Notes under the pieces: generated by a model
What the model saw: the letters and a program-made list of their open reading frames with translations, nothing else
What the model was told of the DNA's origin: nothing
The model's database searches: none
Part shown: piece by piece, positions 1 to 5,729 of the stretch
Position numbering within the stretch: the first letter of the stretch is position 1
How the letters are laid out: every line of letters begins with the position of its first letter
Program-made: the position numbers and the translations under genes
Virus record (IMG/VR): IMGVR_UViG_2695420658_000001
Strand: one strand, 5' to 3'
Source: a virus
Taxonomy: Duplodnaviria > Heunggongvirae > Uroviricota > Caudoviricetes
DNA: 5,729 bases

Positions 1-137
1 TAACAGGTGTCTGGAAATATAGGGGCAAATCCAGCGTTCATCAGCCCCCGCATTGCCGACAGGATCACAGACGGGGGGCGCAACTGGTTGTCGTTCAACT
101 GGCCCAGCTACCGTTCTTGTATCAGAGGTGTGGCTGC

Positions 138-1529
138 ATGACAACACCAGTCTGGCGTAATGATGACCTGGAAGGCGCTGTCATTGGCGCATTCTTTCTG
201 CGTGGGGCAGATCATGAAGTGATGGATATTCTGATCACACTACCGGCGGACATTTTTTCTGTACGAGCGTATCGGGATATCTACACAGGCATCTGCAGAC
301 AGGCCCGTGTTTCAGGAGTGATTGACCCCGTGCTGTTGTGTAATGAGATGCCGGAACTTGCCCCGGTGATTACTGATACCGGGCGTAAAACCTGGGTGAA
401 GTCTTCACTGGAGCACTATGTTGCAGCGTTGCGGCGCAATGCCGCACTGCGCGATGCAGAAAAAACACTGAATGAGGCGCTGCAGAAATTACGTGATGCG
501 CATACCTGTGAAGCAGCTGAAGATGCCCTGAAGGATGCGCAGAACATGATGGTCACACTGTCGACAGGAAAGGGCGTCATTCAGCCGGTACATATTGATG
601 ATGTGCTTCCGGAAGTGGTTGAGCGTGTTGAATGCCGGAATCAGGGGCTGGAGAAATCCAGGACGTTGATGACCGGTATTGATGAACTGGACGCAAAAAC
701 AGGCGGTATGGAGCCCGGAGACCTGGTATTCATTGCCGCCCGTCCTTCGATGGGGAAAACCGAACTTGCGCTGGACATCATCGACAAGGTGACTGAGCAG
801 GGGCATGGTGTGCTTCTGTTCACCATGGAGATGGCGAACATCCAGATTGGTGAACGTATGGTGTCTGCGGCTGGAGGGATGCCAGTATCACGCCTGAAAT
901 CTGTGGCTCACTTTGAAGATGAAGACTGGGCGCGTTTCTCACAAGGGGTGGGGCGGATGACCGGGCGCAATATCTGGATGGTGGACCAGGCGAACCTGAC
1001 CATTGATGAGATATGCGCAACAACGAAACACCATCTGATTAAACATCCGGAAACGGCGCTGGTGGTGGTTGATTATCTCGGGCTGATAAAAACCCGAACC
1101 ACGGGGCGTCATGACCTTGCCGTGGGTGAAATCTCAAAGGGGCTTAAAGGCCTGGCAAAATCCGGTGGTTTTCCGTTGATTGCGCTGAGCCAGCTCTCCC
1201 GCGGTGTGGAGTCCAGACCCAATAAACGTCCCATGAACTCAGACCTGAAAAATTCCGGAGAAATAGAGGCGGATGCAGACATCATTCTGATGCTTTACAG
1301 GGATGAAGTGTACAACCCGGATACACAGGCTACAGGCATAGCAGAAATTAATATCACGAAACAACGTAACGGTTCTCTGGGGACGATTTACCGGCGTTTT
1401 TATAACGGACATTTTCTGCCTGTGGACCAGGAAAGCGCACAGGTTCTTTCCACCCCAATGCGGCAGCCCCAGCCGCGCAGATACAGCAATACACGTACCG
1501 ACAGCAGTAAGATGGAGCGTTTCTTTTGA
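138..1529 (+). CDS. DnaB-family replicative DNA helicase (lambdoid / P22 gene 12-like)
   Basis: 463-aa ORF. Walker A 'AARPSMGKT', Walker B-like 'LVVVDYLGLI', and the DnaB C-terminal block 'ALSQLSRGVESRPNKRPMNSDLKNSGEIEADADIILMLYRDEVYN' are all present. ATG at 138 follows GAGG at 125-128. The frame is open back to the window edge (track start is TTG 117), so the true start is uncertain. Confidence 0.9.
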   Translation: MTTPVWRNDDLEGAVIGAFFLRGADHEVMDILITLPADIFSVRAYRDIYTGICRQARVSGVIDPVLLCNEMPELAPVITDTGRKTWVKSSLEHYVAALRRNAALRDAEKTLNEALQKLRDAHTCEAAEDALKDAQNMMVTLSTGKGVIQPVHIDDVLPEVVERVECRNQGLEKSRTLMTGIDELDAKTGGMEPGDLVFIAARPSMGKTELALDIIDKVTEQGHGVLLFTMEMANIQIGERMVSAAGGMPVSRLKSVAHFEDEDWARFSQGVGRMTGRNIWMVDQANLTIDEICATTKHHLIKHPETALVVVDYLGLIKTRTTGRHDLAVGEISKGLKGLAKSGGFPLIALSQLSRGVESRPNKRPMNSDLKNSGEIEADADIILMLYRDEVYNPDTQATGIAEINITKQRNGSLGTIYRRFYNGHFLPVDQESAQVLSTPMRQPQPRRYSNTRTDSSKMERFF

Positions 1530-1783
1530 ACAACCAGACAATGACTTTTACCTCTGAACAATTGCGTAAACACGCGCAGGAAATGTTGCGACAGGCGGAA
1601 CAACTGGAAAAAACAGGTGTAACAAAAGATGCCATTCGTCGGGATATGGTGCCAGCGCTCAGGGAACTGATGCAGGCGAAACATCGCGCACAAAAAGCGG
1701 TGGATGAGCTCGTTGATTGTGTGGCAGAGCTGGAAACCAAAGTTGGAAAGTTTGAAAAAATGGTGCAGGAGGTGCTGCGCTGA
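1526..1783 (+). CDS. hypothetical small protein (about 80-85 aa, charged, helical or coiled-coil-like)
   Basis: ORF is tightly packed between the helicase and rusA. TTG 1526 overlaps the helicase stop (TGA 1527-1529) and has GGAG at 1514-1517; the alternative start is ATG 1541. Its stop TGA 1781-1783 overlaps the rusA ATG (TGATG). No family recognised. Confidence 0.5.
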   Translation: MNNQTMTFTSEQLRKHAQEMLRQAEQLEKTGVTKDAIRRDMVPALRELMQAKHRAQKAVDELVDCVAELETKVGKFEKMVQEVLR

Positions 1784-2296
1784 TGCGCCATGAGTTTATT
1801 TTACCTTATCCGCCGACGGTGAATACTTACTGGCGACGTCGTGGCAGCACATATTTTGTATCAAAAGTTGGTGAGCGTTATCGCCGTGATGTGACGCTAA
1901 TTGTTCGCCAGCAGCGGCTGAAATTAAACCTGTCCGGAAGGCTGGCGATAAAGATTATTGCAGAGCCACCGGATAAGCGCCGTCGTGACNNNNNNNNNNN
2001 NNNNNNNNNNNNNNNNNNNNNNNNNNNNNNNNNNNNNNNNNNNNNNNNNNNNNNNNNNNNNNNNNNNNNNNNNNNNNGGAAGACTGGCGATAAAGATTAT
2101 TGCAGAGCCACCGGATAAGCGCCGTCGTGACCTGGACAATATCCTGAAAGCACCACTGGATGCGCTGACGCATGCCGGACTACTCATAGACGACGAGCAG
2201 TTTGATGAAATCAATATTGTGCGCGGTCAGCTCGTTCCTGGTGGGCGACTGGGCGTGAAGATTTATGAAATCACAGGTGATAACGATGGCGCGTGA
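1783..2296 (+). CDS. rusA: RusA Holliday-junction resolvase, interrupted by an N-run and duplicated flank
   Basis: N-terminal part '[21 protein letters not shown]...[10 protein letters not shown]' and C-terminal part '[23 protein letters not shown]...[18 protein letters not shown]' match the RusA pattern, including the DxRRRDLDN catalytic block. AGGAGG lies at 1767-1772. As given, the two halves are in different frames; removing the 88 N plus one 54-nt duplicate copy (142 nt) restores a single 120-aa ORF. Confidence 0.85.
1936..1989. repeat. 54-nt left copy of the duplication flanking N-run 1
   Basis: ggaaggctggcgataaagattattgcagagccaccggataagcgccgtcgtgac matches 2078-2131 with one mismatch (g1941 vs a2083). 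Confidence 0.9.
1990..2077. other. N-run (88 nt), unresolved sequence or scaffold gap
   Basis: Run of n flanked by a near-identical 54-nt duplication inside rusA. Confidence 0.95.
2078..2131. repeat. 54-nt right copy of the duplication flanking N-run 1
   Basis: Matches 1936-1989 at 53 of 54 positions. Confidence 0.9.
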
Positions 2297-2672
2297 TATT
2301 CAGCAGGTTATGGAACGGTGGGGGGCTTGGGCTGCAAACACTCATGAAGATGTATCCTGGGCGTCGATCGCTGCTGGTTTTAAAGGGTTAATTCCGTCGA
2401 AAGTGAAATCACGCCCTCAGTGTTCTGATGATGATGCAATGATAATTTGTGGCTGTATGGCCCGGTTGAACAAGAAAAATCAGGATTTGCACGATTTGCT
2501 GGTGGATTATTACGTAGGTGGAATGACTTTTATGAGTCTGGCACGGAAACATGGGTGTTCGGATACCTGTATTGGCAAGCGCCTGCAGAAAGCGGAAGGG
2601 GTTATTGATGGCATGTTGATGATGCTTGATATCCGGCTGGAGATGGACAGATACGTAGAACGAATTATGTAG
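2286..2672 (+). CDS. quuD: Q-family late-gene antiterminator homolog (QuuD-like)
   Basis: 128-aa ORF '[61 protein letters not shown]...' closely matches my recollection of E. coli DLP12 QuuD. Its start overlaps the rusA 3' end (ATG 2286, rusA stop 2294-2296). A promoter-terminator cassette follows immediately downstream. Confidence 0.8.
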
Positions 2673-2676
2673 GTGC

Positions 2677-2706
2677 TTGACCAGACACATTGTCCGGGGC
2701 TATATT
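2677..2706 (+). promoter_or_regulatory. candidate late promoter (PR'-like): TTGACC, 18-nt spacer, TATATT
   Basis: -35 TTGACC at 2677-2682 and -10 TATATT at 2701-2706, beginning 5 nt after the quuD-like stop. A terminator lies about 75 nt downstream, as in lambdoid PR'/tR' arrangements. Confidence 0.4.
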
Positions 2707-2713
2707 CCTCACG

Positions 2714-2731
2714 CGCCAGCAAAATCTGGCG
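2714..2731 (+). promoter_or_regulatory. stem-loop in the predicted late leader (CGCCAG-caaaat-CTGGCG)
   Basis: Perfect 6-bp inverted repeat at about +1 to +20 of the predicted transcript, with no T-run after it. Possible pause or qut-associated RNA structure. Confidence 0.3.
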
Positions 2732-2767
2732 TCGGGATTGGAACCCCGGATAGAGACCGCGACAGAC

Positions 2768-2791
2768 ACACGCCGCGAGCGTGTTTTTTAT
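2768..2791 (+). terminator. rho-independent terminator (tR'-like)
   Basis: Stem ACACGC (2768-2773), loop cgcga, stem GCGTGT (2779-2784), then TTTTTATT. It is + strand specific; the reverse-strand hairpin has no T-tail. Confidence 0.55.
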
Positions 2792-2965
2792 TGTCGTATG
2801 CACGCGCACATCTGAATTATGGTGGGGCGCATGGGGGAGCTGAAAAGCTCGCCGGTCGGTTTCCCGGTAGTTCCAACCCTGTGCGTCTCACCACCCGATG
2901 ATTGGAACCTGACGGTGTTGACAGTTTCAGGTTTGCAGTTTACATTTCCCCGCGGTGCTCAAAAC
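2770..2965. repeat. 196-bp direct repeat, copy A (identical to 4535-4730)
   Basis: Perfect identity at a constant offset of 1765 nt. Copy A ends exactly at N-run 2. Confidence 0.95.
2918..2946 (+). promoter_or_regulatory. sigma70-type promoter TTGACA, 17-nt spacer, TACATT (inside repeat copy A)
   Basis: Consensus -35 TTGACA at 2918-2923, 17-nt spacer, -10 TACATT at 2941-2946. Confidence 0.45.
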
Positions 2966-3026
2966 NNNNNNNNNNNNNNNNNNNNNNNNNNNNNNNNNNN
3001 NNNNNNNNNNNNNNNNNNNNNNNNNN
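2966..3026. other. N-run (61 nt), unresolved sequence or scaffold gap
   Basis: Run of n directly after repeat copy A. Confidence 0.95.
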
Positions 3027-3048
3027 ACTGCGCCAGCGGAGAACTACG

Positions 3049-3648
3049 ATGGCGCATATACAACTGATCAAACAAACCTCTTCCGGATTACTTCTCCCGG
3101 CGACGCCGGAGAGTTGCGATTTTCTGCATCAAATCAAAACAGGTGAGTGGATACACGCAGACTTTAAGCGTGTGCGTAACTACGCATTCCACAAGCGTTT
3201 TTTCAAACTCCTGCAACTGGGTTTCGATTACTGGACTCCGGTCGGTGGGGCGATCACGCCTCGCGAACGAAAACTGGTGTCCGGTTTCGTTGATTACCTG
3301 TGTGAATCAGTAGGCCGGGAACATACGCCAGCTCTGAGCGAAGCCGCAGAGCAATATCTGAATACAGTTGCGACACGCAGAACCCGGGATACGGCATTGC
3401 TAAAGTCGTTTGAGGCTTTTCGCGAGTGGGTAACCATTCAGGCTGGATTTTACACCGAACATTTTTATCCGGACGGTAGCCGCGGGCGTCGGGCAAAATC
3501 CATCGCTTTTGCGAATATGGACGAAACCGAGTTTCAGCAGGTTTATAAATCTGTTCTGAATGTGCTGTGGAACTGGATTCTGTTCCGTAAATTTTCCTCT
3601 CCGGAACAAGTCGAAAATGTGGCCGCGCAGCTGCTGGAGTTTGCGTAA
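3049..3648 (+). CDS. hypothetical lambdoid nin-region protein (resembles the DUF1367 family)
   Basis: 199-aa ORF with GGAG at 3038-3041 seven nt upstream of ATG 3049. Its stop TAA 3646-3648 overlaps the next gene's ATG (TAATG). The frame is open into the N-run, so the start could lie further upstream. Family assignment is from memory only. Confidence 0.65.
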   Translation: MAHIQLIKQTSSGLLLPATPESCDFLHQIKTGEWIHADFKRVRNYAFHKRFFKLLQLGFDYWTPVGGAITPRERKLVSGFVDYLCESVGREHTPALSEAAEQYLNTVATRRTRDTALLKSFEAFREWVTIQAGFYTEHFYPDGSRGRRAKSIAFANMDETEFQQVYKSVLNVLWNWILFRKFSSPEQVENVAAQLLEFA

Positions 3649-3938
3649 TGGTGGATTTACGTAAAGCGGCGCGGGGGCAGATGTGCACCGTCAGAATTCC
3701 TGGCTACTGCAATCACGATCCGGAAACGTCTGTGCTGGCGCATTACCGACTGGCGGGAACGTGCGGAACAGCGATAAAGCCACACGATATGCAGGCAGCG
3801 ATTGCCTGTAGCTCGTGCCACGATTTAATCGACGGGCGGGTAAAAACCAGCGATTACACCAAAGAAGAATTACGCCTGATGCATGCAGAAGGTGTTTTTC
3901 GCACACAAGAAATCTGGAGAAAGGAGGGATATTTATGA
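3648..3938 (+). CDS. ybcO: YbcO-like protein (DUF1364, putative nuclease of lambdoid nin regions)
   Basis: 96-aa ORF 'MVDLRKAARGQMCTVRIPGYCNHDPETSVLAHYRLAGTCGTAIKPHD...IACSSCHDLIDGR' matches the E. coli DLP12 YbcO pattern (MADLRKAARG...VRIPG.CN..PETSVLAH.RL.G.CG...KP.D...IACS.CHD.ID.R). Translationally coupled on both sides. Confidence 0.8.
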   Translation: MVDLRKAARGQMCTVRIPGYCNHDPETSVLAHYRLAGTCGTAIKPHDMQAAIACSSCHDLIDGRVKTSDYTKEELRLMHAEGVFRTQEIWRKEGYL

Positions 3939-4489
3939 TTTACCCAACGAATACAGGAAAAAGCGGAGAACACCTTCGTCTCACCACGCTGGAAAGTGTC
4001 TGGATTCAGGGAAAACTACGTATGTGGGGGCGCTGGTCGTATATTGGTGGCGGTAAGACGGGGAATATGTTTAACCTGATGTTGACCTCTAAAAAGCTGA
4101 CAAAAACGGCAATTAACGAGGCGCTCCGGAGGATGAAAAAAGCAGGTCTGAACAAGTCTGAACTTGAGGCTTTTTTGCGGGATATGATTAACGGTAAGCA
4201 AAAGAGCTGGCTGGCGCATTGTACTGATGCAGAGGCGTTATGTATTGATCGGGTCATAAGTGAGGTGCTGGCAGAGCATCCAGGATTGATTAGCGTCCTT
4301 CGGCAACGGTATGAGGGGCGGGGGATGACCAAACGCAAAATGGCTGAACTGCTGAATGATGCACACCCGAAATGGAGTTTAAGAACCTGTGAAAGACGCA
4401 TTGAGCATTGGCTAAAGGTGGCAGAATTTATTTTGTACAAACCAATGGTTATGGCTTTTGGTATAGAGAAAAAAGTTATTGCTTTTTGA
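3935..4489 (+). CDS. putative late-gene regulator, candidate second Q-like antiterminator (184 aa); function uncertain
   Basis: Strong RBS AAGGAGGG at 3921-3928 and ATGA overlap with the ybcO-like stop. N-terminal 'LRMWGRWSYIGGG' echoes the 'ERWGAWAAN' motif of the QuuD-like protein. C-terminal 'VLRQRYEGRGMTKRKMAELLNDAHPKWSLRTCERRIEHWLK' resembles a sigma region-4 / HTH segment. It is followed by the same 196-bp promoter cassette as quuD. Confidence 0.55.
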   Translation: MIYPTNTGKSGEHLRLTTLESVWIQGKLRMWGRWSYIGGGKTGNMFNLMLTSKKLTKTAINEALRRMKKAGLNKSELEAFLRDMINGKQKSWLAHCTDAEALCIDRVISEVLAEHPGLISVLRQRYEGRGMTKRKMAELLNDAHPKWSLRTCERRIEHWLKVAEFILYKPMVMAFGIEKKVIAF

Positions 4490-4534
4490 CGTAAAAACTG
4501 CTTCAATTCTTGTACGCTTCGCAAAGCTGTACCN

Positions 4535-4730
4535 ACGCCGCGAGCGTGTTTTTTATTGTCGTATGCACGCGCACATCTGAATTATGGTGGGGCGCATGGG
4601 GGAGCTGAAAAGCTCGCCGGTCGGTTTCCCGGTAGTTCCAACCCTGTGCGTCTCACCACCCGATGATTGGAACCTGACGGTGTTGACAGTTTCAGGTTTG
4701 CAGTTTACATTTCCCCGCGGTGCTCAAAAC
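4535..4730. repeat. 196-bp direct repeat, copy B (identical to 2770-2965)
   Basis: Perfect identity. A single ambiguous base n at 4534 sits immediately upstream, inside what would be the terminator stem. Confidence 0.95.
4683..4711 (+). promoter_or_regulatory. sigma70-type promoter TTGACA, 17-nt spacer, TACATT (inside repeat copy B); candidate late promoter
   Basis: -35 TTGACA at 4683-4688 and -10 TACATT at 4706-4711. A terminator-like hairpin with T7 tail begins about 30 nt downstream of the predicted start site. Confidence 0.45.
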
Positions 4731-4746
4731 ACCTCGAAAGCGGTAT

Positions 4747-4776
4747 CCACACCCGATAGCCATGTGGTTTTTTTGT
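4747..4776 (+). terminator. candidate rho-independent terminator (weak stem, strong T-tract)
   Basis: CCACA (4747-4751) pairs with TGTGG (4763-4767) across an 11-nt loop, followed by seven T (4768-4774). The stem is short, so confidence is moderate to low. Confidence 0.4.
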
Positions 4777-4917
4777 GTCCAGAATTCTTGGTTTATGACC
4801 GGGTGTGCGGCTAATACAATACCAGCAATGGAAATACGCCCGCCGACTTTCGACGGTTTTGAGCGCCCGGTCACCCTCTCAAAAGGGGTAAATCAAAATA
4901 TTCGAAAGGACATGTCT

Positions 4918-5481
4918 ATGAATCGCACGTCTATTGAAAAACTCCCGTCACTTACGCATAACCATCTTCCTGTCATGACAACAGAGCTGCTGGCTGATTT
5001 GTACGGAACAGAGCGCCAGCGTTTGACAAACAATTTCAATCGAAACAAAGAACGGTTTATAGAAGGTAAACATTTTTTCCTGATAGAAGGTGATGCGTTA
5101 CGAGAGTTGAAGAACGAAAACTCTTTAAGAGTTTCTGTGAAAATTGCCCGTAACGTTCGCTCCCTCATCCTCTGGACAGAACGTGGCGCAGCCCGTCACG
5201 CCAAAATGCTCGAAACCGATCAGGCGTGGGAAGTGTTCGAAAAACTGGAAGACTGTTATTTCAACCAGAAACAGCCACCAGCGGCACAAAACACATCTAT
5301 CGAAAATGATGGATGCGCATTACTGAGCCACTTCGATAAACACGGTCAGGTTGAGTTCACGGAAAAGGTACCCGCCGATGCGATGGTATGTACTCTGGAA
5401 CGGTTTAAATTTTATCTGGAGCAACACGGGTGGATCGTTGCCCGTAAAGAGCAACTGGTGGAGCGGTTGATGCGGTTTTAA
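4918..5481 (+). CDS. ORF6N-domain (KilA-N / Bro-N-like DNA-binding fold) protein, antirepressor-like; C-terminal about 75 aa unassigned
   Basis: 187-aa ORF. 'PVMTTELLADLYGTERQRLTNNFNRNKERFIEGKHFFLIEGDALRELK...LWTERGAARHAKMLETDQAWEV' fits the ORF6N pattern (VM..DLA.LYG.E...L...RN.ERFPEDF.F.L...E...LK...WTE.G.A...L..D.A). AAGGA at 4906-4910 precedes ATG 4918; ATG 4912 is the alternative start. Confidence 0.75.
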   Translation: MNRTSIEKLPSLTHNHLPVMTTELLADLYGTERQRLTNNFNRNKERFIEGKHFFLIEGDALRELKNENSLRVSVKIARNVRSLILWTERGAARHAKMLETDQAWEVFEKLEDCYFNQKQPPAAQNTSIENDGCALLSHFDKHGQVEFTEKVPADAMVCTLERFKFYLEQHGWIVARKEQLVERLMRF

Positions 5482-5512
5482 AAATTTTTTCCGAAAACTT
5501 TACGATCGTAAA

Positions 5513-5549
5513 NNNNNNNNNNNNNNNNNNNNNNNNNNNNNNNNNNNNN
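5513..5549. other. N-run (37 nt), unresolved sequence or scaffold gap
   Basis: Run of n. The 24 nt directly after it (5550-5573) exactly repeat 5357-5380 from inside the ORF6N gene. Confidence 0.95.
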
Positions 5550-5562
5550 TCACGGAAAAGGT

Positions 5563-5588
5563 ACCCGCCGATGAGCGGGTTTTTTTAT
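5563..5588 (+). terminator. rho-independent terminator
   Basis: Stem ACCCGC (5563-5568), loop cgatga, stem GCGGGT (5575-5580), then TTTTTTAT. Confidence 0.6.
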
Positions 5589-5636
5589 ACCTGAAAAACG
5601 GCACAGGACGTTAAACGTGCTGGTGGTCAGATGAGT

Positions 5637-5665
5637 TTGCAGATGTGATGACATATGGTTATTAT
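5637..5665 (+). promoter_or_regulatory. candidate promoter for the tRNA gene (TTGCAG, 17-nt spacer, TATTAT)
   Basis: -35 TTGCAG at 5637-5642 and -10 TATTAT at 5660-5665, placing the start site a few nt before the tRNA 5' end at 5675. Confidence 0.35.
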
Positions 5666-5674
5666 TCTGCCTCC

Positions 5675-5729
5675 GGCCCTTTAGCTCAGTTGGTCAGAGC
5701 GAGCGACTCATAATCGCCAGGTCGCTGGT
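5675..5729 (+). tRNA. ileZ: tRNA-Ile (anticodon CAU, lysidine-type, ileX/ileZ-like), 5' portion; truncated by window end
   Basis: GGCCCTTTAGCTCAGTTGGTCAGAGCGAGCGACTCATAATCGCCAGGTCGCTGGT closely parallels E. coli ileX as I recall it. D-arm AGCTCAGTTGGTCAGAGC; anticodon loop CTCATAA with CAT at 5709-5711. Met versus Ile2 cannot be fully settled from the anticodon alone. Confidence 0.8.

Follow-up and report, generated by a model that had tools for sequence, protein, structure and literature searches.

An apparent tandem of two Q-type genes in a draft Shigella sonnei scaffold resolves into an ordinary Q-isrK/C4-antirepressor region

Does one prophage carry, one after the other, two different Q-type late regulators with an identical promoter cassette behind each of them? 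This question is raised by a 5,729-nt stretch of tailed-phage DNA, the whole of which is called the window here. An earlier note, made from the letters alone, had offered two explanations: a duplicated late-control region in a single prophage, or a chimeric scaffold built from two prophages. The literal features that it described are all in the window, namely the two genes (Q1 and Q2 below), an exact 196-nt repeat, a hairpin with a T-run, and a TTGACA-17-TACATT site; so too are the gene blocks, with RusA upstream of Q1, and DUF1367 and YbcO upstream of Q2, as assigned by Pfam. The window is a mis-scaffolded part of a draft Shigella sonnei genome, and what lies there in reality is a common type of region, known from earlier descriptions, in which a Q gene is followed by isrK/C4 small RNAs and an antirepressor gene.

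The two Q genes, and the genes to the left of Q1, are the following:

138-1529, plus strand: DnaB-type replicative helicase of the Q1 prophage (Pfam DnaB_C, E = 8e-73; 100% identical to the closed-genome locus L013)
1783-2296, plus strand: RusA gene (Pfam RusA), which false gap 1 breaks in two and makes too long
2286-2672, plus strand: Q1, a phage 21/QuuD-type antiterminator Q of 128 aa (PF06530)
3935-4489, plus strand: Q2, 184 aa (DUF1133, 356.7 bits, E = 2e-107)

Q1 matches PF06530 with 176.4 bits (E = 2e-52, Pfam), phage 21 Q (PDB 6P18) with E = 2.9e-7, and phrog_79 with E = 2e-51, in agreement with its earlier assignment to the QuuD/Q21 type. Q2, whose main family is DUF1133, also scores above the PF06530 cutoff (29.4 bits against 26), and it matches phage 21 Q (PDB 6P18, E = 4e-4) in two colinear stretches, one at each end; the DUF1133 profile (15 sequences) matches phage 21 Q with E = 6.4e-6, and the PHROG family 'anti-termination protein Q-like' is matched by Q2 at 9e-80. 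Together with a place upstream of lysis genes, these scores indicate that the 184-aa protein is Q-like, as had been proposed. Q1 is the last gene of the early-right (nin) block, lies upstream of the lysis cassette (L013, L167-L176), and is the only Q of its prophage; Q2 and its relatives have holin, lysozyme and Rz genes 1-2.7 kb downstream. From family membership and gene position we infer that each would be the single late antiterminator of its own prophage, antitermination activity being assigned only by analogy to Gifsy-1 AntQ (PMC4825925). A Q1-type gene was found within 6 kb of the DUF1133 gene in 0 of 27 loci from other species, none of which has the tandem.

The window is interrupted by four runs of N (1990-2077, 2966-3026, 4534 and 5513-5549), and its joints and outer parts are as follows:

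1990-2077, no strand: false scaffold gap 1, 88 N
2966-3026, no strand: scaffold gap 2, 61 N, where a contig of the Q1 prophage is wrongly joined to contig B
3027-4533, plus strand: contig B, with DUF1367/NinB (3049-3648), YbcO (3648-3938) and Q2/DUF1133 (3935-4489), by Pfam and PHROGs
4534-4534, no strand: single N, where contig B is wrongly joined to the right contig
5513-5562, no strand: gap 4 (37 N), then 13 extra nt (5550-5562)
5575-5729, plus strand: tRNA leader and start of tRNA-Met(CAT), within a 412-bp stretch

Gap 1 is false because its flanks, 1936-1989 and 2078-2131, overlap by 54 nt (identical except for one mismatch at 2083), and in closed genomes RusA is a single gene of 372 nt (L013 5640-6011). 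The 13 nt at 5550-5562 are not present in closed genomes and duplicate 5357-5369. Segments 1-1989, 2078-2965, 4535-5512 and 5563-5729 align in the same order with closed genomes (identity 99.9-100%), and the closed genomes reveal contig overlaps of 54 nt and 196 nt. Past position 4533, contig B reads on in closed genomes into GCGAGGCGAATAGC..., unlike the scaffold. The 34-mer spanning the junction at 4534 has 0 matches in 185,579 species-representative genomes, and window 2078-5512 is covered to at least 80% by one place in 0 of 5426 complete E. coli genomes.

Closed chromosomes that have both the exact Q1 and the exact Q2 protein keep them more than 1 Mb apart: CP104423.1 has them near 0.92 and 1.99 Mb, CP180008.1 near 0.89 and 2.29 Mb. 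Closed chromosomes, with S. sonnei references that include CP022455 (PacBio) and CP037997 (hybrid assembly), place the two blocks in separate prophages, which is the outcome that the earlier note had named as refuting a tandem; the reading of the window as one prophage with two tandem Q-PR' modules is not supported, and the joins that produced it are runs of N. The true Q1 prophage has a single Q gene and a single copy of the 196-nt stretch, and this one lambdoid prophage runs DnaB, orf85, RusA, Q1, isrK/a1b1, C4 RNA, P2, Xcc1-like RNA, ORF6N antirepressor, tRNA cluster, and holin/lysozyme/Rz. In a survey of the exact ORF6N protein (37 contigs read, displayed as 10 distinct places with similar ones once), that protein lies 481 nt downstream of Q1 in all 10 places displayed, and in none of them, short-read contigs of 5.3 and 8.6 kb included, is there a DUF1133 gene between the two.

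The repeat itself has a simple origin in the two contigs that flank contig B:

2770-2965, plus strand: 196-mer, first appearance, the actual 3' terminus of the left contig
4535-4730, plus strand: 196-mer, second appearance, the actual 5' terminus of the right contig

The two stretches are exactly identical, the first stopping one base before gap 2 and the second beginning one base past the single N. Window 2078-2965 corresponds to L013 5793-6680 and window 4535-5512 to L013 6485-7462, so that both flanking contigs map over L013 6485-6680 and the two 'copies' are the same 196 bases; the C4 RNA inside the second appearance (4580-4663) likewise consists of the same bases as in 2770-2965. All 8 closed Q1 loci have the 196-mer just once, and all 8 Q2 loci lack it. 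There are not two physical 196-bp cassettes, and the cassette belongs to the Q1 prophage only, contrary to the claim that it follows each Q.

Contig B is 99.6% identical to L004 5093-6599 and 98.7% identical to L007; its mismatches with any one closed-genome copy number 6 to 21 and form a patchwork. In closed genomes the DUF1367-YbcO-Q2 block, of which there are at least two copies (L009, L010), lies more than 1 Mb from Q1 and leads into the tRNA leader, not the cassette. Blocks with the exact Q2 protein are on contigs of less than 2 kb in 1862 of 3743 cases, as expected because the block is bounded by repeats. By its sequence, contig B is best taken as a collapsed multi-copy block from one or more other prophages, while the same patchwork could be that of a real recombinant copy instead of a collapsed consensus.

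We hold it very probable, as a whole, that the window is a mis-scaffold of a true locus with a single Q, whose spacer would provide control of the immI/isrK kind. Two contigs of the Q1 locus that overlap by 196 nt were left unmerged, and a 1.5-kb contig with DUF1367-YbcO-Q2, from another prophage or prophages more than 1 Mb away, was inserted between them; of the two explanations first offered, it is the chimeric scaffold that is borne out, contig B coming from elsewhere and the flanking contigs overlapping. The 412-bp tRNA stretch is 100% identical between the Q1 and Q2 prophages, and its leader is the real right-hand neighbour of the ORF6N contig and of contig B alike. The scaffolder probably interleaved the contigs because the Q2 block and the ORF6N contig both enter this repeat.

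It is very improbable that the scaffold is chimeric and yet the Q2 prophage of the isolate also has the 196-bp element after Q2, as a real two-copy repeat. Other DUF1133 alleles naturally have an isrK promoter, isrK and C4 about 25 nt downstream, as in E. coli O157:H7 (L003), E. coli and S. flexneri (L020/L021), and Salmonella (L027), but in those alleles some 35 residues at the C-terminal side are different, and the isrK/C4 that goes with them has just about 79% identity to the 196-mer and other b-box specificities; where the allele is exactly that of the window's Q2, all 8 of 8 loci lead on to the tRNA leader and lack the 196-mer. In this real context the scanner called no promoter or terminator in the spacer from the Q2 stop to the tRNAs; its only two promoter-like sites lie farther down, in the tRNA leader and cluster, and a hairpin with a T-run was read by eye ahead of the tRNAs. 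It is extremely improbable that the isolate truly carries the tandem, with the Q2 block inserted between two real 196-bp elements to give two Qs and two cassettes, since, even if a real direct repeat around a unique block would likewise break short-read contigs at the repeat edges and in a closed Salmonella genome (L027) duplicated isrK-antirepressor modules flank a single DUF1133 block, contig B is linked through N runs only with no sequence-level adjacency in the window, gap 1 of the same scaffold is demonstrably false, the junction is missing from the 185,579 representative genomes, the real right-hand continuation of contig B is known and different, and all assemblies read with the exact alleles, closed or draft, have Q1 followed directly by ORF6N and Q2 elsewhere.

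With the window taken as a mis-scaffold of a single-Q locus, the stretch after Q1 contains:

2677-2706, plus strand: isrK promoter, TTGACC-18-TATATT (L013 6392-6421)
2700-2789, plus strand: a1/b1 element, isrK sRNA and intrinsic terminator (Rfam isrK, c4-a1b1)
2815-2898, plus strand: C4-type antisense RNA (Rfam C4, RF01695; 71 bits against a gathering score of 45)
2918-2946, plus strand: P2, second sigma-70-like promoter, TTGACA-17-TACATT (L013 6633-6661; again at 4683-4711)

The cassette is no Q/PR' unit; it is made up of the isrK terminator, a P1-type C4 antisense RNA and the b2 target of that RNA, a promoter of sigma-70-like sequence, and the opening half of another antisense module. Its earlier description as a terminator hairpin with a promoter holds in that the hairpin/T-run and the promoter site are present, but the terminator is that of isrK and the rest is mostly C4 RNA and target. 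The promoter-like site and intrinsic terminator downstream of Q1 are the isrK unit, whose promoter begins 5 nt past the Q1 stop codon, outside the 196-mer, and has a core, TCCGGGGCTATATT, that is kept in every isrK locus read. The isrK match reaches 77.5 bits against a gathering score of 50 (Rfam) and c4-a1b1 (RF03163) 50.1 against 46.7; the terminator consists of a stem at 2768-2784 and a T-run (2768-2790 together). A b1 box TTGGAAC (2738-2744), the b' segment GTTCCAA of the C4 RNA (2870-2876) and, after it, a b2 target TTGGAAC (2902-2908) form a complementary triplet; in a comparison of the b boxes, three other matched triplets occur in L020 and L027 (two modules), a three-way covariation.

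Beyond P2 a second module of similar anatomy leads to the antirepressor gene:

4719-4774, plus strand: start of the second antisense module, with a1 hairpin, b1 box, and hairpin plus T7 run
4797-4880, plus strand: sRNA-Xcc1-family RNA (Rfam RF02221, 77.4 bits against a gathering score of 53; full model covered)
4893-4910, plus strand: targets of the Xcc1-like RNA, a2 box TCAAAA (4893-4898) and b2 box TCGAAAG (4902-4908)
4918-5481, plus strand: ORF6N-domain antirepressor, 187 aa (Pfam ORF6N, E = 9e-21; phrog_2379 'anti-repressor', E = 4e-85)

The a1 hairpin GGTGCTCAAAACACC (4719-4733) is followed by the b1 box TCGAAAG (4734-4740) and by a hairpin with a T7 run (4747-4774) that was read from the sequence, the terminator scanner having made no call. 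The Xcc1-like RNA contains b' CTTTCGA (4847-4853) and a' TTTTGA (4857-4862), and the Shine-Dalgarno AAGGA (4906-4910) shares bases with the b2 box. Across 18 sequence variants, changes in this RNA go together with changes in the Shine-Dalgarno region of the antirepressor gene, and a C4-type function is thereby suggested for the sRNA-Xcc1 RNA family; the RNA lies in phage DNA directly upstream of an apparent complementary target here, in 30 other phage variants by one count and in 32 examined variants by another. The antirepressor gene is downstream of the C4 target boxes, with the second antisense module in between. A small ORF of 72-76 aa (4584/4596-4814), annotated in some closed genomes, overlaps C4; translational coupling of the orf45-anrP type is unlikely here because this ORF stops 104 nt before the ORF6N start.

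Anatomy and covariation together argue that the spacer after Q1 would exert a control of the antirepressor like that of P1 immI or Gifsy-1 isrK. The promoter just past Q1 would yield a short isrK RNA with a1/b1 decoy boxes, and read-through transcripts from it would carry the C4 RNA; P2 would drive the second module, built on the same plan, whose Xcc1-like RNA may pair with the boxes fused to the ORF6N ribosome-binding site and so block translation.

Several known systems may be compared. Q1 is like phage 21 Q (PDB 6P18, 6JNX) and DLP12 QuuD (PF06530), and Q2 is so more weakly yet colinearly at both ends; it differs in that about 50 extra residues separate its W-x-x-G-x-L-x-x-W-G-x-W motif, at the N-terminal side, from the conserved part at the C-terminal side, and in that Pfam places it in DUF1133. 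The original sRNA-Xcc1 of Xanthomonas campestris was reported to be integron-borne and trans-acting, with only computationally predicted targets (RF02221; PMC2996969); the window RNA has neither the integron-cassette context nor the trans-acting mode. In Stx phages Nil2, 2851 and P13374 (antA/antB regions), a C4/Xcc1-like leader and an ORF6N gene, annotated as antB antirepressor, match with 77-80% DNA identity, at another position in the phage genome (the Nil2 match adjoins ninE). The P1/P7 immI operon (Citron & Schuster 1990, cited through 10.1101/2020.03.17.996009) runs a1 b1, c4, a2 b2, icd, ant, and it resembles the window: antisense RNA and target share one transcript, out of which the antisense RNA is cut, target boxes stand on both sides, the downstream target leads to an antirepressor gene, and specificity lies in short covarying boxes. 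The window module differs in lying in a lambdoid prophage downstream of Q, in that an icd-like gene was not identified, and in that what comes after the b2 box of module 1 is another module and not the ribosome-binding site of the antirepressor. The Gifsy-1 isrK locus of Salmonella runs antQ, isrK, orf45 (STnc1160), anrP, and once its antirepressor is released, the prophage is derepressed and Q is expressed more strongly (Hershko-Shalev et al. 2016, PMC4825925). There, as in the window, a Q-like gene is directly followed by a promoter and the isrK sRNA with its terminator, then by a processed C4-like RNA and an antirepressor gene, with lysis genes farther downstream; the ORF6N protein is the predicted counterpart of AnrP, and of AntB of the Stx phages. 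A Gifsy-1-like layout behind a DUF1133-type Q was found in the Salmonella locus L027, from which, and not from Gifsy-1 sequence, the Gifsy-1 Q is taken to be of DUF1133 type, whereas the Q of the window is of PF06530 type; and the window departs from the Gifsy-1 plan in that C4 and the antirepressor are separated by another promoter and by an antisense module of the Xcc1 type.

Calling of open reading frames (ORFs) and Pfam domains reproduced the genes and domains that the earlier note had listed for the window.

Genes called in the window (positions, gene, basis)
138-1529, DnaB-type helicase, followed by an 85-aa ORF and then the RusA gene; ORF and domain calls
2286-2672, Q1, 128 aa; Pfam PF06530 'Phage antitermination protein Q', E = 2e-52
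3049-3648, DUF1367; ORF and domain calls
3648-3938, YbcO; ORF and domain calls
3935-4489, Q2, 184 aa; DUF1133, E = 2e-107, with PF06530 at 29.4 bits against a cutoff of 26
4918-5481, ORF6N-domain gene; ORF and domain calls

Judged by homology, Q1 and Q2 are both Q-like. Q1 matches the phage 21 Q protein (PDB 6P18, 6JNX; E = 2.9e-7) and also falls in phrog_79, 'anti-termination protein Q-like'. Q2 matches phage 21 Q across its N- and C-terminal parts (E = 4e-4), and a DUF1133 profile of 15 sequences does better than Q2 alone (E = 6.4e-6); Q2 itself is assigned to phrog_753, likewise 'anti-termination protein Q-like' (E = 9e-80), with a cross-match to the PHROG family of Q1. Homologs of Q2 are labelled Q by depositors in phages such as Rac-SA53, and holin-lysozyme-Rz genes lie 1-2.7 kb downstream of DUF1133 genes. 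The earlier note's call of the 184-aa protein as Q-like is thus borne out by PF06530, phage 21 Q and PHROG matches: assignment to a non-regulatory family, which it had named as a refutation, was not encountered and, given these matches and the gene's position, is inapplicable. PHROGs classifies the ORF6N protein as an antirepressor (E = 4e-85), and its gene carries the label antB in Stx phages. Two relatives of the Q2 block turned up in hosts unexpected for an enterobacterial module, and for that reason are likely cases of mis-binning or contamination: a DUF1367-YbcO-DUF1133 block (87-92% protein identity) on a 5.2-kb contig binned as 'Candidatus Nanosynbacter' (L028, JARKOR010000130.1), and a Q2 homolog (H72, 88% protein identity) in 'Actinobacillus phage vB_Apl-pPE4'.

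Q proteins act specifically at their own sites, which would make a pair of Q-PR' modules within a single phage an odd piece of regulatory design. The earlier note had read the window as such a tandem, with the same promoter cassette after each Q gene. The joins in question are runs of N (1990-2077, 2966-3026, 4534 and 5513-5549). The window has an exact 196-nt direct repeat (2770-2965 and 4535-4730), the first copy of which ends on the base directly before the second gap while the other begins directly after the single N, and the sequence just outside the copies is unrelated (11/60 identical). The first gap (88 N) is spurious: the same 54 nt stand on either side of it (flanks within 1936-2131), differing at a single base (A at 2083, G at 1941), and because this overlap is hidden RusA appears split and lengthened, whereas closed genomes show it as an ordinary gene of 123 aa.

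Alignment of window segments to the closed Q1 locus, L013 (BLAST)
1-1989, L013 3858-5846, 100%
2078-2965, L013 5793-6680, 1 mismatch
4535-5512, L013 6485-7462, 100%
5563-5729, L013 7509-7675, 100%

The overlap between the contigs ending at 2965 and starting at 4535 coincides exactly with the 196-mer (L013 6485-6680), so that both of its copies map to one place. The 196-mer occurs once in each of the 8 Q1 loci and in 0/8 Q2 loci. Thousands of assemblies matched exact-protein look-ups for Q1 and Q2, closed Shigella sonnei genomes included, which place the two more than 1 Mb apart on the same closed chromosome, near 0.92 and 1.99 Mb respectively in CP104423.1 and near 0.89 and 2.29 Mb in CP180008.1; two of the closed genomes, CP022455 (strain 2015C-3794, PacBio) and CP037997 (strain FC1653, hybrid), are documented as long-read S. 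sonnei assemblies. The exact ORF6N protein was read on 37 contigs, which reduce to 10 distinct places once similar ones are merged, and its gene lies 481 nt after Q1 in every place shown; among these, two contigs assembled from short reads (5.3 and 8.6 kb) run unbroken through RusA-Q1-ORF6N-holin. No place covering at least 80% of window 2078-5512 was found among 5426 complete Escherichia coli genomes, where matches reached only 79-96% identity and the tandem occurred in none; the source is thus no typical E. coli. An exact search for the scaffold junction from the Q2 flank to C4 gave no match in 185,579 species-representative genomes, and a Q1-type gene lay within 6 kb in 0/27 DUF1133 loci of other Enterobacteriaceae.

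The objects in the window are real, and the tandem arrangement and the duplication are, with very little residual doubt, not. The fallback offered in the earlier note, a chimeric scaffold built from two prophages, is the correct one, as closed genomes put the blocks apart. Exposing this scaffolding artefact avoids a false report, and in draft enterobacterial genomes prophage repeats bounded by N runs need comparison with closed genomes before they are interpreted. As a separate observation, several S. sonnei genomes (L012, L014, L017) have the helicase gene broken at 367-370 by about 1.26 kb with transposase genes of IS3-family type, the aligned segments overlapping by 4 nt; the gene is unbroken in the window.

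Contig B, the DUF1367-YbcO-Q2 piece (3027-4533), corresponds to 5093-6599 of the Q2 locus L004 with 6 mismatches, and its true continuation in closed genomes is 45 nt beginning GCGAGGCGAATAGC, followed by the window's 5575-5729 sequence. A 412-bp stretch comprising a tRNA leader and four tRNAs is 100% identical between the Q1 and Q2 prophages, which gives a plausible reason why the scaffolder interleaved two contigs leading into it. The cluster in closed genomes reads Met(CAT)-Arg-Thr-Gly; the window end truncates the tRNA gene, so ARAGORN reported none, and Rfam found the partial gene. In the real downstream region of Q2, a scan picked up neither a promoter nor a terminator ahead of the tRNAs, and a late promoter could therefore not be assigned to Q2. 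Within 3027-3510, contig B is a patchwork of the L004-type copy with the L007-type copy at 3222-3315, and the DUF1367-YbcO-Q2 block has at least two copies in closed S. sonnei genomes (L009 and L010, CP061367.1); contig B probably represents either several copies collapsed into one consensus or the outcome of gene conversion. The 13 nt after the fourth gap (5550-5562, TCACGGAAAAGGT) are absent from the same place in closed genomes and duplicate 5357-5369 inside the ORF6N gene, which looks like a chimeric contig end formed via the shared 11-mer ACCCGCCGATG.

With the artefact removed, the locus is biologically ordinary: a Q - isrK/C4 - antirepressor region of a type already known. Rfam places four RNAs in the true Q1-ORF6N spacer, each above its gathering score.

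RNAs and promoters of the Q1-ORF6N spacer (window positions)
2677-2706, isrK promoter, TTGACC-18-TATATT, outside the 196-mer
2700-2752, c4-a1b1 (Rfam)
2713-2789, isrK (Rfam)
2815-2898, C4 antisense RNA (Rfam)
2918-2946, second promoter, TTGACA/TACATT, downstream of C4
4797-4880, sRNA-Xcc1 (Rfam)

What had been taken for the hairpin and promoter of a Q cassette are therefore the isrK terminator and the second promoter. The isrK promoter and terminator could conceivably double as Q-dependent late promoter and terminator, a thought we offer as a hypothesis only, because the same core also occurs without an upstream Q (L027, 3.3 kb). The promoter spacer and -10 element, TCCGGGGCTATATT (2688-2706), are invariant in every isrK locus read (window, L002, L003, L020, L027), whatever the upstream gene (Q1-type, DUF1133 or neither); conceivable roles are those of an extended promoter element or of a binding site for a protein. 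The DUF1133 alleles with an isrK promoter behind them have in common about 35 C-terminal residues, unlike window Q2 (4380-4489 compared with L020, L027 and L003), behind which the tRNA leader follows; this puts a recombination breakpoint within the 3' part of the Q gene, as expected if the Q C-terminus is co-inherited with its downstream site.

A real duplication exists elsewhere, in the closed genome of Salmonella enterica strain s1 (L027), where isrK-(C4)-ORF6N modules at 3294-4087 and 6589-7375 flank a single DUF1367-YbcO-DUF1133 block and differ in b-box specificity; this comes near to the arrangement supposed for the window, but with one Q gene only. In E. coli O157:H7 Z869 (L003, about 5480-5720), isrK b1 (TTAGCAC) and C4 b' (GTGCTAA) agree, but the b2 box behind C4 (TTGGAAC) has the specificity of the C4 found in S. 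sonnei and the window; there seems to be a mosaic breakpoint between C4 and its target, which may be under another prophage's C4.

The 196-mer breaks off within a small hairpin, the a1 hairpin GGTGCTCAAAACACC (4719-4733), and b1, TCGAAAG (4734-4740), comes after it. The Xcc1-like RNA carries the complements CTTTCGA (b', 4847-4853) and TTTTGA (a', 4857-4862), and downstream TCAAAA (a2, 4893-4898) and TCGAAAG (b2, 4902-4908) appear again, b2 overlapping the ORF6N Shine-Dalgarno sequence. A 15-mer scan of viral contigs gave many chance matches, and only loci with an nhmmer match to the Xcc1-like RNA at E < 1e-5 were kept. The set comprises 32 distinct variants with 18 hairpin cores, taken from phage contigs. 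A perfect complement of at least 6 nt stands next to the downstream Shine-Dalgarno sequence in 94% of cognate pairs versus 2.9% of non-cognate pairs, and an upstream copy exists in 97% versus 18%. The rarer a' variants TGTTGA, TGTTCA, TGAGTA and TTTCTA each come with their own matching a1 and a2 boxes, and 7/10 diverse genes downstream of the RNA encode ORF6N, Bro-N or pRha domains. The full P1-c4-like layout (a1/b1, a'/b', a2/b2), with all its elements covarying over the 18 hairpin-core variants, is seen at window 4719-4910 and in loci L001, L003, L012 and L047-L166.

These comparisons suggest that the Xcc1-like RNA may be a second C4-type lock on the antirepressor gene, and that the single-copy spacer would hold two such antisense 'locks' in series, the latter from the sRNA-Xcc1 family; we propose this tentatively, rating it a little short of an even chance. 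If true, RF02221 would have a definite role as a cis-encoded RNA that, like P1 c4, represses translation of the antirepressor and determines immunity specificity. The searchable literature describes sRNA-Xcc1 as an sRNA of a Xanthomonas integron that acts in trans and whose targets come from computational prediction only; one paper places it upstream of an ORF6N gene and assigns no function. The comparative evidence that RNAs of this type act like P1 c4 immunity RNAs is a useful by-product; testing the idea would cost little, and it would supply an annotation for a phage RNA that is widespread.

Specificity boxes around C4: b1 (isrK loop), b' (in C4), b2 (3' of C4)
Window and L013: TTGGAAC, GTTCCAA, TTGGAAC
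L020: TTGGCGT, ACGCCAA, TTGGCGT
L027, downstream module: TTGGTCT, AGACCAA, TTGGTCT
L027, upstream module: TTTGCAC, GTGCAAA, TTTGCAC

As in phages P1 and P7, the specificity boxes b1/b'/b2 covary, and the layout of the Q1-ORF6N spacer matches the a1b1-c4-a2b2-ant design of P1/P7 immI. The same layout matches the order antQ-isrK-orf45(STnc1160)-anrP of Gifsy-1, in which IsrK turns on translation of the antirepressor AnrP, and antQ expression consequently rises (PMC4825925).

Follow-up and report, generated by a model that had tools for sequence, protein, structure and literature searches.

A predicted IsrK small RNA at the head of an antirepressor-control cassette, directly behind a quuD-like antiterminator gene

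The window analysed here, a 5,729-nt stretch of Caudoviricetes DNA (IMG/VR record IMGVR_UViG_2695420658_000001), carries a promoter, hairpins and a terminator at 2677-2790, directly 3' of a quuD-like antiterminator gene, which, judged by sequence, specify a copy of IsrK, a small RNA already known from prophages. The unit very probably opens, at the 5' side, a portable cassette for antirepressor control of the P1 immI/Gifsy-1 isrK type. Most likely, the unit at 2677-2791 is not a Q-dependent late-gene leader, the role which the first-pass annotation had proposed for it. Elements of this kind are already known, and the present one departs from the type example in nothing but its pairing specificity and the subfamily of the upstream Q.

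The upstream gene (Q1; 2286-2672, plus strand, as are all features described below) encodes a QuuD-like antiterminator Q of 128 aa with a Pfam PF06530 (Phage_antitermQ) match of 176 bits. It is 81% identical to K-12 QuuD and related to the phage 21 Q structures 6P18 and 6JNX (E 3e-7). Four nucleotides separate its TAG stop codon (2670-2672) from the promoter PisrK (2677-2706), which consists of the -35 element TTGACC (2677-2682), an 18-nt spacer and the -10 element TATATT (2701-2706) and matches the sigma-70 consensus at 10 of 12 positions, as expected from the earlier call of a TTGACC/TATATT promoter beginning 5 nt past the Q stop. The predicted IsrK-type RNA of 77 nt (2713-2789) is made up of hairpin 1, hairpin 2, a single-stranded spacer and the terminator, and the minimum-free-energy fold of the RNA from G2713 contains three hairpins. 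Hairpin 1 (2713-2732) is the "leader hairpin" of the first-pass annotation; its CGCCAG/CTGGCG stem at 2714-2731 is perfect over 6 bp, just as described there, or 7 bp long if G2713-U2732 is counted, and it exposes the conserved loop CAAAAU. Hairpin 2 (2733-2748) holds the b1 site in its loop. An intrinsic terminator had been claimed at 2768-2791, and a terminator scan locates it at 2768-2790, with a 6-bp ACACGC/GCGTGT stem and 5-nt loop (2768-2784) followed by T6 (2785-2790); this matches the 3' hairpin of the Rfam isrK model. The short terminated RNA of about 78 nt predicted to start near 2713 agrees with the mapped 77-nt IsrK of Gifsy-1, which likewise lies directly past a Q-like gene (PMC4825925).

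Consensus matches and folding alone do not rise above chance, as the window holds 4 promoter-like sites where shuffles give 5.5 and 6 terminator-like sites where shuffles give 6.0, and the fold z-score of the predicted RNA is only -1.17. The unit is considered real because of homology. Rfam RF01394 (isrK) matches 2713-2789 at full length (model positions 1-77 of 77, 77.5 bits, E 6.4e-16), and RF03163 (c4-a1b1) overlaps this match at 2700-2752 (50.1 bits). A C4-type antisense RNA follows at 2815-2898 (RF01695, 71 bits; a' at 2857-2863, b' at 2870-2876) and is the equivalent of STnc1160/orf45' of Gifsy-1; a second RF01695 copy lies at 4580-4663 (71 bits). The isrK, c4-a1b1 and C4 matches stand in the expected order on one strand, and each exceeds its gathering score (50, 46.7 and 45, respectively). 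The RF01695 and RF03163 motifs are listed in PMC2864571. Further downstream, an ORF6N antirepressor gene (4912-5481; Pfam PF10543, 74 bits) encodes a protein 49% identical to Gifsy-1 AnrP, and contigs which join 2200-2965 to 4731-5512 at 100% identity place this gene downstream of isrK-C4. The RNA at 2713-2789 hence combines a full-length match to the isrK model with the IsrK hairpin layout and a position ahead of a C4-like segment and an antirepressor, and the cassette as a whole has the tandem c4-a1b1/C4 arrangement, the complementary sites and the downstream antirepressor gene of a P1-type c4 module.

For comparison, 121 homologous units were taken from viral contigs via the terminator string; the terminator is invariant among the compared units because it was the search string. 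The promoter TTGAC-N17-20-TATATT is kept in 107 of the 121, whatever gene lies upstream. Among 32 variants of hairpin 1, four of the seven pairs show compensatory changes on both sides, and 95.4% of cells are paired compared with 23-50% when the partner is slid.

The window appears to be a gapped draft scaffold interleaving two prophages. N runs occupy 1990-2077, 2966-3026, 4534 and 5513-5549, and the sequences on either side of the gap in rusA overlap by 54 nt, with one mismatch. The segment 2770-2965 (terminator, C4 and b2) has an exact second copy at 4535-4730, a 196-nt direct repeat of 100% identity; the first copy runs to an N run, and the second starts past a single N and is contiguous with the antirepressor gene. 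The junctions flanking the block 2966-4534 (Q1-isrK-C4-DUF1367 on one side and Q2-45 nt-terminator-C4 on the other) are absent from complete E. coli genomes. Two complete genomes carry the Q2 3' end and the next 45 nt, then the leader and terminator of Q2 itself and then the tRNA region (window 5575-5729), with neither C4 nor ant between Q2 and the tRNA region, and four viral contigs that are 100% identical over 1548 nt join 2200-2965 directly to 4731-5512. A prophage with tandem Q genes was considered and rejected in favour of a scaffold artefact, given that these junctions are absent from complete E. coli genomes; the DUF1367-YbcO-Q2 block (2966-4534) most likely comes from another prophage. 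The N runs, the repeat, the missing junctions and the joined contigs together indicate the natural order rusA, Q1, isrK, C4, ~190 nt, ant, a short unit and tRNA. The unit at 2677-2791 itself lies within contiguous sequence and is conserved in complete genomes at 92-96% identity.

A tRNA scan of the window found no tRNA, and Rfam gives only a truncated one at the window end, where a tRNA gene at 5675-5729 is cut. A promoter-like TTTGCA-18-TATTAT (5636-5665) stands in front of it, and past the window end the identical contigs hold more tRNA-like sequence, an arrangement known from Stx-type late regions.

The sites through which IsrK would pair with C4 are present. The b1 site GAUUGGAAC (2736-2744) lies in the loop of hairpin 2, and its UUGGAAC (2738-2744) is complementary to the GUUCCAA of C4 (2870-2876). 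An identical sequence forms the b2 site, GAUUGGAAC at 2900-2908, in the read-through mRNA just past C4, and b1, b' and b2 covary three ways, falling into nine specificity types when distinct units are tabulated (UUGGCGU, UUGGAAC, UUAGGAAC, UUCGAAC, UUUGCAC, UUGAGAC, UUGGUCU, UUGGCAU and UUAGCCU). The a1 site GAGACCG (2753-2759) in the single-stranded spacer pairs with the C4 loop CGGUUUC (2857-2863) over 7 bp including one G-U, and a1, a' and a2 covary across loci in five types. The extent of the Rfam c4-a1b1 match had suggested the loop of hairpin 1 as a1; this loop is complementary to no C4 loop, and covariation puts a1 at 2753-2759. RNAduplex separates cognate from non-cognate IsrK-C4 pairs by a modest gap (-40.7 vs -35.7 kcal/mol) because extended complementarity dominates; explicit tabulation of the sites was more informative.

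In typical loci, a2 lies directly 5' of the ant Shine-Dalgarno sequence. No a2 site was found in the variant of the window, in which ~190 nt with an sRNA-Xcc1-like element replace a2 and the usual junction with the ant ribosome-binding site, and ant control may therefore differ in detail here. The element, at 4797-4880 between C4 and the antirepressor gene, matches Rfam sRNA-Xcc1 (RF02221) over its full length with 77.4 bits against a threshold of 53 and has a C4-like architecture, with an outer stem around two hairpins. The second of these hairpins has the loop CUUUCGA, the complement of UCGAAAG in the Shine-Dalgarno region of ant (~4896-4902), and the element may constitute a second antisense layer. 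A similarly long spacer between C4 and ant occurs in 8 of the 121 viral-contig units, where ant starts ~350 nt past the IsrK terminator. Inside the repeat and just past b2, at 2918-2946 and 4683-4711, there is also a promoter-like TTGACA-17-TACATT (10/12), at the point where the variant of the window diverges and where typical loci carry a2 and the ant ribosome-binding site.

In Gifsy-1, IsrK is a 77-nt sRNA transcribed from its own promoter directly 3' of the Q-like gene antQ, and deletion of this promoter abolishes the mapped primary transcript (PMC4825925). A fraction of the RNAs started there continues past the IsrK terminator into orf45 and anrP, the antirepressor gene, and the orf45 region holds a processed stable RNA, STnc1160 (PMC4825925). 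Acting in trans on the long transcript, short IsrK permits anrP to be translated, and AnrP raises antQ expression and induces the prophage, forming an IsrK, AnrP, antQ cascade (PMC4825925). By analogy, we infer that the same IsrK-C4-ant logic operates in the prophage of the window. The constitutive-looking sigma-70 promoter at 2677-2706 would start an RNA near G2713, and most transcripts would end at the terminator (2768-2790) to give a 77-nt IsrK in which the hairpin 2 loop (b1) and the spacer (a1) each present a target mimic. Read-through would yield the C4-type antisense RNA (2815-2898) and an antirepressor mRNA with b2 and, typically, a2. C4, either free or as a segment of the long transcript, would pair with b2 and a2, masking the ant start and leaving ant untranslated; free IsrK would compete for the same C4 sequences and relieve the block. 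Ant would then inactivate the prophage repressor and turn on the early operon, including Q. To this proposal, the sequence itself contributes homology, the promoter and terminator, the three-way covariation of the a and b sites, the linkage to ant and the independence from Q.

The closest known system is IsrK of Gifsy-1 (RF01394; Hershko-Shalev et al. 2016, PMC4825925), with which the unit shares a 77-nt RNA, here predicted to start from a promoter-like sequence of its own, directly 3' of a Q-like gene, a three-hairpin layout with an intrinsic terminator that aligns over model positions 1-77, and a processed C4-like RNA (STnc1160/orf45') and an ORF6N antirepressor behind it. In Gifsy-1 itself, Rfam finds isrK, C4 and isrJ where they are expected. 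The two differ in the upstream Q subfamily (a 128-aa PF06530 type here, the 225-aa AntQ in Gifsy-1), in the b site (UUGGAAC here, UUGGCGU in Gifsy-1) and in the a site (GAGACC here, UCACC in Gifsy-1). In addition, the C4-to-ant spacer is ~190 nt longer here, with the sRNA-Xcc1-like element in place of the orf45-anrP overlap.

The immI region of P1 and P7 reportedly encodes the c4 antisense RNA, which acts on a1/b1 and a2/b2 target sites and controls icd-ant. It has the same order of promoter, a1/b1, C4, b2 (with a2 in typical loci) and antirepressor as the cassette described here, its target sites are likewise complementary to C4 loops, and the specificity types covary in the manner of P1 and P7 immunity. 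Unlike in immI, an intrinsic terminator past a1/b1 would release this segment as a separate sRNA, a2 of typical loci directly adjoins the ant Shine-Dalgarno sequence and not one belonging to an icd-like ORF further upstream, and the cassette resides in lambdoid prophages. The CI RNA of P4 with its seqA and seqC has been likened to the Gifsy-1 system (PMC4825925); it too is an antisense RNA processed from a transcript which carries complementary sites on both sides of it, but P4 controls transcription termination of replication genes and not antirepressor translation.

The distribution of the cassette ties it to the antirepressor and not to Q. The module precedes an antirepressor in Gifsy-1, Stx phages, PhiR12 and E. 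coli prophages, and it does so in three contexts: after Q (Gifsy-1 and E. coli prophages), after ninE in the nin region, 5' of ant-roi-ninG-Q (PhiR12_1 and Stx2a_WGPS6), and beside divergent genes (Stx2 phage PA2). The -35 element TTGAC and the block TCCGGGGCTATATTCC are conserved in all aligned contexts regardless of the upstream gene. Among the 121 units, the upstream gene is a Q1-type Q in 16, a DUF1133-type Q in 17, an AntQ-type gene in 14, NinE in 18, a PA2-type gene in 5 and something more diverse (toxins, integrase, NinB-like and more) in 49. Hence, a Q gene from one of three families lies directly upstream in 47 units (~39%), and 73 units (~60%) have no upstream Q. An ORF6N/Ant-like gene, on the other hand, follows in 99 of the ~116 units with enough sequence (~85%). 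It is because the upstream contexts are diverse while ant follows and the promoter is kept that we regard the unit as tied to the antirepressor. The ~39% of units directly behind Q are more than random position would give, an excess which may only reflect the gap between Q and the late promoter being a favoured insertion site. One viral contig (L178, 1433-1631 and ~4400) has an isrK-C4 module ~2.5 kb 5' of a Q1-family gene with that family's own downstream unit, unitQ1, directly behind it, so that the IsrK unit and unitQ1 are seen apart within a single phage.

In lambda, the late cassette has the order PR'-qut-tR' and produces the short 6S RNA. The first-pass annotation applied this scheme to 2677-2791, proposing a PR'-leader-tR' unit behind the QuuD-like Q. 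Spelled out, the unit would be PR' with its qut site and tR', the short transcript would be a 6S-like by-product, and Q would load at a promoter-proximal pause and carry transcription past the 2768-2790 terminator into the late genes. The resemblance to the lambdoid arrangement (lambda 6S; phage 21 Q) is genuine with regard to the position right past Q, the succession of promoter-like sequence and intrinsic terminator and the predicted short abundant RNA: a strong promoter-like sequence starts 5 nt past the Q stop, the terminator at 2768-2790 follows, and 47 of the 121 units have a Q gene directly upstream. Moreover, CAAAAT at +8 to +13 resembles a -10 element (4/6 matches, with A2 and T6 present), and the upstream half of the promoter spacer varies with the upstream context, the spacer being where the Q-binding elements (QBEs) of lambda and phage 21 sit (PMC6606751). 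We nevertheless consider the late-leader reading improbable. The same promoter and RNA stand behind three Q families and also in the 73 units without Q, so that co-inheritance of the 2677-2790 unit with one Q family was not found (121 units; 83 Q1 loci), and what follows is C4 and ant, not lysis genes. The QBE of phage 21 Q consists of two direct 6-bp repeats 8 bp apart, TGAGCA at -21 and -13 (PMC6606751), whereas the 18-nt spacer AGACACATTGTCCGGGGC shows no such repetition when compared with itself at an 8-bp offset (2/10 matches), in what is an indirect comparison as this QBE belongs to another Q. Loci with Q proteins of 96-100% identity also diverge at 3 positions of the PisrK spacer, and the spacer of unitQ1 is unchanged between them. 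Most variants retain the -10-like CAAAAT, which doubles as the loop of the covarying hairpin; the PA2-type variant lacks it and yet keeps the hairpin through compensatory changes. Of the earlier interpretation, the short terminated RNA stands and the Q-dependent late unit is probably wrong. The leader hairpin is an RNA-level element with a covarying stem, which, together with the IsrK/C4 pairing logic, makes it a structural element of the sRNA; a sigma-dependent pause at its -10-like loop is conceivable. In contrast to PR'-qut-tR', the unit lacks Q-family-specific linkage and a direct-repeat QBE, its predicted role is RNA-RNA pairing, and a separate unit at 5499-5586 fits the late role better.

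That separate unit, unitQ1, comprises a promoter-like sequence, a leader and a terminator (5563-5580) and is specific to the Q1 family. It lies partly under the N run 5513-5549, and the sequence under this gap was recovered from identical viral contigs. In this phage it reads TTTACGATCGTAAAAA-N6-TATCCT, GTTAAGAGTGGTTAC and the terminator ACCCGCCGATGAGCGGG-T7, with the -10 TATCCT falling inside the N run, and it contains the 10-bp palindrome TACGATCGTA. The same unit is found at ~5890-5975 of contig L007 and directly after Q in L178. Of 83 loci encoding Q1 homologues, 42 have IsrK downstream of Q. Those without IsrK mostly encode a 145-aa Q, ~82% identical, with a different unit directly behind it (TTTACG-16-TATCAT, the conserved GATAAGAGTGGTTAC and the terminator ACCCGCCGATGCGCGGG-T7), and the same unit appears after the antirepressor in Q1-isrK loci. 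Overall, unitQ1 lies downstream of 80 of the 83 Q1-family genes, at the Q 3' end in 29, after isrK-C4-ant in 41 and after other small inserts in the rest. Retention of this other unit by the Q1 family, together with the missing phage 21-type QBE in the PisrK spacer, speaks against assigning PR'-qut-tR' to 2677-2791. Across Q variants of 82-100% identity, unitQ1 keeps its -35 element and upstream spacer (TTTACGATCGTAAAAA) as well as the early transcribed region; its promoter is weak by consensus (8/12 in this phage).

The pattern is not restricted to Q1. When the gene upstream of isrK is of the Q1 type, unitQ1 follows ant in 15/16 units; a DUF1133-type gene goes with its own unitQ2 after ant in 14/14 and an AntQ-type gene with an IsrJ-like unit in 13/14, compared with a cognate unit after ant in 0/64 when NinE, a PA2-type or another gene is upstream. 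Where the cassette is missing, the DUF1133-type Q has its leader and terminator directly behind it; in genomes with the cassette, both are found again past ant. Since a Q protein depends on a binding element between -35 and -10 that is particular to its family (PMC6606751; bioRxiv 10.1101/651190), such family-specific units are likelier candidates for PR'-qut-tR'. From linkage alone, unitQ1 at 5499-5586 is the likelier PR'-qut-tR' of this Q, and on that reading the isrK-C4-ant cassette would be an insertion between Q and its late promoter.

The second Q-like gene of the window, Q2 (3935-4489), has a DUF1133 match and a weak PF06530 match. It has a cognate downstream unit, TTGC(A/T)T-17-TTCAAT with a leader and one or two terminators (L009, 3823-3930; L005, past ant). 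Shigella flexneri CP182556 and E. coli CP178302 carry this unit immediately behind Q, and cassette-bearing prophages carry it after ant. In Gifsy-1, the mapped IsrJ sRNA (Rfam RF01393; 3373-3447 of L001) sits after anrP, the position equivalent to that of a Q-cognate unit, and 13 of 14 units with an AntQ-type gene have it too. IsrJ may be the short PR'-tR' transcript of AntQ, a suggestion which neither PMC4825925 nor PMC7380047 states. The promoter-like sequence at 5636-5665 was also considered as PR' and rejected, as it abuts the tRNA gene with no terminator between and is common to Q1-type and Q2-type prophages. In K-12 DLP12, the sequence downstream of quuD is unrelated, being AT-rich and followed by the nmpC moron. 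The antirepressor ORF (5357-5387) and the terminator region of unitQ1 (5550-5580) share ACCCGCCGATG, and the contig past the 5513-5549 gap opens with 24 nt identical to ant-internal sequence, which is probably a k-mer overlap artefact at a contig end.

A combination of both roles, in which the unit is IsrK and at the same time a secondary Q-responsive site, seems to us similarly improbable. The IsrK promoter would then double as a sigma-70 pause and Q-loading site via CAAAAT, and the resident Q would suppress the IsrK terminator, raising read-through into C4-ant in a burst and closing a positive feedback loop; we give this specific mechanism as little credence. The cassette is often just behind Q, the CAAAAT loop is conserved, and in Gifsy-1, IsrK, AnrP and AntQ form one circuit in which some IsrK transcripts read through (PMC4825925). 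However, one conserved sequence would need to serve three Q families, and PMC4825925 does not describe AntQ acting on the IsrK terminator. Were it true, Q loading at PisrK would feed late-stage Q activity back onto repressor inactivation and would explain why ~40% of cassettes lie exactly at a Q stop codon.

A mere coincidence, in which the terminator closes the Q operon, the promoter-like match is accidental and no RNA starts there, as the chance-level site counts and fold z-score might suggest, is hardly credible in the face of the full-length covariance-model match (E 6e-16), the promoter kept in 107/121 units and a Gifsy-1 homologue which is a mapped primary transcript abolished by promoter deletion.

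The interpretation of the unit as IsrK at the head of an antirepressor cassette shows how a promoter, hairpin, terminator and short RNA may be called correctly at the sequence level and still have the wrong textbook model attached. It also illustrates that draft scaffolds of multi-prophage strains can interleave two prophages, as in this window. The isrK-C4-ant cassette is portable and occurs in many pairing-specificity types, with ~40% of its copies between Q and what is apparently the late unit of that Q. Each of three Q subfamilies has a distinct, conserved short promoter-leader-terminator unit, and these units are candidate uncharacterised qut sites; among them, unitQ1 is a candidate for the true PR'-qut-tR' of QuuD-type Q proteins.

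Follow-up and report, generated by a model that had tools for sequence, protein, structure and literature searches.

Genes and RNA elements of the window

The window, by which we mean the whole 5,729-nt stretch analysed here, is identical to a complete draft record, CXCK01000233.1 of assembly GCA_001260575.1, which is very probably an assembly of Shigella sonnei. It is interrupted by N at 1990-2077 (88 N), 2966-3026 (61 N), 4534 (a single n) and 5513-5549 (37 N). Every one of these interruptions has anomalous sequence at its borders, a point absent from an earlier, sequence-only reading that had drawn attention to a 196-nt direct repeat next to two of them. Since the other gaps are also flanked by repeated sequence, the window was split at the N-runs and handled as five contigs: C1 (1-1989), C2 (2078-2965), C3 (3027-4533), C4 (4535-5512) and C5 (5550-5729). 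To keep contig C4 apart from the antisense RNA of the same name, we write "contig C4" and "C4 RNA" throughout. The features of the window, with our reading of them, are as follows.

1-1989, + strand: contig C1, with a DnaB-like helicase gene (138-1529), an 85-aa ORF (1526-1783) and the 5' part of rusA (from 1783)
1990-2077, no strand: N-run 1, 88 N, a spurious gap; contigs C1 and C2 overlap by 54 nt
2078-2965, + strand: contig C2, with the 3' part of rusA, the antiterminator gene Q1 (2286-2672), a promoter-like site (2677-2706), isrK/c4-a1b1 (2700-2789) and copy A of the repeat
2770-2965, + strand: copy A, in what is very probably the true left context; the last 20 nt of the isrK terminator, a C4-type RNA gene (2815-2898) and a promoter-like site (2918-2946)
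2966-3026, no strand: N-run 2, 61 N, where contig C2 is very probably falsely joined to the foreign contig C3
3027-4533, + strand: contig C3, with genes for DUF1367 (3049-3648), YbcO/DUF1364 (3648-3938) and the DUF1133 Q-like protein "Q2" (3935-4489); very probably misplaced, from another prophage or prophages of the same genome
4534, no strand: the lone n, very probably a placeholder at a false join of contigs C3 and C4; this chimeric junction is written GCTGTACC-x-ACGCCGCGAGCG and also GCTGTACC-x-ACGCCGCG
4535-4730, + strand: copy B, in what is very probably the true right context; very probably the same genomic bases as copy A
4731-5512, + strand: remainder of contig C4, with a hairpin and T-run (about 4756-4783), an sRNA-Xcc1-like element (4797-4880) and an ORF6N antirepressor-like gene (4918-5481)
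5513-5562, no strand: N-run 3, 37 N, together with the 13 wrong bases that open contig C5 (5550-5562)
5563-5729, + strand: contig C5, with a terminator hairpin (5563-5580), a tRNA leader and a tRNA gene (5675-5729) cut by the end of the record

Pfam searches with the called genes identified DnaB_C in the helicase, RusA, PF06530 in Q1 and PF10543 (ORF6N) in the antirepressor-like protein. The proteins encoded by contig C3 matched DUF1367, YbcO/DUF1364 and DUF1133. The third of these had been labelled Q2 from sequence alone, and the label is reasonable: the protein matches DUF1133 and, weakly, Phage_antitermQ.

The stretch following Q1 is rich in RNA elements. A full-length match to isrK (Rfam RF01394) lies at 2713-2789 (77.5 bits; gathering threshold, GA, 50). 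The promoter scan placed the site at 2677-2706 upstream of it, ending 7 nt before the match, and a terminator at 2768-2784, followed by a T-run, forms its 3' end. The c4-a1b1 family (RF03163) matches at 2700-2752 (50.1 bits, GA 46.7). The C4 antisense RNA (RF01695) was found in both copies of the repeat, at 2815-2898 and 4580-4663, each time over the entire model (1-87 of 87) and with 71.0 bits against a GA of 45. Each copy also holds a second promoter-like site, TTGACA-17-TACATT, at 2918-2946 and 4683-4711. We tried pairing between isrK and the C4 RNA region and claim none: the duplex energy was ordinary, no better than that of shuffled sequences (92 of 500 reached it), and the sole exact complementarity was 7 nt long (2738-2744 with 2870-2876).

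Between the C4-type RNA and the start codon of the ORF6N gene, a match to sRNA-Xcc1 (RF02221) occupies 4797-4880 (77.4 bits, GA 53). The hairpin with a T-run at about 4756-4783 was spotted by eye; the terminator scan did not report it. At the right end of the window, Rfam detected a partial tRNA at 5675-5729 (34.6 bits) with the anticodon loop CTCATAA, hence a CAT anticodon, its 3' end being cut by the end of the record. ARAGORN found no tRNA in the window, as the gene is truncated in this way. The RefSeq annotation at the matching place is tRNA-Ile in an E. coli genome (strain RMDEC465, L002) and tRNA-Met in another (O157:H7 Z869, L003). At the left end, about 34 nt (1-34) match the end of an IS3-family element, reversed, which lies beside IS3-family transposase genes in two other loci (L016 and L017), and the left end of the record is therefore an IS boundary. 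The helicase gene is uninterrupted in the window; in three chromosome-scale S. sonnei assemblies (L004, L006 and L009) a 1.26-kb IS splits it at the place of 367-370 of the window (4-nt overlap).

The repeat ends exactly on gaps of the assembly

A repeat search and direct string comparison bore out the direct repeat: 2770-2965 and 4535-4730 are 100% identical over 196 nt at a spacing of 1765. An exact match of this length within 5.7 kb cannot be explained by chance. Its position with respect to the gaps was likewise as described, with the end of copy A (2965) abutting N-run 2 (from 2966) and the start of copy B (4535) directly following the n at 4534. The ends of the duplicated segment thus fall exactly on discontinuities of the assembly (2965|2966 and 4534|4535). 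The n had been taken for an ambiguous base. It very probably marks no ambiguous base call and is, rather, a placeholder at the false join of contigs C3 and C4.

The 196 nt begin within the terminator stem of isrK, and the left edge of copy B halves this stem. A full isrK precedes copy A only; copy B retains just its last 20 nt, as would be expected if the left edge of copy B were artificial.

The two other gaps are also bordered by duplicated bases. At gap 1, 1936-1989 equals 2078-2131 over 54 nt with one mismatch (A versus G at 2083, 6 nt from the end of contig C2), at which the finished genomes side with contig C1. On the finished locus L005, contig C1 ends at 5846 and contig C2 starts at 5793, so that gap 1 conceals a 54-nt overlap. 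Merging the two contigs makes rusA a single read-through gene of 123 aa. At gap 3, 5357-5380 equals 5550-5573 over 24 nt. L005 and the finished genomes carry 46 other bases at this gap, and the first 13 nt of contig C5 (5550-5562) are wrong: they copy 5357-5369, within the ORF6N gene, via a shared 11-mer, ACCCGCCGATG.

Finished chromosomes carry the 196 nt once

The exact Q1, Q2 and ORF6N proteins were found in finished chromosomes of 4.7-5.0 Mb. At least two of these chromosomes are published S. sonnei sequences, CP022672 (strain 866; PMC6128377) and CP014099 (FDAARGOS_90; PMC5447701). Q1 and ORF6N were found in chromosomes from 13 assemblies, and ORF6N lies 481 nt after the Q1 stop in all places shown. 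This spacing equals 293 + 187 + 1, which is exactly that of contigs C2 and C4 merged with one copy of the 196 nt.

Comparison of the five contigs with the finished loci by local blastn gave the same picture. Contigs C1, C2, C4 and C5 are collinear at a single locus in L004-L013 at 99.9-100% identity (C5 from its 14th base). Contig C1 (1989 nt) is 100% identical to L005, L007, L008, L010 and L011, and 99.95% identical in L012; contig C2 matches at 99.9% over 888 nt, contig C4 at 100% and contig C5 at 100% from its 14th base. On L005, contig C2 occupies 5793-6680 and contig C4 6485-7462, and their overlap is exactly the 196 nt. The single copy lies at 6485-6680 in L004-L012 and at 2686-2881 in L013, with flanks that are 99.9-100% identical. 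In the finished genomes contig C2 runs directly into the sequence of 4731 onward, and the base that truly precedes the 196 nt is a C (GACAGACAC|ACGCC). Moreover, all 37 contigs read with the identical ORF6N protein, including chromosomes from 8 assemblies, have RusA-Q1 directly upstream.

In finished chromosomes the segment between the copies lies at another locus

Contig C3 is 99.6% identical to L014-L016, L018 and L022, and 99.5% identical to L019. In CP104423.1 this locus is 1.06 Mb from that of Q1, the two positions being about 0.92 and 1.99 Mb, and in CP180008.1 it is 1.40 Mb from it, the two positions being about 0.89 and 2.29 Mb. At the C3 loci in finished chromosomes, the 6 kb to the left and the 6 kb to the right of C3 hold no sequence resembling the 196 nt.

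The exact DUF1367-protein allele of the window was otherwise found, by identical-protein look-up, only on short contigs. One of these, the Logan contig SRR8766729_578 (L173), is 1897 nt long and free of N, and all 1507 nt of C3 are present in it at 100% identity. The flanks there are ...CATTCT upstream and GCGAGGCGAATAG... into a tRNA leader downstream, and in this gap-free contig the 196 nt stand on neither side of C3. The same flanks occur in the sister record CXCN01000236.1 (L172). The base that truly follows C3 is a G (GTACC|GCGAGG...). In every readable locus (L014-L023, L002, L172, L173 and L175) the Q2 allele with its own 3' end leads into GCGAGGCGAATAG... and the tRNA leader.

At its true locus, 45 nt separate C3 from a downstream stretch of 155 nt that is identical to part of contig C5 (C5 26-180 is 100% identical to 6645-6799 of L014-L023). 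This tRNA-leader sequence of C5, which also matches L004-L013, is therefore common to the downstream side of both C3 and contig C4, and we infer that this is the reason why both were strung before C5.

Contig C3 itself is a mosaic of two DUF1367-YbcO-DUF1133 alleles from S. sonnei chromosomes, with 6 clustered sites (3222-3315) carrying the bases of the other allele. We considered a consensus blend of two collapsed copies, but the mosaic recurs at 100% in the independent, gap-free L173. It may thus be a real allele, a gene-conversion tract between prophages rather than a blend. The 6 differences from the nearest finished allele point to some history of its own for the lineage of the window.

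The chimeric junctions were not found elsewhere

Among 5426 complete E. coli genomes, none spans either chimeric junction (queries 4380-4850 and 2700-3300) and none has a place covering 80% of the window. The best E. coli match to the 196 nt with the right flank is only about 81-85% identical, and this set served for no more than gene order (L001-L003) and as a negative control. In strain EC12 the merged model of contigs C2 and C4 aligns collinearly as a single piece; many other complete E. coli genomes have it in two. The gene order in MEI7BO1-21 (L001) is helicase, RusA, Q1, ORF6N. In O157:H7 Z869 (L003) it is DUF1367, DUF1364, DUF1133, isrK/C4 RNA and ORF6N, with a Q gene that has a different 3' end, and in RMDEC465 (L002) DUF1367, DUF1364 and DUF1133 are followed after 45 nt by a tRNA leader matching contig C5.

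Metagenome and viral contigs were scanned for the first 40 nt of the repeat, which gave 137 loci. All 137 have one copy each, with an isrK-type left flank (24-30 of 30 positions identical); a left flank resembling the end of Q2 was found in none of them (at most 9 of 30). Thus, the left edge of copy B is nowhere a natural boundary. Identity over the full 196 of 196 nt was seen in 12 of the 137, and all 12 continue into the right flank of contig C4. Matches resembling the 196 nt occur once per locus in 155 of 160 loci, the other five having only a diverged second match. A genuine direct repeat should show both copies and both junctions in independent gap-free sequence. Neither junction occurs in the 5426 E. 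coli genomes, and in the 137 metagenome/viral loci and the S. sonnei loci every flank of the 196 nt is of the Q1/isrK type on the left and of the contig C4 type on the right, never C3. A 36-mer from the repeat was absent from the GTDB species representatives, probably because S. sonnei would not be a separate species representative there.

Another draft sequence, the viral record IMGVR_UViG_2693429623_000005 (L058), has a Rem-DUF1367-YbcO-Q2 block at 3568-5537 within the same Q1-ORF6N locus, but inside the ORF6N gene. A single N stands at 3568 and another at 5532, the sequences overlap by 10 nt at one of the junctions, and 38 nt of the host locus are duplicated. This interleaving resembles the artefact proposed for the window and suggests that such errors recur.

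Discussion

Comparison with finished genomes, which are those of relatives, that is of other isolates, leads us to conclude with high confidence that the 196-nt repeat is an artefact of scaffolding and gap filling in a short-read draft assembly. It is very probably not a real feature of the DNA. In the real order, the helicase gene, rusA, Q1, isrK, the C4-like RNA, the sRNA-Xcc1-like element, the ORF6N antirepressor gene and the tRNA would follow one another, and the 196 nt would occur a single time. Contigs C2 and C4 would enter the 196-nt stretch from opposite sides and overlap by exactly that length. The scaffolder would have put between them the 1.5-kb contig C3, whose own place is in a different lambdoid prophage at a distance of over 1 Mb. 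A likely cause is that read pairs tied both C3 and contig C4 to the same collapsed C5, as the tRNA leader is identical at the two loci. With C3 interposed, the overlap of C2 and C4 would have gone unmerged, and the same bases would have been written twice, padded with 61 N and with a single n.

Known behaviour of assembly software is in keeping with such a course. GapFiller extends a gap from its two edges and joins these on two conditions: an overlap of at least 10 nt between them, and an inserted length that departs from the estimate by no more than 50 nt (PMC3446322). Such a rule would leave unmerged overlaps such as these. In the widely used Velvet, SSPACE and GapFiller pipeline, the scaffolding and gap-filling tools are both called greedy, false joins being possible, and S. 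sonnei assemblies have a mean of 405 contigs (PMC5320598). This pipeline may well have made the record. Several marks of false joins of the GapFiller/SSPACE type are found here: the non-shared ends of the repeat lie on N, the repeat is single-copy in finished relatives and the intervening segment maps elsewhere. To these, the neighbouring gaps add an overlap of 54 nt that was left unmerged and an extension that went wrong at a shared 11-mer.

The deposited scaffold does have the order copy A, DUF1367-YbcO-Q2 block, copy B, and it could be taken at face value. The strain would then hold a real tandem, in which this block has recombined between two true 196-nt copies, so that the prophage would have its antiterminator gene and its C4-like RNA gene twice over. 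Lambdoid prophages are mosaic, a true two-copy repeat would also break contigs exactly at both ends of the 196 nt, and natural tandem isrK-C4 RNA-ORF6N modules are known (L046), though diverged (about 77% identity). Were the tandem real, two Q genes would read into one antirepressor control region, and the 196 nt would offer a substrate for excising the second antiterminator cassette. But copy B would then begin halfway through the terminator stem of isrK, at the very place of an n, and extension of C3 would have entered the 196 nt and merged with contig C4. Nor do the relatives agree: in the gap-free L173 the identical C3 allele is flanked by different sequence left and right, RusA-Q1 lies directly upstream in all 37 contigs read with the identical ORF6N protein (chromosomes from 8 assemblies included), and such junctions are absent from the 5426 E. 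coli genomes and the 137 metagenome/viral loci. We regard a real tandem as highly unlikely.

We find it hardly credible that the two copies are both true and lie in different prophages, one after Q1 and one after Q2, the scaffold having only strung the two loci together. S. sonnei does have many related prophages (PMC6128377), and a DUF1133-type Q gene followed by isrK, C4 RNA and ORF6N exists, for example in O157:H7 Z869 (L003) and in many IMG/VR contigs. In these natural cases, however, the 3' end of the Q gene differs, similarity to C3 stopping at about 1353 of 1507, and a full isrK precedes the C4 RNA region. They are 76-99% identical over at most 192 nt, and the exact full-length sequence never stands beside this Q2 allele. 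Where it is readable, the Q2 allele with its own 3' end always leads into GCGAGGCGAATAG... and the tRNA leader. It was on these flanks of the identical C3 allele that we rejected a real two-copy repeat in two prophages.

The sequence-only reading had named a very recent duplication, gene conversion and the collapse of a multi-copy sequence as possible origins of the perfect identity, and had allowed for an assembly artefact. It is the artefact that stands; none of the other three mechanisms fits. As regards collapse, the opposite is indicated, the sequence being single-copy in every related locus examined and written twice in the record. The recombination predicted between the copies, which would delete or swap the DUF1367-ybcO-Q2 block, is left without a substrate, because the repeat would be the overlap of contigs C2 and C4, duplicated by the wrongly interleaved C3, and because over 1 Mb separates the block from the Q1 locus in finished genomes.

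With contigs C2 and C4 merged, the locus resembles known regulatory regions of other phages. Its order, a Q-type antiterminator gene, isrK, a structured region and an antirepressor-like gene, matches that of the antQ-isrK-orf45-anrP locus of the Salmonella prophage Gifsy-1 (Hershko-Shalev et al. 2016; PMC4825925). In Gifsy-1, the operon mRNA arises when transcription reads through the isrK terminator, and IsrK acts in trans to activate translation of orf45 and anrP (PMC4825925). The antirepressor-like protein of the window differs in being an ORF6N-domain protein of a Shigella/E. coli-type prophage. A second parallel is the C4 antisense RNA of immI in P1 and P7 (RF01695, with its a1/b1 targets in RF03163): here, too, C4 RNA lies in the 196 nt, a1/b1 upstream of copy A and an antirepressor-like gene downstream. 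Unlike its counterpart in P1-type plasmid prophages, the element of the window belongs to a lambdoid prophage, where it directly follows gene Q, and neither a2/b2 targets nor an icd-like gene was identified in it. Phage Nil2 and Stx phages have related antirepressor regions that are 77-80% identical.

What a natural tandem of such modules looks like can be seen in OGEB01001352.1 (L046). As in the window, there is a pair of C4-type RNA genes that point the same way, about 1.6 kb from one another and separated by protein genes. The copies of L046, however, are complete modules, each with isrK, C4 RNA and its own ORF6N gene, about 77% identical and free of N, whereas those of the window match at 100% and both abut N, and isrK is missing from copy B. 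Within L046, the modules span 3397-5924, with isrK matches at 3397 and 4982, C4 RNA matches at 3498 and 5084 and a 136-aa ORF between the modules. Two matches per locus were also seen in L041, L057, L163 and L167.

The value of these observations lies first in quality control. The tandem antiterminators and the perfect recombination substrate of this record are unsupported by any related gap-free or finished sequence examined. Drafts of genomes rich in prophages and IS elements, such as those of S. sonnei, can interleave contigs of different prophages and duplicate contig ends, and exact repeats that end on N are suspect in scans for repeats, gene neighbourhoods or "recent duplications". The isrK/C4-type RNA switch before the antirepressor gene, just after gene Q, is real and has already been described.

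Follow-up and report, generated by a model that had tools for sequence, protein, structure and literature searches.

The gene at positions 4918–5481 of the DNA analysed here (hereafter the window, 5,729 nucleotides in total) encodes what is, by sequence, an AnrP-type protein of an antirepressor family, with a DNA-binding-like ORF6N domain at the N-terminus and a small, exchangeable C-terminal domain. I consider it probable (about 0.65) that this gene belongs to a portable, self-promoted, RNA-controlled cassette immediately downstream of Q in a decayed lambdoid prophage of Shigella sonnei. The protein itself is unremarkable, and the interest lies in its gate, a small structured RNA of the sRNA-Xcc1 family located ahead of the gene, which probably blocks the ribosome-binding site. 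All features described below are on the plus strand, with the exception of one scaffold artefact, to which no strand applies.

The window originates from a S. sonnei prophage remnant, and the draft scaffold is chimeric. N-runs are found at 1990–2077, 2966–3026, 4534 and 5513–5549, with duplicated ends at the first three of these joins. The segment 2966–4534, consisting of an N gap and inserted contig DNA (3027–4533, carrying DUF1367, YbcO and DUF1133 genes), is an artefact foreign to the locus: it is missing at the ORF6N locus of complete S. sonnei genomes, and the inserted DNA matches, at 99.6% identity, a locus of CP104423.1 that lies ∼1 Mb away, in another prophage. Because this segment is absent in the complete genomes, the gene actually next to the cassette on its upstream side is Q (2265–2672), and not the DUF1133 gene. 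An exact 196-nt repeat (2770–2965 and 4535–4730) corresponds to a single place in the complete-genome locus used for comparison (L027), and the possibility of two genuine tandem C4 copies around DUF1367-DUF1133 was rejected, as the intervening segment maps ∼1 Mb away. A 24-nt repeat (5357–5380 and 5550–5573) is likewise an assembly artefact, seeded by the natural 11-nt repeat ACCCGCCGATG; it was considered as a recombination junction and rejected, since complete genomes carry a different 46-nt sequence there. This scaffold illustrates how repeats common to several prophages lead to chimeric scaffolds, and thereby to an altered apparent gene neighbourhood.

In the complete genomes, the gene order is clear. 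The Q antiterminator (PF06530, Pfam E 2.7e-52) is directly followed by isrK, C4, Xcc1 and the ORF6N gene, with coordinates in L027 of 9134–9520 for Q, 10001–10564 for the gene, 10754–11064 for the tRNAs and 11745 for the holin. The gene is found between Q and the lysis genes, a position shared with the Stx-type Q-gated slot, and its placement between Q and the tRNA block, as proposed in the preliminary description, holds in the complete genomes. Downstream of the gene is an intrinsic terminator (5563–5587; 6 pairs, 5 of them GC, and a T-run in the scan), identical in L027, and then a weak promoter-like site (5636–5665, TTTGCA-18-TATTAT, 9/12), the sequence of which recurs in the other prophage remnant, ahead of the identical tRNA block that follows DUF1133 there. 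The tRNA-Ile2 (CAU) is represented in the window only by its 5′ part (5675–5729, Rfam 34.6 bits), its 3′ end being cut by the window end, and ARAGORN found no tRNA within the window. It is complete in the complete genomes, with the CAU anticodon that had been read from the window, and agrees at 74 of 77 positions with a tRNA-Ile that RefSeq annotates in an O157 Stx phage. Ile2 opens a block of four tRNAs, with Arg-UCU, Thr-UGU and Gly-UCC after it, past which the lysis genes follow in L027. The S. sonnei element as a whole is a decayed lambdoid remnant, with IS elements at its borders and no immunity region nearby, so that the cognate repressor may be absent.

The open reading frame proposed initially is real. 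The frame is open over 4720–5481, and ATG 4918 is identified as the start by the Shine-Dalgarno sequence AAGGA (4906–4910) and by relatives that possess this ATG only. The 187-residue product contains an ORF6N domain (PF10543) at residues 13–97, with an E-value of 8.8e-21 and a score of 74 bits (cut-off 27.8). In the AlphaFold model this is followed by a disordered linker (residues ∼115–130) and a small C-terminal domain (residues ∼131–187). The C-terminal region, left unassigned in the preliminary description, could thus be delimited as a domain, with no informative match to go with it: residues ∼98–187 gave no Pfam match, the best Foldseek hit against the PDB has an E-value of 0.66, and a profile search of PDB sequences returned no match. 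NCBIfam had no match for the protein. When the C-terminal 68 residues were used as query, 17 proteins were returned, mostly fragments, some of them fused to Rha N-domains (as in locus L111), and no function was revealed among these 17. An exact 46-nt query found no match in the genome contig collection, and a protein-seeded scan of the same collection returned distant ORF6N loci only.

Full-length homology was more informative. The protein is 49% identical over 184 residues, end to end, to AnrP of the Gifsy-1 prophage (STM2616, also 187 residues; BLASTP E 6e-58), which itself carries an ORF6N domain (Pfam E 4.4e-20). It also matches PHROG 2379, annotated “anti-repressor”, with residues 2–187 aligned to profile positions 3–187 of 187 (E 4.4e-85). 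This colinear homology to the AnrP/PHROG 2379 family takes in the C-terminal domain, and agrees with the earlier suggestion of an antirepressor-like regulator; by analogy with the 49%-identical homologue, the S. sonnei protein would function as an antirepressor. The family is widespread, and no partner repressor was identified.

Upstream of the gene, two control units were found in tandem. All four RNA family matches in these (isrK, c4-a1b1, C4 and sRNA-Xcc1) exceed the Rfam gathering score. Unit 1 begins with a predicted promoter, PisrK (2677–2706, TTGACC-18-TATATT, read from the sequence), 5 nt past the Q stop codon, where the late promoter would be expected. The pattern TTGAC-N17/18-cggggcTATATT is kept upstream of isrK in Gifsy-1 and in the nin-region, early-left and prophage-end copies. 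Prophages of O157 with an 83%-identical Q gene but without the cassette were compared to find the cognate PR′, and have an unrelated sequence 3′ of Q. PisrK is followed by an IsrK-type small RNA with its own terminator (2713–2789, RF01394, 77.5 bits, GA 50), overlapped by a c4-a1b1 target motif (2700–2752, RF03163, 50.1 bits). The C4 antisense RNA (RF01695, 71 bits) is written twice in the scaffold, at 2815–2898 and, contiguous with the gene, at 4580–4663; the latter is the equivalent of STnc1160/orf45′ of Gifsy-1. A b2-type C4 target, UUGGAAC, is present at 4667–4673. Covariation links the C4 b′ segment (GUUCCAA) to the IsrK loop (UUGGAAC) and to this site after C4, the corresponding pairs being ACGCCAA/UUGGCGU in Gifsy-1 and GUAGCAA/UUGCUAC in phiON-2011. 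The counterpart of this b2 site precedes the ribosome-binding site of the first ORF6N gene in Gifsy-1 and the O157 Stx2c phage, whereas in this lineage neither a ribosome-binding site nor a gene comes after it. Unit 1 (PisrK, IsrK with a1/b1, C4 and b2) is a Gifsy-1/P1-type set that has lost its own gene in this lineage.

Unit 2 repeats this layout closer to the gene. It is composed of a predicted promoter, P2 (4683–4711, TTGACA-17-TACATT, 10/12 in the scan), a leader, an sRNA-Xcc1-family RNA (4797–4880, RF02221, 77.4 bits, GA 53, full length over model positions 1–87) and the initiation region of the gene. The leader contains two candidate targets (4719–4740), namely the a1 hairpin (4719–4733, loop CUCAAAA at 4723–4729) and b1 (UCGAAAG, 4734–4740), and ends in a terminator (4747–4774, stem CCACA/UGUGG, T-run 4768–4774) which is conserved in relatives, and which the terminator scan missed because its loop is too long. 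Within the Xcc1 RNA, the b′ loop is CUUUCGA (4847–4853), and the a′ linker UUUUGAG (4857–4863). The initiation region (4878–4910) possesses a second target pair, a2 (CUCAAAA, 4878–4884) and b2 (UCGAAAG, 4902–4908), the latter overlapping the Shine-Dalgarno sequence. The Xcc1 loop is thus complementary to the same heptamer twice, in the leader and across the Shine-Dalgarno sequence of the gene. Both C4 and Xcc1 fit the C4-type architecture, in which an outer stem is combined with two inner hairpins and an RCC tail at the 3′ end.

Predicted duplex energies are consistent with these pairings. Between the leader (4716–4746) and Xcc1 (4840–4870) the duplex reaches −38.7 kcal/mol, a value attained by none of 300 shuffles, and between the initiation region and the same part of Xcc1 it reaches −21.5 kcal/mol, attained by 3 of 300. 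In the minimum free energy (MFE) fold of the leader, the segments of the first of these duplexes are paired in cis; as the fold of the short leader alone is no more stable than those of shuffles (z +0.67), the leader is supported through its conservation and not through its energy.

I then examined 74 distinct Xcc1 hairpins from phage contigs, comparing cognate with mismatched sets of b1, b′ and b2. An exact three-way complement of at least 6 nt is present in 73% of the cognate sets and 3.1% of the non-cognate ones, and one of at least 7 nt in 39% and 0.4% respectively; about a quarter of the Xcc1 loci have no exact three-way match of at least 6 nt. Among the relatives listed (54 loci with a three-way match of at least 6 nt), b2 adjoins or overlaps the Shine-Dalgarno sequence in most. 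Three enterobacterial specificities, UCGAAAG, UCAGUAG and CAAGUAG, shift together at b1, b′ and b2, and at least 47 distinct loop words are found among the loci surveyed. The layout around these words is also maintained. Of 36 scorable loci, a1 is upstream of b1 in 33, a2 is upstream of b2 in 35, and b1 has a T-run downstream in 32, the median distance being 34 nt. Promoter-like sites in 100 loci cluster with their −10 end 51–70 nt upstream of the leader T-run, 60 of the 101 sites falling in two 10-nt bins. Finally, CC lies at most one base from the outer stem in ∼98 of 108 members, as summed from tail counts.

This arrangement resembles the immunity system of phages P1 and P7. There, C4 is an antisense RNA cut from the same transcript as its target, the processing being performed by RNase P, and its segments a′ and b′ pair with a1 and b1 upstream as well as with a2 and b2 downstream. 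Since b2 covers the ribosome-binding site, pairing represses translation; the loop sequence provides specificity, and the controlled gene is an antirepressor. The immI region comprises the c4 antisense RNA, icd and ant (Citron and Schuster 1990, cited through PMC7313666). The Xcc1 unit shares with immI the upstream and downstream target pairs, with the downstream pair over the ribosome-binding site, but the gene-adjacent RNA belongs to the sRNA-Xcc1 family rather than the C4 family, there is no icd-like coupled ORF, and the protein is not known to be homologous to P1 Ant.

The gene order is matched by the isrK-orf45-anrP region of Gifsy-1, where the succession is the same: Q, PisrK, IsrK, a C4-type RNA (STnc1160), a 187-residue ORF6N protein, tRNA and lysis genes. 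The −10 region of the promoter, IsrK and C4 are closely related between the two, with compensatory loop changes. In Gifsy-1, PisrK drives anrP in a plasmid fusion, only part of the transcripts pass the IsrK terminator, and translation of anrP is switched on by IsrK, through coupling to orf45 (Hershko-Shalev et al. 2016, PMC4825925). Several features differ in S. sonnei. The Q gene is of the PF06530 family here and of another, the phage-82 type, in Gifsy-1; isrJ is not found after the gene; and the element carrying the cassette is a remnant that lacks an immunity region. A stretch of ∼200 nt (∼4676–4880), which contains P2, the leader, the terminator and Xcc1, separates C4/b2 from the initiation region of the gene, and the ATGA overlap of orf45 and anrP is gone. 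The orf45-like ORF (4584–4814) ends 104 nt before ATG 4918, and its length is not conserved (27, 33, 44 and 76 residues in relatives). I therefore rejected orf45-type translational coupling, and the IsrK mechanism of Gifsy-1 is not transferable as it stands.

The Xcc1 unit itself has relatives in Stx phages. In antA/antB of Nil2, the O157 Stx2c prophage and phiON-2011, the Xcc1 leader and the ORF6N N-domain are 77–80% identical to those of S. sonnei at the DNA level, protein residues 1–124 are 67% identical, and the promoter-leader-Xcc1 layout is shared. These Ant genes differ in their C-terminal domains, the gene behind the Xcc1 RNA in the Stx2c phage being a fusion of ORF6N to the P22 antirepressor C-terminal domain (P22_AR_C), and in their location, which is the nin or early-left region, with a first gene (antA or Rha) ahead of them in place of Q. 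Overall, EC12 has the cassette behind Q, RM8082 has it at one end of a prophage, the O157 Stx2c phage and Nil2 in the nin region, and phiON-2011 in the early-left region. Since the cassette also occurs at sites away from the Q gene, Q is not generally required.

The founding description of sRNA-Xcc1, from Xanthomonas campestris, is that of a trans-acting, integron-borne RNA controlled by HrpG/HrpX (Chen et al. 2011), whereas here it is a leader element with loops matching the Shine-Dalgarno sequence of the neighbouring gene. The family has so far been viewed as one of virulence-linked small RNAs that act in trans. In the accessible literature, neither a cis target nor a C4-like mechanism is described for it.

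Building on the observed homology, synteny, RNA family matches and covariation, I propose that unit 2 follows the logic of unit 1 with different RNAs. Transcription from P2 would produce a leader with a1 and b1, stopped mostly at the terminator to give a short decoy RNA of ∼55–60 nt, while transcripts reading through would contain the Xcc1 RNA followed by the gene. Xcc1 is probably excised by RNase P, as C4 is; this is suggested by the tRNA-like stem and RCC tail, and by the P1 analogy. By pairing with a2 and b2, its a′ and b′ segments would cover the Shine-Dalgarno sequence and turn translation off, the sign of control being taken as repression on the basis of this occlusion and of the P1 C4 precedent. 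The leader RNA, nearly fully complementary to Xcc1, would titrate it and turn translation on. Q-modified polymerase starting at PisrK could pass both terminators and supply more mRNA, with Q contributing but not required. The protein would then inactivate a CI-type repressor and induce a prophage, as AnrP induces Gifsy-1.

The preliminary description regarded the gene as promoterless cargo in the leader of the late operon, with 4683–4711 as PR′ and 4747–4776 as tR′, expressed only by Q readthrough. This is quite unlikely, although the gene does lie between Q and the tRNA and lysis genes behind at least two intrinsic terminators, the position of PisrK 5 nt past the Q stop is where PR′ is expected, and Q could raise expression, given that the IsrK terminator of Gifsy-1 lets only part of the transcripts through (PMC4825925). 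The promoter and the terminator do exist, as the scan and the conserved hairpin indicate, but they are conserved parts of the Xcc1 unit at ∼100 phage loci, and are not PR′ and tR′, because the same cassettes sit in nin, early-left and prophage-end sites far from Q, with no Q upstream. Moreover, the first promoter after Q is PisrK and not 4683–4711, and with two predicted sigma-70 promoters upstream of the gene, the first of which drives anrP in the Gifsy-1 plasmid fusion (PMC4825925), the claim that it has no promoter of its own is not supported.

The role of the protein may also be read differently. It could be a sequence-specific transcription factor that acts directly on promoters instead of inactivating a repressor, since ORF6N belongs to a KilA-N-type class described in Pfam as DNA-binding. 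Overexpression of AnrP was reported to increase antQ-operon RNA and to induce Gifsy-1, and the evidence for its antirepressor activity is genetic rather than from repressor binding (PMC4825925). I nevertheless regard this reading as unlikely: the PHROG 2379 annotation and the P22_AR_C fusion both point to antirepressors, and control by a C4-type RNA is classical for the ant genes of P1/P7. Less likely still, indeed improbable, is a KilA-type toxic, defence or anti-defence effector under antisense-RNA silencing of the kind known from type I toxin-antitoxin pairs. Tight translational silencing is typical for toxic products, and integron cassettes of Xanthomonas also have Xcc1 RNAs upstream of symE toxin genes (bioRxiv 10.1101/2025.06.18.660453). 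However, PADLOC gave no full-length match to any defence model, its only hits being PDC-S05 candidate models (at most 29 bits) over residues 19–115, in the ORF6N region; the defence or anti-defence idea raised earlier is weakly supported, through these ORF6N matches alone. In addition, the closest characterised homologue is toxic only indirectly, through AntQ and induction, and the neighbours of the gene are ordinary lambdoid genes.

An AnrP-type antirepressor gene in a self-promoted cassette has practical consequences for annotation. Genes labelled “ORF6N domain-containing protein” behind Q in Shigella, Escherichia coli and Salmonella prophages become readable as AnrP-type antirepressor genes, and the promoter and terminator ahead of them are not to be mistaken for PR′ and tR′. 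For sRNA-Xcc1, a family without a known target, the three-way covariation provides a concrete, testable role: it would be a C4-like translational gate, with its decoy RNA, on the adjacent gene.

I tentatively suggest, at slightly less than even odds, that sRNA-Xcc1 RNAs are C4-like “immunity” antisense RNAs and constitute a second class of this kind, and a widespread one, and that the orphan antirepressor of S. sonnei, behind two stacked gates, could still fire and cross-induce lambdoid prophages, including Stx prophages. Each Xcc1 RNA may come from the leader of the gene under its control, with a hypervariable loop of 6–8 nt that may match both a decoy site in the short upstream RNA and the Shine-Dalgarno sequence of the neighbouring gene, and the genes so gated may be antirepressors (of the ORF6N, Rha, BRO or Ant types) or a toxin (symE). 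As the Xcc1 loops appear programmable, immunity specificities may be numerous and mutually orthogonal. Several lambdoid prophages reside in S. sonnei and STEC, so that an antirepressor encoded by a remnant and acting in trans could affect the induction of Stx phages.

The gene at 4918–5481 (+) lies in an open frame of 4720–5481; the ATG at 4918 fits an AAGGA Shine-Dalgarno sequence (SD) at 4906–4910, and is the sole ATG kept in relatives. Its 187-aa product, 100% identical across thousands of Shigella sonnei assemblies, possesses a Pfam ORF6N domain (residues 13–97, E 8.8e-21), with no Pfam assignment past residue ∼98, and matches PHROG 2379 "anti-repressor" end to end (E 4.4e-85). In the AlphaFold model (pLDDT 72.5) the N-domain is confident, the linker 115–130 is disordered, and the C-domain is small, with a beta-hairpin and two helices. 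A tblastn search against phage genomes recovered Gifsy-1 STM2616 (97% of the query covered), likewise an ORF6N protein of 187 aa (BLASTP identity 49% over 184 aa). The protein adds a new member to an already known family. STM2616 corresponds to the AnrP of Hershko-Shalev et al. (2016, PMC4825925); in Gifsy-1, isrK-orf45-anrP is driven by PisrK, anrP translation increases ∼140-fold when IsrK is supplied in trans, and AnrP expression leads to more antQ-operon RNA and to Gifsy-1 induction, independently of isrK (PMC4825925). A role in defence, suggested in the preliminary description, found no support beyond a PADLOC match of 29 bits.

A 185-aa protein with a Phage_pRha N-domain (locus L111, 1–558; also L112–L116) shares 90% identity with residues 118–187 over its C-terminal 70 aa. 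The small C-domain, here behind a Rha N-domain, is therefore exchangeable and shuffled among Rha-type and ORF6N-type regulators. In Stx phages, an ORF6N N-domain is joined to a P22 antirepressor C-domain.

I aligned the scaffold to a complete S. sonnei genome (CP032523.1, locus L027): window 1–1989 corresponds to L027 6991–8979, 2078–2965 to 8926–9813, 4535–5512 to 9618–10595, and 5563–5729 to 10642–10808. The N-runs (1990–2077, 2966–3026, 4534 and 5513–5549) are scaffold joins, the ends being duplicated over 54 and 196 nt at the first three. At the first, a 54-nt duplicate lies on either side (1936–1989 = 2078–2131) and the RusA gene is split; the second and third bracket a foreign contig, with a 196-nt stretch written once on each side of it; at the last, 13 nt (5550–5562) are copied from within the ORF, by mis-extension at a natural 11-nt repeat. 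The DNA at 3027–4533 (DUF1367, YbcO, DUF1133) is absent from the locus in complete genomes; its counterpart, 99.6% identical, lies in a different prophage remnant (L238 3093–4799), ∼1 Mb from the locus within one genome (CP104423.1).

The true order is DnaB, an 85-aa ORF, RusA, Q (PF06530), a 480-nt non-coding stretch and the ORF6N gene, followed by a terminator, tRNA-Ile2(CAU)/Arg/Thr/Gly, ∼680 nt, and then holin, lysozyme, Rz, HNH, terminase and an IS4-interrupted portal gene. The element is a remnant bounded by IS, with no immunity region in view. Complete genomes thus place the gene between Q and the tRNA and lysis genes, the slot proposed from the window, where the ORF, ORF6N domain, promoter-like site, hairpin with T-run and tRNA are all present as described. 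The window tRNA starts at 5675 and is truncated at the window end (Rfam 34.6 bits); ARAGORN did not find it in the window. In L027, Ile2(CAU), Arg(UCU), Thr(UGU) and Gly(UCC) occupy 10754–11064, and 11065–11744, up to the holin, contains several hairpin/T-run sites and no called gene. The equivalent space in Gifsy-1 holds isrJ, tRNA-Arg, isrI and gogA. A sub-threshold Trp_leader match (24.9 bits, GA 41) at L027 10594–10667 (window ∼5511–5588), over the post-gene terminator, probably reflects just its hairpin and T-run, and this stretch lacks an isrJ homologue.

In the other remnant (L238), a Q-like DUF1133 gene has a terminator and a tRNA block immediately behind it, and the first 155 nt of this block match window 5575–5729 exactly. 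Set beside this plain Q-terminator-tRNA layout, the isrK-to-ORF6N cassette of the other S. sonnei locus is an insertion. In E. coli O157:H7 strain 611 (L237 2520–5300), the Q gene is 83% identical and lacks the cassette after it; a CPBP-family protease gene, a TrmB-like pseudogene and an HTH gene lie between Q and tRNA-Ile/Arg, showing how far the cargo of this interval varies.

Upstream of the gene, Rfam matches above gathering score identify c4-a1b1 (2700–2752), isrK (2713–2789), C4 (2815–2898, the same DNA being rewritten at 4580–4663) and sRNA-Xcc1 (4797–4880). In Gifsy-1, isrK and C4 occupy the same positions, but Xcc1 is missing. The specificity of this first unit varies with compensation across loci, with UUGGAAC/GUUCCAA in S. 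sonnei, UUGGCGU/ACGCCAA in Gifsy-1 and UUGCUAC/GUAGCAA in phiON-2011, and its promoter TTGAC-N17/18-cggggcTATATT is kept in all genomic contexts. In E. coli RM8082 (L001 5932–6130), IsrK/C4 are UUGGCGU/ACGCCAA, yet the post-C4 site is of the other type (UUGGAAC), which suggests a recombination junction at the C4 3′ end, leaving b2 mismatched. An orf45-like ORF starts within C4 (4584–4814, also written from 2819); as in Gifsy-1, its two AUGs are separated by 12 nt. It spans 76 codons, versus 27–45 in relatives; this extension is probably fortuitous, and the orf45 coupling of Gifsy-1 is not conserved.

The layout of the second unit was derived from comparison with relatives. A predicted promoter, P2 (4683–4711, TTGACA-17-TACATT, scan score 10/12), precedes the leader targets a1 (4723–4729, CUCAAAA, in a hairpin loop) and b1 (4734–4740, UCGAAAG), and a terminator stem with T-run (4747–4774), present in the sequence though missed by a simple scan. 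Xcc1 contains the complementary segments b′ (4847–4853, CUUUCGA) and a′ (4857–4863, UUUUGAG), and the targets recur as a2 (4878–4884, CUCAAAA) and b2 (4902–4908, UCGAAAG), over the SD. The predicted duplex of Xcc1 4840–4870 with the leader (−38.7 kcal/mol) was reached by 0/300 shuffles, and that with the initiation region (−21.5 kcal/mol) by 3/300; in the whole-leader MFE fold, a1/b1 pair with a′/b′ in cis.

I surveyed 120 viral-contig loci with the conserved Xcc1 core pattern, giving 74 distinct hairpin-2 sequences. Exact complements of at least 6 nt both upstream and downstream were found in 73% of cognate sets versus 3.1% of non-cognate pairings, and of at least 7 nt in 39% versus 0.4%. At all three b positions, EC12 and RM8082 have UCAGUAG/CUACUGA, and O157 and phiON-2011 have CAAGUAG/CUACUUG. 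Site a precedes b upstream in 33/36 loci and downstream in 35/36; a T-run lies 3′ of b1 in 32/36 (median distance 34 nt), promoter-like sites concentrate 51–70 nt upstream of the leader T-run, and the downstream b site adjoins or overlaps the SD in most of the listed cases. Summing tail counts, a CC lies at most 1 base past the outer stem in roughly 98 of 108 members. This arrangement resembles the tRNA-like kind of RNase P substrate that P1 C4 is reported to be. Viral contigs L219, L203 and L170 carry tandem Xcc1 pairs in which the two units differ in loop sequence and each has a leader of its own, and a published Xylella genome has five units in succession (PMC12189769).

The preliminary description had taken 4683–4711 and 4747–4776 for the late promoter PR′ and terminator tR′, and had found no good promoter belonging to the gene. 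Neither point is supported: in relatives, both sites are the promoter and leader terminator of the Xcc1 unit, which travel with the RNA and the gene into several contexts. The cassette lies 3′ of Q in EC12 and at the prophage end in RM8082; O157 Stx2c phages and Nil2 have isrK-C4-antA then Xcc1-antB between ninE and ninG, the phiON-2011 early-left region has isrK-C4-Rha then Xcc1-antB1, and Symbiopectobacterium has the cassette or a unit alone. The S. sonnei arrangement looks like this two-gene form minus its first gene. Since the gene moves together with promoter, leader and RNA, there is no general requirement for Q; because PisrK occupies the position expected of the late promoter, Q may still raise readthrough at this locus.

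Homology, synteny, RNA family matches and covariation are all observed here. By the proposed mechanism, Xcc1 would be freed from the transcript and would cover the SD through a′/a2 and b′/b2 pairing, the short leader RNA would act as a decoy lifting this block, and the ORF6N protein would inactivate a CI-type repressor. Xcc1 has been reported upstream of an ORF6N protein in phage APSE, with no mechanism given (PMC7313666), and upstream of symE in a Xanthomonas integron preprint (bioRxiv 10.1101/2025.06.18.660453); elsewhere it is handled as a trans-acting sRNA. No description of it as a C4-like gate was found in the incomplete collection of papers searched. As proposed, the Xcc1 gate is the C4 principle in a new form, and follow-up at this locus should centre on it.

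Follow-up and report, generated by a model that had tools for sequence, protein, structure and literature searches.

The closest described counterpart of the locus reported here is the ileZ-argN-argO cluster of phage 933W (GenBank record AF125520; also found in VT2-Sakai, and as ileZ-argO in phiP27), which lies between the antiterminator gene Q and the lysis genes, behind a TTGCAG-17-TATTAT element placed 9 nt before the tRNA and annotated in that record as 'pT; putative tRNA promoter'; terminators precede the element. In Escherichia coli K-12, ileX and ileY stand alone and encode tRNA-Ile2, which is lysidine-modified and reads AUA; thrU and glyT belong to the host operon thrU-tyrU-glyT-thrT-tufB. 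Compact tRNA arrays for codons used more by the phage than by its host are carried by the virulent phages T4 and T5. Our literature search gave no paper on ileZ together with argN/argO or Stx, nor any that joins 933W to tRNA genes and rare codons, and the matches for ileX treat island integration sites, not phage tRNAs.

The stretch that we analysed (5,729 nt of a Caudoviricetes record, IMGVR_UViG_2695420658_000001; the window) ends inside a tRNA gene, which is very probably the first gene of a four-tRNA operon of a lambdoid prophage, with a putative pT promoter and a predicted role in codon supply, cut by the end of the scaffold. This reading draws on the identity of the tRNA, its completion in relatives, the content of the array, its position, the conservation of the promoter and codon enrichment. 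The features of the window are collected in Table 1. The gene order runs from a DnaB-type helicase through RusA, Q, matches to isrK, c4-a1b1 and C4 RNA, and a DUF1367-YbcO-DUF1133 block that sits between two N gaps, to a second C4 copy, a match to sRNA-Xcc1, an ORF6N gene (the last protein gene ahead of the tRNA), a terminator, pT and the tRNA. Because the Q gene lies upstream, the tRNA falls into the late leader, the interval from Q to the lysis genes, which is also its location in 933W and phiP27; the original prediction was right to assign it to the late region. The RNA matches directly after Q, together with the ORF6N gene, look like a P1/P7-type c4-ant module in the late leader. The isrK match ends in a terminator and could represent a short, terminated late-promoter transcript.

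Table 1. Features of the window (positions in nt, counted from its first letter)
Feature	Position	Strand	Basis or detail
N runs	1990-2077, 2966-3026, 4534, 5513-5549		Window is a gapped draft scaffold
Antiterminator Q gene	2265-2672	+	Pfam PF06530 (Phage_antitermQ), E 2.7e-52
c4-a1b1	2700-2752		Rfam, above gathering score
isrK	2713-2789		Rfam, 77.5 bits, above gathering score
C4 antisense RNA, two identical copies	2815-2898, 4580-4663		Rfam, above gathering score
sRNA-Xcc1	4797-4880		Rfam, above gathering score
ORF6N-domain antirepressor-like gene	4912-5481	+	Pfam PF10543, E 9e-21; RefSeq 'ORF6N domain-containing protein'
Scaffold gap and duplicated flank	5513-5573		N run 5513-5549, then 24-nt copy (5550-5573) of 5358-5381
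Intrinsic terminator (predicted)	5563-5586	+	Terminator scan; ACCCGC-CGATGA-GCGGGT and T-run, ACCCGCCGATGAGCGGGT
Sigma-70-like promoter, pT type (putative)	5637-5665	+	Consensus scan and conservation in relatives
-35 TTGCAG	5637-5642	+	Better register of scan match
-10 TATTAT	5660-5665	+	17-nt spacer after -35; 9 nt to tRNA position 1
tRNA-Ile2(CAU), 5' 55 nt of a 77-nt gene	5675-5729	+	Rfam; cut by window end
Anticodon CAT of tRNA-Ile2(CAU)	5709-5711	+	Direct reading

The 55 nt of the gene that lie in the window (GGCCCTTTAGCTCAGTTGGTCAGAGCGAGCGACTCATAATCGCCAGGTCGCTGGT) comprise the acceptor 5' strand, the D-arm, the anticodon arm, the variable loop and the T-stem 5' strand, with CAT inside an anticodon loop CTCATAA (CUCAUAA in the RNA). 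The Rfam tRNA model (RF00005) matches this piece on the + strand with 34.6 bits (E 1.6e-4; gathering score 29); the match spans positions 1-52 of the 71-position model and carries a 3' truncation flag. ARAGORN made no call in the window, since the truncation leaves the gene without its T-arm and acceptor 3' strand. By hand count on alignments, the piece is identical to 933W ileZ at 53/55 positions and to K-12 ileX at 48/55. Its D-loop differs from that of ileZ by one additional T and one G-to-C change, and the T-loop of relatives has G where ileZ has A. With K-12 ileX/ileY it shares the CAU anticodon, the acceptor stem GGCCC..., C4/C5 and the loop CUCAUAA, but it has U6 rather than C6, a D-loop 1 nt longer and A-C rather than G-U at 27:43, and it is prophage-borne and a member of an array. 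The original prediction had described a tRNA-Ile(CAU) carried by a prophage, resembling ileX/ileZ and having its own promoter, at 5637-5729; its coordinates are accurate, and the tRNA and a promoter-like element are indeed there.

C4 and C5 lie at 5678 and 5679, and their partners G69 and G68 are seen in the 3' end of the relatives (AAGGGCC) only. The pairs 4:69 and 5:68 are the major identity elements for E. coli TilS (PMC11947777). Because K-12 metT differs at these positions (U4 and A5 in the alignment) and the prophage tRNA and ileX do not, we accept the prophage tRNA as tRNA-Ile2, for which lysidine at position 34 and charging with isoleucine are predicted. It is a feature of a known kind, its exact sequence being already labelled tRNA-Ile in RefSeq genomes. 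The full-length tRNA of a relative also has A73, U12-A23 and C29-G41, which Nureki et al. (1994) reportedly counted among the IleRS identity elements. The top pair of the anticodon stem, A27-C43, is by direct reading a mismatch and counts against our main reading. The minimum free energy fold of the full tRNA as a single sequence was not a cloverleaf and was uninformative, and we therefore relied on ARAGORN and Rfam.

The exact 55-mer occurs at 63 public loci, namely five GTDB genome stretches (two from Shigella flexneri SFBU1023, two from E. coli ECMA0423 and one Serratia contig) and 58 IMG/VR contigs. Failure to complete a cloverleaf beyond the window had been named as refuting the original prediction, but the gene does complete in relatives with the same upstream sequence: in 55 occurrences it goes on as TCAAGTCCAGCAAGGGCCACCA, with two exceptions (one contig stops after 4 nt and one is interrupted by N), giving a 77-nt tRNA(cat) according to ARAGORN and, in relative L053, a full-length Rfam tRNA score of 70.5 bits. 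In a contig of a different genus (L005, Serratia quinivorans; - strand, about 3347-3420), the 55-mer leads into CCAGCAAGGG CCAGCAAGGG CCAG, a tandem repeat in the place of a normal acceptor end, and this odd copy is probably damaged. Window positions 5575-5729 are present at 99.4-100% identity in 10 complete E. coli genomes, where PGAP labels the gene tRNA-Ile, and similar sequence is found in 2917 of 5426 complete E. coli genomes (54%), at up to nine places per genome. None of the complete E. coli genomes covers at least 80% of window positions 4700-5729, so the window comes either from outside the complete-genome set or from a chimeric scaffold. A search for proteins identical to the product of its Q gene gave just two short draft contigs, both of GCA_001256535.1.

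Because the 3' 22 nt of the tRNA and everything downstream of it lie outside the window, the array and the lysis genes are inferred from relatives. Among 64 downstream stretches of at least 330 nt taken from the 55-mer relatives, 52 carry Ile(CAU)-Arg(UCU)-Thr(UGU)-Gly(UCC) with spacers of 1-3 nt, each tRNA having an encoded CCA. The array is covered to at least 80% in 603 of the 5426 complete E. coli genomes, is already annotated in hundreds of genomes and is also present in three phage records, including that of the isolated phage vB_EcoS-689R5, where it lies between antiterminator Q and holin S. Its Arg(UCU) gene is identical to 933W argO at only 46/77 positions, while the Thr gene matches K-12 thrU at 74/76 and the Gly gene matches K-12 glyT at 75/75; phage-type tRNAs and near-exact copies of host tRNAs are thus combined in one mosaic array. 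Unlike the host thrU operon, it contains neither tyrU nor the 116-nt spacer, and the host-like genes are fused behind the phage-type Ile and Arg tRNAs. It differs from the arrays of T4 and T5 in belonging to a temperate lambdoid prophage, in having four tRNAs only and in the two near-exact host copies. The first gene is homologous to that of the 933W cluster, but its partners in relatives are an Arg(UCU) tRNA of different ancestry, Thr(UGU) and Gly(UCC), argN, the Arg(UCG) gene, is absent from all loci that share the upstream sequence of the window, and no stx was found in 66 downstream stretches. Since neither the partner tRNAs nor the toxin cargo are common to both, membership of the Stx module, judged on the relatives, fails on two defining features.

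Several loci vary on this arrangement. The first pair of the Arg(UCU) tRNA of the array in L060 (4938-5014) is C1-G72, and this gene is not related to 933W argO. The annotation of the array in some E. coli genomes (hits H136-H145) and phage records lists a tRNA-Lys but lacks tRNA-Arg; less often, Phe(AAA), Ser(UGA) or Arg(CCG) occupies the Arg position. Together, these variants suggest anticodon switching within the array. L036 (on the - strand) and L052 diverge from the relatives directly past the CCA of tRNA-Gly(UCC), about 310-2050 nt from the start of tRNA-Ile; both have an ORF of 534-536 aa with an integrase-like N-terminus after tRNA-Gly, and L036 has a SNP in the 3' end of tRNA-Gly. In these two loci it looks as if another integrative element uses the prophage glyT copy as its attachment site. 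In L060 (5096-5537) the prophage tRNA-Gly runs into host thrT and the start of tufB and, because the prophage Gly gene is identical to glyT (75/75), this joint may be an assembly chimera or a real recombination joint.

Beyond the array, at a distance of 0.3-0.7 kb, annotated relatives have a class II holin, lysozyme RrrD, an Rz-type lysis protein and terminase, and in L053 terminator-like hairpins lie between the array and the holin gene. Some relatives have insertion sequence (IS) elements past the array in place of the lysis genes, and about one-third of the longer downstream stretches are broken by IS elements or another inserted element. Interruption by IS elements is typical of Shigella and enteroinvasive E. 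coli (EIEC).

A promoter scan of 530 bp returned a single promoter-like site, in the neighbouring register 5636-5665, with 9/12 consensus matches; shuffled sequence gave a mean of 0.5 such sites against the one observed, which is not significant alone. Because the consensus match is near chance level, the argument for a promoter rests on relatives. A homologous tRNA with this promoter-like element occurs in 933W, phiP27, mEp460, phiSTEC1575-Stx2k and two E. coli chromosomal prophages. Across the seven contexts (window included) the -10 TATTAT, 9 nt before tRNA position 1, is identical in 7/7; the -35 hexamer is TTGCAG in five, TTGCGG in mEp460 and TTGATT, with a 16-nt spacer, in Stx2k. Both hexamers are identical (6/6) in 933W, phiP27, AR_0372 and strain 149, where only 8-9 of the 17 spacer positions agree; over all contexts, identity to the window is 8-11/17 in the spacer and 5-9/22 in the 22 nt farther upstream. 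Because hexamers and geometry are kept while the spacer and flanks diverge, we take pT to be a conserved element: a putative promoter, previously annotated and, as far as our literature search shows, unmapped. The predicted transcription start is at about 5672-5673, 2-3 nt ahead of the mature tRNA 5' end. The same tRNA also stands behind different, promoter-less upstream sequence in L025, L055, L038, L066 and L040, so the promoter is not obligatory. The terminator hairpin upstream of pT also occurs in L060, L014 and L053; it is predicted to close the upstream ORF6N/Ant-like transcription unit and to insulate the tRNA unit.

Four other accounts of this locus have to be weighed against a pT-driven tRNA-Ile2 operon. 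That the gene encodes an elongator tRNA-Met is very improbable: the CAT anticodon is ambiguous, ARAGORN calls Met and many phage records carry a tRNA-Met label, but the full-length relative shares 69 positions with K-12 ileX as against 54 with metT (and 74 with ileZ), it has the C4:G69 and C5:G68 pairs needed by E. coli TilS where metT has U4 and A5, PGAP, which uses isotype-specific models, calls tRNA-Ile, and the IleRS elements named above are in place. The tRNA-Met labels of ARAGORN and of several phage records reflect the ambiguous CAU anticodon only. With just 55 nt of the gene in view, no ARAGORN call in the window and the frequent integration of prophages into tRNA genes, the piece might be taken for a tRNA fragment such as an attL or attR remnant at a prophage boundary. 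Attachment-site remnants are normally 3' pieces of a tRNA, though, whereas the piece in the window is a 5' one preceded by a putative promoter; the window is a scaffold that has four N runs and duplications at the gap flanks, which marks its end as an assembly break in a multi-copy repeat; and the gap-free relatives that share the upstream sequence and extend far enough downstream all have the gene whole, within the prophage, with Q/Ant on one side and the lysis genes on the other. With position, orientation and completeness in all relatives speaking against it, we rejected the remnant as extremely unlikely.

The original prediction had gone further than tRNA-Ile2 itself and seen here the hallmark of a Stx-phage-type ileZ-argN-argO cluster, with toxin cargo just past the window end. 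In its favour are the close match to ileZ, both in the window and at full length, a promoter geometry as in 933W pT, and a helicase and Q region that match phiP27 and Stx-phage records. Against these stand the partner tRNAs, since the D-loop variant leads to Arg(UCU)-Thr(UGU)-Gly(UCC) in all loci with the upstream sequence of the window; the annotated relatives, which pass straight to holin, RrrD and Rz; and the spread of similar sequence through more than half of the complete E. coli genomes, mostly not STEC, which makes it no specific mark of Stx phages. A tblastn search with StxA and StxB (the A and B subunits of Stx2) gave no match in 66 downstream stretches of relatives, on which we rejected the toxin cargo; this account has very little chance of being correct. 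What held, in relatives, of the expectation beyond the 3' end was the presence of further tRNAs and of late genes. The last account leaves the tRNA operon in place and makes its promoter-like site non-functional, the tRNAs being made only by Q-dependent read-through from an upstream late promoter. The consensus match at about shuffle level, the occurrence of the same tRNA elsewhere with no promoter-like site and the place of the array within the late operon are all in keeping with it. We nevertheless consider it unlikely, given the invariant -10, the retained TTG of the -35, the 16-17-nt spacer and the 9-nt distance over seven contexts, the persistence of this geometry in Stx2k despite unrelated flanks, and the intrinsic terminator directly upstream of the promoter, which in mEp460 abuts the -35.

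An 11-mer, ACCCGCCGATG, is common to the ORF6N gene and the terminator and joins the 5550-5573 copy, which is an assembly artefact seeded by this 11-mer; the gap-free relatives L060 and L014 read ...AAGTTGAATATCCTG...CAGCTTAA-ACCCGCCGATGAGCGGG at the place of 5513-5573. Gap flanks are also duplicated at the first gap (about 54 nt) and around the inserted block (about 196 nt; 2770-2965 and 4535-4730). The order of blocks in the window differs from that in related contigs: block 3027-4533 (DUF1367-YbcO-DUF1133) lies directly before the array in L068, L069 and L064, with another order in L014, and may be a scaffolding error that brought in sequence from another prophage of the same genome. Genomes can carry several copies of the tRNA region, and L042 has two on one contig. 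Because the scaffold is gapped, its flanks duplicated and the region multi-copy, the cut in the tRNA is an assembly break in a repeat and not a biological fragment. The junction from ORF6N through terminator and pT to the tRNA appears sound, since L060 reads across it with no N and eight further contigs cover window positions 4535-5729 in a single high-scoring segment pair. Both the truncation of the tRNA and the odd repeats of the window are thus artefacts of assembling a multi-copy prophage repeat.

We compared the use of the four codons cognate to the array (AUA, AGA, ACA and GGA), which together amount to 14.1 per 1000 codons in 34 K-12 core genes, 51.3 in the genes of the window, 61.2 in the early genes of relative L069, 30.7-40.7 in the late genes of three relatives and 100 in stx2AB. 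The four codons are thus 2-4 times commoner in prophage genes than in the K-12 core sample, with the early genes, which lie upstream, reaching 51-61 per 1000 and the late genes, which lie downstream, only 31-41. The enrichment fits the usual codon-supply explanation, with the downstream late genes not singled out, and may simply reflect lower G+C; the supply of rare-codon tRNAs that the original prediction had proposed thus keeps its footing for prophage genes in general and loses it for a special service to the genes downstream.

In the intact element, we propose that the sigma-70-type promoter pT would fire 2-3 nt upstream of the tRNA, and that Q-modified late transcription from upstream would also read through into the array, yielding one transcript with four tightly packed tRNAs, Ile2(CAU), Arg(UCU), Thr(UGU) and Gly(UCC). 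From this transcript the four tRNAs would be freed by host RNase P and 3' nucleases, and host TilS would convert C34 of the CAU tRNA to lysidine, after which the tRNA would be charged by IleRS and read AUA. Together the four tRNAs would decode AUA, AGA, ACA and GGA, codons that E. coli seldom uses but that abound in the AT-richer prophage genes; the array would thereby raise the translational capacity for phage genes, while the terminators after it would keep the lysis genes from being expressed in the absence of Q action. The predicted parts of this model are promoter activity, processing, lysidinylation and the effect on fitness.

This tRNA variant is a marker of a Shigella/EIEC-type Ile-Arg-Thr-Gly array before lysis genes and should not be taken to signal Shiga toxin. 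In the virB-ipa-mxi-spa entry region of the Shigella invasion plasmid pCP301 (33 coding sequences; L079), the four codons amount to 87 per 1000 (AUA 33.4, AGA 17.5, ACA 21.9 and GGA 14.4), frequencies that are 2.5-17 times those of the K-12 core sample and above those of the prophage genes. The four tRNAs look intact in many loci in which the adjacent lysis region is broken by IS elements, an intactness subject to ascertainment bias, the 55-mer locus set having been selected by presence of the tRNA. It is conceivable, if quite unlikely, that the array is a lysogen-expressed 'moron' that would be driven by pT in uninduced cells and would benefit the Shigella/EIEC host and not the phage alone; a further, speculative option is that its tRNAs counteract anticodon-nuclease defences. 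As a moron, the array would supply decoders of AUA, AGA, ACA and GGA, the codons that the AT-rich genes of the invasion plasmid over-use the most, and the benefit to the host would explain why intact tRNAs stand beside lysis regions broken by IS elements.
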